Source of the DNA: Podarcis filfolensis
Lineage: Eukaryota
Strand: one strand, 5' to 3'
Assembly: GCA_964270895.1 (NCBI GenBank)
Contig: OZ185453.1
DNA: 64,000 bases
Part shown: positions 1 through 64,000 of the stretch, piece by piece
Layout: each line of letters starts with the position of its first letter
Numbering within the stretch: the stretch's first letter is position 1
Position numbers and translations under genes: made by a program
The notes under the pieces: generated by a model
Databases searched by the model: none
The model's input: only the letters and a program-made list of their open reading frames with translations
Told to the model about the DNA's origin: nothing

Positions 1-235
1 TCATTGTGTGCTTAGCGGCAAACGGAGTTCCAAAATCAAACTTGAAGTCAAACATATCAAGGCTGCGATACTATACAAATTTACCTGAAGTCTCATTGAG
101 CTCAACCAACTAAGGAAATTGATTGTTAACATGCCAAGAAAAATCAAGAGGATTCCTCTCCATGAGGCCTTGACACTTCCACTCTGGAGAAGAGAGAGTT
201 GGTGAAAGGCAACCTGCCAGAAAGGAAAGGCTAAC

Positions 236-417
236 CTGGATAGAGTTTGCCTGGTACTTGTGGTACTCTGTGTTGGACTTCAGGTCATCTATGTCAATGG
301 TGGGCAGCCCCGAGATTAGCAGCTCCAGCTCCTGCTCCGTGAAGATGGAGATGAGGCGCTTGGGGATAATCTCATAGAAGCCCTCCAAGAAGGCAGCCAG
401 CTGCTTGCGGATTGCTC
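236..417 (-). CDS. HUWE1: HUWE1 exon 70, HECT ((G)[13 protein letters not shown]...QANSIQ)
   Basis: ggcag| / |gttagc, 182 nt. Confidence 0.96.
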
Positions 418-917
418 CTGCCAAAGGGAATATGGATTATCAATGGGTGGGGAAGGCAATGGAAGTTCTACGTAGCCGAAGAAGAGGGGAAACTATTGCT
501 CAGGAGGGAATAAAATCTAAACACTGAAATGTGCACATTTATGTAAAATTTACAACTTCTCACAGCTGATTGGTAGATGAATCTGCCTCAAGTACAGAGT
601 CTACGTAATGACCTTAGACCGAATTAGACAACTAAAGTTTTTGTTGTTGCTGTTGTTTGTACACTTATCCTTAAAAAACACAGTTTGGCTTCCTTCTTCA
701 GGCTATTGCTATTGATCCGGTGAAACAGCAACTCATGGACAGCTCTGGTATGACTAGTTCTTTGCTTAGAATTTAGTATGAATTATGAGGTAGGGAGGGA
801 ATGTTAATTCAAAAGGTAGACGCAAGTTAATAAGTGGAGGGATCCCATCTTCCAGCAGAGATGGGTTTCGATCATCAGGTTCTTTTCACTGTTCTCAGGT
901 GTACTCCCCCAACACAC

Positions 918-1035
918 CTGTCATTCGCATCTGACACACCAGGTGTACATATTCCTTCTTGTTCTCCTCAGTCACAAGGATGTTGGCTCCGTTGGGCTTA
1001 AGGTCACGTACTTCACACACACCAAACTCTTGAAC
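918..1035 (-). CDS. HUWE1: HUWE1 exon 69, HECT ([14 protein letters not shown]...QMRMT)
   Basis: aacag| / |gtgtgt, 118 nt. Confidence 0.96.
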
Positions 1036-1792
1036 CTGTTTGGGTAGGGGAGGTGGAAAGACAGAAGTGTACTAAATAAGTAGAAACTGTATTAACAAGA
1101 ACATCTCTTGGGAAAAGAGAAGGCTTGCCTTGCTCTTTCTGACAAGGACCAGAAGTCAGAATGACTCAATACTGGCCTTGATTCAATTCTTTCTCAGTTT
1201 CACAAATTCCTCCTCAGCCTCAAATTACAACCCAATGGATGCTTCTCTTAACAAAACACCATAATGTAGTTGCAAGAATCAGATTTACCCCTTGTGCATA
1301 GTAAAATATAAACACACAACCAAAACAGAACAGCAGCAGCCATCATTCAGGGGCAACGAAAGACTCTGGCAGTTATCACCAGGTAATACATCCTTACTAT
1401 TTTGGAACACTGTGTCCGAATGCCATTCTTGTTACAGTGCTTGATAATCAATGCCAATATCCACAGCCTCATTGTTTCTCACATTGTTTAGAGAGTTCTA
1501 ATTTTTTAAGATCAAAAGAAATCTGAATTCAAAAGGAAAGAGCTGTATCCACTGCTAGAAAATCCCTGCAAATATATAGTCATCTTCACCTATTATTACA
1601 CATGGAGGGATTTGTACAACTTCTGGGTGAGGAATTCTACCACCTTCTTGATTTTTATCCATCATCTTCAAAATTGTCCAAATTGAATGGTTGCCCATTC
1701 TATGCGATAGCCCTTTGTCTCTTTAGCTTCAATATCCTTCAACTTCCAAAAGATTTGCCCCAAAATACTTCCATGAGAAGGGGACAGCTTAC

Positions 1793-1898
1793 CTCTGTGC
1801 TGAAGGTGAGGTCATAGCCCAGTGTGGAGACATCGTTTTCCAGAAGATACACCAGTCCCTGGTAGAAGTGGTAATCCTCACTCTCCATATCTGTGTAC
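1793..1898 (-). CDS. HUWE1: HUWE1 exon 68, HECT ([13 protein letters not shown]...TFSTE)
   Basis: tacag| / |gtaagc, 106 nt. Confidence 0.96.
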
Positions 1899-2009
1899 CT
1901 GTATGGTTGAAGGAAGCTGGCTGGGTTAGGAACATGTTTTGGGAAAGATAGGAAAGCATTTTAGATGGACTAGTTCAACAAAAACCCTAAAAGCAAAGGC
2001 ACTACTCAC

Positions 2010-2297
2010 CTGACAGATTTGCCCAAGATATGCTTGTAGAAGGAGCGGGTGAAGTAGCATTCCAGCAACCGGTTATCATATACTGCTTTGGCCACAATGC
2101 GCCCTACAAACTTGAAGTAGCTCAGGTGGTTGGGGTTACAGTGAGAGGAAGGATTGATGGTGTAGGTGACTCGATCGCCAGGCGATGTGCGGAAGAGCGC
2201 ATACATGGGGTTAAACATCTCCCGTGAGATGATCATGTACCACTCGCGCAGGAGACCTCCAGCATCCTGACCCTCTTCCCCTTCAAATACTATGTAC
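2010..2297 (-). CDS. HUWE1: HUWE1 exon 67, HECT ([19 protein letters not shown]...ILGKSV)
   Basis: ttcag| / |gtgagt, 288 nt. Confidence 0.97.
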
Positions 2298-2543
2298 CTG
2301 AAAAACAAAAGAGGATATAATAATAAGGAAACGTCAGAAGTGGAGGATGGGTTTAGAACAAAAAGGCTGGCAGGGACTGAATGTCTGGTTTATAGGTTCA
2401 ATCTACAAAATAAGGAAAAATCAACATTTAGACAAAACGTGGGCAAAGGTCCTCAGCAAGGGTAAGAAAGAAAACGGTGCACATAAGAAGACTCTGATTA
2501 CAGCAGCACGCTAAAAGTTCTAGTAGCTGAAGAAGTTGCTTAC

Positions 2544-2684
2544 AATCTGTTTTTCATTTCCTCGGGCGACTTGCGATGCAACTCCCGGTATGAGTCTTCA
2601 AAGACATGATCTCGACGCACATGCACAGCCATGTCTTCTTTCCGCAGCCCCTCATCAAGTCTTTCCAACTCTTGCCGGAAGTAC
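2544..2684 (-). CDS. HUWE1: HUWE1 exon 66, HECT start ([12 protein letters not shown]...EEMKNR)
   Basis: ccaag| / |gtaagc, 141 nt. Confidence 0.96.
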
Positions 2685-3242
2685 CTTGGAAAGAAGAGTA
2701 AGCATGTAGCCATTACCTCTCACACTGGGCAGCCCCCAGGGCTATTACTATGGAACTCCCTGAAGCCAATTCACAGTTACAGTTGCAAAGCACTAACAAT
2801 GCAAGAGATGACATATTCTACAGACGTAGATGAAAAGTGGGCGGGTTTGCCATCTCTCCAGCCCTTACAAAGTGTCTTCAGAATTGGGGCTGAGAGACAC
2901 TTTTGACTATACTTCATTCTAGGGGAAGAAGCATATCAAACTGAATAAGACCACCCATCTAGTCACCACGACTTCTCCTGCCCCACACTGATCTTTTTGC
3001 CAATGGAGGAGCTGAACAATGCCAAGAAATGAGAAATGTCTGGGTAGCCAACCTAGAGGGCATAACAGCCAATAGAAAAGTCAGCACACAAGCCTAGAAT
3101 ATCACTCAAGCAATCTGCCCTAGAGATCAAAAGTGAGACATCATACTCATGCTTACAATCAATCTCTGGCATCTCCTTGTTTTTTAATTATTATTTAAAA
3201 TGAATAGGAAACAGAATACTAACACCCCACCCTAAAACCTAC

Positions 3243-3360
3243 TTCCGTTTGACATCAAAATCCAGCACACGTATGTAATCCACGAGGACAGCAAAGGGGC
3301 CGTCAGCTAAATGGGTGGTGGACTGGCGCAGGATCTGGTTCAGCACAGTGCGGTGTGTTT
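3243..3360 (-). CDS. HUWE1: HUWE1 exon 65 ((E)[10 protein letters not shown]...DFDVKR)
   Basis: tgcag| / |gtaggt, 118 nt. Confidence 0.96.
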
Positions 3361-3619
3361 CTGCAAGACGAGAACAAAAGTGAAGGTTCGGCTGCACGCT
3401 CCTTATTGTGTTTCTTCCAGGCATGCTGCAGAAACCCGTTAATGAAATTCCTCCACAAGTATATTCCCTAGTTAGTCACACCTTGATCCACACACTCCTC
3501 CCTCAGCAAACCAGCTGCCCTGAGATAGAGACAGCCGAGAAACCCCCACTTGAAGCCCTCAAGAAAGAATTAGTCTTAATACCCTGGACACAGCCAGACA
3601 TGCCACAGTTTGAACTAAC

Positions 3620-3865
3620 CTGCAAAGCGGAGGAACTTCTGTGTGTCTGGGGGAAGGCTGGAGGAAATGTGCATGGAAGAAGGTTCACGGGAGAAAAAGG
3701 GGTCAAGGGAGGAGGGTGTTGCAGGGGTCAGTGGGGCAGGTGAAAGGGGTGGGGGCTCGTCCTTGATGTGAGCCAGCTGGCTCTCCCGGGTGTCACGCAC
3801 TGGGGGCTTGCTTTCCCGCTCTGTAGCATGAACCAAGAAGAAGGCCTCCACTGCAGGCTGCAGCA
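3620..3865 (-). CDS. HUWE1: HUWE1 exon 64 ((V)[11 protein letters not shown]...KFLRFA)
   Basis: tacag| / |gttagt, 246 nt. Confidence 0.96.
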
Positions 3866-3949
3866 CTGTAGGGAAGAGAGCAGAAGGTGAAGTTCCAAGA
3901 GGCAGGGAGGCCTGAAGCAGACCAACCTTCCAGCAGCCCAGAACCTTAC

Positions 3950-4105
3950 CAAGCACAGCATGTTGGTCATGCGATTCTTCCAGCTCCTTCAGGCACTCGC
4001 CCAGCATATCCCATAGTTCATCCAGACTGAGTTGCTCACTTAGCAGAGGCAGATCCGGAGGACGCTCCTCTTTCTCCTTCTCACCCTGCTGGGACCCTTC
4101 TGACA
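3950..4105 (-). CDS. HUWE1: HUWE1 exon 63 ((V)SEGSQQGEK...DQHAVL)
   Basis: tacag| / |gtaagg, 156 nt. Confidence 0.96.
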
Positions 4106-4260
4106 CTGTAAGAACAAGAGATCAGTCCTTCACACTTTAGCCTTCCCAGTTCCAGGACAGGCAACTCCTTCAGACCTGTAGAAGGAGGGCCTACGGCAGG
4201 TAAAACAACTTCTCTACTTCAGAGACAGCCACCCCTCAACTGCAAAAAGCAGATACTAAC

Positions 4261-4357
4261 CAACTGATTGGGTGTCTTGTGTGGTGGGTGACGGCTGATC
4301 CACATCCATAGGTGATTCGTCTCTTCGTACAGAACCCTCTGCCTGGTTTGGCTCCGA
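4261..4357 (-). CDS. HUWE1: HUWE1 exon 62 ([16 protein letters not shown]...DTQSV)
   Basis: ttcag| / |gttagt, 97 nt. Confidence 0.94.
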
Positions 4358-4673
4358 CTGAACAGAAGAGATGCACACATTAGTGAGGGCTGAAGCTTCC
4401 CAAGAGCACTTAGGAAATAGGTGCTGGGAGGTCAGCCCAGTAACTCCCAAAAGGCAGGGAAGAAAATGGACCATCAACAGAACTGTGCATGGTGGCCCTA
4501 CCACTTTCCCCATCCTTTACAAAGACCAAAAGAGGTTAAACATGCTGCTATACACAAGCTAAAATCTGCAGAGGGAATGAGCCGAATGACACAGCTACAG
4601 GAGAAATAGGGGAGCAGGAAAAAAAAGCTAGCAGAAAGCATGACATGCGTGAATCTGAAGGTGGCGCACTTAC

Positions 4674-4718
4674 AGCCAGGAGCAATGGTGAAGTGCATGC
4701 ACCAGAGTGGGGAAAGTT
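4674..4718 (-). CDS. HUWE1: Candidate 45-nt in-frame cassette exon (NFPHSGACTSPLLLA)
   Basis: Pyrimidine tract plus ttccaag| acceptor, GCT|gtaagt donor, phase 0 like the host intron, no stop; GCATG motifs downstream. Confidence 0.55.
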
Positions 4719-6922
4719 CTTGGAAAGCAAAGAACAGGTGTGGAGAGAAGAGGAAAGTTGTCATCAGGGACCTTCCTGCAGGGATAACCTCATATTTAAC
4801 AAGGCCCACATGCCAGGGGCAAAGGCAGCCCACATCTCTCTACAGAAACTGGACAGGACTGGGGCCTCTAAGATGCAACAATCTGGAGAGAGGTAGGCTC
4901 AAGGATTGTACACACATTACTGTATTATCACATCCACTCCACAATAGTTGTGATTGAAAAGTACACCAACGTGATTCAGTTGTGTCACTTGTGCTTGCAA
5001 ACAAGCTTGGTTCTTGCTGACCTCTAATGCATTCTCTCTACCTACTGCAACCCAGAAGTAAATGCAGCAGTTACTTTTTATTGCTCAGCTACTTCTCATA
5101 GGAAAGTAACGTGCGTACAAGCCCTAAGAATTTGGGCTTCAAGCCATGCTGTGTGGTTGCTGTGCTGGTCCTGCCCCGGGGCCACACGGACAGTGGAAGT
5201 ACCCTGAATACATGCTGGATCTTATAAGTGGAAGTGAGCTCTTACAGCCATGTCAAGTTGGCTTTCCAATTTGAGTGGCTTTGAGCCAGGAGAAGAGACT
5301 AAGGCTGAAGGGCAGAGGGAGACAGACCACAACTATGGATCACATGTTCAGTCCACAACTTGTACAGCTTTGGGTTAGCTCCCTTGTTGTTTGTGCTTTT
5401 TGAAACTTCCACAGAAACCCAAAAGATTTACTATTAATTACAGAACATCTGAAGCACCAAGCAAGTGTCAACAGCTGAGACCACAGCAGAGTGTCCCCTG
5501 ACCACTTGTCTTTTTCTTCACTAATAATACTTGCTGTCGCCACCACCACAATGCCCACCTTTTAAAATGTCAAAATTCCAACAAATTAAGCAATCAGAAT
5601 GCTAAACTTCACAAAACTGATTTGGTCTGTAGGCAATGGAAGGTTATTTCTTAAAGGCAGCATTTTGCTTTTCAACTGAAGAATCCAGGGCGGATCACCA
5701 ATGCTAAATATCTGCCACTGTAGAGATGGCTAGCTTGTTCTCAGCTTTTAACGCCCAGCTTTTCAACCAACAATCCTAGCCAAACAGTGTATGAAAAAGG
5801 CAGCTGAAACCAGAAAAACAATCCCTACCCTGCTTACACAGCTGCAGAGCCTTCCATTTATTCTTTCTGTAACTGGTCAGGCCTTGGCTTTCCATTAGTA
5901 AGGAAGGGGAGATGCATAAAGGAACCCCCCCCCCAACTCAGTTTTCAATTCATAAGCAGCAGAGTTAGTGATGTATCCACCATGGAAGTGGACGGCCTTT
6001 CAAAATGGGGAAGGCATCTTGAAGCTGCAGAGGATTCTTCACCCAGCTCATTGTCTCCTACCACAAACCCCTTCCCCCATTCAACCTGCCTTCAGCAGAT
6101 AACCCAAAATCGTATGAAGAGGAAGCAAATAAGGTTAGAGCTATTTGGCATAGAGGTGTCCAAGACATACAGAAGCTAAACACATTTTTTAAGTGTTGGA
6201 AGAGTAACTAAAATAATAGAAAACAAAGGGGTGTTCGCAGGAGTGAAAAGTCCGAAGACCACAATTTGTTAAAAGATACTATGCAAATATCCAACTCAGA
6301 TTTTTCATATCAATAAGCAAACTTCATAAAAGGTAACCACCACCAGAGCCCATGGAGGTATACTGAGGTTGTTGGGAGAACAGCCAAGGTGTATGCATAA
6401 GCCAGGTACAAAGAAGGAAGACTTCTTCTGTCTTCAGCATTTCTTACACTTCAGCTGGAACCAGCTGTTTTCTCATCCCTCTACCCAATACATAGAACCA
6501 GTGCTTTTTCTGGGGGTACGCATACCCCTAAACATTTTGTGAATCTTTGTACTTTTGTCCATTTACTGTATTTATTTTCCCCGATTTGAACTATAACATG
6601 GTGATTTTCTTGAGTCAAAATGAAAGTACCCCTAAAGGTCTTTTTAGAAGAAAAAAAACACTGCACAGAACCCAGAATCCAAATCTCAAACTATCCTCAC
6701 AAGCTCTTCCTCAGCCTGCTCTGAAAAACAGCTTTTCAAGAGCCAAGAGCAGCAAGGAGCTGAAGCTTCTTCCTTCCCTGAACAAAGAGGCTCCTCTGAT
6801 GACAAACCAGTTGGCATAAAAAGGGAGGAGAAAAGATGGAGAAAGGAATGTAAAATAATGAAAAAGGGTAGTTCAAATAAACAAAATGAGTGGCCTACAA
6901 GCGCCACAGGCACCATGCTAAC

Positions 6923-7050
6923 CGTTGTTGCTTGCTGCTGCCTCCGGGCCCTCTGACCCTCACGTACCATTTGTATAATGGCGTCAGCCTCAGCCTCCAG
7001 CTGCCGAACAGCGGCCTGGATGCTGCTAACTGAGCCCAGACCGGAAGTAC
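6923..7050 (-). CDS. HUWE1: HUWE1 exon 61 ((G)[11 protein letters not shown]...RRQQQATT)
   Basis: tgcag| / |gttagc, 128 nt; possible internal donor ATG|gtacgt at 6968/6967. Confidence 0.92.
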
Positions 7051-7294
7051 CTGCAAAAAGAGGGGGAGAGAAGAAGAAGAATGAGGGTTGGCCCCTACAG
7101 CTGAGCCTGTTAAGATTTAATCCCCTACTCAAGCTTTGAACAGACCCCCAAAAACTGCAGTGGCCTATGGGCCTCTCCGGTCTTCTATAGGTAAAGTATG
7201 ACTGGTCTGAACCAATCAGGAGCTCTCCCACCCATGCTCTAGCATCTACAAACAGGCCTTGTGCAGACAGAGCTTGCTCTCCTGCCTAACATAC

Positions 7295-7497
7295 CTAGCC
7301 TGCCTGTCTGTTTTGCCTTTTTGTTGGCACGGCGTGTGTCATCCCGTAGCTGGATGATGACCTGCAACACCCTTAGGAAAAACTTCTGTGTGGAGGTCTT
7401 AGAAGTCAGCATGGACATTGAGGGTAGCTGGAGCTCGCGACCACCCAGAGGGCGCTTCTGTGATGCCACAATCACCACGTTCTCAGCAATGTCAAAC
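7295..7497 (-). CDS. HUWE1: HUWE1 exon 60 ([14 protein letters not shown]...QTGRL)
   Basis: gttag| / |gtatgt, 203 nt. Confidence 0.96.
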
Positions 7498-7583
7498 CTA
7501 ACAATTGAGGAAGAAGGTGGGGAAGAAAGTCAGAGAAGGCCACTCAAAAGACAAAGAGAAAGGCCAACTTGAAGGAGACTCAC

Positions 7584-7716
7584 CTGCTCTGCATCTTGCC
7601 TTTCAATTTGGTGGTCTGAGGCTGTTCTTCAGGGAGCCCGTCTGGTGACAGGGACTCACACTGGGCTCGACGTTGCTGCTCCAAGTTGTATTCTCGCAGC
7701 TCCGCCAAGAGAGTAC
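7584..7716 (-). CDS. HUWE1: HUWE1 exon 59 ((G)[10 protein letters not shown]...GKMQS)
   Basis: tccag| / |gtgagt, 133 nt. Confidence 0.96.
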
Positions 7717-7799
7717 CTGGAAAGGTAGAGTAGAGAATTAGTGAGTCCTATTTAAGAAAATCGATCCCACCACTCCACTATAAAACTATACCCAACATG

Positions 7800-8240
7800 A
7801 CAAACAATATCAAAACACATGATGGTAAAACCATTAAAATCCAGAAAACAAAGATTACGCATCCACAATTTAAAACAGTCAGCATAAAACCCGAGGCAAT
7901 AAAAAATCCCTGCCTAAAAGGAATTGTGTTCACTAGGAAGTAGAAACTAAAAGGGCCAGTTGAATGTCCCAGTGAGAGAGCATTCCGCTACTGGGCTCTC
8001 ACACATCCCAGCCAACCTAGAATAAGCCCACACTGAGACACAGAGGAAAGATCGTAGATGGTATGAATGGTCTTGGATGTGAGCCATTTAGGGCCTGATG
8101 CCAGGTTGGTTGGCATTTTGAATTGCACCCACGAACTTACTGGTAACCAGTGCAATTGTTCTAAAATAGGTAACATGCTTACATAGTTGTGTTCCTGTGA
8201 GCACCATAACAGCTGCTATATTCTGGATCAACATGGGTGG
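7800..8240 (-). mobile_element. Degraded L2 LINE fragment (RT C-terminus/3' end)
   Basis: ORF 7988-8176 reads LPILEQLHWLPVSSWVQFK, like the L2 ITPxLxxLHWLP motif; boundaries approximate. Confidence 0.7.
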
Positions 8241-8757
8241 CCATGTAAGAGTACAATTTAGGGCCCAGATTCAACTTATCTGGTGCGCTAGTGGAAGTCA
8301 GTTCAAGGGCTTCCACTAGCACAAGGGGGATTCCCCGGCCATGCTTGCTACCTTGTTCAGAACTGACTGAAATCCCATATTTGGTTTAATCACCCTGCCC
8401 TACCACCAGAAGCAGTTCTGTTATGCTATGGTGTGACTCTTTCTAGCAGAGACAGTTCCAAAAGAGACTATAGCTCATTCAAACGTGACAGCAAGGAAAA
8501 CAGTCTTATGGGTTACTATCCTCTGTGAGGAGGTGTGCATTTAAATGTTACCTGTGCTTGGACATGTAAATCCCCAGACTATCACACTGGTACATGAGAA
8601 GAGCACTGAAGCCCATTGTTTCTATGAGCTACTGGCTAATATTCCTAGCTTCACATTTCTGACTGTTCACTGTGGTACTCAGTGATTGAGGCAGGGCAGG
8701 AACCTTAACCAAGCCAGCTCCTCACACTGGCACTTCTCCAGTCTCATCTCTCCTTAC

Positions 8758-8914
8758 CTATCTGCTTGCAAAGAGTGTAGCCTAGTTGCCGGGCTCCATT
8801 AAGCAGAAGCTTGAGCACAGTGTCACGTGTGGCTGAGTCACCCCGTGACAGTTGCAAAAGAACGTTGGCAGCATCTTCCAGGCCTTCTTCAGAGCAGGAG
8901 TGAGATGTCAGCAC
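8758..8914 (-). CDS. HUWE1: HUWE1 exon 58 ([15 protein letters not shown]...LCKQI)
   Basis: tccag| / |gtaagg, 157 nt. Confidence 0.96.
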
Positions 8915-9010
8915 CTGGAATGGAAGATGAGAAAGTCACTGTGCCGCTGACAGCTCAAAATGTTAATCCCTTCCTCTCCCCTCCCCATATTGTGTGTTGG
9001 CCACACTCAC

Positions 9011-9129
9011 CTCCACAGACAGCTGTAGCTGGTTCTCCGTTAGGCCTGAGGCAGCCATTTTGCTGTCAGTTCCACCTCCACCTCCTGCTTCGCCTACCTT
9101 GGCTGGCGATTTGCTGTTTTTTGCGATAG
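9011..9129 (-). CDS. HUWE1: HUWE1 exon 57 ((T)[11 protein letters not shown]...LQLSVE)
   Basis: tgcag| / |gtgagt, 119 nt. Confidence 0.93.
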
Positions 9130-9371
9130 CTGCAGAGAACGACAAGATACAAGCTAGAATCAACTTGGGATTTGACAATTAACCAGTGAGAGAATGACCA
9201 AACAAACCACCAGCTATTTTTTGAAGTCTGGGTCTCCTTTGAGCACTTGCCTACCATCTACCTCCACCCCTACACAGAAGTCACAGAGACACCCTCTATC
9301 AGGCTTCTATAAGTAGGCAATATCCTCCTTGATCAGGGCTATGTTCATATATGTGATAAGTTTGCAAATAC

Positions 9372-10034
9372 CAAGGTGGCAGTGGAAGCTACAGTGTACA
9401 GAACCATTCTTGCCTGTCCCCAGAGAAGGAAGAGACATGTAGTGGTGGCAGGTGATGCCCTACAGATGGGGACAGAGGCAGCAGTGTGCAGAAGAATGAC
9501 TCATGCTTTCAGTTGTCTCTACACAAATGCACAGAATATGGGAAACAAGCAAGAAGAACTTGAGCTCTTAATACAGAATTGCAACTATAATCTAATAGAC
9601 ATTACTGAAACCTGGTGGGATGAGGCTCGTAATTGGAATGTAGAAATTGAGGGGTACAACCTGCTCAAAAGGAACAGATCAGTCAGGAAGGGAGGAGCAG
9701 CAGCATTGTATGTAAGGGATGTGCACACTTGTAAATGGAAACTGGAGCAAGCTCGTTTTCTCCTACTCTGGAGGGTAGGACCAAAACCACAGGATTCAAG
9801 TTACAAGAAAGGAGATTCTGACTAAACATCAGGAAGAACATTCTGACAATAAAAGCTGTTTGGCACAGAGTGGAACAGACTCCCATAGGAGGTGGTGGAC
9901 TCTTTCCTTGGAGGTTTTTAAGCAGAGACTGGATAGTCACCTGTCATATATGATCTAATTAATATTCCTAAATTGCAGGGGCTTGGAGTAGATGACCCTT
10001 GGGATCCCTTCCAACTCTATAATTCTATGAATTC
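9372..10034 (+). mobile_element. Internally deleted CR1 LINE (ORF1 fragment, ORF2 endonuclease start, 3' end)
   Basis: KRHVVVAGDALQMGTEAAVCR (CR1 ORF1 esterase start) joined to FSCLYTNAQNMGNKQEELE..DITETWWD (APE endonuclease), then a jump near 9735 to the CR1 3' end with ATTCTATG tail. Confidence 0.88.
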
Positions 10035-10308
10035 AGCGACAGCACAGATTCAACAGTGTGTGATACTAAGAGCTTGCCTTGTTGAGAATCCCAGCTCTCT
10101 ATTTTGTTTCAAAAATCTTTTCCTCAGGGCTGCAATGATGGCTTGAAAGTGTGTGCAGCAATACCCACTGAAGTCTTAAAAGGTGGCTAAATAAGTTTTC
10201 TAGCAACTGAGACAAATATTTGGGGTCCTTCATATCTCCCTTCTCGTCTCCATGGTCACCAAAACACAGAATTATGAAAAATAAATTAAATTAATGCAAA
10301 TACACATA

Positions 10309-10549
10309 CAGTCGTACCTTGGAAGTCGAACAGAATCCATTCCAGAAGTCCATTCAACTTCCAAAACTTTCGGAAACCAAAGAGTAGCTTCTGATTGGCT
10401 GCAGGAAGCTCCTGAAGCCAATTGGAAGCCCCGTTGGACATTCAGCTTCCAAAAATAGTTCGAAAACCGGAAAAATCACTTCCAGGTTTGCAGCGTCTGG
10501 GAGCCAAAATGTTTGAGAACTAAGCTGTTTGAAAACCAAGGTACGACTG
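10309..10549. mobile_element. Tc1/mariner-pogo (Tigger-like) MITE
   Basis: TIRs CAGTCGTACCTTGG / CCAAGGTACGACTG, TA TSD on both sides, 241 bp. Confidence 0.9.
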
Positions 10550-10740
10550 TACAGGTCACAGAGTCTGGATTGCCTGGACGTAGAAATTTACATATATTTT
10601 TCTCTTTAGACATGTCCTGCTCCACAACTCAAATGAAGAAAGAAAATGGAATGTGGGCCAAGGAGAAGAAAAGTATCCTTTCCTCTTCTCGTCTCCGAGC
10701 ACCCCTCCCCACAAAAAAACCCAATCAATAGAATACTTAC

Positions 10741-11317
10741 TGGACACAGTGGTGGGGAGAGCAGATGACACAGTTACCAGGGCAGCACCAGAGGTGGCGA
10801 GAGAAGCAGCAGTTGCGGCGGCAGCTGCAGCAGCAGCTACAGCGGCGGCAGCAGCCAGGGCAGGGGCGGGAGCAGGTGCTGGGGTGGTAGTTGCAGTAGT
10901 AGCAGCAGCAGCAGCAGCATGGTTGGCTACCCCCTCAGCCGTGGTCTTGTTCTCAGGCAGAGCAATGGAGATGAGTGACAGCAGGCGCAGCAGCTTCTCT
11001 GTCAGCAGGGAGCTCCGTCTGATCACTGGATGGGACAGCATGTTCATGAGCTGACCCAGAGGAGAGGCTTCTAGACTGTAGGGAGAGCTCTCTCCCTCAG
11101 AGCCAGCACTCACAGGCACAGATTTGATGGAGTTCTTGCCCTTGCGGCTTACGTTCATATTATCCAGTTTGACCAACAAGTCCCAGAAGTCAGTGGAGAT
11201 GCCACTGCTGCCCATTTGACCTGGGCATGGGCTGCCCGATTGCTTGGTGCCCCTCTCCCGTTCACTTTCACAGGTGGTCTCTTTGGTCCGCTGCTGTGTG
11301 AAGTGGCTGGGGAACAC
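10741..11317 (-). CDS. HUWE1: HUWE1 exon 56 ([12 protein letters not shown]...poly-Ala...PTTVS)
   Basis: tccag| / |gtaagt, 577 nt. Confidence 0.94.
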
Positions 11318-13758
11318 CTGGAAGGGGGCACGGAGGAGAGAAGCAAGTCAAATCATGTTCTGGAATCCCTCATTGAAAAATGTGGCTTCCAGTTCTATAG
11401 GATTATTTATTACTCTGCCCACCGAATCAAGGTTCAACAACAGCACCCTCTCCAACCAGCATCCCTAAAAAACCCCAACCACACAGCCCTCACCTTCCAA
11501 GTCTACTGGCACACCTGGCTCTAGATAAACCTGAACAGTTCCAAGTAGATGCTCTCTAGAAAATGCCTAGAGTACATAGATATATACTACACTGCCAGTC
11601 GCAGCAAAGAACAAATTGTTCAGCAGCAGTTATGTCCTGGGAGAATAAGCTTAAATCACAGAGCAACGACCCCTAGAGCCTTGCTCCAGGAAGACAGTCT
11701 CCACTCTGTAATTGGAAGGTGTCCCACATGGAATATCTACCTTGCAGTCCATAAATAGTACAACTATGCCTTTGAGGCAGCATTAACACAGGCCTCCAAC
11801 AACAGTTTTTCGCCAAAGCCAGGAATCTCTATAGCTTCCTTCAAATTAGTAGAGAGTGAGAAAGGGGACCATGCAGAGCAACACGTGTGTGCCAGTCTCC
11901 TCAGGTCCTAGTCAGCATTTGGCTGAGTGGCAACAATCTACAGAGCACCAAGTTCACTTCTCTCCCCATGTATGTTTGCCCTAACTCCAGGTACAGGTGA
12001 GAGACTCACTGGATGGTTTGGGGCAACTCATGCACATAACCTCAGGACCCAAGTAATTACTTATTCCCCAGGGTTGCTGCAAGACATAACTATTAACAGC
12101 TATATTAAAGAGCATATTCATAGTAACAAGGTATTAGTCTTCAGATAGGAGGTGTTGGCCTCTCTGCCCACCAGAGGAGGATGAACCTTGCCTGGGAAAC
12201 AAGCTGCTCCCCTAAGTTGAGAGCTATGCTCCTCCTTGTTGCCAGTTCTGGTCCTTTGCTTCACGGGACATACAGCAGATAATCAGAAGCATCTTCCCTG
12301 TTCCATGGGTCAGAAAAACTTCCCAGATTTACAAATGCTGATCCCACCATATCATCACAATGAAAAAAAGTAAGAGGTGGAGCTCTGACAAAGTTCTGCT
12401 ACCCTGAAACTGGCAGGACTAGAAGTGGGGAGGGACCAAGCACAAAATTTAGTTACATTAGCACTGCCCCTGAGGCAGGTGTAAGGAGAAACCCACTCCT
12501 GAATAACCATCATCACAGAAGAATTGGAAAGGTTATTAAAAACTGCTCTGGAATCATTTTTTGACAAGATACTAAATTGTTTTAAATAAAAAAATGTAAT
12601 TATTATTATTTATTTTTTAAAGAAAACTTGCACTTTTAAATTCACAGGTTTTCAGGATGCTTCATGCTAACAAAAGTAGGGCCCATGCTGTGTTCACATG
12701 ATTTAGCAAGTCACACATGAGCAGGGAGATGCTGCAAGCCGTGGGCTCACGTGCTTCCCTGTCTTCCTTTCCTCCACTATCCGGAGGACCAGCAGTTCTT
12801 ACCCTCACACCAGTTTCCCTAAATCTTGGCTTGTCAGGGCATCCAGACCAGGGACTACTGTTTGTCCCAAATGCTGGTTAGTTCAAGCAAAACAGCTTGT
12901 TTTGAAACCAACCAGAGGTTGTGATAAACAATCCCTGGTGTGGATGACACAACAAGGAGAGAGGGAGAGAGAGACTAGGAGGAAAAGGCTGTTCTTCTTG
13001 GCTGTGCAGGAAGATGGGGGAATACATAAGCAAGAGGCTAACAGCAGCTCCTTTCTCACTGATAATGCAAGTCTTACTGCAAGTCTCACTGATAATGGTT
13101 TAGCATGATGTGCAAACTAGCCCACGGAGAAGAAGTTTCCATGGCTATTATTTACTAATCTCATTTATTCTGAACAGCAAAGGAACCAAGAAGTTAACTT
13201 GTCTAGCTCCTTTCTAGCACAACTGGATGTTTCCTGGTACAGAATATGCTACGAATGCCTGCCCGTTATTTTCCTTAATCCCTGCACAGCAAGAGACCAG
13301 CTGATTAGCTGGCAGCAACTGCAGTGGAGAGAGGAACCAATTTCAAAACTTTTAAAAAACTTTTGTTAGCTGTTCTGAAGGTCTGTGGGTAGAAATGCAG
13401 CCTAGAAATACTAAAATAACTGCTCTCCCATTTTTTAAATGATGACCCCTACACCTTTTGCTGCAAATTTGCACTTTTTATGCAATGGTGATTTTGTTAG
13501 CCACCTTGAACATGCTGATGGACAAACAGGATCTAAATCTACTAAATAACAACAACAATTACAGGGAGCTTAACTGCCTGCTTGCTCTCAGTTTGGAACT
13601 CACCCTAATATTTAGTCTAGAGAGCTACCTCCTTGTAATCTAAATCCTTAACTTTTTCTCTTAAGCTATGCAGACCAAGAAGTTTCAGACTTTCATCAGA
13701 ATGACAGAACGCCCATTGCATAAAAAAGAGCACCACTCTAGACAGCCCTTGTCTTCAC

Positions 13759-14299
13759 CTTGGCAAGTTGGATGAGCGTGTCAAGTACATGGCGGCAGAC
13801 CACAGGAGCAGCCTGGGGGTGAATATGAACAGTGGAACCAGCAGCAGCATGCTTCTCCGTGTGCTTACGCCCTCCTGCCCGCTGGATCTGGAAAATGTTG
13901 GTTCGGCAACCCAAAGCAGCATCCATAGAGACGGAGAGCCAAGAAAGCTGCCCTGAGCTTTTGGATTCCATCTTGTGCAGAAGGTCGAGTGGCCGGCTGT
14001 CAGGGGCACAGGCCTTGGCTGCTCTTTTGCCTTTGTCATCTGGTGCAGCAGTCCCCTTAGGTGTCTCTACACACAGTTCACTCTCACTGCTGCGCTGGAG
14101 GATAGAGAGCAGGCTCCGGATCACCCAGCTGCGTGTCTGTGCATGGTAGCAAAGGTTCCTCAGCACCCGATGTAGCCGGCTAGTGTTCAGCTTTGGCTCA
14201 TCCACAAAAAGCAGTACCAGCAGGCAGGACAAGGCCTCATGGTCCAACAGAAGGCGTCCACGCAGGCGGAGCAGGCTGTCCACATTGCTGCCTGATGGC
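13759..14299 (-). CDS. HUWE1: HUWE1 exon 55 ([12 protein letters not shown]...LIQLAK)
   Basis: cctag| / |gtgaag, 541 nt. Confidence 0.96.
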
Positions 14300-15181
14300 C
14301 TAGGAAACAACAAGACAAATATCAGCACAGTCTACATTACATGCCTTGCAGCTGGTTCCTGTAAACCAGCACATCCTGCTGGCCTGGCAACGCTGCCCAT
14401 TTGCTTTCAAGTTGATCCCTGAACTGATCCAGTGATCACCGAGCCCATCTTTCAGCTTACACCATGGGGCAGGGAGTGGTTTTTTCAACCCGAGTATTAT
14501 TTATTAAACATTTTTCCACCCTTCCTCCCAAAGGAATCCATGGTCCCTGCAAGAACTAGGGGTTATTGGGAAGGATTGATAATTGGAAGCAAGCTAATAC
14601 CCCTGGTTTCCAGACTTTAGGGTTAACCTCAGGTACTGTACAATTTGGGAAAGTTTTTATATTTCTAGTTTCCCAAGCAAACCCAACTTAACCAGTAAGT
14701 TACATTGGTTTTTCCCTAGGAATCCTAACCCTCAGCTTATTCCCTCCAAAGAAACTGTACTACCTTCCCCCATACGTCTAGTAGAGTGTTAGAAACTGAG
14801 ATATGAAAGCTAAGAGCTAAATGGCACCTTAAACTTAGCTTAAGGGTGCAACAACAGAATGTCTAGGCACACTTTTTTAAATAACAAGAATACAAGGCTG
14901 AAAATGAATGAACTGCAGCTAAAATATTAGGTTCATTTTTCACATGGTCTAGTCCTTACTCTGCCCCCCCCCATATATTCTTAAGAGGGTCTCTTCTCCA
15001 GTCTTCAGAGAGTAGTTGGAAGTGAGGAGGCAGAAAAAGTCCTCCTTTCCTTCCACTCTGCAGTTTTAATCTGAAATCTTAGGCTCAGTACTGCACCGAG
15101 CTCAGAAACTGCTCGCGCTAATGAAATTCCCAGTGCAAAATGTGCCTAGAACTATGGGAGTTTTGAACACTGATCTTGTAC

Positions 15182-15284
15182 CTGCTGTGGCTGCTGCTAC
15201 CACCCATCTGGAAGGTCCCTCCTCTTTGTACAGCCAAACGTGTATACTGGACACCTCTGTTTCCACTCAGTCGGCTTGTGAAGG
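15182..15284 (-). CDS. HUWE1: HUWE1 exon 54 ((A)[13 protein letters not shown]...GSSSHS)
   Basis: ctcag| / |gtacaa, 103 nt. Confidence 0.95.
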
Positions 15285-15381
15285 CTGAGTTAGGGGAAAG
15301 AAAATAAGCAAAGCAATCAGATCAGGAGTCCAGACATACAGAACTAAAAACAGTAGTATGTCAGAAACAGATGCGCTTTAC

Positions 15382-15670
15382 CTGGGCTACGCAAAATGGC
15401 AGACAAGGCAGAGGTGCTGGAGTGACCAAAGAGACGCTCGTGCATGAGCTGGCGCTGGCGCGCTTCTTGTTCACGCCGCAGAGCCTGTGCCTCAGCAGCA
15501 ATGTCAGGAGGCATGACTGCCAAAACACTGTCCTCCATATCCTCCAGCACACTGCGCCGCAGGTCTGATGGCAACGTCTGAATGAAAGTCACAGGGTCCA
15601 TGGGAGTGTCTGAGCTTGTGCTCTGGGCCAGCTCCCGACGCTGCTGCTCTGCCCGTTGTTGCGCCAGCAC
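15382..15670 (-). CDS. HUWE1: HUWE1 exon 53, UBM3 ([10 protein letters not shown]...AILRSP)
   Basis: ctcag| / |gtaaag, 289 nt. Confidence 0.96.
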
Positions 15671-16411
15671 CTGAGATGGGAGGGGGAAAGATAAAAACAA
15701 CTTCTACTGTTAAGCAAGAACAGAGCAAAAATAAAAGATCCAACAAATCTCTCTAAAATGACTCTCCTCCTTCAACCACAAATTGTTATCTCTCTTTCCG
15801 AGGTGAGGGGTGTGTGGGACAGAAACTGGGTTCTGTGACCACATGATGGGTGGAACTTCACAGCTGGAAGCCCCTTTTAGGGTGTGAAGTCTTGGTCATT
15901 ATTAATTTAGTCCTGGAAATTTCACTATATTTCAAAGACATACATATTTCACTGAATTACACCCCCCTTATGTGGAATTTCCCACAAGGCAATGAACTAT
16001 GGATCATGCATGTAATAAGGTGAGCCAAACACATCCACACAAATAACTTGCATATCTTGTCCTTATGCAATTTATAACTTAAGCGCAAAGAAGAGAAATG
16101 CAACTGCCCAGATTTTCTTGTGACTTGTAGTTGGCAGTCCAGGAGATTTGTATTTACACCTACTTTCCTATTTTGACTTCCCTTTTTATGTTTTGTTTGT
16201 ATGTTACATGTTTTAAACAATACAATTCAAGCAATGGAAAAATTCTATTTATTTATTTTTAATTAAGAGGTCATGAATCCTAAATTCAGAAAGTTTTGTT
16301 TTGTACAGTGCAGGGTCACAAGCTACATGAGTTTCCTTCAGATTTCATAGTTCTATTATACTTGTTCCTAAACTGTGTTTTACCCCATAATCTTTAAAAG
16401 TGCCACCTTAC

Positions 16412-16635
16412 CTCCTCTTGGATTGCTGGAGGCAGTGCAGCCAGGAACTCTGGACTGACTTCTGTCACACTAGGGTTTCCCACCACGGGCGGTGCTGGGG
16501 TAGCAGCAGTTGTGGTAGTCGGGGCCGTACGGGCAGGAGGCCGGATACCCAACTGGTTCTGTAGCACTTCACGCCGGATGTCATCAGGCAGAGCAGCCAG
16601 AAAAGATGGGTCTACACCTTCCGGAAGATTTATCC
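16412..16635 (-). CDS. HUWE1: HUWE1 exon 52, UBM repeats ((G)[16 protein letters not shown]...PPAIQEE)
   Basis: catag| / |gtaagg, 224 nt. Confidence 0.96.
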
Positions 16636-16734
16636 CTATGAAAAAGCATGTTAGAGGTAGCTGCTATCCCTACTAAGAAAAATGGCATTGACTTAGTATA
16701 GCTCCCTCTTTTTATGTCCTCTTCTAGTATTTAC

Positions 16735-16868
16735 CTGCCAAGGGGTCTTCCTCCTCACTGCTGGTAGAAGGAAGTGGTTCTTCCAAGATGCCCCGAGAAT
16801 CAGCACCGGAAATGGCCACCGCCGAATCTCTGGTGGAGGAGCTCTCAGAGGATGAGGCAGGTGGGGAG
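16735..16868 (-). CDS. HUWE1: HUWE1 exon 51 ([14 protein letters not shown]...EEDPLA)
   Basis: ttcag| / |gtaaat, 134 nt. Confidence 0.94.
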
Positions 16869-16958
16869 CTGAAGAACAGGAAGTGACAGTATTAGCAAGT
16901 GCAGTACTAATGCTAAAATTGGCATATCACCCCCTTGCACCTCATCGCTGCTCCTTAC

Positions 16959-17217
16959 CCATCATCCACCTGCTGGCTGGGATCTGGCTGGCCCTCCCTG
17001 AGGGCCTGTGCATTGGAGCCCTGCTGGGCGGTGTCTGCCGTTGCTACAACAGTGGCTCCCCCTGCCTGGTCCACATTGCTAGGGCCACCAGCCTCTCCAA
17101 CTCCTTCTTCGAGGTTGCAAGAGGCCAGACTGCTGGTATCCATGGGTGAGCCCTCCAGCTGGCTGCTGACTGCTGTCAAGGCATCAGAGTCTTCTGCCCT
17201 CTCTGGAGAAAGCGAAG
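16959..17217 (-). CDS. HUWE1: HUWE1 exon 50 ((T)[13 protein letters not shown]...QQVDD)
   Basis: accag| / |gtaagg, 259 nt. Confidence 0.93.
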
Positions 17218-17766
17218 CTGGTGGGAAAGGAAATAAAGGACTGAGAGATAAGTCTGACAAACGTCTGTCAAACCTGAATTCTTTTCATCAGATTCAGCCC
17301 AGAACATGGAAAGGACAGAAACCTACCCATTGACCTCCTTCTGGTTTTTAGACACCCTTCCTAAGAAGCACTGATAGAAACACTGCCTGAAAACCTGATA
17401 CACTGGATTCAAATTCTGCTGCCCATTACGACTGGGCTCTGGTTCCAATTCAGCAAGGAAACTTCTTGTTTTGGCTGTGATATACCCTTCACTACCACCT
17501 ACTATGGAGTAACAGGCTTCAGAAATTGCCTGTGAAGACTGTCAAGGCAGAATACTGAGCTGAACTGACAGGTCTGATCCAGCACAGCATTTTTATTTTT
17601 AAAAATGAGAGATTCAAAATTTGAGCTTAAACCTCAATAAAAAGCTACTTAAAAACAAACAAACACCCAGCCAAATTTTGAAAGCTAGGATCAAATCATT
17701 AGGTGGGTGCATAGGCTTTTACTTTCACTTTGCAAATTTTAGTTAATATGCAAATATATGCACTTT

Positions 17767-18289
17767 TTAAAATTTGTTTTTATTAAAGATTTTCTTGGGT
17801 TACAAAAGTGCATACAGCATTTCTGCTTTCCATTCATAGGACCCTTTCTACAGATCAGTTATACTCGATGCGAGACACATGTTATAGACAGTATAAGGCT
17901 GGGGGAGAGGAGAAGTGGGGAGTGCGTATGTGTAGGGTTTTCGTGTCAGCGTCACGTGGCCAGGTTCTCTTTCTATTCATTTATTAGTTTTAATTGGCTG
18001 CAGTGAGTTTTGTTTGCGTGTATGAGGGGGAGGAGTTGTTAGGGTCAAGTTAGCCATATTGATTTGTATGCTGCTGGTGGGTTCTTGTCTTGTTGGGCTG
18101 TGTATGTAATAAAGGGGAGCCACACTGGGGTGAAGCTGTCCTCTTTTATTTGCCCCTCTGTCAGTTTCAGTCTATTGGCTAGCTGCTCTAGTAGGGCTGT
18201 TTCCCATATGGTTTGGTACCACTGCTTCACGTTCTCTCCAGTGTCTAGTTATGATGCTCCTGGCCACTGAGTAGGTAGGTGGCTGATGA
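17767..18289 (-). mobile_element. 5'-truncated L1/Tx1-type LINE (ORF2 C-terminus plus 3'UTR), sense to HUWE1
   Basis: 15-bp TSD aaatatatgcacttt (17752-17766 / 18290-18304); AATAAA plus A-rich end on the minus strand; peptide ..VARSIITRHWR..WYQTIWETALLEQLANRLKL..FTPVWLPFITY typical of an L1 ORF2 end. Confidence 0.85.
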
Positions 18290-18434
18290 AAATATATGCA
18301 CTTTAAAACTATCGCTGCCTTCTCCTGAACATGTGGAAGATGGTAGGAATCAGAGTATGTTTATGCACGTACAAGTGACACACAGCCAGAAAGGGGGTAA
18401 CAACTGCTGCAGGGTGAAGCCTGGGGCCACTTAC

Positions 18435-18713
18435 TGATGGTGGGAGCAGGTGAAAGCTCCATCTGTGTGGCCTCAGCATCAGTGCTTGGCCTCCCAGGGC
18501 CTGAGTCCTCCTGTTCCACCGGCATCAGCAACTGCCCAGAACCCTGGGCATTGGACTGCCCCGCCAGCTCTGAAGGAAGCTCGCCTGCCCCTGTCACCTG
18601 CTGCTGTTGCTGTTGGGGGCTCTCCAGCGTGACCAGAGTCTGCTTGGGGCCAGCAGAGGCGTCTTCAGCTGCAGCTGGGACTGCGGGATAGCCATCAGGA
18701 TGGGCAGAACCAT
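18435..18713 (-). CDS. HUWE1: HUWE1 exon 49 ((D)GSAHPDGYP...PQQQQQQV...SPAPTI)
   Basis: ctcag| / |gtaagt, 279 nt; divergent low-complexity exon ending in the conserved TQMELSPAPTI. Confidence 0.93.
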
Positions 18714-18867
18714 CTGAGAACCAAGAGAGGGAGGCCGTCTTAAAACCCAGACCACTGAGCAGCAGCAGGATTTCAAGCAGGGAATTGGCTTCACCCTGCA
18801 CCCTCAAGGTTAGTTCAAAAGCTGGGCACATCAAACACCCACCCCAGTCCTGGGTACTTCACTCCTC

Positions 18868-18954
18868 CCAGGGAAAGTAGTAAGTTGTATAGTTATCTCT
18901 GATTTGGGGCACAAATCCCTACCCCACAACAATACAACTTACTACCTCACCCCA
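18868..18954 (-). ncRNA. MIR98: pre-miR-98 microRNA (5p 18928-18949 UGAGGUAGUAAGUUGUAUUGUU; 3p 18871-18892)
   Basis: Exact miR-98-5p sequence, 3p CUAUACAACUUACUACUUUCCC, clustered downstream of let-7f-2 in the same intron. Confidence 0.97.
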
Positions 18955-19286
18955 GCAAGAGCAACGTCACAAAGCCTCAGCGTCAGGCAACTGGTTCTTC
19001 CCCTATCTGAACAGCCAGTTTTTTAAAAATCCTGCAAAATCCTTTCACATAGATCCGAAGAGAACACTCACGCAGACGATCCTCTGCCTACAAGATCTAA
19101 TGACACACTATCCCACTATAACCCCCACCCCCAAATTTCTTTCCACATCTAGGGATGGAACCAAGGAACTCAGGGGCTTTGATTCCACATTTCATTATTG
19201 AGCCCATGTTCTTTCCTCCTGAGCTAGGCGTGGTTTCTCAGGGGCTTCTCTCTTCTTCAGTGCTGGCACGGCGAGTTGCGAGTCCT

Positions 19287-19367
19287 CATAGGAAAGACAG
19301 TAGATTGTATAGTTATCTCCAAGACCGGGTGTGACCCTAAAACTATACAATCTACTACCTCATCCCA
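19287..19367 (-). ncRNA. MIRLET7F2: pre-let-7f-2 microRNA (5p 19341-19362 UGAGGUAGUAGAUUGUAUAGUU; 3p 19291-19312)
   Basis: Exact let-7f mature sequence, complementary 3p arm, loop UUAGGGUCACACCCGGUCUUGGAGAUAA like the recalled human let-7f-2 loop, HUWE1 intronic location. Confidence 0.97.
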
Positions 19368-19448
19368 GGGGGCCCAGGAATAGCATCTGCTTCAGCTGAG
19401 CTGAGGGAAGAAGACACAATACAGACATAGAGTAAGGGAACAAATTAC

Positions 19449-19494
19449 CTGGAAGGTTCTGCTCAGCAGAGCTGTTTGACTGGGGTAAGGCTCC
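19449..19494 (-). CDS. HUWE1: HUWE1 exon 48 (GALPQSNSSAEQNLP)
   Basis: tgcag| / |gtaatt, 46 nt; positional homolog of recalled human CTASKSNDSTEQNLS; supplies the required phase 0 to 1 change. Confidence 0.88.
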
Positions 19495-19633
19495 CTGCAG
19501 AGGGGGGAAAAAAAGTAAGCAAAGATTCATCTGATTAAAACTCATCTGGGCAGGAAACTGCCTATGTAGCTTCTGACACCTAGGACAAGGAAAGGAGGCA
19601 GAAGCTTCAGGTCACTGCTGTACCTTCCCTCTA

Positions 19634-19840
19634 GAGTGGTACCTCTGGTTACAAACTTAATTCGTTCCAGAGATCCGTTCTTAACCTGAGGCGCACTTTT
19701 GCTAATGAGGCCTCCCGCTGCCACCACGCCACCAGTGCATGACTTCTGCTCGCATCCTGGGGCAAAGTTTGCTACCAGGAGACCTACTTCCAGGTTAGCG
19801 GAGCTCGTTACCCAAAGCATTTGTAAGGAGGACGGTATGT
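19634..19840. mobile_element. Degraded Tigger-like MITE
   Basis: Left end ta|gagtggtacctctggttacaaacttaattcgttcc resembles a CAGTGGTACCTC TIR; right end eroded, boundary approximate. Confidence 0.5.
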
Positions 19841-20478
19841 AACCTGTATGCCTTTTGCTACAACAGCTCTGCCCGATTTTCATCTAGTCCAGTGAGGCAC
19901 ATCTATCAAAATGTTCTCTTCTACATAGAAGCAAGCATTCTAAATACTGCTGGAAAATGTGTCAATAAGTTTTCCTTTCTGTAATTGGTTGACAAAGATA
20001 TCCGGCTTGTACAGATTATATACAGAAAAATGTCAAGATATTCTATTCCCTCAGATCCAAAAACAATCTTGCTAAACTGTCTTAGATTTCCTTCTCCTTA
20101 GTTGAAATTTAACAGCTAAATTCTTTATTGAAAGAATAAAAGAATGACCACTTTCTCTTCTGCAAATGTTTAGAACAATAGCTAAAGATATCAATCCAAT
20201 AGAATTACATCAATGAGTAAACTTCATGACAATGTCCTCATAGCATTCATTTGACAGGCAGAGATATGAAGAAACACATTAAAGTGTGTCCATCCCTGTC
20301 TCTGCTAACTATTATGACTGTTACCATATTCCACTTACTGCCGGTGTCTCTATTCTTGATAACACCGTTTCTTTTGTCCCTGTAACAGTGTGTGGGTGGG
20401 GTGTTTTTTTAAAAAGAACAGATGTAAGACCTGGCTCTAGGAAGGGAATGTGGTGACTTTCCTTCTTACAAAGAGCTA

Positions 20479-20690
20479 CAGTGGACGTTCGGGTTGCAAA
20501 CGTGATCCATGCAGGAGGCACGTTCGCAACCCGCAGAGTTCGCAACCTGCAGCGCCACATGGGTCGCGATTCAGCGCTTCTGCGCATGCGTCAAAACCCG
20601 GAAGTAACCTATTCTGGTACTTCCGGGTTTGGCGTGGTGTACAACCCGAAAATGTGCAACCTGAATCGTCTGTAACCTGAGGTATGACTG
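20479..20690. mobile_element. Tigger-like MITE
   Basis: TA|cagtggacgttcgggttg ... aacctgaggtatgactg|TA; CpG-rich interior with the aaacccggaagt motif shared with the 26766 copy. Confidence 0.8.
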
Positions 20691-21432
20691 TACTAAGAAA
20701 GATTGGTTCTCAGTCTAGTGTCTGAGTTTCTGCTTGCCTTCCTGATAGGAAAGAAAGGAACAGAGGTTTATTCTCTGATTTCATCTCTGTCTGCCATGTG
20801 CAAAAGTGCACACAGACATGTGGAATTATATACTGAAATGACAGCAGGGGTTTCTATTTTGTGTTTCCCCTTATATACCTAAGTGAATGAACATCCCCAA
20901 CTTTATTTTAAGGTGGCCCACTTGCCACAATTTAAAGTTTACCAAAAAACAGTTCACATCTTTGCTCTGGAGCAAAACAGATTTGCTGTCTTATCAAACT
21001 ACCAAGACCTAAACACGTCTGCTGGCATTTTCATTCCAAATTATAGGTACTCTGCTTCTCATTTACAACCCAGTTGCATATATTCAAGGTGATATTCAAC
21101 TGATTCGCCCTACTAGTGCAAGCATTACCACGTTCCCTGCTTGCAGCCCATGCCCTCCCTGAAACTTCTCCTGAGGATTTGGGGAAACACCCCTAGAACA
21201 GATTTAGGGATGCACAGGAGGAGAGTGTTCTATTGTGCAAGCAGAAAGCCTTGTGCTAATTTAACAGTTGCCTTAGTGCTACAATGAATACAACTCTTAG
21301 TCCTGTCCCCACACCCCAGTCACAATGCAGCTTCCATAATGAAAACCATACCAGATGAATCAGCCCTGCTGAAAGTTTGCCATTCAACAAGCTTTTTAAA
21401 AAGGTCACAGATGTTCAAGTTGGGCTTCTAAC

Positions 21433-21584
21433 CTGGGCATTTTGCTCTTTGTCTTCTGCCTCCTTGGCCTTGTCTGCAACTTTGGCCTCCTCCTCAGCCA
21501 GCTGTTTGCGCCTCTTCTCTCTACGCTCCTCTAGTTCCTCATCTCTCAATGCCTCCAGGTGGTTGATAATGGGAACTTTGACCA
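21433..21584 (-). CDS. HUWE1: HUWE1 exon 47 ((V)[10 protein letters not shown]...EQNAQ)
   Basis: tccag| / |gttaga, 152 nt. Confidence 0.95.
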
Positions 21585-21673
21585 CTGGATGGAGAAAAAG
21601 CACCAGATTAAATAGAGCCAAACAGAGAAGGGCCTGAATTGGCTGAAGCAAGGAAAGTTACTTGTTAGCTCAC

Positions 21674-21763
21674 CTGACACACAGTCATGCATGCTCTCTG
21701 CATCTAGTACTTTGCATTCTTCTGTCCAGCGTGTCAGGGCAGTAGGGATGCTTGACAAGGTTC
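21674..21763 (-). CDS. HUWE1: HUWE1 exon 46 ((G)[12 protein letters not shown]...HDCVS)
   Basis: tatag| / |gtgagc, 90 nt. Confidence 0.95.
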
Positions 21764-22281
21764 CTATAGAAAGAAAAGTGGAGGACATGTTACTGATAAG
21801 CCAATCCATACAACAGCTCACCAGCACCCTCAAGACCCACAGCTGTGCCATTGGCCAGCCATTCTGCATTTCTCCACATCTGCCTAATAGCTGAAAATGT
21901 GAACTGACTCCATTGATAAAGATGTTTGAATTGATGCACAATGGTATAAAAATGTTGTAGGCACCTGACTGCTAATTCAAAAAAGGTTCTTTTGCAGTCT
22001 CCTAAGCATCCCTCAAATTTTTCCATTTACTTTTTTTAAAAAAGAAAAATTGAAATTTCAAAAAAGTGTTACTGACCAACCACCCCCAAAAAGTCCTGCT
22101 TTGGAAGGTAGCCTTGAGAACTTTAGTTCTCATTGCACCCATATTTACACTTTGGCTCCCTGAGGACTGACCATAGGGTCGATGTGGCCCAAAAAGGGTC
22201 AGCCATGCCCACTGTAGAGTTTCAATCTATTGGTCCTTTTGATTTTACCTACAAATCTAGTAAACAGTTTTAAGGACTTGC

Positions 22282-22460
22282 CTGCCTGGCTGGTGGCTGT
22301 GCTCTGGTCATGGAAGAAGTCATCCAGCAACTCATCATCTGAGCGAGCGATTATGTGCACGTCATCGTTGCCTACTAGAAGGCGAGCTCGACCTCTGCTT
22401 TGTAGTGGGAGGCTACTGCTTAGTTGAAGAATATCTGCAGCTGCTGAAGGGCCCAACAAC
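22282..22460 (-). CDS. HUWE1: HUWE1 exon 45 ([11 protein letters not shown]...ATSQA), GC donor
   Basis: cttag| acceptor; GCA G|gcaagt GC donor is required for frame; 179 nt. Confidence 0.93.
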
Positions 22461-22661
22461 CTAAGGAAGACATAAAAGGAACACTTGCTTTCCTACACAG
22501 AGATGCAGTGACTTCTAAAAGAGTCCCCCAGTTCTCAGAACAAGATTATGGGGAACACTGGGGCAAACCAAACTGGGTTGGGATGTTGCCAGAACAATTC
22601 ACTGTTCTGTATTCTACAGTTTTGGCAAAATGTGATACTCCTCCACTCCCTCAAGTCTCAC

Positions 22662-22890
22662 CTCTGCAGGATCAGAGGTGGGTTGGGCTGGCGGGTGCCA
22701 GGGTAATGAACATGGATGGTATGGCCAGTGTTTGCTGTCAGCTGCCGAAGGGTCCTCTGGCTGCGGCCAATGCCTTGCGCCAATCGCGTCGTGGAGGAGC
22801 CACTACCCAAAGTCAAGGAGCTATGGTCTGCATGCCGTACCATGAGTGGATGAGTGGCAGGAATATTGCCAGGTGATGGAGGAATATCCG
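22662..22890 (-). CDS. HUWE1: HUWE1 exon 44 ((T)[10 protein letters not shown]...PLILQ)
   Basis: cccag| / |gtgaga, 229 nt. Confidence 0.95.
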
Positions 22891-23340
22891 CTGGGAATAG
22901 AAATAGGCAAAGTTAGGAAGCCAAGATGGAGCTTTGAAGACATACAAATATAATTTCCCTGGAGACAAGAACTAGCCTGAAATAGGGTCAACAAAGCCAT
23001 AATTACAAAGCCTCCCAAATTTCAGAGCAACATTTTGGAGCTAGAAAACAGATCATGTGCTAGAACACAGCACTGATCATGGATAAGGCAGGAAAAGCAA
23101 CTGAGATGATGCTGAATGTGGCCAAAGTCTGGTTGCCTGATCCTGCCTGTTCTGGGCAGTGGGAGGAGACAACCCATTAGGTGGATGCTTCCGTCCCACT
23201 GGACAGAGAATGCTATTCCATTTCAAAGAAAACCCCAGTTCCCTAGTCCACAGGATGTGGGGAAAAGCTTAGCATCTTGGCTCCCAGCCCCCCCCAGAAT
23301 CAGCCATGTCCTGTGGCTTTCCAGTTTTTAGAGTTCTTAC

Positions 23341-23512
23341 TGGCGCTGGAGAACATGTTGTCAAACTCAATGATGAGGTCATCTTCACGGTCAAAGCGCT
23401 CAAAACGCACCAGTGGGGAGGCATTCATATCAGGGTAGTCTTCATCTAACTCCATCTCGGAGCCATCATCGTCATCTTCCTCCTCTTCGCCTTCCTCACC
23501 TTCTTCATCATC
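23341..23512 (-). CDS. HUWE1: HUWE1 exon 43, acidic tract (DDEEGEEG...DNMFSSA)
   Basis: tccag| / |gtaaga, 172 nt. Confidence 0.93.
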
Positions 23513-23870
23513 CTGGAGGGAAAGTTATCACCAAACACAAGGCTAAGCAAATGCCGGCTAGAATGTGGCATCCTGAAAACCAGTCTTCATACCTCCTCAC
23601 TCCAACTTTAGTCACTCTCTTTACCTGGAACCACAAACTGAGGCAAGGAAATTTTTGGCTCTCACACTATAAATTATTCTAGATCTAAAACCCAAACATC
23701 ATGGTGCCTAGCTCCCATTAGCTCCCCAATAAAAACCTATTACATGCTGTCCTCAATTGTGACCACCCCTTCCCTATTATTTTTGACATCTGCCCCACAG
23801 CCTCCTATGTTAAGATCATAAAGCACCCACTGGAAAGACTTCTGCACTGCCTTTCCTTCAATGCCCTTAC

Positions 23871-24004
23871 CTGGTCATCTTCATCCTCCTCCTCCTCTTC
23901 TTCCTCTTCATCCTGACTATCATCTTCATCCTCATTGCTGCCACTGCTGTCTTCCTCCTGTGTGTGCTCCTCTTCATCTTCAGGATCCAGAATATTCATC
24001 GAAT
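23871..24004 (-). CDS. HUWE1: HUWE1 exon 42, acidic tract ((D)[12 protein letters not shown]...EDEDDQ)
   Basis: tctag| / |gtaagg, 134 nt. Confidence 0.95.
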
Positions 24005-24306
24005 CTAGAGAAGATTAGAGAGTGTAGCTATGGTGAGTTGGCCCCTGCAGGTTAAGCGAAGATTCTTCCATTTACCTTTCTGGCAAGTTCTATCTTCAAA
24101 CTCCTTTTGCCAGACAGGCAAAACCTCACAAAGCCAGGTCTCAGAAACCTCCCCCTCCTCCTGCTTCTCTTACGAGAGCGCAAGCCTATAACAACCCTTT
24201 TGCATCATGCTAGTTCACCCTTCTCTTGCACTTACCCTCCCCCTCCCCCTCCAGGGACTATAGGCACTTCTACTGGCTCCATGTAACATCGTAGGCAATG
24301 CCTCAC

Positions 24307-24405
24307 CTTCCCTGTTGGCCTGTAATGTGGAAGCCTGGCTGAGATTGGAAGGTGCCTCATCCATCAACACATCCTCCTGAGACTCATCCTCTCCACTTCG
24401 GCCCA
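24307..24405 (-). CDS. HUWE1: HUWE1 exon 41 ((V)[11 protein letters not shown]...QANRE)
   Basis: ttcag| / |gtgagg, 99 nt. Confidence 0.95.
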
Positions 24406-24916
24406 CTGAAGGACATAAAGGAAGTGTATAGGGCTTAGCAAAGTTATGAGCAAACAACCCTCTCCCTTTAGAGGACCTTCTGGGCAGTCCCTAAACTTGA
24501 TGGCCGTTTATCTTTGAGTGCCCGTTATGGTCCTGATGTGATGCTGCTTTCCATATACAGATGGCGATTTTCTTTGCAGTTATAAAGCTACCATGACAAG
24601 CCTCTTGCCTCTCAGAAGTCACCCCACCCACCAAGAATTGTATAGGAATAGATTATCTCTATAATGGGCGAAAAGCAACACGGACATATGTCTGATACAG
24701 CACCCATGCTGTGTGATAAAGAAGAGCTGCAGGGAGGAGGAAGAGAGAAGAACAGTAGATGATCTCTACCTGGAGTGGTCTTATGAGGTAGGATTCTCTA
24801 CAGCAAAGCAAAAAATGCATTTGGTTCCCTCAGAGGCCACACAGAGGAGGAAAGGCAGAGAGTCCAGAGATTCTGAAGGAAAGTTCTGAGGCAAAGTGTT
24901 GGGGCTTTGTACTCAC

Positions 24917-24992
24917 CTATTATTGTACTATTCCCTGAGCCACCATCCTGCTCTAAAAGCTCATCGATCAGGTCCTCTAGCTCATTTTCCAC
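24917..24992 (-). CDS. HUWE1: HUWE1 exon 40 ([13 protein letters not shown]...NSTII)
   Basis: tctag| / |gtgagt, 76 nt. Confidence 0.95.
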
Positions 24993-25422
24993 CTAGAAGA
25001 TGGTAAAGACAAACACAGTGGTGATCTCCAGTTCTTTACAATCAAGTCTCAAAACCGTAAAACAAGCTGCATCACCCTGACTTCTGAAACAGGTCTGATT
25101 TATGCTCTACCCAAGTCAAATGCTATATACGACAGGCACCCCAGCCTCAGGTATCACAATCTAAATTAAGCAAGCAAAGGGTCATTTCAGTTTGTGCAGC
25201 TATCCAGATTGTACTCATTAATCTCAGAACAAAGCTGTGATCAACAAAAGTATTCATTTACACACTCCTTTGCATATAGCCCTAAATAAATTGCAACTTT
25301 AAGTAACACAAGCAGGAATAGAAGCGATCCCAGCTATATGTCACCAACATCCCATGCCTTAAAACCTGTGGCCACCTCCTGCATGCAATACAGGCAGGGT
25401 CCCTACAAGCCACCATCAATAC

Positions 25423-25571
25423 CTGCATCTCCTGTGTGCTCAGCACCTCAGGCTGTCCAGCAATCACCACGGCATCGCTCTCCGTTTCACCATCCATGAT
25501 GTCACCATCTGTCACTTCCGCTTGGGCCACATCATGGTCCTCCTCCGGAGCCTCTGCTTCCCCGCTCTCCC
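25423..25571 (-). CDS. HUWE1: HUWE1 exon 39 ((G)[11 protein letters not shown]...STQEMQ)
   Basis: tacag| / |gtattg, 149 nt. Confidence 0.95.
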
Positions 25572-25787
25572 CTGTAAGTCAAGGTCTCAATATTACCTTC
25601 TCAAGTCATCCTTGAATTAGCTTAAGTGGCAAACAGACTAATGGAGACTCATAATGGAAGTCAGAAAAATTCCAGGCCAAGGAAAGGAGGGGATGGCAGG
25701 TGTGGATCTTATCGTGGAACAGGTTGATGAAAAATCACAGAGAAGAGGTATGTGACCCATAAACAGTGGGTGCTGAGGATGGCATAC

Positions 25788-25960
25788 CTGCATCTTGTTG
25801 GCCACTGTTGGCATCTTGGGCTGCTCCCTGAGCATCCTGCTCCGCCTTGCTCTTGCTCGAGGCACTTTTGCTACCGAAGAGACTACTGGGCTGATTGACA
25901 ATTCGTGATAACGTTTCCAAGGGTTTCAGGGCTGCATTTACTGTGTTGGCCATGTTGGGA
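25788..25960 (-). CDS. HUWE1: HUWE1 exon 38 ([12 protein letters not shown]...GQQDA)
   Basis: ccaag| / |gtatgc, 173 nt. Confidence 0.95.
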
Positions 25961-26282
25961 CTTGGAGGAAAAACACATGCCAATATGAGTTTCCAGACTG
26001 TGAACAAAGGTCTTAATAGCAAAGCTAACCTTAGCTGGGGTAGAACGAAGAGAAACCTCTAGTGGGAAGATGTCATGATTCTGCCTGCTCTCTCAATATG
26101 CCAATTCAATTATGTTCTAGAGATAGGGAAAAAAACTTTCTAAGGCCAAATCTTAATGGAAGGGATTGTATCTGTCTTCTACATTTGGTCTTGTACTTGT
26201 CCCCTACACCAACTGTTCAACATCATCCCTGATCATGAAGGAGGCTCCGCTCCGTCTCCTTGCGGTTAAATAAGCCACATAC

Positions 26283-26465
26283 CTGGACAGATCAAGGCTG
26301 TGAGGCACCCTGGCCAGGTCATTGACCAACCCCTTCTTGAGGAAGAGGCGGATGATGTTGTTCATGCCATTATGCTGGGTCTTTGCTGTGGCATTGCTGT
26401 AGAAGCTAGAGGTGGATGGGCATGATTCCATAATGGTGCTGATGATGCACATGACAGCTTGCAGC
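26283..26465 (-). CDS. HUWE1: HUWE1 exon 37 ([10 protein letters not shown]...HSLDLS)
   Basis: tctag| / |gtatgt, 183 nt. Confidence 0.96.
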
Positions 26466-26765
26466 CTAGAGAGTGTCAAAGCGGAAAGTGACATTTCTTT
26501 ACTTCCAGAACAGTGTCATGGTTAGCAAACCCTGAAATACCCTGCCCCAATCCCTGTAACAGGAAGGATCTATTTTCCTGCAGCAAGTATTCTAATTTAG
26601 TAAAGTAACAGAGAACCTGTGACCCTCCAGATATTCTACAGCTCCCATCTTCCCTGCCATTAGCCATGCTGGCTGGGACCGATGGGAGCCAGTGTCCAAC
26701 AACTTTTGGTGGGCCAGAAGTTCCCCATTCCTGATTTACAAAATATTGTACCTGAAAATTTTATA

Positions 26766-27006
26766 CAGTCGTACCTTGGCTCCTGAATGCCTTGGTAATT
26801 GGACATTTTGGCTCCCGAACACCACAAACCCGGAAGTGAGTGTTCCGGTTTGCTAACATTCTTTGGAACCCGAACGTCCAACATGGCTTCCGATTGGCTG
26901 CAGGAAGTTCCTGCAGCCAATCAGAAGCCATGCTATGGTTTCTGAACGTTTTGGAAGTTGAATGGACTTCCGGAACGGTTTCCGTTCAACTTCCAAGGTA
27001 CGACGG
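26766..27006. mobile_element. Tigger-like MITE, same family as 10309-10549, opposite orientation
   Basis: TA|cagtcgtaccttgg ... ccaaggtacgacgg|TA, 241 bp; the reverse complement aligns by eye along the whole 10309 copy. Confidence 0.9.
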
Positions 27007-27116
27007 TACTACTAAAAAGAAACATGATTTAGTCAAGACCTTTGCTGGGGTGCAAAGCTACAGGAACAACATCCTCTTCTCAAGTGCTAATCAATCCTCA
27101 ACATCTTCCAGCTCAC

Positions 27117-27328
27117 CTGGCATGCTTTTCAGTACTCTCTGTCATGGCCAGTGCCCGACCCAGGGCTGCCTTCACCTCATTCACCAGGGCCACCTGGGCA
27201 TCTGTGCCACTACCTGCTGCAGCCAAGCTGGCTAGGAAGAGGCGCGCCAAGGCTGGTGTATCTTTGTCTTCTGCATTCTGGGTGTGAGGAAGCAAATGGT
27301 CCAGCACAAAGGCCAACACACTACAGTC
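27117..27328 (-). CDS. HUWE1: HUWE1 exon 36 ([11 protein letters not shown]...STEKHA)
   Basis: ttcag| / |gtgagc, 212 nt. Confidence 0.96.
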
Positions 27329-27539
27329 CTGAAAAGACAAAATGAAAGATAGTAGCGAGAGCAGGCCAGGATGGCCTAGTCATCTTCTTTCATCAGCAAC
27401 TCCTCCTCCCAAGCAGTCTACCCAAACTCACTCCTCTTCTCTGGAACCTAGCAGTGCTGGCCCCAAGTCTTATTTTGCATTTACCCCACTCCTAATCCAC
27501 AGTTCCTTAGGTTTGTTTTGTTCTTCCAGGGCTTCTCAC

Positions 27540-27754
27540 CTCCTTTATCAGCTCAGACTGGCCCACAGTATAGTTGTAGTTGGCAATTAAGGTGGCAATG
27601 CCAACATATGAGCGCACAAGCTCTGCCAGCAGCCTCAAGATGGTGGATGTAGGCATAAGTGGCTTGCTTCCCTTAGCCTTCTGCTTGTTCTCCTCTGCTG
27701 CTTTATCACCCTCCTTATCCTTCTTGTTTTCTCTTGATTCTTCAGGAGTGGAGG
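27540..27754 (-). CDS. HUWE1: HUWE1 exon 35 ((A)[11 protein letters not shown]...SELIKE)
   Basis: tacag| / |gtgaga, 215 nt. Confidence 0.96.
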
Positions 27755-28076
27755 CTGTAGGACACAAGGGAAAAGGAGAACCAGTGAAAGAACTGCTCCC
27801 TGCCCCCCTCCCCAAAAAAAACCTCCCCATGAAGTTTCAGGAGAGACATGGTTCCAGTATGGCAGATGGGGTTTGATCTCACTTTCAGGAAAAAGACTGA
27901 GCAGGCCCCATCTTTACAACTAAGAGAAATGAGACTGGTGTCCCAACACTTGAAGTGATTGAGCAGGGGAATGTCATTTTGGGTCTGTTTTAATCAAGAG
28001 ACTAGTATTTCCAATCGCAGGATAGCTTGAAGGGAGATCCCCGGAGAGGCATTAAGACAACAAAGGTAAGACTTAC

Positions 28077-28143
28077 CATCTCCTTGGGGAGTTCCAGACT
28101 GGGGAGTCTCAGCAGCTGCACTATCAGCAGCAAAAACCTGAGC
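28077..28143 (-). CDS. HUWE1: HUWE1 exon 34 (AQVFAADSAAAETPQSGTPQGD)
   Basis: tctag| / |gtaagt, 67 nt; a second in-frame AG lies 6 nt inside. Confidence 0.88.
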
Positions 28144-28512
28144 CTAGAGAAGAACAACAAAGGCAATGAACAAAATGGTGCTGAATGGCCTAAAGTCCAC
28201 CAACAGAGTTCCACACATGACAAGGCACTACAGTTTTCACTGTCATCTGCTACTTTGGAGCAACAGAGAGGTGGAATACACAGAGGTCTCAAACCGTAAG
28301 AAACCAGAGGAGCAGTCAACATCTAAACAAATGCTTCAGATACAGTCCACAACCTCCAACAACTGAAAACCTCAAAAAGCAAAAGGAAATAAAAGAGCCA
28401 AAAATGAGATGCTATGGGATTTATGATACTGCTGCAGAAAAAATGGCTCAATGATTTTGACAGCTGATAGATATTACTGTGCAGTTTGGGTTTTTGCTTC
28501 TGGCAGACTCAC

Positions 28513-28658
28513 ATTGATGCCAAAGCCGGTCTGAGAGTCAAAGTCACTGCCCTGACGGGTTAGAGAGCGATACTGCTGGTACATATCATCTCCAATTTCT
28601 TGCAGGATCTGACTCATCTCCTGGTTAGTACTGCTTGCCTTGGGTTCAGACTTGTCTG
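28513..28658 (-). CDS. HUWE1: HUWE1 exon 33, BH3 motif ((A)DKSEPK...ILQEIGDDM...GFGIN)
   Basis: tccag| / |gtgagt, 146 nt. Confidence 0.95.
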
Positions 28659-29008
28659 CTGGAGAGGGGAAATGAAACCATGACCACCATTGACATTGTC
28701 TTTTCAGAGAGCTGTTACACATATATACATGGCAAATTCAAAGTGTTTATTTCAAGAAGCTAGTGTGGTGTTTATCTTACACCCAATTCCATGATCTGAA
28801 GACTTGCTGAAAGAAAAGCACTTCGTTATTACTAGTCTTTTGGGGGTGGGAAGTGAAATGGTTAATACTGGGTTCCAGCTTTAATAAAAAGGACTGATCA
28901 GAAGGGAGCTTCTGTTCAGGCAACATGAAGTCCTCCTCAACAGAAAGAGGCCCTTGGTTCCCCCATGCATAGAAATTCCCACCCATCCTGTCCCAGGCTG
29001 TCCTGTAC

Positions 29009-29176
29009 CTTCATCAGGGGCATGGTAGGCAGCCAGAGCATTCAGCATGTCATAGATCACCTCCTTGATAGTGTCAGGTATGACAGGCAGCGGTGAGGGC
29101 TTTACTGGAGTGGTTTTTACCAGCTGCACAGCGTTGGGGCCCTTGATCCGCAGGTTCTCGAATTCGTCATCAGAGG
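29009..29176 (-). CDS. HUWE1: HUWE1 exon 32 ((A)[11 protein letters not shown]...YHAPDE)
   Basis: ccaag| / |gtacag, 168 nt. Confidence 0.96.
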
Positions 29177-29458
29177 CTTGGGGAGCAAAAGGAGAAATAA
29201 TAAAAAAAACTAGAGCAGCCAACACTGGTAAAGGAACCTGGGACTTAAGGAGGGAAGGGGCTTAGTTCTTTGCGATTTTTCCAGCTGCTTTTTATTTTGG
29301 CACAAGATTACTATAGGATTCGTGCTTCTCTTCTATCCCTGACCCAGACCTCCTTCTACCTCAAATTATGATGAAGATCCTTGTGCACACAGCATTAATG
29401 GGCACACAGCATTAGTGCGGACACTGTAGGAAAACCAGCAGGGTTCTGAATTACTTAC

Positions 29459-29654
29459 CAGTTCCAGAGCCACGGGGAGCAGGTAGGGCAATGCGAATGC
29501 AGCCATTGGCCACCTCAGTGAAGATCTCTGGGTTGCGGCAAGCAGCTGGGCCCAGCACTCGCAAAATGTAGTTGATCTCCCGAGAGCCCAAACTGCCTGA
29601 CACGACACCTGAAGTGGTGCTGCCTGCTCCACTGGTGGCTGCTGAGCGCACAAC
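29459..29654 (-). CDS. HUWE1: HUWE1 exon 31 ([11 protein letters not shown]...PRGSGT)
   Basis: ttcag| / |gtaagt, 196 nt. Confidence 0.96.
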
Positions 29655-29886
29655 CTGAAACAGACAAAAACAAAAATGTGTGTTCATACTGGCAATTGAA
29701 AAAGCCAGTTCTACTGGATAAGTCAATGGGGATTTCAGGAAGCCTGAGCAATTACTGAAGCAGCAACACTTTCCATATGCTGTCTGAGCTGAGTCAAGTC
29801 GCCTCTTTAGTGTGCAAGCCCTATACAGAAGAAAGCTTCTAAGACTCTACCTTCTCTATGGTGAAGTCAGCAGAAGCAAGCCATAC

Positions 29887-30245
29887 CTTCTCCATGGTGT
29901 GATGGAGTGTGCAGGGATCCTCGATTATGTGTCGGAAAAGAAGGGTGACAAGAGGCGTGAAGCCGTTGAAGCCAGAGCTCTGCGTGAGACCCAGGATCAT
30001 GCGTGTGCTCTTGAGCTCTGCAAACATCATGGCGTATTTGTGGTGGCGGGTGAGGCGCAGACAGAGGCGCAATGTGGCGTGTAGTGTGTCCGGTTCCACA
30101 GGAACACCCAACATGCTGACACAGGCACGGATCAACACGGTAACCATTTCCTCTGTCAGGCCCTGGATGAGGATCTCTGATGGTTTGGCCTCTTCTGAAG
30201 GTGCTTCCTTCTCAAGGGTGAGACTCTCAGTAGAAGCAGGGCTAT
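29887..30245 (-). CDS. HUWE1: HUWE1 exon 30 ((D)[12 protein letters not shown]...HHTMEK)
   Basis: atcag| / |gtatgg, 359 nt. Confidence 0.95.
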
Positions 30246-30335
30246 CTGATGAGGGAAGATAAAATAGGTCTGAGGTTACAAGTTCCAGTCTCCTACTCTA
30301 TAGGTAACCCAGTGATGAGACTACATATTCAGTAC

Positions 30336-30495
30336 CATTTGCTTTCTCCTCCTTTGGCTTGTTTTCGACCTCCTTGCCTTCCTCCAAGGTTCTTTCCAGC
30401 TCTTGTCCATTGCCCTCTTTCATACTCTTACTGAGCCGGGGCACCCTGAGCAAAGTCAACATTACTGGACGCCGGTTCCCAGTTTCTTCATTCAC
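30336..30495 (-). CDS. HUWE1: HUWE1 exon 29, WWE end ([11 protein letters not shown]...EEKAN)
   Basis: atcag| / |gtactg, 160 nt. Confidence 0.96.
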
Positions 30496-30590
30496 CTGAT
30501 TAAGGAAAAAAGAGGGAGGTTAAGACTACCATACCCCATGTGCCCAACGACCTCAGAGAACACCCATGACAACATTCCCAGCGCCTATAC

Positions 30591-30767
30591 CTGCACCATT
30601 GTAGTGAATTGCACAGTATAGCGCCGACGGCCAGCAGTGAAACGAACACTGGTCTCTCCTGCTTTCCACGCTGTGTCGATGGTGCTGTTGTTGCTTGCAC
30701 TATAGCTACACCAACGGCCTGAGCGATCGTCAAACCAGCGCCAGTTGTTGCCATTGGCTTGGAGGTA
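30591..30767 (-). CDS. HUWE1: HUWE1 exon 28, WWE domain ([14 protein letters not shown]...FTTMVQ)
   Basis: tccag| / |gtatag, 177 nt. Confidence 0.97.
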
Positions 30768-31032
30768 CTGGAGAGAAAGAAGACAGATTCTTAGCATTTG
30801 CAGACCTACACTGCAGTTCTCTCCATGTCTACTCAGAAGTGAGATCCATAAAGTTCAATGGAACTTGCTCCCAGTTCTAATAAAAGATTGCAGCCTGGTT
30901 GTATCAGGGCGTATTGCAAATGCCACAGCTTATTTGCCGTGCACACTCACAATTCCACAGTGGCCAGGATCCTTTCTCCCAGTCCCCTTCGTAATAGCTT
31001 GCATTTCCCACACCACCACCCTGAGCTCATAC

Positions 31033-31114
31033 CTTGTTCATCTGGGCCCTCCTCTTGGAGGAGATAGCTGTCTTCTCATAGAAGTCAATCAGCAACAGCA
31101 CTGGGGTGATCCAC
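31033..31114 (-). CDS. HUWE1: HUWE1 exon 27 ([14 protein letters not shown]...AQMNK)
   Basis: cacag| / |gtatga, 82 nt. Confidence 0.96.
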
Positions 31115-31460
31115 CTGTGGGAGGCAAGTTAATTACATCAGCTAAGGCATCCAACAAAATATATTGCATGGGTTTCTAAGCCAAGATACTGCAGCCATTT
31201 TTGGGACTAAAACCCTGCCAAGAAAACAGTAGCAAGACCTTCTGGACTCAAGGAGGGAGGTAAACCCAATTTCATTCCAGGTTAGTAACTGCATCCAGCA
31301 TTATTAAACCATTATGTATTTCATGAGGTACAAATACAAAACTGGTAGCTTCTCCTCACAAGAAAGACCAGAAGCAAAACCCAGGTAATGTATATCAAAG
31401 TGTGGGTAAGCCTGGCTTGGGGCTTTCCAGCTCCACCCTATATCCTGTTTTGTTGCTTAC

Positions 31461-31588
31461 TTTGGTGTCTGCACTTCCTTTTGCTCCTTGGCAGCTTGCA
31501 GGCAGGGCTGCACCACTTCTAGCAGTTTGATCAGAACGTTGAGGATGCCGCTAGATTCTACAACACGAGCACATGGCAACTTAAGCTC
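31461..31588 (-). CDS. HUWE1: HUWE1 exon 26 ([12 protein letters not shown]...KEVQTP)
   Basis: tgcag| / |gtaagc, 128 nt. Confidence 0.96.
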
Positions 31589-31799
31589 CTGCAGGGAAAC
31601 AAAGGTAAAGAGGTTGGCAACCATGCAGCAGATAGGACTAATTGGAGCACAAACTGACCATTACATTCAAAGTTCTAAGTGTTATCATCACTTCAGAGCC
31701 AAGTGAAGGGGAGTGTGAGGCATTTTCTTTTCAAGTGCATGCTCTATTGTACAGGTCCTCAGCGTAGTTCACATCTAACAGCACACCTCAACCTCTTTA

Positions 31800-31915
31800 T
31801 CCAAAGTTTATTGAAGTGTTTTTTGATATACTGTAAGCCGGCCACACTGGCTGGGGAACCCCAGCCAGATGGGTAGGGTGGTAATAAGAAGAATAAGAAT
31901 AGTTGATGATGATGA
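31800..31915 (+). mobile_element. L2 3'-terminal fragment
   Basis: ccggccacactggctggggaaccccagccagatgggtagggt followed by a simple-repeat tail, typical squamate L2 end. Confidence 0.6.
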
Positions 31916-31980
31916 TTGAATGAAAAGCACAACTGTCCTGTAAAAAATTACCCCATCCCACACAACTGTATGCTGTAATG

Positions 31981-32072
31981 CAGCATTCCTCAACCAGGTG
32001 CCCTCCAGATGTTAGCAACAGCTCCCATCAGTACCAGCAAGAATTTGGAAGGCATCAGGTTGGGGAAGGCTG
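31981..32072. mobile_element. Short decayed hAT MITE
   Basis: Imperfect TIRs cagcattcctcaacc / ggttggggaaggctg; no clear TSD. Confidence 0.5.
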
Positions 32073-32135
32073 GCCTAGTAGAAGGCAATCTGTAGATGTG
32101 TTCACCAAAGTGATTTGAATTTGAGTATTCTGTGG

Positions 32136-32136
<1 letters not shown>

Positions 32137-32170
<34 letters not shown>
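32137..32170. repeat. (TG)17 microsatellite
   Basis: Read directly. Confidence 0.95.
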
Positions 32171-32173
<3 letters not shown>

Positions 32174-32622
32174 TATCCTTGAAAAAAGGAATATTTCAGT
32201 GTCAAATATGAAATATGAATATATTAATGTTAATGTTATATAACACATACAGACACTGCTTAACATATAGATGCCTAATCAGTTACAATGGAAAACCCTA
32301 AATGACAAAGTATCATGAACTAGAGTGATCACATCCACTCTCTCTATCAAATAATTACATTCCGTATGCTCTATATCCTGGACTTTGTGAGAAGTGAGAA
32401 ACATCTAGTGATTAAAGCAATGAAACAGCAAGGGAGGGCTATGAGATAAACGCTATGTGTAAAGAGCAATCCAAATTCTATAGGAAAACATGATAACCAT
32501 CACCTCAAATGCTTGAATGTCCAGTCCTGACCCTCCAACCCCATCCCAGGTAAAAGTTGAACAAAGACATGGGGCAACTGGTGGGGGGAGGGTATGTCTC
32601 CTTTCCCTTTCCTTGGACTCAC

Positions 32623-32775
32623 CTCAAAGAGTAAAGTTAACAGCAGGATGCGTGTGGCCAGGTTGGAGGCCTGTGGCAGGGTGGCCATCTGGCTGATCCA
32701 CTCTGAGACAGTCTTGGTGTCGCTAGTGGTGAGGGGCAGAGCTGCTTTTATAAGGACATCAGCGGCTTCCCACAC
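32623..32775 (-). CDS. HUWE1: HUWE1 exon 25 ([10 protein letters not shown]...LTLLFE)
   Basis: ggcag| / |gtgagt, 153 nt. Confidence 0.96.
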
Positions 32776-33225
32776 CTGCCAATGAAAGGGCATGTTATGA
32801 ATGGAGTGGATTATCAGTAAGATAGCCTTTCTTGGACACTAGTCTTAATCCATTACAGAACATCCAGAACACAATGGCATTAAGGTATTTGCTCAGAAGG
32901 CTATGATGCTAGGCCCTGCAGGCACCTGCTGGCAACAGGAAGTTAACTGTTCTAAAATTGAGACCTAAGCATATCAAACACTGACCTCTATGAATTCTAC
33001 CTGGAGACATGCTCTTGTTAATTTGTTATACCTTGGGTTCCACATTATCTCCCCGCTGCCCTCCAGCTACTTAAACAGAGTTTTCCCTACTGAGATAAAT
33101 GCTTATGTTTCAAGAGAGCATGTATATTCAGGTATCCCCCCCTACTACCATGTGTTCAATTCACGTGTGACCATGCATATGCATGGCTCCAGAAACCTGG
33201 AAGTGGGGGGGAGATACCTGATGAC

Positions 33226-33520
33226 CCTCAGCAAAGCCCTGCTGAGCCTCTAGCTCGTGAGGAGACCCTCCCTGAAGGGGACATCTTTCGGACTCCGGGG
33301 ATGGTCTCTTCATGAGCCAGAGGTGCAACAGGGCTTTGCTGAGGCTCCCAGCTAACAGCTGATGTGTGGCAAAGTGGTTGCTGCTGCACCTTCCCGAGCA
33401 TCAGGCAGAAAGCCCCGCTGTGTCTCTGGCTCACACGAGCCAAAGTGGCAGCGGGTCTTCTTGACCAGCTCAGCTGGTGCACAGGGAAGAAACTTCTTCC
33501 ACACACATCAGCGGGGCTTT
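33226..33520. repeat. Four-arm fold-back element (two homologous long hairpins)
   Basis: Inverted arms 33226-33244/33326-33344 and 33409-33420/33509-33520; arms share the AAAGCCC(C/T)G(C/T)TG core. Confidence 0.8.
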
Positions 33521-34075
33521 GTTGAGCTGACAGGCAACTCCCCATTTTATGCGATTTCAGTGACACGTGCAGAAATTCGGAATGTAACCGCTACGTAAAT
33601 GAGGAGTCACCTGTACCATTACACTTGAGTTACCCATGTGTGTACACATCTACCTCGAAGCCTCTGTGGCCAACTGAGCTTCCTGTTTTATACACAAAGA
33701 GGAAAACATCCAGTTTTCAATTGGGTTCTTGATTTTTCCTAATGTATTGTACATTAAGCAGTCCTTGGGAGTCCTTTCATCCAGCACACATCGTGCGGCC
33801 CAATGCAGGTATTATCTTCCAGGATCTCAAATCCAAGCTCTAACTGAACCCAATGCTTGCAGCCTGTCTTCCAGATTGTCCCTGGAAACCTGGTGAACTT
33901 AAGTACCTAAAGAAGCCTTTTCCTGTTCTAGAGCATCTTGGATAATCACCTAGGCTAACAAAGCACTGGGATAATGCAGTCTTCTTCATGGCAAGAATAG
34001 CATAAAATGGACTGAGTATTGTTCAGGACGCCTCCCAATGTAAAGAGATTGTGTGGTCTTGGTAGATACACTCAC

Positions 34076-34345
34076 CTGATTCACCACTTGCTTGAGGATC
34101 ATGTCTCTGTAGTCAGCACCATTGCGCTTGATGGCAGTCATGATGAGGTCGCAGACCCGGTACACCGTGTCTGGCAGCTCATCCAACAGGTGGAAGCAGC
34201 CAGGAAGCATGGTGTCTGTAAAGCTGTGCAGCTCTTCTTGCTCCAGAGGTTCAGCATCCTGGAACTTCTCTAGACACTTTGCCTCCTCCTCCTCCTGCTT
34301 CTCCCTGGCCTTACGTTCTTCCTCCTCTTTTCGGCAGGCAGCTTC
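34076..34345 (-). CDS. HUWE1: HUWE1 exon 24 ([12 protein letters not shown]...KQVVNQ)
   Basis: tctag| / |gtgagt, 270 nt. Confidence 0.96.
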
Positions 34346-34639
34346 CTAGAGAGCAGAAACGGCTGGTTATAAATATTGCTTTCACAGCACCACAGACTCA
34401 CCTGCCTACCTCCCTCAAGGATAAGGCACGGTTCCTCTGCCATTTGCAGCTGTCCTATTATTATCAAAGAAAATTGAGTCTGTGATATTTACATTGTCAC
34501 GACCACAGGTTCTCACCACATTTCTGCAATCTTTGAATTCCAGGATGCATATGCCAGCCCACTCCCGACTTCTTTCCAAAAACCTCACCAGTATTCCTTC
34601 AACCCAGCACTTTATGGAATCCCCTTATGATGCCTTTAC

Positions 34640-34735
34640 CTCTGGTGATTCAGCTCTTTGGTCCATGGGGATGTCTTGTCCCAGTGACATAGCAATGGCC
34701 CTCATCATTTGATCTTCTTCAGACATACTCAGATC
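34640..34735 (-). CDS. HUWE1: HUWE1 exon 23, UIM-like ([18 protein letters not shown]...ESPE)
   Basis: gacag| / |gtaaag, 96 nt. Confidence 0.96.
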
Positions 34736-35016
34736 CTGTCATACAACACAGAAATAACCCTGTGAGGTTACGGAACTCAATGCAAGGGAAACTAAACAGT
34801 TCTCCAAGCAGTCTACAGGGCCTAAATTACAGAATTCAAGTAGGAAGAGACCTACCCTTTGGGTACACTGCTTATCCTCCTGGCTAAGGCCACCACAACT
34901 ACATTAAATTAGCTTGCAGTACACATTTTCCTTCAGAAGTATCAAGCTGGAGAGAGTGGCAGCCCAGGAATATGCCCTTCCCCTGCTACTTAGTCTTAGC
35001 TGCTAAGTGGCCTTAC

Positions 35017-35139
35017 CCTAACAACACCACCCATAAGTGGAGGAGGATGGGTCAGCAGATACTCTGTAGCTTGTTCCATGGTGCTGGTATTCAGCAGAGC
35101 TTCCATGGCATGCTCCCGTGTAAAGCCCATATCCATCAA
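35017..35139 (-). CDS. HUWE1: HUWE1 exon 22, UBA domain ([16 protein letters not shown]...GGVVR)
   Basis: ttcag| / |gtaagg, 123 nt; MGF UBA signature. Confidence 0.96.
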
Positions 35140-35279
35140 CTGAAGAGAGAGAGACAGGTTTTTAAAAGATCAGAAATGCAGACTGAAGAGACTGTTGTGG
35201 AAGACACAGTTTGGATGAAGTATCTCTGGATGGGAGGGTGCTGTTTTGTGGAATGGTAGAATAATAAGTTGATTTCTAC

Positions 35280-35510
35280 CTGCTGCAGCTGCTGTTGGTT
35301 GACCTGGGGCTCCCTTCGGGCACCACCTTCTTCTTGCCCTGCCTCCTCCTCACTGCGTGCTCCTTCTTTCTCCTTCCCAAGGCGCTCACGGATGACAGGC
35401 TCTCCACGCAGGATGTGGCACAGAATGGCCAACATGGACTCTGCCATGCGTCCTCCATATACCTTCAGTGGCTTGCGGTTCCATAAGTTCTTGATGCAAG
35501 TGAAGGCTGC
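35280..35510 (-). CDS. HUWE1: HUWE1 exon 21 ([11 protein letters not shown]...NQQQLQQ)
   Basis: tgcag| / |gtagaa, 231 nt. Confidence 0.96.
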
Positions 35511-35935
35511 CTGCACCACGGAGAAAGAATTAGCAAACTTAGTCCTACTTGGGTTACACTTCTTGGAGCAGAAGGTGGCAAAATATGTGTCCGTGTGGAG
35601 GGGAGGGGAATCATTCAAAAAGAAAAGAGCAAGAGATTTCTCAGTATGGTGCATTCCACATTAAGTAGCAAATTCTGTGCTTGCAGGGAATTGTGCAACA
35701 CAAAACCCTGGGCTAGGGGTAGGTAGCATTTTGAACTCTCTATAAAGCGTTTGATGAACAGGTTTGTTGTAAGGACTACCAAGAGCACCACATAGGTCAG
35801 CTTTATTAGACTATAACATTAGAATAAAATAAATGATTTGAGAGTCCTTGCCACAATCAAGTCACATTGCACCAGATTCTGGTATAATGGTGCCTATAGA
35901 CCTATAGTATAAGCTAGATAGGAGAGGCTGCTCAC

Positions 35936-36170
35936 CTTCTGTGTTACCACGAGGAAGCGCAGGGCACTGAACTGCAGGTAGTTCTGCCCACCTGGCAGCT
36001 TTGCAGGCAATGAATGGGGAGATTCCAACACTGTGGTGGGATTCACCATTTTCTCCACCAGCATAAGCCAGGCATCCAGAAACTCTCCTGTGCCATCAGG
36101 TAGGTCTGGGTGTTCCAGGCCCTCAGCGACAGGAACTTTGCCACCCATGGAAAGGGCCCAGTTGAATGTT
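35936..36170 (-). CDS. HUWE1: HUWE1 exon 20 ([11 protein letters not shown]...FLVVTQK)
   Basis: tttag| / |gtgagc, 235 nt. Confidence 0.96.
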
Positions 36171-36518
36171 CTAAAGGAAAAAAGGAATGAACACAAATAG
36201 TGTCTCAATATTTGGACTTGAATGTTTTTCCTACAGGATCCCACCATGTTATGCACCCACATTTGGGCCCCATTTATTGATCTTCCCACTGACTTGAAAG
36301 CTACTTTTCACATACTCCTTGTGCCACCTCCATCAGCCACACAATTAGTGTCATTAGCAACGTATGTTATATTAAGTAATTGAGCAAACAATGGATGACA
36401 GAGGTCTTAGTTTTTCAATCTCATTTTTTGACTACAGCACATAAAACTACAGAACCTTCAAACCCAATTTTCAGTCTCCTACACTAGAAAAAGTGGAGTG
36501 CAGTAGATAAATGCTTAC

Positions 36519-36641
36519 TCAAAGAGTGCGTTGTGGCCCCCTGAGCACAAAAATTTCTGCAGCATTAGATGGTAGGGATACTTCCGCTCATCAAACAACA
36601 TTGGCGAGGTGAAACCCACAGAACAGATGAAAAAAGTCAAC
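36519..36641 (-). CDS. HUWE1: HUWE1 exon 19 ([13 protein letters not shown]...GHNALF)
   Basis: tctag| / |gtaagc, 123 nt. Confidence 0.96.
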
Positions 36642-36815
36642 CTAGAAGAAAAATAGATTTAGATAGTTAGGCCGATGATTCTGCAAGATTAAACGCTGTA
36701 TTCTTTAAGTCCCAGCACCTCAGGAAGAGTATTTACAAGCATCCAAGTCTAAAATTTCCTTTCTTCCTGCAAACACTGTGGAACTTGAGATCAATTTATA
36801 GTAGACAGGACTCAC

Positions 36816-37032
36816 CGGAAGCGGGGGGTGGGCGTGTATGGTGGGGGCTGCCAGGAAAGCCCCTTTGTGAGTAGTTTGGTCAGTGCTGATGCTGTCGAGC
36901 GAGCAGCCGGTGTGGGAGCAGTAGTGGTGCTAGCAGCATGGTGGCTCCGGCGTTGTCTTACTGGAGAACCCACACACAGCTTGACCAGCAACCCAAACAG
37001 TTCAGCCAAGGCACGGCCTAACCTAGACGAAG
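36816..37032 (-). CDS. HUWE1: HUWE1 exon 18 ((A)[13 protein letters not shown]...YTPTPRF)
   Basis: ctcag| / |gtgagt, 217 nt. Confidence 0.96.
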
Positions 37033-37173
37033 CTGAGATACAGAGAGAGAATGAAGAACTGATTTTCTTTACTTGCAGGAACTCTTGGTAGAGTAAACTG
37101 TGCCAAAATAAAGAAGCTTATGAGGACTTTCCACCTGGTGTTGGCATAATCTCTAATTTCCTGCTTTGCTGAG

Positions 37174-39631
37174 AACCATAAAGTCATAAAATCATAGAAC
37201 TGGAGAGCTGGATGGGATGCAGAGGTTCAACTAGTCCAACCCCCTACAATGCAGGCATCTCAGCTAGATCATAAATGAGATGAGTATCCAACCTTTGCTT
37301 AAAAACCTCAAAGGAAGAACAATCCACCACCTCTTGAAGGAGTCTGTTCCACTGTTGAACAGCTTTTACTGTCAGAAAGTTCTTCCTGATGTTTAGTAGG
37401 AATCTCATTTATTGTAACTTGGAGCCATTGGTTTAGGTCGCACCTTCCAGAGCAGGAGAAAACAAGCTTGCTCCATCTTTCATGTGACAGCCCTTTAGAT
37501 ACTTGAAGATAGCTATCATATCTTCTCTCAATCTCCTCTTTTCTAAGCTAAACATACTCCCACAACTGTTCCTCATAAGGCTTGGTTTCCAGGCCCTTGA
37601 TAATCTCTTGGTTGTCCTCCTCTGCACATGTTTCAACTTGTCAATATCCTTATTAAATTTTGATGCCCAGAACTGGACACATCATTCCAGGTGTGGACTG
37701 ATCAAGCCAGAACTGAGCAGGACTATTACCTCCCTTAATCATCTTGAATCCTGATTCTATCTTCTGAGGCATTAGCTACCCCTCCCAGTTTGGTGTCATC
37801 TGCAAATTGGATGAGCAGCCCCCCAATTCCTTCATCCAAGTTGTTTATAAAGATGTTGAACAACAGGCCCAAGGACCCTGTGGCACGCCACTGTTTTCCA
37901 GAATGGTGAGGAGCTGTTACCAGCTACAAACCCACCTAAGAGTTACCTCATCCAGCCCACATTTCACCAGCTTTTCTGCAAGAATAGCATGGGGGACATC
38001 AAAAGCCTCACTGAAATCAAGATACACTATGTCCAGTGCATTCCCCTGATCCACCAACCTTATAACATACACACTCTCTCTCTGTCAAAATGAGATTCAT
38101 CTGGCAGGACTTGTTTTTGAGAAACCCATGCTGGGTCTTAGTAACCACAGCATCCTTTTCTAAGTGCTCACAGACCAACTATTTAATTATATGTTCTAGC
38201 ACTTCTCCTGCTACTAATGTCAAGCTCACTTGTCGGTAGTTACTTGGGTATTCTTTTTTCTGCTTTTAGAAGATGGGAACATTTGCCCGCCTCCAGCCCG
38301 CAGGGACCTCACCTGTTGTCCAAGAATTCTCAAAGATTATAGACAAAAGCTCTGAGAGTACACCAATGGTCAATAGTCAGGGGTGATGGCAGCTGGAGTC
38401 CAGCAACAGCTGGAAGGCAACAAGATGGGCGTAGCTTATCAGGCCCTGGAGAACTGAATTCATTTAAGGTAGCAAGGTGTTCCCTTACTACCTCTTTTCT
38501 TATCTTGCGCTTCAGCTCCCTCCTTGCATCGTTTCTTCTGTTATCACCTGGTTGGGCACTACTTTCCTTTTGGGTGCAGAGGCAAAGTAGGTGTTGAACA
38601 GTTCCACCTTCTCTCTGTCATCCAATAACATTTCTCCATCTTCTCCACGCAAGAGACATACTATTTGCTTGTTCTTCCTCTTGCTTCAAACATAGCCAAT
38701 GAGACCTTTTATTATTATTTTTAACCTCTCTTCAAGCAACTCGTGTATACTCCTCCTTTGTGATTTCTCCTTTCTTCCATTACTTTTACGTTCCCTTCTT
38801 AAATCTCAGCTCATCTGTAAACTCCTTATGCAGCCACACTGGTTTCTTCAAGTGCCTCCCACTTTTCTTTCTTGCCGGAATTGTATGCTTTTGTGCCTTC
38901 AATATTTCACCTTTAAAAAACTCCCATCCAACTTGGACTCCCTTCTCTTTGAGTATTTCTGACTATGGGACTACACCCAGTAGTTCCTTAAGCTTTTTGA
39001 AATCAGCCTTCTTAAAGTCCAGTGTGCATGTCTGACTACACTCAGCTTTCCCTTGCCTGTGTGTAATAAAAGCCAAGAAGACATGATCACTTCCTTCCAA
39101 AGTTCCCTGTACCTCTCCTTTTTGAACGTTTGGTAACCTGCTCGAGGAATGCATTATCCAAGTCCTCAGTCCGGCTTGGAGGTCTATACAAGACACCCAT
39201 AGTAAGGTCACTGTTGTTTTCCTCCCCTACAATTTTTACCCATGTACTCTCAACCTGCCTTTCATGCTCCAAGTCATGAATCTCTTCACAAGTGTACATA
39301 TCCCTTACATATAATGCTGTCTCTCCCCACTTCCGGTTTGATCTATTGCTTTTGAGCAGGTTGTACCCCTCAATTTCTACATTTCAGTCATGAGACTCAT
39401 CCCGCCAGGTTTCAGACATGCCTGTCAGGTCATGTTTGCCATCCTGCATTAAGAGCTCAAGTTCTTATTTCTCGTCTCCCATAGAGACAACTGCACTCAT
39501 GTAGAGACAACTGAAGCCATGAGTCATTCTTCTGCACACTGCTGCCTCTGTCCCCCATCACCGCCACCCCTCTCTTCCTTCTCTGAGGAGCAGCAGGAAT
39601 CGTTTTGTACATTGTAGCTTCCACCGCCACC
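37174..39631 (-). mobile_element. CR1 LINE, degenerate, about 2.45 kb, with internal deletions
   Basis: (ATTCTATG)-like tail at 37174-37200; FADDTKLGG-type RT segment (tttggtgtcatctgcaaa) near 37790; endonuclease segment ESTWVKI..GVLYRPP; 5' part homologous to 9372-9560. Confidence 0.92.
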
Positions 39632-39948
39632 TAAGTATGTTCTGAGGTCTGCAACTGTTGTTCTTGCTCCTCTGGCCAAGAAGCAGTGTCCACAGTGAGA
39701 GCATGAAATCAATTCTGTAGCATACTTTATTCTTTCTTTCTTAAAAAGGGTACCCAAAACCTAACACATCTTATAGCTTCAGTAAAGGAAGGGACATGTC
39801 ATATTCCATTGCCTTCTCTTTGTACTTCAGCATAAAAAGGAAAACAAGGAGCAAAATAGCATACAAAGAATTTTTGACCCCCAGCTGCATATTCTGCTTA
39901 AGCTCTTGTCTCTTTTCTTAACCACCCCCAATATTCTCCTGCTCTCAC

Positions 39949-40143
39949 CTGACAAGAGGGGCTTGATCTGTTTGATCCTGGCTGCCATGGCTGGAGTGAT
40001 CTTTGACTTCCCCTTGGGATCAGAGGAACTGGGCTCATCTGTTTCCATTGGGGCCAGTGTGTCACCATCCAGGCCAATTCCTTCTAGCAGGCCTTGAGCA
40101 GAGGCTTCCATGCTCCCAGCTGCCACTGCTTCCGATTCACCAT
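39949..40143 (-). CDS. HUWE1: HUWE1 exon 17 ((D)[14 protein letters not shown]...IKPLLS)
   Basis: tgcag| / |gtgaga, 195 nt. Confidence 0.95.
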
Positions 40144-40997
40144 CTGCAAGAAGAATATGCTAAATTACTAGTCTTGCATTCTTCCAGTTCTAAGTCAAGA
40201 TCACTTGGAAACCTGGTTTGCCAGCCTATTTTCCACAATTCTACTTAGGAGGTACCGAGAGTCCATAAATTCAAATGTGCAGACAAAAGGTCCTGGGTAA
40301 AGCAATCACTGAAGAATGTAGCTCTATCAGTTGAGTTTAGGGGTTTGGAAAGGGATTTATTTATTTATTTACATTGGGGCCTCCAACATGGTGCCACAGA
40401 TGCTAGTGTGTTCACTGGTACCTCCTATGGCACCACAAAAGGTCTCAGTAAATAATCCTTAAATATTCATGATGCATGAGACATGGCTTGCTCTTCCTTA
40501 TGCGCGCCTGTTTGCCCTGACTGGTTCAGCCTCTCCAACACTGAACATGCCCCCTTAAGCATGTACATATCACTGGATACCAGAGGAAAGATGCGAAGAG
40601 CTTCTGTGACCGAGCACATCAATGATGAATCTAGATGCCTCCCGCCCCCCCACTGACTGGGGAGGGGCATGCTCACATTATTCTGTGGTCCTGTCTTTTT
40701 TATTTATATATTTCCCTCCTGTTTGCCCAGATGTGCCAAACATTTTGTGCTAAACTGTACACCCACAGCAACAATCTTGTGACTGGCATCCACAGCATCC
40801 TCAAAATTCCAAATGTGGCCACTGGTTCAAAAAGGTCTGCATCTTACAACATGGCCATTTCAAGTGAAGTAGTTTAGAGCCAAGAGAATCAGGAACTGGA
40901 TTGGACAACAAAGGGCACATGGAAGGGCAGGGGTGTCAAACTTAAATGGGTTGTTAGGGTCATACTCCCCCAGGGGCCACACTAGTTTTATTATTTA

Positions 40998-41002
<5 letters not shown>

Positions 41003-41044
<42 letters not shown>
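41003..41044. repeat. (AC)21 microsatellite
   Basis: Read directly. Confidence 0.95.
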
Positions 41045-41045
<1 letters not shown>

Positions 41046-41084
41046 ATACACAATGTACTAATTCAGGTGGCACCAGGGGGCTTT

Positions 41085-41180
41085 TAATAATAATAATAAT
41101 TTATTATTTGTACCCCAGTCACTCTGGGCGGCTTCCAACAAAGATTAAAAATACATTAAAATATCACACATTAAAACTTT
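41085..41180 (-). mobile_element. L2 3'-terminal fragment with (TAA)n tail
   Basis: taataataa..ttatttgtacccc..cactctgggcggcttccaaca. Confidence 0.6.
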
Positions 41181-41572
41181 TAGTTTTCCACCAAAAACCT
41201 TCAGGGCAATCTGAATTGATACACCAAAGTTTTGACTGCAGCTCAGACAGTGAAATTTGAAATCACAGAAATATTAGTACTGTGCTGATGCTACAGCATA
41301 CATTAGGTCAATTTTGCTCACCCTGCTAAAGACATCTGTTTTGTAGCCCTGAATAATGTGTAAAATGTAATCGGTGTTTTATGACCACATAGAGGATGCC
41401 TTAGAGGGTGTTTATATTTTGACATGTAGTATATATAGCAACTGAACTACAAAACGTATCTTCTACAACCATGCTCATGTTGCACTGCATAGGTACCACA
41501 AAATCAAAGTTCCTCTAGAGATGCCACAGTATTCAATATGTCCAGGATAAGGATCCTGCTTCCCACCCGTAC

Positions 41573-41673
41573 CTGCTTTTTTGGCTCCCTGGGTGGAATT
41601 GGGGGCTGCTTTCTCTTCCTTCGGCACCAGCTTCTGCATATCAGCTTGGCCAAATTCGCAACCTGAAGGCAAA
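41573..41673 (-). CDS. HUWE1: HUWE1 exon 16 ([14 protein letters not shown]...GAKKA)
   Basis: tgcag| / |gtacgg, 101 nt. Confidence 0.94.
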
Positions 41674-42371
41674 CTGCAAGCATGGAAAGGTAAGACACAG
41701 CTACAGGTGGCACTCATCTGGCAGGGCACGTTAGCCTACAGCACCATAGAAAAACATTTAGCAATATGGAGCAAGGGGATGCACTACCCTTCAAGCATGG
41801 GGCACAGAAATGAAGGCTCATAGACGTCACTCTAGTCAGTGCTGAGCTGTTTATGCTCCTTGGGCTAGATGAAGCCCTCTCCACATTTCCATCTGGACTC
41901 TTGCCTTTTCCTCCCATGCTTTTGATCATTTTAGCCACATCAGCTTTTAGAATGATTGAACAAGTCTGGCTAAATAAGAACTGAAATTGCTGAGTGTGCT
42001 CCAAAGCTGCTAAATGGAATCTGGGTCAAAGTTCACTTAATCTACAGATGAGTTTTCCCCAAGAAACTGACTCTAGATATGATGGACAAGAGAAAGCTCC
42101 TTGTAGCCTTTGCTTGCCAAGGGAGCATGTACTAATGGCTTCTACTTTACCATATTATTTTACACATAAACTCCTTAAGGGACCCAAGGAAGACGTGCAT
42201 TTGAACAAGTCTAAGACATTTAGCTCTCTTCAGCCCTCAGAATTCTTGTCTGCCAAATGACTTCTTGGAAGACATTAACCTGGCTGCTACTGATTTCAAA
42301 TTCTGGGAGTAAATGATAAAACTGTCCACCACTGCCAAGCCCAAGCCTCTCAACCACCAAATGCTCCATAC

Positions 42372-42505
42372 CTGTTTGGTGTACATAGTGACAGCAGAAC
42401 CGTGCTTTCCCATACCAGGGAACAGTAGAGTTGGCTCAACTTGCTCAGCACACTCAGGCCCAACTGGGAACCCCACTGGTTTACTGAGATGGCTCTGATC
42501 TCACT
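42372..42505 (-). CDS. HUWE1: HUWE1 exon 15 ([12 protein letters not shown]...SLCTPN)
   Basis: tacag| / |gtatgg, 134 nt. Confidence 0.96.
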
Positions 42506-42614
42506 CTGTAATAGAAGAGATTACACGCTGCTAAGTGCCCGGACTACATTCTGCTGACAGAAAGCAGTAGCCAGACCAGGTGGGTCATTAACAAGGTGTG
42601 GGGGTTGCTCTTAC

Positions 42615-42860
42615 CTGTCCTACCCGGCATGTATGTACGAACATCATGATGTAAGCATGGGCAGCTGTCAGGGCATGAAGTAAGGGTGTGGCCTGGGCTG
42701 AGAGGGTGGCATCAGCCACATTGCCAGCACATGCCAACTCCCGCAGCAGGACCGAGCCACCAGGCGCCTCAATGGGCCGGTGTAGAGGCTCCAAGGAAGA
42801 CAGGATGGAGTCCAACTGGAGCAGGCCTTCCTGCAGGACCTTCGGTTCATGAGATAGCGT
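42615..42860 (-). CDS. HUWE1: HUWE1 exon 14 ([12 protein letters not shown]...HTCRVGQ)
   Basis: cttag| / |gtaaga, 246 nt. Confidence 0.96.
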
Positions 42861-43509
42861 CTAAGGTAGAAAAGATAAATAGTGACACCCATTAAACAAG
42901 GCTCAGTAAGTGCAGATCTCTGCCTCAAAACCACCCACTATACCAATCTCTGGTTCAGGATGTTCATTTTACAGTAGTGGCCTGTGGATTACTGAATACC
43001 CAGCAGCACTCAGAAGGTATCCATCACTTTCTCTCAGGGAAATATTGGAAGCTTTTCCAGCTGTTAAGGCCACATTGTTAACATTTAGTGACTTAAGGCT
43101 AAATATAGATAATGTTTCCCCACTAATCAAGCTAGTACCACCAGCTTACTCACTAGCCCACACAAGAAGGCTAAGCAACAAGTGCGCAGACTCGCACTCC
43201 AAACCCACCCACTAAGCTACCATGACAGAATTAGAAGAGCAGTGGCTGATCATATTACAGTTCAGATGTGGTTTCCCCAAGTCAAGAGATCACAGCGTAT
43301 TGATCACTGCCTGCTCAAACTAATAGAGATGTTGAGCTCCTGCAAAGAACACGGTAATCTAAATTATGTGGTTTAATCCCTGATGGGACAGATGTTTAAA
43401 CTCATGCCACAACAGCATCCTTGATACATGACCTTTTTGGTCCCTTGATCTGTTTAGGTACTGCTTAGATTGGCAGAAGTGGACCTGGTAAGAAAAGTGG
43501 TGCTATGTA

Positions 43510-43690
43510 GATAATAATAACAACAATGACAACAACGACAGTAACTTATTTCTTGTTCCTAGCCCATCTGACTGGGTTGCCCCAACCACCCTGGGCGGCT
43601 TCCAGCAAAATATAAAGGAGCACAACAAAACACCAAACATTAAAAGCTTCCCCAAACAGGACTGCCTTCAGGTGTCTACAAAAAGTTATA
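43510..43690 (-). mobile_element. L2 3'-terminal fragment
   Basis: gcccatctgactgggttgccccaaccaccctgggcggcttcc...aaacaggactgccttcagg, same family as the 41085 and 31800 fragments. Confidence 0.7.
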
Positions 43691-46461
43691 GCAAGTCAGG
43701 TACACTGAATGAGAAAAACAAAACCCCTAAAGTTCACTGCTCCAAGTAAACTCTGTGGATTTCCAAGTTTAATTATTACGACTCCTCAACTGTCAAAGTT
43801 AAACTGGCCTTCCTGAAGAGAAATGAACATGATGATTGGGCTAATCGTGGATCTAGAAACAGGTTGCAAGGTAAGAAAGCCTGTAATATTGGCACACTGA
43901 ATGAAGCAAAGATGGTGAGAGATTGCGGGCATGTGGAATGATATGGGTATACAAATTTATTCTCAGAACAAAACAGCAAGTGCTGAGAATGACCCGACAC
44001 AACTGCATGTCAGTAAGCGCTATTATAAATGCACATCTTCTGCATAAAAAGACCTTCCAACATCCAGAAGCCGAGCATGACATTATACCCAGAGCTTCAA
44101 GGAAGTGTCGCTACCATGGATTGCTGAACACCAGAAGGCTGTATAAGGTGCTGCCACAGCTTATTCACCAGTCAGCATTTAAAGTACTGATTGATTTAGC
44201 TTTGTCTTGTTTCTATGAATACACAAAGCCCCTTTCTCCAGCACACATCCAATAATACACCTTGGTTTCATGCAGTTGACACATGCTCTAAACTAACCCA
44301 AGCTGGATGGCATCTGGTTGGCCACTGTGAGAACAGAGTGCTGGACTCTGGGCCACAAGGATTCCTCTTATGTTCTAATATGGCCTGAGATCCAGGAATC
44401 AAGTACCATGTCACTTGCCAGGTCTTTTGGAGACAAGCAACACTTACAAATTTATCAACAGTCACTGCAAGCAAATGTTGAATGTTAAAGTGAAGAACTG
44501 GGTTTCAATGAAGTGGAGGCCACAGCCTATTTGAGACTACAAAGACTTGTAAGCAATAGATCATAGCAAACAAATAGGATGGTAAGGGTATTGTTTGCAA
44601 GCCTCACCAAGCATTGTTTGAGGGGAGGGAATAGGCAGAGTCTTGCCAGCAGTGTGTATATTACTACTAAACTTTTATATGTGGTGGCCCTGCATCATTG
44701 CTCAGAGTTTATACAGGGAAGCCTTGACAGACAGACTATGTCACCTGGACAGACACTATAAAAGAATGTACTTGAATTAGCAGCTGTACATTTGCTAATC
44801 AGTATCAGCCGAGAACACTCACTCAATGCTTTTTGTTATTTTACGCTTCTATATACAAAGCTGGAAAATGAAAAATTGTTGGTTATTTTGCTGAAAGTAA
44901 GAAGTCTATCTATGGAACCAATTTGACAGTGCTTATCTAGGAGAAACTGGCGTTGGTTTGTATTGCTTTGAGGATTAAGAAGATTTTTGGCACTGCTACT
45001 AAAACTACAGTAACTGGTTTGTTAATTTTTTACTTCCTTGATCATTGCATCTATATTGTGTGGTGATGCAACATCAGCAGATTTGCCTGAGGAGCAATTT
45101 CAGCAAAAGGGCTCTAAAATTGCTTTTGATCAAGTCGTGGTTCTGGTCACCTAAAGTTTATTATTCCTTGATCAGCTTAACCAGAGCAGGAGCAGCATAA
45201 AAGACCAGTCTTAATTTCTAAGGGAAAAATGCTATGCCTCAAGCCTGTTTCCAAACAGTCATTTCTAATCTAGGGCCACTAGGGCCATTCTTGATGTGTG
45301 CAGTGTCTGAAGGAAATGAACTCTAAACCAACAGACAATGAGGCTGCAGCTTAGTGAGCTCTGGCACAAATTAAGCCCCGGCAGAGACTTCATGCAATTG
45401 AGATCCACATGATGACCAGTTTATGAATACTACTGCACACGCCAAAATGTGGAGCTGCCACCACATGGAACCACTGTCACCGTCTGACATCTTTTAATTG
45501 CTTCAACTAATTCCTGGCTTCTTCCAGAGAACAGCCTGCTCTTTTAAGCTAAAGTAAAATGTTTCATCAGAAAAACCAGTTAAGGCAGAGTGGCCTCTGT
45601 CCTACAAAGAAACTAAGCATTCTGTAACAACATAGCCCAAGTTCCACAACCCCAAAAGCTGAACTTTGCAATTGGTGTAAATTCTGGAACCCAAGCAAAT
45701 CAGCAGGGTTTGTTTTGCATAATCATGCAGTTTAAATGTTGAAGCATAAATTATTCTGCTTCTGAAAATCATATGGAATAGCCAAGAGCTAAAACAGAAT
45801 GTTAAAGCTCTGTTCCCCAGAAACGTTATCCTAGCCCTTCTGATTTGAGGTTTTACCCTCAAAACGTTTCTTTAAACCATAAAATTGTTGCTGCTCTCCC
45901 AACTCCACCCCAGTCAGTGAAATCAAATAAAAAGCTGAGATTCTTAGGAAACAGAATTCTTCAGCTGTATTCTACAGGTTTCCCAAGCTCCCACAAAATA
46001 GCAACAAGTGGAAATCATGCTATAGAGTGATAGTCCCAACATGAACTGTGAAAGTATGCCTGTTCTATAGATATGATTTATTCCTTCTTACTTTTTTACT
46101 TTGGATTTCTTAAATATAGTTCTACAACTCCATCCAGGTGACAGAGTCTTGAGACACTGGCCCTTCTCTGGCAATACACTAAAATTATGCACATGACCAC
46201 AACGAATGCTGGGAGAGGTGCAGAGGTCCTCTGCCAAGCTACACTTCTCAAAAAGCTATCTCCAATTAAAGGGCTTCTTAGCCCTTCAAAAATAAGACCT
46301 GTTAGCTGTAATGACACAGTCAACAGGAACGTCTAGCAGATGCATTTTGGGGTGGGAGTAGGAGTTAAAGAGTAGGATTTCCAGAAGCTTGTGTGTACTT
46401 CCAACTTGATGGCAGTGATAATTACCTTCTGGAAAGGGAAATGTTGTATTCTCCTCCTTAC

Positions 46462-46638
46462 CAATATGGATTTGCAGACTCCAGCCACAGCTTGGCAGGC
46501 TGCTGAGGTGGGGAAGTCTATAGGCAGGTTGGGCAGGCCCAAGATGGTGACTAGGGGCAGCAGGCCCTTCTGATTCACAAACTCCTGACAATGGTCATCT
46601 GTTGTATTGTTGCTGAGGATGGACTCCACAAATTTCAT
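46462..46638 (-). CDS. HUWE1: HUWE1 exon 13 ([11 protein letters not shown]...GVCKSIL)
   Basis: ctcag| / |gtaagg, 177 nt. Confidence 0.96.
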
Positions 46639-47287
46639 CTGAGAGACAGAAAAGGAGGGTAGGGAAGAAAATAATCAACACTTCATACAAAAACAAAAGG
46701 TTGGGTAGCCCACACCCAGACCAAGCCCAAATGGAGAGTGAAGCATGGAGAGCTCTCAACTCCATAGTTTCTCTACACTCTCTAAATCCAGATTCATCCA
46801 TCTTTCAAGAGGCAACTACAGTAAAGCCAAAGAAGGAGTGTTTTCTTTGTCCAATATCCTCACAACCCTGTGATAGATGGGTTCCAAGGCTAGCTGCTCC
46901 AAAAAAAGCAATCAGTAAAGCAAAGTTTACTTTGACATTCCAGGATTAATTAAAAGGACACCACACTCACTCTGCAGATAATCAGCAAACCTGCAGTATC
47001 TTTTTTTTATTTAACTGATATGTTAAGAAAGTGAATATTACATACTCAAACTCCTACCTCTTAAAATAATTCTATATATGGAAAAAATGATAAAATATTG
47101 CTATTTTGAACATGTATTTGTGTCTTTAAATAAGACCAACACCAAGCAAGTTCAGGAAGCATTACTGAGTGACAAAACTGTGGCTACAAGAGCCATACAA
47201 ATTCATTCTAACAACATGACATGTGAGGCTGGAGACAAAAAAGGTGTCAGGCAAAAGAGCTGGGGATGCCTGAATATCTCCCTAAAC

Positions 47288-47564
47288 CAGGGGTCAGCAA
47301 CTTAAGGCCCATGGGTTGGAAGTGGCCCGCGGAGGTTGTTTGACCGGCCCATGAGTTGCCGCCAAACTTAGCTGCCCGCTCACGTGCTGCGCTAAACTGG
47401 CGCAGCGCGGGGACTCGCTTCCGCGGCGCTGAATACTGCGTCTGCACATGCGCAGATGCCGAAAATCATGGGGGCGCATGCTCACACGGGCACACGATCC
47501 GGCCCACAGAGGGATCTCCACAGGACCAATCTGGCCCAGGCAAGTTAAACCTTGCTGACCCCTG
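47288..47564. mobile_element. hAT (Charlie-type) MITE
   Basis: TIRs CAGGGGTCAGCAA / TTGCTGACCCCTG; 8-bp TSD ccctaaac / ccctagac (7/8). Confidence 0.9.
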
Positions 47565-47632
47565 CCCTAGACACACTGAAGCCAATCCTGCCAAGGTATC
47601 CCTCAAGGACCACCCACTAATAGAGAACTTAC

Positions 47633-47690
47633 CACATTAAGGATGTAGTCCATGAGTGGGATTGGTATCCGTTCTTCTGTCCCGACCACC
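47633..47690 (-). CDS. HUWE1: HUWE1 exon 12 (VVGTEERIPIPLMDYILNV)
   Basis: tctag| / |gtaagt, 58 nt. Confidence 0.95.
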
Positions 47691-49758
47691 CTAGAGGGGG
47701 GGAAAAGGCTCATTACTGCAATCATATTGTTCAATACAGGCCTCCAGACACTCGCTTTTGGGTTGTAGATATGTGAGCTAGCTGCTCAGCTTGCGACCAC
47801 CTTACAGTATTCTCCCCCAGCTCCCAATCAAATTTATCAGAGGGCAACCGCACGAAAGACACTATCAAAATCTTTGCTCACCTTTCTTAGTCCTAGACAC
47901 GCAATATCCAGCTCCCACATTCCAGGTTTTATGCAAAGCTGTCTCCTATTAAGGTTTCCCAAAAAGATAAACTGGGAGAATAGAAGTACCATCGTTCTCT
48001 TCCAACAACAACAAAAATTCCAGAGGGCAGCCCTGCGCCAGGACTGCGGCAAAACCGCGCCTGAAGCAGTCCAGAATGCAACATGGTGACAAAAGATACC
48101 AGCATTGAGGAGACACCAGAAAAAGGCAAAAGGAGGGGGATAACTGTGCTGCCCATCTTGGCTGCTGGCCTCAAATTGGATTAAAGATGGGAATGTGGCA
48201 GGGGCCATGAATGGTCGACTGCCAGGCGCCATGGAGTTCTGCAGCAAAATGGAGCTGGGGAGGAGGAGAAGGAGGGGAGGGAACAATTGGGCAGTGACGT
48301 AAAAAGCATGCTCGGTGCAAGTTTTGGTCGGAGAAGGAAGAGAAGAAAGCGAAGTCTGACACAGGCAAGGAGGGGCCAGGCAAAATGCTTGGGGTGGATG
48401 GGCGGGGGGAAGAAAAGTGGAGGATACTGGGACCTCTCCAGTCTGCACCAGGCACCTGCCACATGGCAGCAAGCAAGCCAAAAGGAAATCCGGCCCTGCA
48501 AGTTTGGCCAGAAGAAACATGGCTGCCTCCCTGAAACTAGAAGGAAGTTTAACTGTTTCTAAACCGCCACGCACACAGGTCTGTTCTCAACTAAGGCAAT
48601 ACAAAGAAACAAATGCTTAATTCAAAACAGTCTACTCTAAACAAGGATCCTCAAGCCAGCAAACAACTGGATCCAGAGCTCCTTAAGCCAGAAAACTCCC
48701 TATAAACCAGAACTGCCAGGGCAAACTTTTTCCCAGCGCCTGAACATTCTTCCTCCACCCACCCACTCTGCAAGGCATCATGCCATCTCGGGGCCAGCAG
48801 GCTCTCAATGCAGGACAGCAACTACTCCTCTCTCATTTCCCCCACGGCATTACCCAGCATATGGCACACATACAAAGTACCACATAGCCAGGAGCTTATG
48901 GGGTTAAGAAACCCCATAGACAGGAAACTTCAGAGTTCAGAAGTTTACAAAGAAACAGCTGGCAGGCACTCAGAAGCTGCTGCAGAGCTTGCCAAAGCAT
49001 TGCAGAGCCAAGAGAGTCTCTGAGTAAGGCCTTCTGCGCAGCTGGGATCAGGGTGCCAGGGAGCAAGCAAAACTATGCCAAAAATGCTCACGGCGACCCT
49101 CCATCCACCCCAAATGTAATCCTGCCCTTTGCTAGTGCAACAGGAGGCTCCTTGTCCCAAGAACTAATGCAATCATTGCTCAAAACCAGTTCAATGAAAT
49201 ATGTATTGGCTCAGGGGCCTTCTCTATAACTGGTTTTGCCAAGATCTCAGCATTCTACCTGTAAACAGTCAGCAGACTAGATTTCACGAGCTCAGCTACA
49301 AGACTTTCCTCAATCTATGTCATACTCACAACAACACACATTAAGTACAGAATTCTAGTCACCAGAAACACATTTTAGTGATAAAAATTATTCCTCAGCA
49401 TCTACACAATAAAATCTACACAAAAATCTACACACAAAAAATGAGGCAGAGCTAAAGAAAGCAGCCTGATCCTATGAATGTTTACTTATAGAGTATGTTC
49501 TACTGAATAAAATTGTTCTCACTCCCTTGTAAGTCTGCAAAAGACCACAGCCCAAGTCTCTTCTCGGTAAAACAATCAAACATAAAACTCTAGTAAAAAC
49601 AGAAGCTACCTGGAAACATCTTGTTTCTAGGGTTCTACCACACTTACGAGGGGAAACACAATTCACACACCACCTACCACTTGGCTGGGAGAATTAAGTT
49701 TCACTTTCCACAAAACCTGGCTTATCACGTCCTATGAACCAGGTATCATGGTGTAAAA

Positions 49759-49887
49759 CAGGAATGAGGAACCTGTGGCTCTCTACAGGTTGCTGCACAC
49801 CCCTATCATACCCGACCACTGGGCCATGCTACCTGAGGTTGACGGAGTCCAATAACATCTGGAGGGCCACAGGTTTCCCACCCCCTG
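49759..49887. mobile_element. Decayed palindromic hAT MITE
   Basis: caggaatgaggaacctgtggc ... gccacaggtttcccaccccctg; TSD not recognisable. Confidence 0.6.
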
Positions 49888-50956
49888 GGCTAGGTAAATA
49901 AGACAGTTTCACAGTCCATGGTTTGAAGTTGGCTGGTTTACACAGAACAAATTTTTAAAAATCACAATCTCTGATTTATATGTAATAAGTCAGGTTTTGT
50001 GGAAGTGAAACTAAACCCTGTAGGTGTCCTCTGAGGTGAGAGGAAGAACACAAGCCCAAGGCTCACAGCAGCTCCTTCCTGTCATGTTTTAGTCTTACAT
50101 GAGAACATGGACAATCTGAAAGCCCAGTGGTGGGAATAAGCAGGTTTATCAAGGTTTGAAAAGATCCAGCCAAGTTGTGGTTCTTGGTAAGTTATAATTT
50201 GGGAGTTTCTCCAAAGCAATGAATACTCTGTGTTGATGCATTTTTAAGAAAGCACTTGCAGCTAAGTTTGGTCATCTGACCAATCAAAAAAAGATTTGGT
50301 CAACTGACCAAATAGTGGTTAACTTTGAAAGAATTAACTTTAATTAGAACAAAAACAGAAAGATAAACATGTTTGATATTTGTACTAATTACAAAAACAA
50401 AATAATCTGTTAATGAAATCATAAAGTTACTACCATATTTAAAACAAAAAGAACTGTAATGAATTATAACTTTCAATCACTTGAAATGTGAATTCACTGA
50501 ACTGTTCTCTAGCTTTTATCCCGAACACCAGGGTCAGTCTATGACTACATAATGAAATAAAATCCCAAATAAAGTATAGCAACAGCAACCAACTAAAAAG
50601 TTTTAAATGCAGTTGTGCTAATTAGGCAGCTAGTAGGTTCAACCATTGTGGCTTGATGAGGTATGTGATTGTGGTCAAATGATAACAGATAGCAAATTTA
50701 TAATGTCTGATCTGTCAATTGACTGGCATGCCAACCCTACCCATAAGCTCACAAAAGCCAATTTCTCCTAGTCACAAGCCAACAGAATAATGAGCACATT
50801 CCCCAGAGAAAAATTAAGCCTGCCAGGAGAGCAGGAAGATTACACATGCACAGCATAGAATGGAACTGAGAGGAGTAAATTAAATATTCCCACCCACTCT
50901 CACTTGCAAGTGAATTTCTCTGAAAGCCAGTGGTGCTTACTTCCGAGTAAAATGTA

Positions 50957-51784
50957 TGTAAGGCAGGAAATAGGTAAGTGAAGAATCAGCTTGCAGAAAC
51001 AAGAAAGAAAAGCTAACAGTACCACTTTGACTGAAACCCACCTCTGGGTTCTGCTGTGGTCCAAGTGATCTTTATAACAGCTTCACCCACCTCTTTCCTT
51101 AGAATTGTGCTTTGTATAATACAGGGGTAGGCAACCTAAGGCCCGGGGGCCAGATGCCGCCCAATCGCCTTCTCAAGGCGTGCGGATGGTCCGGGAATCA
51201 GCGTGTTTTTACATGAGTAGAATGTGTCCTTTTATTTAAAATGCATCTCTGGGTTATTTGTGGGGCATAGGAATTTGTTCATTTTTTTCTTCAAAATATA
51301 GTCCGGCACACCACATGGTCTGAAGGACGGTGGACCGGCCCATGGCTAAAAAAGGTTGATGACCCCTGGTGTAATATATCACTTCAATCACATCTCAGGG
51401 CTATAAATCCAGCAGAGCCCACTCTACCATTCACTGGCTGTGTTATGTTCACTGCCTAGAAACTCTGTTCATTGTGTAGCACTGTAAACCTACTAAATAA
51501 ACAAATGCAAACCATGAATATAAGGCATTATTTGTGAATCTGTGGCCTGCTTCAATACCAAACAGGTATTAAATGTCAGCAACCTTGTATTGAAGGGTAA
51601 ATATCACAATAATGCTAAACAGTAAAATGACCATGGTCTTATCCTGTCTTGATTCAAAACCATAAGGCAGGCATGAACAGCAAGACACTGAATGAGGAGG
51701 TGGGTTTCAGTCAAAGTGGTACTGTTAGCTTTTCTTTCTTGTTTCTGCAAGCTGATTCTTCACTTACCTATTTCCTGCCTTACA
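50957..51784. repeat. Perfect 88-bp inverted repeat (50957-51044 / 51697-51784), 652-bp spacer
   Basis: Base-by-base reverse-complement identity; the second copy is flanked by the direct repeat agacactgaa (51683-51692 / 51784-51793). Confidence 0.93.
51122..51368. mobile_element. hAT (Charlie/OposCharlie1-like) MITE
   Basis: TIRs CAGGGGTAGGCAACC / GGTTGATGACCCCTG; TSD gtataata / gtgtaata (7/8); 247 bp. Confidence 0.88.
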
Positions 51785-52523
51785 GACACTGAAACAAATG
51801 CACCATTTCTCAAACAGTCTCTACCAAAAATGCTCAAAGGAATCAAACTTTACTCTTATGAAGGGCTTTTTTCTTTTTTGCAACAGTACACTTCACTAAA
51901 TGAACTCAACAGTTGCCTCAAATTCTGCTTTTCCCTCAATGTAGTGATCATAGCACACAGGAAAATGCATGCTTTGCTAACACACGAAGAGCTATGCAAA
52001 TGCATTTTCTGCTGTGTACAATGCACTTGCCAGTCAACATGGGTAACAGCTGCCCAAGTACATTTTCTGCTATATGCAGCAACCTTGACAGTTATGTGAA
52101 GCACGTTGACCAGGATCCAGAGAGTTGCTTAGGCTTACTCAGAGAGCCTCTGCTAATCCAGTGGGATGTATCTTTTGTATAGCTTACCCATCCCAACACA
52201 CCCCGTGCTGGCACCAGCTGCTCTGAAACGCTCCGTTTCAAAACTAATTGCCAAGTGGCATGTTGGATTGCCACTGAAGAAAAACAAGACCCCATTAGAT
52301 TCATGGAATTAACTTCATGGGTTCTCTGAACCATCACCATGCTCTTCCTAAACATGAAGGACAGCCCAGTTGTTTTGCCAAGCCCCCCCCCCCCCCGGCC
52401 CTCAAATACAGGTTGTTTTCAAGCAGCTTTAAAAACTGATCAGAAAGCAAGTGCAGGCTAGACTTTGCAGCAAGCCACCATTCACAGGATTGCTGTATGT
52501 TATTTTTAGCCTCAGCTACTCAC

Positions 52524-52735
52524 TGCTGGCTGGATTCTGCCTCACTCTGCTGCGTGGCATTGAAACTCTGCATAGCTTGCACCTCTTCTTCTTCTTCATC
52601 CTCACTAGAGGCCTCCTCTGCTGCATGAGTTGAGCGAGGTGGGGGAGCAGTGGCTGTTCCATCAGCCTTTTGAATGGAGGGCTTCTGGCAGATGTATTTA
52701 GGGTCTCGGCCCAGATTGCAGATTTCTTCTAGTAA
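52524..52735 (-). CDS. HUWE1: HUWE1 exon 11 ([12 protein letters not shown]...EAESSQ)
   Basis: tgcag| / |gtgagt, 212 nt. Confidence 0.96.
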
Positions 52736-52937
52736 CTGCAGAACAGTGAACAAGCATGTTGGCATGGAACAAGTTCTGGTTAGGACTTCCAGAATACCAG
52801 TCTGCTATGTTATTCTCCAAATAAGACTGCATTCAGGAAAAAACAGTGTAAAAGAGACAACTTCTAGGTGCACAACTTGGGAGGCTGGCAAGATAGAGAC
52901 ACAAACAGCATAGGAACCATTCAGGTCTACTTCCTAC

Positions 52938-53029
52938 CTTAATTATGGCTGTAGTAGCATCTGTCTTGAGTGTGGGCTGGTGCCTCATGAGCTCATCCAC
53001 AGCACTTCCAAGATTGGAAGCAGTGTCCC
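52938..53029 (-). CDS. HUWE1: HUWE1 exon 10 ((G)[13 protein letters not shown]...TAIIK)
   Basis: tctag| / |gtagga, 92 nt. Confidence 0.96.
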
Positions 53030-55041
53030 CTAGAATGAACACCGGGAAAGGGGAGTAAATTAGATTTAAGCTATAAAGGACTGTGGTACTTGGCATAAAC
53101 CAGCCCAGTCAAGTAAGTAACAATTTATTTTTGTCCTCTTAATCTACATAACTCAATATTCTAATGAAACTTTTAAAAAAAAAAGGTTCAGTGTTGCATG
53201 AAAGGGAAACAAGGTATAAGGGAAAATAACAGAAGGCCAGATGGGAGTAACAGCTAATTTCTAGGTATGACTCTCTTGCAGTAACGGTGTGAGTTTTCCA
53301 CCTATTAATCTCCAAATCCATAAGCCTGGAACTTGCTTTCATAAAAAGTTAGCATGATATTTTCAAGAATACCAACTTCTACAATCTTCAGGCACGAATG
53401 TCTTTATTATAAACTGTGGGTGAGCATAGATAGGAGATGGAAAGTGAGAATAAGATCTTGTTTATTCTCTAAGATCCCCTGATATGCTTCTGGATTGCCT
53501 CTTGTGTTTGGAGCAAAGAGGAGACATACTGTGGTCTCTCCTTCTTGCAAGTTGGGTCTACAAAGGTGGCAGGTGGAGTTACTGTTCCATCCAAAGGCCT
53601 TTCACGCGCAGAATGCCACAAGGTTCAATCTACACAAAACTGTCTGGAGATTTTGGCTGAAGATTTTGGACACTCAATGCTATCTCTCCTTTACATCTGC
53701 TTTCAATGAGTTAACTAAGGTTCCGAACTGGTGTCTAAGGTCTGTGATGAACTGGATGTGAGTAAACAAGCTGCCCAAACAAGATGGAAGCACCATTGGC
53801 TGGATATGCTACTAATTCAAGATTGAGTGTGGTTGCATTTCTTTTTAAGAATCAGGTATGGGTCGCCACAGGTCAAAAGAATCTATTTTTCTACGCAACC
53901 ACGGCAGCCCAAGTAGTATATGTTCCTTCTGTTCACTTTCTGTTTATACATGCTCAGCCTCTTCTACACAGAACACATTCCTTAAACATGCCCATATTTC
54001 ACTGGATGCCAGCATTGGACACCCATCCTTCCCTCCATTCTGAACACCGCCACACACAAGAACAAGGATATGATTGGCGATCCTCACTTGAAATTTTATA
54101 AATCATTTAATGTGTCAACACGATAAGAGTTATTAATACTGCAGATGTTGTATAAGGGATTATTATTATAACCAGAATGCAATTGACACTAATAAGATTT
54201 TAGAAAGCAGAAATAAAGAAAATTATCAAATCATCAAATCAAGCATGCAGTGGGCCACTTTAACTAAATCATATAATTCAGTACTTGAATGATTGGTATT
54301 AATAATTGTATTATAAATTGGTATTGCTATATTGAGGTTATTATTGGACTGTAATTGAAAACTAATAAAATTTTACCCCCAAAAATAATAATAATAGTAA
54401 GGATTGGCAACTCTTGCCGTAACTGATAAAAGTATGCCAAAAAAGTTACATTTCTAAGGCACCATCAATAATGGAATGAAACCTTTCAGATTCATAGCCA
54501 TCTCATTTTGTCTGCCGCCAGTACAATTTCTGGTTGTGATTACAAGATCACCCACTGCAAAGACAAAGATGCCAGGTGGAAAGCTGCACATTCACGTGTT
54601 AAAACACTACAAGCTGCACAACATTGGGTGCTGTATTAAGTCATCAGGAAAGTAAGATTCTGAGGCAGAAAAACAACTTCCATTCAACTTAATATTTAGA
54701 AATGGTAAGCAACAGAAGCTTGTTTTCAAAAGGGAAATTGGAAATTCCTCATCACAGGTTGTTAACATTCCACTTTATAAGAATTTCACCTAGGAACAGA
54801 GCCTATATATGAGCCAGAAAACACTAGGATTACTTTGTTAATTAGACTGGATAATAGTCAAATTAAAAATGATTTCCAAAAGTTAAAAGGGGGAGGGACC
54901 CTCCAGTTGTCTCCAGGGAGCAGGATAAAACAAACTTTTCCCTCTTAATATATTTGAAGATGGCTATCTAATGTCTGGACCACATGATGGTGACAAGTAG
55001 GGAGAAATGCCCAACACAAATGGACCCCAGAAGATACTCAC

Positions 55042-55219
55042 CAAGAGGGTCTGAGCTGCGACGCCTCCTCATTGCTGGAAGGTAGTCTGGTGAGAGCAAC
55101 ACTTTGAAGAGGCGTTCAAAAGGCTGACACTGAACGAAGGATTGGAGGCCCCGGGCATTCAGGCACAGGGCACTGAAGACATTAGGAAGGGAGCCCAGAA
55201 CTTCCCGTGTGGCTGGGAC
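55042..55219 (-). CDS. HUWE1: HUWE1 exon 9 ([12 protein letters not shown]...RRRRSSDPL)
   Basis: gacag| / |gtgagt, 178 nt. Confidence 0.96.
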
Positions 55220-56132
55220 CTGTCAGGAGAGACGTGCACCGCAATGCCAAAAGGGTCACAAAGTTGCACTTGAGCTATAAAAGTAACATTTTTTTATAAA
55301 CATTTATTTGATGCAAATGAGGCCTAACAACCTAACACAAGAATGGTTAGACTTCAGGCTTGTCAGATCTTCTTTGCTTTTTTAATTCTAGCTACATGTC
55401 CTTTGCACCTGGCTACTCCATGGAAGATCTTGAAATTCTGAAAAGAAGTTTGCCTCCAAGCACATTCTGAGCCTAGGAATTTCCCCCCCAGTACCTGATT
55501 TACATGGAAAAAAGAATTTGTTGTTGTTATTCTTAATGAACTGGGAGTCAGAACCTTTTTGCAATCTGCTTCCTATCACACAAATCTGCCACCAGATCCT
55601 GATCAACCTTCTGCTCACCTTTGGCCTAACGTAACAAAATGCAGTGAGATATGGCATAAAAGCAATGTGGGAAAAGAGGAATTTTTATGTGGAATGGGGA
55701 ACCCATTCTTATGTATAGGAGCCAGAGAACTCTCTTAACTGAGTTGAATGACTTGAGAGAAAAAATGTAGCTTCAAGGGACTACGTTGAGAGAAAACAAT
55801 ATAAACAGGAAAGCAGAGATTCAAAGGTGGAAATTGGAAAGAAATGGTAGAGTGAACTTACTGAGCAGGAGTGGAAATAAAGTGGAAAGACAAAATTGAA
55901 GTAAATCCACGTATTTCCACATTAATCCTCCATTTGAGCAGAATAAAAGAGTAGCTGAGGAGATATGTCGAAAAAGTAGCACAAGTGCAATTCCAACTGT
56001 GCCATGAACCCCTAAATGGGCCAGCACAGTACACGTAACATGAACTATATGAAATGCTTTTATCAAGTATATTCATTTACAAAATGAATTAGATTGCAGT
56101 GCCAGAAATTAGCAACTGCTGGAATGCAAAAT

Positions 56133-56497
56133 AAAGGTAAAGGTACCCCTGCCCTTTCGGGCCAGTCGTGTCCGACTCTAGGGTTGTGCGCCCATCTCAC
56201 TTAAGAGGCCAGGGGCCAGCGCTGTCCGAAGACACTTCCGGGTCACGTGGCCAGCGTGACGAAGCTGCTCTGGCAAGCCAGCACCAGCGCAGCACACGGA
56301 AATGCCGTTTACCTTCCCGCTATAAAGCGGTACCTATTTATCTACTTGCACTTAAGGGTGCTTTTGAACTGCTAGGTGGGCAGGAGCTGGGACTGAAAGA
56401 CGGGAGCTCACCCCGCCGTGGGGATTCGAATCGCCGACCATACGGTCGGCAAGCCCTAGGCACTGAGGTTTTACCCACAGCGCCACCCGCGTCCCTT
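56133..56497 (-). mobile_element. Sauria SINE, full length
   Basis: The minus strand starts GGGACGCGGGTGGCGCTGTGGG.., has a B-box-like GATTCGAATCCC and ends in (ACCTTT)n; 13-bp TSD tggaatgcaaaat (56120-56132 / 56498-56510). Confidence 0.95.
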
Positions 56498-56613
56498 TGG
56501 AATGCAAAATGGGAAGTGTAAAAATTACTAAGACTCTTTCAGCTCCCAGATTTAAAAAAACAACAACGTGAGGCTTTTATAGGAACACAGGTAGCAAAAA
56601 TAATAAAACTCAC

Positions 56614-56720
56614 ATCTTTTATAAGGAGAGCATGCAGCATGACATCTGTTAGGCCATTGTCCTGTAGTGAGGATAGCAGCGAAGGCTCTTGGAATACAAA
56701 GACCGTTACCACCTCAGTGG
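56614..56720 (-). CDS. HUWE1: HUWE1 exon 8 ((A)[12 protein letters not shown]...LLIKD)
   Basis: gacag| / |gtgagt, 107 nt. Confidence 0.96.
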
Positions 56721-56936
56721 CTGTCAGGAGAGAAGAGAGAATGAGGTGAGTCACTGACCAGTACAGGTCCTCCTAGGCAGGACAACTTCGCAGGTAGGCT
56801 GAGAGATGACACCTCCCATTACAATGGCCCATTCCCAGAGTATGCTGTCACTGCTGGGAAACAAATCAAGAGGGAAGTGGTCCAGGGAAACCAGCTAAGA
56901 AACGTATTATTTATTATGCATGAAAGACACACTTAC

Positions 56937-57017
56937 CAAGCAAGAAGAGTGATGGCCCATAGTATTCTGCATTGCTGATGATGTGCTTCAGAGAGGTAGG
57001 CAGAGAGCCATCCATCA
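56937..57017 (-). CDS. HUWE1: HUWE1 exon 7 ((V)[11 protein letters not shown]...PSLFLL)
   Basis: tgcag| / |gtaagt, 81 nt. Confidence 0.96.
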
Positions 57018-57576
57018 CTGCAAGGAGGAGACATAATGAATACGGCACGGATAATGCGGTAATTACATAAAGCACTTTCAGTAAAGTTTCCACTAAAAAT
57101 GCTGCACCAATAAGTTTTACTTTATCACCTTTATAATATGCAAAAATGTACAAAATATTCTGTCACTCTGTACAATTCATTCTGGTTTTACTAGTAATGG
57201 TAAAGGACAAGGAGCTTCTTAGGGCAATTAAATCCCTACCCCAAACCACCAGAAATATTATTCAGCAACTCATTTGGCTTCCAAGGATGTCAGTAACTAT
57301 TCTCTGCACGGTTCCAATCATATCTTTACAATAATGGGCTAGCAAATTTCTCTGGGTTTAAACAATGAAACTGGGATTCTAAGGAAGTCACATTCCACCC
57401 CCCGTTCCACATTTTGTGGTTTGCTTTGCACAAGATTAGACAATGGTGACTATTGCTGGGAAGTTCATTCCCCAGAACAAGAGCAACTTCCAAAAAGAGG
57501 TCTAGTGTGACATTTCACACTTTTACATCTGTGTAGGATAGAAATACAAAAGTCACCAAAGAAAGCTAATGAATTC

Positions 57577-57651
57577 TCAGATTTCCGTTCAAACATAACA
57601 TTCACCATCTGAGATGTAAAATTTAACCAAAAAAAAAATAACAAAAAAAGA
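57577..57651 (+). mobile_element. Short A-tailed retro-insertion of unknown source
   Basis: 19-bp TSD aaagaaagctaatgaattc (57558-57576 / 57652-57670); about 52 nt unique plus an A-rich tail. Confidence 0.8.
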
Positions 57652-57876
57652 AAAGAAAGCTAATGAATTCATAGAGATCTGTTGCCCAAGTAGAACCAAA
57701 TTGGAGGAGGATGGAAGCATCCCAGGAGACTCCTGCCTTTAGCTATGTAGCCACCAGCATTTACAGGCTACTATACACCACAAAGAGACAAGCATCTTGT
57801 CATTATGACAAGATGGTCAAGGGAGAGCTGGTTCAAGAACTGCTGGCTTAGCCCAAATGCTAAGGCAGTCTCTCAC

Positions 57877-57978
57877 CATGCCGTATGCCATCTGAAAAAG
57901 CTGGGTCCTGGATGGCCTTTTTCAAGAAGTTCAACATGGACTTGAGAAGTGCTGCTCGCTGAGGGATACACTGAACTC
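57877..57978 (-). CDS. HUWE1: HUWE1 exon 6 ((G)[13 protein letters not shown]...SDGIRH)
   Basis: tccag| / |gtgaga, 102 nt. Confidence 0.96.
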
Positions 57979-58071
57979 CTGGAATAAAGAAGGAATCCAG
58001 AAAATGAAATCAATCAATGGAAAACACTCCAGTGGTACAACAAAAGCTCTTTTATACAAGTCAATACATAC

Positions 58072-58224
58072 CACTTCGGGGTGAGACTACCATGTTTGTG
58101 CTGCTGCTGCTACTGCTACTGCTAGGAGTGATGGCACTTGGGGCCCTTGTTTCAACCACAACTTCTTGTCGATGTTCTCCAGAGGTGGAAGGCCCAGGGC
58201 TGCTTTCCATGGCTACGTCAGAAA
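58072..58224 (-). CDS. HUWE1: HUWE1 alternative cassette exon ((V)SDVAMESSPGPSTSGEH...[17 protein letters not shown])
   Basis: ctctag| / |gtatgt, 153 nt, symmetric phase 1, open frame; resembles a recalled mammalian isoform insert VADVAMESSPG... Confidence 0.8.
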
Positions 58225-58997
58225 CTAGAGAAATGGAAAGATATTTTACAGGAAATAATTGGACTCAATTGTGCGTGGGCGCAGGGGAGGGAGAGATATA
58301 CTCAGCGTAAGACAAATTAGCAGAGGCCCTTCACAAGTTCCACCCTATGCCTGCAAAGCTATAGCTGTGGGAATACCCTATCTTTCATTTAGAAGCTGTA
58401 TCTTCTCTTTGCCGACACAAGATGACAGTAGGCATGACTTCTTTATCATCATTTTCCAAAACTCAACAACCTAACCTGCCCTAGAACAACAGACTAATAT
58501 TACTTCTCCCTATCTATTCTCTCTACACCATGTATAATTCTATCTTGCCTCACCCTACCTCACCCATTTTCTAAAGTAAAAATCCCAGAGGATCCCCCAA
58601 CACTCAAAAAGTGCTGAACCAACTCTGCCAAACCACACACCCGAACAAAACTGGCTAAGCATGTCAAATCTGCCATCTATGGAGAATGCATGAAGTTTAC
58701 CTTTCATCTCACAATTCTACTTAATTCATTTTATTTCAAAATCCAGTTCTTGAAAGGCAGCAGAAGCATCCCAACTGTATCTAACATGTAACATTTTAGC
58801 TATAGCTCTATAAAACATAGGATTATTAAATCTCTTTAAAACATAATAAAAGCTAACAGAAATACATCAAGTTGCAATTAAAATAAAATCCAATACTATC
58901 TACAGATACCGTTTCTGTAGATTTTCCTCTCTATGTTTATTGGTTCAGTAAGCTATAAACATTTCTGTAAAAGTGACCAATAGCTCTTATGAGATAC

Positions 58998-59109
58998 CTT
59001 CTATGTCTGTCTCCATCTCTTCACCCTCCTGTGTAGTGGTAGCAGCAGGTCTCTGGATCTTTGGCTTTATTACAAAGGGACATTCCCTCCGACACAGGTC
59101 TGCCTCATG
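58998..59109 (-). CDS. HUWE1: HUWE1 exon 5 ([17 protein letters not shown]...EMETDIE)
   Basis: tttag| / |gtatct, 112 nt; not in the ORF track, translated by hand. Confidence 0.94.
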
Positions 59110-59289
59110 CTAAAACACAAAGGAAGCTATATGTAAAAAGAGCTTTAAAACAACTTGAGTAGAGTTAGCTGAATCACTGGTATCAATGATTGTGAACTCT
59201 GCAATAAAAATGAACAATGGCTGTGAAGTCAGGCCTACATGAAGAGTATGCAATGAATAGCAGTTGACACAAGAATAAAGCACAGCTAC

Positions 59290-59430
59290 CTCTAGTCTAT
59301 AGATGAAGATAGAGAGGCCGCTGTGAGACTGGAAAGCTGCCATGTCTAGGTTTGTGATTAAGTCCACCACACGGACTGCTCTGGTCACAAAAGTGATCTG
59401 GTCCTGTTCGTCTCCTAAGAACTTGATCAC
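59290..59430 (-). CDS. HUWE1: HUWE1 exon 4 ([11 protein letters not shown]...IFIYRLE)
   Basis: cccag| / |gtagct, 141 nt. Confidence 0.96.
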
Positions 59431-59559
59431 CTGGGAAGAAAAATGTAAAAGCAGGTAAGAATGTGTGAATGCAGGAGCCACAAAAATGATAAACCCATGG
59501 GTATAACAACCCACCATTTTCAACTGACACTGGGGAGAACCCAGAATTTCAAAAGAAAA

Positions 59560-59735
59560 CACCTAAGAAGTTTGTTGCATCAGATAAATGGTTCATCTAG
59601 TCCAGCATTCAAGCAGGACCTAGGCACAATATAATATAACTCTTCCCCTCTCAAATTCCCTAGCAACTGGTATTCAGAGGCACGCTGCCTCCATACTGGA
59701 GGTTAACATATGGCCATCTTTGCTAGTAACCACAA
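59560..59735 (-). mobile_element. Degraded squamate SINE or CR1-tail fragment
   Basis: catctagtccagcat..gcaggacct..agcaactggtattcaga..gctgcctcc resembles a common squamate SINE body; boundaries approximate. Confidence 0.55.
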
Positions 59736-60149
59736 GGGTGCCAGCATTTCCCAGACAAAGCCGGGATTCATCTGTTGAAAAGGGAGTCCAGGCGCAATTG
59801 TCAAAAGTTGGTTAAAATGTCCAGGTGTATGGCAGCCCATATCAGAAGTGTTTGGGGGGGGCTGGGGGGGAGGGAAGCTCAACAACTTTTGTGTCCAGAT
59901 TTTCACTTCTTGAAATACGGTAACCCTAAGTAACCATTAACAGCCTTTTCAACTACGAATGGGTTCAATCCCCTTTTAAAATTATTCAAGTGGGCTGTGA
60001 TCATGGTTGCGATCAATGCATCTTCTGAGGGTGAATTCTACAGTTTAACTATGCACTGTAAGAAGTACCTGTTTTGCCTATCCTCAGTCTCCCATTATTC
60101 AGATTCGTTCAGTGACCCTGGATTACTGACTTATCCACTTTCTCTACAC

Positions 60150-60646
60150 CAGGGGCGTCCAACTCCCAAGAGACTGCAATCTACTCTCAGAATAAAAAAC
60201 TGGCAGTGATCTGCCCATGGGGGGGGGAATCAAATTTGCTTAGCTTTTTTAAGGGGGCCAGTCCAAATTTGTTTAGCTTTTTGGGGGGTGCAGTACTTCT
60301 GCTGCTTTTGGGGGGGCACACCATAAATCGCTTTAAAAACATTAAGCACTACACCGCTCTCCCCAGAGGCTGAGCACCAGGAACAGTCTACAGCCGCCCG
60401 ATTGCATAAGTAGACAGGCACAGCCAGGGATCCGCGATCCTGTCAGAGTTAACCTGTTGCAGCCCGCTGGCTGGAGCTTCCAAAACACCCATGTAGCAGG
60501 GCGGCGGAGGCATCTGAGCAACAACTGACTCTCGCCAGGTCAGGACAGCACGCGCAGGGATGCTATCCCCCCCCACACACACGCGGAGGAAAATGAGCAC
60601 GTGATCTACCTCTATCACTCTGGGATTGACCTGTTGGACACCCCTG
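60150..60646. mobile_element. hAT non-autonomous element
   Basis: TIRs CAGGGGCGTCCAAC / GTTGGACACCCCTG; perfect 8-bp TSD ctctacac; 497 bp, CpG-rich interior. Confidence 0.92.
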
Positions 60647-61345
60647 CTCTACACCATACTTAATTTTATATATTTCAATCAATAATGTTCCCCCTTGCCC
60701 CCTCAAAGACCCCAAGGCTGTAACTTTTCCTCAAAGGGGTGTGTGTGTGTGTCTCCAGTGCCCACTGATCATTTTGACTGCCCTTTTCTAGTTCTATAAG
60801 GCCCTTCTTGAGGTCTGAGGACCAGAACACAACAACTAAAGTCACAACAGCAAAGTTAGGCTACGGTTAAATGCTCTGGAATGTCACCAAGCAGTTTGAT
60901 TTCTCAAAGGGCAGCTACTATGCCTAATCTCGAATGCTATTAAATCAGAGCTTGGCTTGACAGAACAGGCATTTCAGTTGAGACAAACCAGATACACATA
61001 TGCATGCATGCTTTAGGCGCCAATACTTATGAGCCAATCTTTTCTACTCTTAAGATAGTTTCTCGGCCTCAGAAACTGGGCTTCCCTATGGCTGGCATTC
61101 AAGATTTACCAGTTTTAATTCAATAGAAACAAATTGGCAAACATCTGCAGTCTAACGGGAACAGCAGCAGCAAGATGTGGAGGCGAGGGACAGAGAAGGG
61201 TATCTGTACACACAACAGTGCTCCAGTTTTCTGGACAACAGTTAAAAGAACTGCATGTCCAATTTTTGTCTGAGCAGAGTCCAGCAAACAGTTCTCTAAT
61301 GTTTTGGAACTGGCTGCCTTACTCATTCTCCTGAGCATACATTAC

Positions 61346-61473
61346 CTTCAATAAGGCCTCCATCATGCCACAGGAGACTAGAGCTTCACCTCCTGCATCA
61401 TAGCTTGCCAGGTGATACAAGAAGGAAAAGAGTGCTGTGGCAAACTGATGTGGATATGGCTCCATGGAGGGAT
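61346..61473 (-). CDS. HUWE1: HUWE1 exon 3 ((D)[14 protein letters not shown]...MMEALLK)
   Basis: cccag| / |gtaatg, 128 nt. Confidence 0.96.
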
Positions 61474-61554
61474 CTGGGAAGAGGGAAGGAAGCACCATTA
61501 GAATACAACAAGCAGAATACAACCGAAGTACATGTGAGATCTAGAAATACTTGC

Positions 61555-61705
61555 CGATCATGGCCTGTATACAGTTCCGGACTAGGACTGGCAAAAATCC
61601 GTGGTAGGAGGCAGTTCCAGTGCAATCAATAATACTACTGAGTTTTGGAGTCCTCTCCAAGTGCACAATGGAAGTTAACGTCCTCAGTGAGGCGGCTTTG
61701 ATGTC
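61555..61705 (-). CDS. HUWE1: HUWE1 exon 2 ([11 protein letters not shown]...NCIQAMI), GC donor
   Basis: gacag| acceptor; ATC G|gcaagt GC donor is required to keep frame with the next exon; 151 nt. Confidence 0.93.
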
Positions 61706-61977
61706 CTGTCAAAGAGAAATGGGGAGATTAGGGATTTAGCTCCGAGGAGAATCGTGTGCTATATAATAATTTATAAATATCCACATATTCAGTCAGTATC
61801 AAAGGAAGCTGAATAGGCTAGTTACAAGCTCCAGGGAAAATGGCAGAAAAAAACTCTAGAATCTTTACAGTCCAACCCAATGCCAATACCTTGGGAAGGA
61901 ACTAAGGTGAGTAGCATTGAGCTAGCTTTCCTTACCAACAAGTCTGGGCAGGAGAAGCAGGTCGATAGATGACGTAC

Positions 61978-62078
61978 CATTAACTGTTTATCTGTTATCT
62001 GCAGTACATCCACTAGCTCCTCTATCAACCCATTGTATAGAATGCTGTTGGCGGATTCCTGCAAGGCATTTGAATACA
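61978..62078 (-). CDS. HUWE1: HUWE1 window exon 1 ((V)[11 protein letters not shown]...ITDKQLM)
   Basis: ccacag| acceptor, |gtacgt donor, 101 nt. Confidence 0.96.
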
Positions 62079-62559
62079 CTGTGGAAAGAGAGAGAGGCTT
62101 TGTTAAGAATTTGCAGCAGGTGACAGACATGGGGGGGGGGAGACAAACCTATCCATTATTTTAAGTGACACATAACTGGTTAATACAATTATGGTCTCTG
62201 ATCCAGAAGCACAAGCTTCTACTGTACAAGCTATGTCCAGGTGCTCCAGATCAGAGGAAGAAAACATACATGGTTCTATATGGCTTCGTTTGGCTTCCCT
62301 CTGGTCCTTGCATTTGTTAGTCCACAACCTGAAATTCTCATTGCTATGAACCACAACCCCACCAACTGGCCATGAAGGAACAAGCATTTAAGTCAACCAG
62401 GCCTCTATGAAGCAATATCACAAATAAGCACAATAACATTTGTTCCCTGGCCTGTTAAATAATTAGGGGGTGGGAAGAGACTACAGCTTTCAAAGATGGC
62501 AATTTAGTGTAAAGTTCTTTATTTTTCTCAGACTACTTAAAAACCATCTTGGCTTGGGC

Positions 62560-62645
62560 TTCTCTCCTATGTTTTTAATATGTTTATGAAGCTGTTGGGA
62601 GATGTCATCACAGAATTTGAATGGTGTATCATCAATATATGGGCA
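62560..62645 (+). mobile_element. Degraded L2 RT fragment
   Basis: ttctctcctatgtttttaatatgtttatgaagctgttgggagatgtcatc resembles LSPMLFNIYMKPLGEVI. Confidence 0.45.
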
Positions 62646-62726
62646 ACAATTAATGCTTGCCCTTTTTGCAGATCCATATGGGGCAGTGAAATTCCTGAAT
62701 TGGTATCTGCAGCAGTAGTTAAGTAG

Positions 62727-63346
62727 ATCTATAATGAAATTAAGAAGGTACTTAAGTGTACTTTTCACAAGAAACCAGAGGCCTTCCTCCTGGGCATGGT
62801 AGGCCAATTGGTGTCAAGGAAAGATAGGACGTTTTTTATGTATGCTACTACAGCAGCAAGAGTTCTTCTAGCAAAGTATTGGAAGACACAAGAACTACCC
62901 ACGCTGGAAGAGTGGCAGACGAAGGTGATTGACTATATGGGACTGGCCGAGATGACTGGCAGAATCCGTGACCAAGGGAAAGAGACGGTGGAAGAAGATT
63001 GGAAGAAATTTAAAGTTTATCTTAAGAACTGCTGTAAAATTAATGAGTGCTAAAATGTCATGGGTAATGTAAAATAGAATTGCAACGATAAACGATTGGG
63101 TAAGAGAAAAAGGATTAAAGAAATTCGAACTATAAGTAATTGAAATTAGGGGTTGCTGAAAAAGTTTAAAACAGGGATGCAGAAAAGGGAGGTATGGGGA
63201 AGTCATTGAAATAAGGATTAAGAAAAAAAAGGATATGAAATTATACGTGTTTATATGTTTGTTTGTTAATGTGTTGTGTTGTGAGTTGTTAGTTTTTGTG
63301 TGTTAATATATGTTGCAAAACCAATAAAAATTTATTATAAAAAAAA
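62727..63346 (+). mobile_element. 5'-truncated L1/Tx1 LINE (ORF2 C-terminus, 3'UTR, polyA), antisense to HUWE1
   Basis: 13-bp TSD agtagttaagtag (62714-62726 / 63347-63359); AATAAA plus polyA; open peptide ..FFMYATTAARVLLAKYWKTQELPTLEEWQTK.. Confidence 0.92.
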
Positions 63347-63698
63347 AGTAGTTAAGTAGGAAAGAAGCTTACAGCCAACTTAAACTTATCTCATTGACAA
63401 TATTGTGGTGGGAGTGGGAATAGATCTTATCTAGATTCGGGGGGTGGGGAGAGATCACAGATTAAGGTTGTATCTTAAGATACTGCTGCTTTTATATATA
63501 AAGGTGGCACTATGACACGTAGTACCTTTTTGCCAGGTATAACCAGTTATGCCTTCTCTGTAGGAGCAGCAGAGATCTGCGCTATGGTAATTTCCATATT
63601 ATATTACTGTAATATATTCAGTTTGGGGCTACCCTTGAAAGCTGTTCATAAACTTCAGTTAGTGCAGCAGCTAAGCTAGTGGCTGGGACTGACTATTG

Positions 63699-63834
63699 CA
63701 GGCATAGGCAAACTCGGCCCTCCAGATGTTTTGGGACTACAACTCCCATCATCCCTAGCTAGCAGGACCAGTGATCAGGGATGATGGGAGTTGTAGTCCC
63801 AAAACATCTGGAGGGCCGAGTTTGCCTATGCCTG
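63699..63834. mobile_element. Palindromic hAT MITE
   Basis: 58-bp perfect inverted arms, 20-nt loop, perfect 8-bp TSD gactattg. Confidence 0.95.
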
Positions 63835-64000
63835 GACTATTGGAATCATCTCCTTGGTACCTAAAGATCTCAGCTGGTTACCGGTTAGTCTCTGGGAAAT
63901 AAGTCAAGACTTGATAGCACTAACTCATCCGGGTCTAAATACTGATATATAGAGAGGACAGGCTGACATGTCCAGGGCCAAGTCTTTTTTCAGCAATGGT

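What the first reader, a model, noticed from the sequence alone, without database searches (positions are those of the whole stretch)
33226..33520. Unexplained ~300-nt four-arm fold-back element in the exon 24-25 intron
Seen: hairpin A (33226-33344, 119 nt) has a 19-bp basal stem with one G-U on the sense strand, then a 14-bp stem, a 6-bp stem and an imperfect 8-bp stem. Most defects are G-U or A-C pairs. Hairpin B (33409-33520) is closed by a perfect 12-bp stem and encloses three small hairpins (ggaagaa/ttcttcc, ccagc/gctgg, tggctc/gagcca). The arms of A and B are homologous (gagccagagacacagcggggcttt versus gagctagaggctcagcagggcttt). A further motif (gctgatgtgtg, 33358-33368, versus cacacatcagc, 33502-33512) offers a mutually exclusive pairing. 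I found no TIR/TSD and no convincing C/D or H/ACA boxes. Inference: a structured intronic RNA (ADAR substrate, novel miRNA-like precursor or splicing switch) or an unclassified fold-back repeat.
Basis: partly seen in the sequence, partly recalled or inferred. Interest (0 to 1): 0.7.

Follow-up and report, generated by a model that had tools for sequence, protein, structure and literature searches.

The report
Decayed fold-back repeat in HUWE1 intron
The striking multi-hairpin sequence is real, but it is an old, decaying copy of a palindromic repeat found about 45-50 times in these lizard genomes, sitting in a HUWE1 intron with no sign of a selected RNA function, so it is ordinary.

Summary
It folds equally well on both strands (z -11.3 and -10.0), and hairpin A's defects show no strand bias: 4 G-U on +, 3 G-U on -, 3 transversion-type. 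This points to DNA-level inverted repeats, not a strand-specific RNA.

The element is larger than reported: about 33129-33616, four successive palindromes.

Contigs of three related lizards were laid on the intron. Each genome has exactly one contig on the unique flanks but about 100 partial contigs (80-95% alike, unrelated flanks, single-copy depth) on 33134-33650. That is about 45-50 arm copies per genome, so this is a dispersed repeat family.

At 4 of hairpin A's 10 defects the family's majority base restores a Watson-Crick pair, so this copy is decaying from a more perfect palindrome.

All three species carry the element at the orthologous site. It diverges at the same rate as the flanks (5/488 vs 9/783), and two small stems are not conserved.

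There is no Rfam, tRNA or Pfam match. No TSD was found and the family is unnamed. RNA editing and small RNAs could not be tested.

Earlier notes of this scan describe nested-palindrome MITE-like repeats elsewhere in this genome; whether they are the same family is not shown.

The parts
33129..33616 (.). Whole repeat-derived block: four successive palindromes, about 490 bp
   Evidence: Extra contigs pile up only on 33134-33650 in three genomes. Five to seven contigs per genome run on into unrelated sequence after 33616. 33127-33616 folds with z -13.6 (+) and -12.7 (-).
33127..33222 (.). Palindrome P0: arms TCAGGTATCCCCCCC / GGGGGAGATACCTGA around a catgcatatgcatg centre
   Evidence: I7: 15-nt arms, 93%. 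nhmmer self-inverted match E 9.8e-6. Fold z -7.3 / -5.7. Its right arm is contiguous with hairpin A in other genomic copies (records 9, 10, 25).
33223..33347 (.). Hairpin A: 55-nt arms, 82% complementary, 15-nt loop. This is the most repeated part of the family.
   Evidence: Summed contig depth is about 46x (33220-33262) and about 27-33x (33306-33348) the single-copy depth.
33348..33408 (.). Spacer between A and B. It holds the motif GCTAACAGCTGATGTGTGG, which also follows hairpin A in other family copies.
   Evidence: Loose-end consensus TTCAGCCTCCTGGCTAACAGCTGATGCATG behind 33347, and its mirror image before 33226 in other copies (table 7). Read directly from the sequence.
33409..33520 (.). 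Hairpin B: perfect 12-bp closing stem around three small hairpins. Taken as a unit, 33396-33543 is an inverted, diverged copy of 33208-33347.
   Evidence: I9, I5. (inverted alignment, 93/159 identical, strong at both ends). (z -5.0 / -5.7).
33358..33512 (.). Alternative outer pairing 33358-33382 with 33488-33512
   Evidence: I4: 25 nt, 76%. (self-inverted match 33358-33512, E 1e-8). Used in the minimum-energy fold.
33208..33543 (.). Outer inverted repeat: 33208-33245 pairs with 33508-33543 (30 of 38 alignment columns identical)
33530..33616 (.). Palindrome P3: CAGGCAACTCCCCATTT ... AAATGAGGAGTCACCTG. Other copies match exactly this span in both orientations. This is the right edge of the family.
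   Evidence: both arms match one degenerate pattern with 0 mismatches. (records 14, 15, 23, 31; loose ends at 33616). (z -1.9 / -4.8).
32776..34075 (-). Host intron of HUWE1, 1300 nt, GT...AG on the minus strand. The element lies 429 nt from the 3' splice site and about 530 nt from the 5' splice site.
   Evidence: Splice sites read. The downstream exon, 32623-32775 (-), matches HUWE1 residues 1488-1538 with E 9e-25.

Best explanation
Window 33129-33616 is an old, decaying copy of a dispersed, non-coding, palindromic (fold-back, MITE-like) repeat family of lacertid lizards. It sits in a HUWE1 intron.

Shown:
- The hairpins exist because the family's own sequence is a long palindrome. This copy contains two inverted, partly rearranged units of it, plus two flanking palindromes.
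- The G-U and A-C 'defects' are transition mutations, some of them CpG decay, accumulating independently in the two arms.
- The copy was already at this site in the common ancestor of the three species sampled, and it has since drifted at the intron's neutral rate.

Inferred:
- The family spread by DNA transposition, or by another copy mechanism that keeps palindromes.
- The internal inverted duplications arose by hairpin or template-switch rearrangement.
- In HUWE1 pre-mRNA the block will fold into imperfect double-stranded RNA, as any intronic inverted repeat does. That has no selected role.
For: 1. Multi-copy. In three genomes the flanks 32790-33133 and 33650-34060 carry exactly one contig. 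33134-33650 carries about 107-116 laid contigs, mostly under 90% alike, and 71-75% of them run on into unrelated sequence. Each listed contig is at single-copy depth (8-21). Summed depth is about 45-51x single copy on 33220-33262 and 27-33x on 33306-33348.
2. Strand symmetry. MFE is -178.7 (+) against -181.0 (-). Hairpin A has 4 G-U on +, 3 G-U on -, and 3 transversion-type defects.
3. Decay from a better palindrome. The majority base of the paralogues restores a Watson-Crick pair at 4 of hairpin A's 10 defects: 33225 C>G, 33328 A>G, 33309 T>C, 33302 T>G (table 3). Loose-end consensus sequences show that in other copies the stem continues into the loop and beyond both ends (table 7).
4. No constraint. 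The orthologous contig of species B shows 5 differences in 488 nt of the element against 9 in 783 nt of flank (Fisher p = 1). 33437 G>C in species B and C breaks a closing pair with no compensating change reported at its partner. 33477 is A in all the other genomes.
5. No match to any Rfam family at its gathering score, no tRNA, and no Pfam domain in its ORFs.
Against: - No target-site duplication was found, and the terminal inverted repeat is weak (CAGGTATCCCC against CAGGTGACTCC). The transposon class is therefore not established.
- The family could not be matched to a named Dfam or Repbase entry, because no such library was on hand.
- No second copy lies in this 64-kb window.
- About 50 arm copies at 80% or more is a low number for a MITE.
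- RNA-level effects (editing, small RNAs) were not testable: no RNA run holds the locus.
Confidence: 0.85

Rival explanations
1. The repeat copy has been exapted as a structured intronic RNA. Candidates are a hairpin precursor of a miRNA or endo-siRNA, an ADAR editing substrate with regulatory effect, or a splicing switch that uses the mutually exclusive pairings.
For: - Very stable hairpins sit on the sense strand (hairpin A -85.9 kcal/mol on the minus strand).
- Alternative pairings exist (I4 and I9).
- The element is kept at the orthologous site in three species.
- MITE palindromes are known to give rise to miRNA genes (hsa-mir-548 from Made1, PMC1784062; title and abstract seen).
Against: - Folding and wobble counts are the same on both strands.
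- The substitution rate equals that of the flanks.
- Stem pairs are lost or gained between close species without compensation (33437, 33477).
- This copy is more decayed than the family consensus.
- There is no Rfam match; the best, mir-1756, scores 24.9 bits against a gathering score of 100.
- A 55-bp stem is longer than the stem of a canonical animal pre-miRNA (background knowledge).
Confidence: 0.06
2. The block arose on the spot by fold-back or template-switch duplication of unique intron sequence, like the inverted templated insertion noted in another HUWE1 intron of this window. It is not a mobile-element copy.
For:
- The internal units A and B are inverted copies of each other.
- One paralogue lacks 33405-33501 (joint 33404>33502), so parts of the interior may be local gains.
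Against: The arms themselves occur about 45-50 times per genome, with unrelated flanks, in three species. Local duplication can therefore explain at most the internal rearrangements, not the origin.
Confidence: 0.05
3. It is a fragment of a tandem satellite with palindromic monomers, not an interspersed element.
For: - It is a succession of related palindromes in alternating orientation.
- Earlier notes of this scan describe palindromic minisatellites inside MITEs in this genome.
Against: - The paralogous contigs listed are each at single-copy depth (8-21 against 10-20 for the unique flank).
- 71-75% of what was laid runs on into unrelated sequence. That pattern fits dispersed copies, not a collapsed high-copy array.
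- The local inverted and direct repeats are only about 58-83% alike.
Confidence: 0.03

Closest known systems
MITEs and fold-back (long-TIR) non-autonomous DNA transposons
   Same: Small (about 0.5 kb), non-coding, palindromic, multi-copy, dispersed with unrelated flanks, sitting in an intron, with a sharp family boundary at 33616.
   Different: No target-site duplication could be shown and the terminal repeat is weak. The CAGG-type motif also recurs internally, where family similarity runs straight through it (records 9, 10, 25). Only about 50 arm copies reach 80% identity or more. No autonomous partner is known.
Pogo/Tc2/Tigger-like MITEs carrying nested-palindrome minisatellites, noted elsewhere in this genome by this scan (unchecked AI notes)
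   Same: Same genome, and the same general architecture of hairpins within hairpins. The ends start CAGG and the right end is followed by TA.
   Different: No sequence similarity to the Tc1/mariner-type MITE present in this window (10307-10551) or to the hAT fold-back MITE (63694-63839). The left end is flanked by TT, not TA. Same-family membership is untested, because the sequences of those notes were not available.
Inverted-repeat transposon pairs in introns that act as ADAR substrates (for example inverted Alu pairs), and MITE-derived miRNA genes (hsa-mir-548 from Made1, PMC1784062)
   Same: This is how the element would behave as RNA: an intronic, repeat-derived, imperfect duplex tens of base pairs long.
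   Different: No editing or small-RNA evidence exists here, there is no conservation signal, and no miRNA family matches.

Membership tests
MITE / fold-back DNA transposon | Many dispersed copies with unrelated flanks | tested here: met
   About 107-116 contigs per genome were laid on the element against exactly 1 on the flanks. 71-75% run on into unlike sequence. About 45-51 arm copies at 80% identity or more.
MITE / fold-back DNA transposon | Terminal inverted repeats at the element's ends | tested here: inconclusive
   33129 CAGGTATCCCCCC against the reverse complement of 33601-33613, CAGGTGACTCCTC: 9 of 13 match. The outer arms otherwise align only weakly. The left boundary is poorly defined.
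MITE / fold-back DNA transposon | Target-site duplication | tested here: inconclusive
   Flanks are TT...TA for a 2-bp model, and TGTATATT against TACCATTA for an 8-bp model. No clear duplication.
MITE / fold-back DNA transposon | Small and non-coding | tested here: met
   About 490 bp. The ORFs of 112 and 78 aa have no Pfam match above cut-off.
Animal miRNA precursor | Match to a known family, or a hairpin conserved with strand-specific pairing | tested here: not met
   The best Rfam hit is mir-1756 at 24.9 bits against a gathering score of 100. Wobble counts are symmetric between strands. Stem pairs are not conserved between species.
Animal miRNA precursor | Discrete small RNAs from the stem | not testable with these tools
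   No RNA run holds the locus.
ADAR-edited intronic dsRNA | Clustered A-to-G differences between RNA and DNA of the same individual | not testable with these tools
   Only contigs of DNA runs cover the locus.
Tandem satellite | High-copy head-to-tail arrays | tested here: not met
   Listed paralogous contigs are at single-copy depth and have unique flanks. Local units are inverted and only about 58-83% alike.
tRNA-derived SINE | tRNA-like head with A and B boxes | tested here: not met
   ARAGORN finds no tRNA. A box-A-like TGGCAAAGTGG at 33366-33376 stands alone, with no box B.

The most novel reading that the evidence does not exclude
Hairpin A, or the whole four-hairpin block, is a lineage-specific, repeat-derived source of small RNAs, or an edited dsRNA that tunes HUWE1 pre-mRNA processing in lacertid lizards. 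More broadly, it may belong to an undescribed class of palindromic repeats that grow by successive inverted duplication, seen repeatedly in this genome.
Probability: 0.05. Interest if true: 0.5.

Novelty: new member of a known kind. Interest (0 to 1): 0.12.

Why it matters
It matters mainly as a caution. A z-score of -11 and G-U or A-C 'defects' look like an RNA gene, but a palindromic repeat produces the same picture on both strands.

CpG decay on the two arms of a palindrome can also mimic a compensatory change. Positions 33240 and 33330 form a T-A pair here, where other copies of the arm in this element have C-G (33416, 33513) and many paralogues read G at 33330.

The block adds an imperfect duplex of about 55 bp to HUWE1 pre-mRNA in these lizards. 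That makes it a possible incidental ADAR or Dicer substrate, but nothing suggests it is used.

Tried and rejected
- Rfam scan at E up to 5 on 32000-35000: only sub-threshold hits. mir-1756 scored 24.9 bits and MIR6426 hit both strands. A SCARNA7 'hit' at 32038-32182 rests on a GT microsatellite.
- tRNA scan: nothing.
- Second copy in the window: none by blastn (word 9 and word 7) or nhmmer.
- TIR pattern search in the window: only the two arms of P3.
- Comparison with the window's other MITEs (10307-10551 and 63694-63839): unrelated.
- The idea that P0 and P3 are separate mini-MITEs with CAGG termini flanking a foreign insert: rejected for P0. Paralogues run straight through the supposed terminus into hairpin A (records 9, 10, 25, and the loose end GGTCAGGTCTCTCCCC...).
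- A recalled likeness of the P3 arm to Tigger-type terminal repeats: left as an untested lead.
- Literature: no paper on such a lacertid repeat, and no paper holds four family motifs.
- The scan's own index by sequence: blank.
- Read laying was given the intron only, to keep the conserved exons out.

Full report
**Observation**

- Hairpin A has 55-nt arms (33223-33277 / 33293-33347), 82% complementary, 15 nt apart.
- Its basal 19 positions (33226-33244 / 33326-33344) have a single C.A on the + strand. That is a G.U on the minus strand.
- Hairpin B is closed by a perfect 12-bp stem (33409-33420 / 33509-33520) and holds the three small hairpins named.
- The arms of A and B are homologous: 83% over 24 nt.
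- 33358-33382 can pair with 33488-33512.

Folding energy is far beyond dinucleotide shuffles:
- 33215-33535: -178.7 kcal/mol, z -11.3 on the + strand; -181.0 kcal/mol, z -10.0 on the minus strand.
- Hairpin A alone: z -10.4 / -10.5. Hairpin B: z -5.0 / -5.7.

**Context**

The host gene runs on the minus strand.
- The exon 32623-32775 (-) matches HUWE1 residues 1488-1538 of the solved structures, E 9e-25.
- The splice sites read put the intron at 32776-34075 (1300 nt).
- The element lies in the middle of the intron, more than 400 nt from either splice site.

**Anatomy beyond the reported coordinates**

Self-comparison shows four successive palindromes:

| Unit | Coordinates |
|---|---|
| P0 | 33127-33222 |
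| Hairpin A | 33223-33347 |
| Span closed by the alternative pairing, which contains hairpin B | 33358-33512 |
| P3 | 33530-33616 |

- An outer inverted repeat joins 33208-33245 to 33508-33543.
- Taken as a unit, 33208-33347 aligns in inverted orientation with 33396-33543. The match is strong at both ends and diverged in the middle.
- The block is therefore a palindrome made of palindromes, centred near 33375.
- 33127-33616 folds with z -13.6 (+) and -12.7 (-).

**What it is**

The decisive result is. Logan contigs of a second individual of the source species label (X3) and of two related species (X4, X6) were laid on the intron alone, at 80% likeness or more.
- On 32790-33133 and 33650-34060, each genome has exactly one contig.
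- On 33134-33650, each genome has about 107-116 laid contigs. For X3 the split is 1 at 99% or more, 5 at 95-99%, 17 at 90-95% and 86 below 90%.
- 71-75% of the laid contigs run on into sequence unlike the window.
- The paralogous contigs listed are each at single-copy depth (8-21).
- Summed depth is 45-51 times the single-copy depth on 33220-33262 and 27-33 times on 33306-33348. The figure is nearly the same in all three species.
- Five to seven contigs per genome leave the window's sequence exactly after 33616 with unrelated continuations. That marks the right edge of the family.

This is a dispersed, moderately repeated, old family. It is not a collapsed satellite and not a local oddity.

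A run guessed to be RNA from a fourth organism (X16) also holds pieces of the family in other sequence contexts.

**The hairpins are a family property, and this copy is decaying**

- Loose-end consensus sequences show that in other copies the stem of hairpin A continues into what is the loop here (...CAGAGCCCAAAGAGGACATCC...GGGCTCT...).
- They also show that the stem continues outward on both sides, in two variants (table 7). One variant mirrors the window's left side (GGTCAGGTCTCTCCCC...). The other mirrors its right side (...GGCTAACAGCTGATG).
- At four of the ten non-Watson-Crick positions of hairpin A, most paralogues have the base that restores a Watson-Crick pair: 33225 C>G, 33328 A>G, 33309 T>C, 33302 T>G (table 3).
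- The other copies of this arm inside the element read CCCCGCTG / CAGCGGGG (33409-33420 and 33509-33520), where hairpin A reads CCCTGCTG / CAACAGGG, and many paralogues read G at 33330. So the T-A pair 33240-33330 is most simply two independent CpG decays. That looks like a compensatory change but is not one.
- Of the ten defects, 4 are G-U on +, 3 are G-U on the minus (sense) strand, and 3 are transversion-type. There is no strand preference.

**Conservation**

One contig in each of X3, X4 and X6 spans the whole 1271 nt with 12-17 differences. The element was therefore already at this site in their common ancestor (records 8, 16, 24).
- For species B (run X4), 5 differences fall in the 488 nt of the element and 9 in the 783 nt of flank (Fisher p = 1).
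- 33437 G>C in species B and C breaks the closing pair of the tggctc/gagcca hairpin, and no change is reported at its partner.
- 33477 is A in all three other genomes, so the fifth pair of ccagc/gctgg exists only in the window's lineage.
- 33417 G>A in species C gives A.C on + and G.U on the minus strand.

Nothing here points to selection on structure. The divergence is small, so the test is weak.

**Other searches**

- No Rfam family comes near its gathering score.
- No tRNA.
- The ORFs across the block have no Pfam domain.
- There is no second copy in the window.
- Two papers' searches and a motif search found nothing on this family.

**Class of element**

The class is not settled.
- The right end reads ...GGAGTCACCTG followed by TA. 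The left end reads TT followed by CAGGTATCCCC. That is a weak terminal inverted repeat without a clear target-site duplication.
- The same CAGG motif recurs internally at 33207-33220 and 33531-33543.
- At the first of these sites, paralogues run straight through it (records 9, 10, 25). It is therefore not a terminus there.
- Earlier, unchecked notes of this scan describe pogo/Tc2/Tigger-like MITEs filled with nested-palindrome units elsewhere in this genome. The architecture is alike.
- This block, however, shares no sequence with the Tc1/mariner-type MITE at 10307-10551 or with the hAT fold-back MITE at 63694-63839 of this window. Same-family membership could not be tested.
- The planned empty-site test failed.

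**Mechanism**

- Shown: this is a multi-copy palindromic repeat copy, present in the ancestor of three species, decaying neutrally.
- Inferred: it arrived by transposition of a non-autonomous DNA element, or by a comparable copy mechanism. Its interior was reshaped by hairpin-mediated deletion and inverted duplication. One paralogue lacks 33405-33501 and another lacks 33360-33488 (joints).
- Inferred: as RNA it will form imperfect duplexes in HUWE1 pre-mRNA and could be edited or diced incidentally. No RNA run holds the locus, so this is untested.

**Verdict**

- The 'fold-back repeat' alternative is supported and the 'functional structured RNA' alternative is not.
- This is an ordinary finding of low interest.

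Noticed in passing
window 63694-63839: A young fold-back MITE. Its 63-nt arms are 97% complementary and 20 nt apart.
   Followed up: partly
window 10305-10553 and 26882-26932: A Tc1/mariner-type MITE flanked by TA (TACAGTCGTACCTTGG...CCAAGGTACGACTGTA), with an internal palindrome of CCAAT-box-like motifs (GATTGGCTGCAGGAAGC...GCCAATTGG). A near-perfect 25+25-nt palindrome of the same motif stands alone at 26882-26932 and is probably the core of another copy.
   Followed up: partly
window 50953-51044 and 51697-51788: A 92-nt inverted pair, 99% complementary, 652 nt apart. This is the templated inverted insertion already reported by this scan for another HUWE1 intron.
   Followed up: no
window 32790-34060: A run with the same species label as the source (X3) differs from the window at 12 of 1271 intron positions. 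It shares 8 of them with the two other species (32918, 33062, 33477, 33625, 33657, 33805, 33961, 33984). At this locus the window's individual is therefore the outlier, which suggests deep lineage structure or a labelling issue.
   Followed up: no
window 32038-32182: A GT microsatellite produces a spurious weak SCARNA7 match (23.4 bits against a gathering score of 65).
   Followed up: yes
window 33205-33211: The G-run at the junction of P0 and hairpin A varies in length between individuals and species (+G or +GGG after 33204).
   Followed up: no

What the first reader, a model, noticed from the sequence alone, without database searches (positions are those of the whole stretch)
50957..51793. 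Perfect 88-bp inverted copy of unique intron sequence inserted 650 bp away with a 10-bp TSD: candidate locally templated insertion
Seen: 50957-51044 and 51697-51784 are exact reverse complements and resemble no repeat I recognise. The second copy is flanked by agacactgaa on both sides (51683-51692, 51784-51793), has 4 untemplated bases (tgag) at its left end and no polyA. At its right end the target (taca-gacac) partly matches the source continuation (taca-tacat). On the plus strand the insert equals HUWE1 pre-mRNA sense sequence. Known: TPRT yields TSDs and primes at the insert's 3' end, LINE RTs of tail-repeat type prime by microhomology, and Pol theta end joining also makes local templated inserts. 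Inference: nascent HUWE1 intron RNA (or nearby DNA) was copied into its own locus very recently, creating an 88-bp perfect dsRNA stem in the pre-mRNA.
Basis: partly seen in the sequence, partly recalled or inferred. Interest (0 to 1): 0.8.

Follow-up and report, generated by a model that had tools for sequence, protein, structure and literature searches.

The report
Lineage-specific inverted templated insertion in HUWE1 intron
One lizard lineage copied about 90 bases of a HUWE1 intron backwards into a spot 650 bases away, most likely a DNA repair or replication template-switch scar; this kind of mutation is already known, so the case is well documented but not a new mechanism.

Summary
50957-51044 and 51697-51784 are exact reverse complements, and no other copy exists in the window.

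- **Not an artefact.** Contigs from two other samples of the best-matching organism (A) carry the insertion. The shared 93-nt unitig has twice the flank depth, so there are exactly two copies.
- **Not transposon ends.** Two related organisms (B, G; about 1.3-1.5% diverged) have contigs that run through the left arm and bridge 51687 to 51782 without the right arm. The left arm is therefore the source and the right arm a lineage-specific insertion.
- **The 10-bp "TSD" is not clean.** B and G have 17 letters where a clean empty site would have 5. About 94 nt (CTGAA + TGAG + the copy) replace 5 letters, and only AGACA of the left repeat is ancestral.
- **TPRT is disfavoured.** There is no poly(A) and no LINE cleavage motif. 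The right junction has 3 nt of exact microhomology (6 of 7).
- **Two alleles exist.** The A samples carry a second allele with a perfect 93-nt repeat.

Best reading: microhomology-primed template switching at a break or stalled fork, of the TSM / MMBIR / foldback type. An RNA template cannot be excluded. The scan has unchecked notes of similar perfect inverted duplications elsewhere in this genome. Interest is moderate to low.

The parts
50957..51044 (.). Source (template) arm: ancestral, single-copy intron sequence. In the second allele the matching stretch is 50953-51045 (93 nt).
   Evidence: Exact reverse complement of 51697-51784. Contigs of organisms B and G run straight through it at flank depth (records 24 and 9). 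In organism A the unitig 50953-51045 has depth 175 against 88 for the flank (record 2).
51697..51784 (.). Inserted inverted copy of the source. Its last 3 nt (ACA, 51782-51784) are also present at the empty site, so they count as junction microhomology.
   Evidence: Absent from the bridging contigs of B and G, which join 51687 to 51782 (table 5, records 30 and 15).
51688..51696 (+). Junction filler created in the same event: CTGAA (a direct copy of 51789-51793, following the shared AGACA) plus TGAG with no template found. The last base is A instead of G in samples X1 and X3.
   Evidence: These letters lie inside the 94 nt missing from B and G. 51696 G>A is seen in X1 and X3 (table 3). A search for 7- to 9-mers within +/-3.5 kb found no convincing template for TGAG.
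51683..51687 (+). AGACA: the only ancestral part of the left copy of the 10-bp direct repeat, and the likely microhomology that primed copying of CTGAA.
   Evidence: The left pieces of the B and G contigs end exactly at 51687 (table 8).
51784..51793 (+). Right copy of AGACACTGAA: ancestral target sequence. 51782-51788 (ACAGACA) matches the continuation of the source (ACATACA) at 6 of 7 positions.
   Evidence: The right pieces of the B and G contigs start at 51782. Outward extension check.
51122..51369 (.). Very high-copy MITE-like repeat in the spacer. It is older than the insertion and not part of the event.
   Evidence: Summed contig depth of 1e5-1e7 in all four runs. B and G contigs enter it from both sides. 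A second, diverged copy starts at 47288.

Best explanation
This is a one-off mutational scar, not a mobile element. On the lineage leading to organism A, a DNA end at about 51687-51782 in the HUWE1 intron was extended on the wrong template. The end was either a double-strand break end or a stalled nascent strand.

A 3' end paired through short microhomology with single-copy sequence 650-830 bp away on the same chromosome. The pairing is ACA/TGT exact, or ACAGACA against ACATACA at 6 of 7. About 88 nt were copied in inverted orientation, and the strand then returned to the original locus. The other junction was closed untidily: 5 nt (CTGAA) were copied from across the break using the AGACA microhomology, 4 nt (TGAG) were added without a recognisable template, and 5 original letters were lost.

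This is the signature of microhomology-primed template switching. The relevant named mechanisms are template-switch mutation, MMBIR/FoSTeS, and foldback or snap-back synthesis with alternative end joining.

A second allele in organism A has a perfect 93-nt repeat (50953-51045 against 51696-51788). I read it as a later extension and homogenisation of the arms by a second template switch or conversion, because the window allele still carries the ancestral G at 51785.

**Shown:** the copy, its polarity (source versus insert), its absence in two relatives, its two-copy status, the junction sequences and the 51696 variant.

**Inferred:** the order of synthesis steps, the enzyme, the T at 51785 in the second allele, and which allele is older.

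The consequence is an 88-93-bp perfect stem with a 652-nt loop in the pre-mRNA. It is probably neutral, and a likely ADAR substrate (untested).
For: - **Repeat.** Exact 88-nt inverted repeat, unique in the window.
- **Empty site in B and G.** Contigs of B (record 30, 2690 nt) and G (record 15, 2505 nt) bridge 51687 to 51782, with 255 and 118 letters on the shorter side and 5 letters between. Records 24 and 9 run through the left arm at single-copy depth.
- **Insertion in A.** In X1 the unitigs end at 50982, 50953-51045, 51016, 51725 and 51759, exactly as a k=31 graph breaks at a 93-nt exact two-copy repeat. Depth is 175.2 against 88. X3, an independent sample, has a contig running from 51470 to 51788 through the whole insert. 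No empty-allele joint appears in X1 or X3.
- **Microhomology.** 3 nt exact and 6/7 extended at the right junction. CTGAA follows AGACA at both places.
- **Literature.**
  - Template switching creates perfect inverted repeats in one step, with inferred events up to 59-83 bases (PMC8794818, PMC10710096).
  - Germline MMBIR-type inverted templated insertions of 25 bp or more, some with several templates, are common human variants (PMC8421209).
  - Foldback insertions of 2 to about 150 bp form at breaks, with one end primed at microhomology and the other captured by end joining (PMC11724301).
  - Complex insertions arise from repeated rounds of synthesis (PMC2943611).
  - Template switching between imperfect arms homogenises and expands inverted repeats (PMC13100816).
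Against: - The template is 652 bp away. Described snap-back and MMB-TI events mostly use templates within tens to about 100 bp, although that limit is partly set by the search tools.
- The left junction shows essentially no microhomology with the source (0-1 nt), and TGAG has no identified template.
- The five letters at the empty site were not printed by the tool. B and G cannot be rooted against A with three taxa, so a clean empty site in the true ancestor plus a separate 12-nt change in a B+G stem is not excluded.
- The evidence is from assembled contigs, not raw reads.
- Nothing in the sequence tells a DNA template from an RNA template.
Confidence: 0.72

Rival explanations
1. RNA-templated patch. 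The nascent HUWE1 intron transcript, or an R-loop at the source, served as template for a reverse-transcribing polymerase at a break. The polymerase could be Pol theta or a LINE RT acting without its endonuclease. The product would resemble a class 2 templated sequence insertion.
For: - The geometry fits. The minus-strand 3' end ...CAGTGTCTGT can pair with ACAUACA of the sense RNA and be extended into exactly the observed minus strand of the insert.
- The junction features match class 2 TSIPs: microdeletion, microhomology and non-templated bases (PMC5110952).
- The nascent transcript is by definition present in cis.
Against: - Intron sequence is identical in RNA and DNA, so there is no positive evidence for RNA.
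- Described RNA-derived patches come from distant loci rather than 650 bp away (PMC5110952).
- Local inverted copies are the standard product of DNA template switching (PMC8421209, PMC10710096).
- Extension of the arms into both source flanks in the second allele is most simply a DNA-level event.
Confidence: 0.15
2. Canonical target-primed reverse transcription by a LINE (L1, CR1, L2 or RTE type) on intron RNA, producing a true 10-bp target-site duplication.
For: A perfect 10-bp direct repeat flanks the insert in the window allele. The lizard genome carries LINE remnants, such as the endonuclease-like ORF at 9376-9825.
Against: - The empty-site contigs do not show a single AGACACTGAA. Five letters are replaced, and half of the left repeat is new.
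- There is no poly(A) or microsatellite tail.
- The nick site is not T-rich (…GTGTCTGT/AAGG).
- There are 4 filler bases.
- In the second allele the repeat is only 9/10.
- Of the class 1 TSIP criteria (PMC5110952), only the TSD is even apparently met.
Confidence: 0.04
3. The two arms are terminal inverted repeats of an ~830-bp DNA transposon.
For: Inverted identical ends about 830 bp apart, with a MITE inside.
Against: - B and G have the left arm and the spacer but not the right arm.
- The arm is exactly two-copy in organism A, with depth 2x the flank.
- No direct repeat flanks the whole unit.
- There are no other copies in the window.
Confidence: 0.01
4. Assembly artefact in the window's genome assembly.
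For: None beyond the general suspicion that attaches to perfect repeats.
Against: Two other samples, from two studies, contain the junction-specific contigs. X3 has one contig through the whole insert and both junctions on its left side (record 22).
Confidence: 0.01

Closest known systems
Template-switch mutations (TSMs; Loytynoja and co-workers: PMC8794818, PMC10710096)
   Same: A single event writes a reverse-complement copy of nearby sequence and creates a perfect hairpin-forming inverted repeat. It is lineage-specific, lies in an intron, and is seen by comparison with relatives.
   Different: - Here the copy is 88-93 nt and the template is 652 bp away. Reported TSMs are mostly 6 to a few tens of bases, with the largest inferred at 59-83, and form short-loop hairpins.
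- This is a net insertion with filler rather than a roughly length-neutral replacement.
MMBIR-type templated insertions (MMB-TI; PMC8421209) / FoSTeS
   Same: An inverted copy of a cis template, microhomology at a junction, a compound junction with a second short template (CTGAA), and presence as a germline variant.
   Different: The MMBSearch definition requires a template within 100 bp. One junction here lacks microhomology.
Foldback / snap-back templated insertions at double-strand breaks (PMC11724301, PMC2943611; Pol theta stem-loop extension PMC11292364)
   Same: One end is primed on microhomology. [quoted passage not shown] Sizes up to about 150 bp are reported.
   Different: The usual loop is tens of nucleotides and the usual insert under 35 bp. 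Here the loop would be about 650 nt. No enzyme can be assigned from sequence.
Templated sequence insertion polymorphisms, class 2 (PMC5110952)
   Same: A patch at a break with microdeletion, microhomology and non-templated bases, and without poly(A).
   Different: Class 2 TSIPs derive from distant loci through RNA. Here the template is local, and an RNA origin is unproven.

Membership tests
Template-switch / MMBIR-type templated insertion | The insert is a reverse-complement copy of sequence nearby on the same chromosome. | tested here: met
   88/88 identity, 652 bp apart.
Template-switch / MMBIR-type templated insertion | The template stays in place (copied, not moved), and the event is derived relative to related genomes. 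| tested here: met
   The left arm is present in all four runs. The right arm is absent from the bridging contigs of B and G. Unitig depth is 2x in A.
Template-switch / MMBIR-type templated insertion | Microhomology at the switch points. | tested here: inconclusive
   Right junction: ACA exact, 6/7 extended. Left junction: 0-1 nt and 4 untemplated bases.
Template-switch / MMBIR-type templated insertion | Template within about 100 bp. This is the operational criterion of MMBSearch (PMC8421209). | tested here: not met
   The distance is 652 bp.
LINE TPRT insertion (class 1 TSIP) | Target-site duplication of a sequence present once at the empty site. | tested here: not met
   The B and G contigs have 5 unaligned letters plus roughly ACAGACACTGAA between AGACA and ACAAATG, and 94 nt replace 5. 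Caveat: the polarity of this difference rests on parsimony.
LINE TPRT insertion (class 1 TSIP) | Poly(A) or LINE-type 3' tail, and a T-rich endonuclease site. | tested here: not met
   No tail at either end. The junctions read CTGAA/TGAG and TGTCTGT/AAGG.
TIR DNA transposon / MITE | Multiple genomic copies carrying both ends, with a TSD flanking the whole unit. | tested here: not met
   The arm is exactly two-copy in A. The left arm and spacer exist without the right arm in B and G. No flanking repeat surrounds the unit.
Class 2 TSIP (RNA-derived patch) | The template is RNA from a distant locus. | not testable with these tools
   Unspliced intron sequence is the same in RNA and DNA, and the source is local.

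The most novel reading that the evidence does not exclude
The template was the gene's own nascent intron RNA, or the strand displaced in an R-loop. In that case this would be a germline-fixed, in-cis, transcript-templated repair event in a vertebrate. The several perfect local inverted duplications noted elsewhere in this lizard genome would then reflect an unusually active pathway of this kind.
Probability: 0.13. Interest if true: 0.7.

Novelty: new member of a known kind. Interest (0 to 1): 0.33.

Why it matters
This is a clean natural example of how a perfect, long (88-93 bp) RNA-duplex-forming inverted repeat appears in one step inside a highly conserved, broadly expressed gene. The empty site survives in relatives, and two allelic stages are visible: the original form and an extended, perfected form.

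It lies at the long and distant end of what template switching is known to produce, with a template 652 bp away. It also shows that a convincing-looking 10-bp "TSD" can be built by microhomology-primed copying rather than by a staggered cut. That is a caution for calling retro-insertions from flanking repeats alone.

It does not reveal a new mechanism. No functional effect is shown.

Tried and rejected
1. **Fetching orthologous contigs to read the five empty-site letters.** An exact look-up of the ORF spanning the insert found nothing. A homologue search with the neighbouring HUWE1 exon ORF, followed by four contig look-ups, returned only distant species. These were 77-90% DNA identity in exons with no alignable intron, so the route failed. 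I ran no further search on an intronic ORF, because the first showed that the close relatives' contigs are not in that protein index.
2. **A template for the TGAG/TGAA filler.** I searched 7- to 9-mers within +/-3.5 kb and found only chance-level hits. One weak lead remains: ACCCACCTCT occurs twice (51036 and 51085), and the second site would explain one extra base in the second allele.
3. **Transposon-end reading.** Rejected.
4. **Excision footprint of the neighbouring MITE.** Rejected. The MITE is shared with B and G and lies more than 300 bp from the site.
5. **A-to-I editing test.** Not possible. The RNA runs found belong to organisms G and H; G lacks the insert and H was not tested.

Full report
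**Observation.** The stretch 50957-51044 is the exact reverse complement of 51697-51784 (88/88). With one mismatch at 51785, the match runs to 92 nt (50953-51044 / 51697-51788). AGACACTGAA occurs only at 51683 and 51784 in the whole window. TGAG sits between the left repeat and the copy, and there is no A-tract. No 14-mer of the arm occurs elsewhere in the window. A window-wide scan for inverted repeats within 5 kb finds only this pair, one palindromic MITE and one weak pair.

HUWE1 lies on the minus strand. The HECT and other HUWE1 ORFs are on that strand, and the ORF at 52523-52765(-) hits proteins that sources name HUWE1. The site is intronic, between coding ORFs at 46333-46638 and 52520-52765. 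The minus-strand RNA of 50900-51850 is predicted to fold with the complete stem (-367.7 kcal/mol, z = -16).

**Evidence from other genomes.** One search found public runs of eight coded organisms that hold this intron. I laid the contigs of four runs on 50700-52050: two samples of the best holder (organism A: X1, X3) and one each of organisms B (X4) and G (X12).

Counting the listed substitutions over about 980 unique bases gives these divergences from the window:

| Run | Organism | Divergence |
|---|---|---|
| X4 | B | about 1.5% |
| X12 | G | about 1.3% |
| X1, X3 | A | 0.1-0.3% |

*Result 1: B and G lack the right arm.* In B and G a single contig bridges 51687 to 51782 ("skips 94, 5 letters between"). 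The shorter sides are 255 and 118 letters (records 30 and 15). Other contigs run straight through the left arm at flank depth (records 24, 9). So the left arm, the 652-bp spacer and its high-copy MITE are older, and only the right arm with its junction bases is new in the A lineage. This excludes the transposon-end reading.

*Result 2: organism A has the insertion.* The X1 unitigs end at 50982, span 50953-51045, restart at 51016, end at 51725 and restart at 51759. A k=31 graph does exactly this at an exact two-copy 93-nt repeat. The repeat unitig has depth 175.2 against 88 for its flank. X3, a different sample and study, has one contig running from 51470 through the entire insert to 51788. No empty-allele joint is reported for X1 or X3. 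This excludes an assembly artefact and shows exactly two copies.

**The flanking repeat is not a clean TSD.** The gapless coordinates of the bridging contigs fix what lies at the empty site. B and G have 17 letters between AGACA (51683-51687) and ACAAATG (51794 onward): 5 unaligned letters, then letters aligned to ACAGACACTGAA (51782-51793). A clean empty site would have 5 (CTGAA). So about 94 nt (CTGAA, TGAG and 85 nt of copy) replace 5 letters. Only AGACA of the left repeat and ACA at the right end of the copy pre-exist.

CTGAA following AGACA at both places is best read as 5 nt copied from the other side of the break after AGACA microhomology pairing. That is how synthesis-dependent end joining builds direct repeats (PMC2943611).

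Two caveats apply:
- The tool did not print the five letters.
- With three taxa I cannot root the tree. A clean ancestral site plus an independent 12-nt change in a B+G stem remains possible. I give it about 15% on parsimony.

**Two alleles.** X1 and X3 read A at 51696 (listed, table 3). Their unitig ends also require T at 51785, because otherwise the repeat unitig would start at 50957, not 50953. This T is inferred, not printed. Their repeat is thus a perfect 93-mer (50953-51045 / 51696-51788).

The window allele differs at exactly the two ends of the arm. At 51785 it keeps the G that B and G also have. The most economical history is the window-type insertion first, followed by one further templated event that copied the source again across both ends. 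Template switching is known to homogenise and extend imperfect inverted repeats (PMC13100816; the quasi-palindrome correction recalled in PMC10710096). The reverse order needs two point changes at the arm ends, one of them restoring the ancestral base by chance.

**Mechanism.** Two geometries fit the sequence.

- **(a) Foldback from the left end.** The plus-strand 3' end of the left break end acquires CTGAA+TGAG. It then folds back on its own resected strand and copies 51044 down to 50957. It is captured by the right end through ACA (6/7 with ACAGACA).
- **(b) Priming from the right end.** The minus-strand 3' end ...CAGTGTCTGT of the right end, or of a stalled nascent strand, pairs with the complement of TGTATGT at 50953-50959. 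It copies up to 51044 and is then joined untidily to the left end.

Both are microhomology-primed template switches, as described for the following:
- TSMs (PMC8794818, PMC10710096);
- germline MMBIR-type insertions, including multi-template ones (PMC8421209);
- foldback insertions of 2 to about 150 bp with hybrid end capture (PMC11724301).

In geometry (b) the template strand has the same sequence as the HUWE1 pre-mRNA. But nothing in the sequence distinguishes RNA from DNA.

Canonical LINE TPRT is disfavoured for four reasons: no tail, no T-rich nick site, loss of target bases, and filler.

**Age.** The event is younger than the split from B and G. It is old enough to be in all three A-type genomes and to have a derived allele. 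If it were as old as that split, I would expect about 1.3 differences between the arms (2 x 88 x 0.0075). The chance of seeing none is then about 0.27. Perfect identity is therefore only weak evidence of extreme youth.

**Comparison and verdict.** This is a new member of a known kind: a template-switch, MMBIR or foldback templated inverted insertion. It is unusual in length (88-93 nt) and template distance (652 bp), and it is well documented by an empty site and two allelic stages. Earlier unchecked notes of this scan list other perfect inverted duplications in the same genome. A census of these would be the way to learn whether this lizard is prone to such events and whether transcription matters. 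Functional effects (ADAR editing, a new sense-strand splice donor) are predictions only.

There are no N runs in the window.

Noticed in passing
window 51766-51801 (minus strand): In HUWE1 sense orientation the inserted copy supplies a near-consensus 5' splice site, UAG|GUAAGU (donor GU at 51767-51766). It lies 21 nt downstream of a pre-existing acceptor-like uuuguuucag (AG ending at 51789). Together they outline a possible 21-nt cryptic microexon at 51768-51788. The donor would be buried in the 88-bp stem once the left arm is transcribed. No RNA evidence is available for organism A.
   Followed up: no
window 63694-63839: An almost perfect palindrome: 63-nt arms, 97% complementary, 20-nt loop. 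It has the look of a palindromic MITE (…ggactacaactcccatcatccc…).
   Followed up: partly
window 51122-51369 and 47288: A MITE-like element with CAGGGGT…ACCCCTG ends. Summed contig depth is 1e5-1e7 in all four organisms' runs, so it is a very abundant family shared across the clade. A diverged copy starts at 47288.
   Followed up: partly
window 51000 (organism B contig): Organism B has an extra AAGA inside the source arm, in the AAGAAAGAAAAG tract. This is a small slippage difference. It shows the source region evolves independently in relatives.
   Followed up: no
window 51036-51045 and 51085-51094: ACCCACCTCT occurs twice, 49 bp apart. One copy is exactly at the inner end of the source arm. 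The second copy's next base would explain one more base (51695) of the junction in the 93-nt allele. This hints that copying may have started at the second site and realigned. The evidence is weak (one base).
   Followed up: partly
window 9376-9825: An ORF with a LINE endonuclease-like N-terminus (…ITETWWDE…), so a retrotransposon remnant sits in another HUWE1 intron.
   Followed up: no
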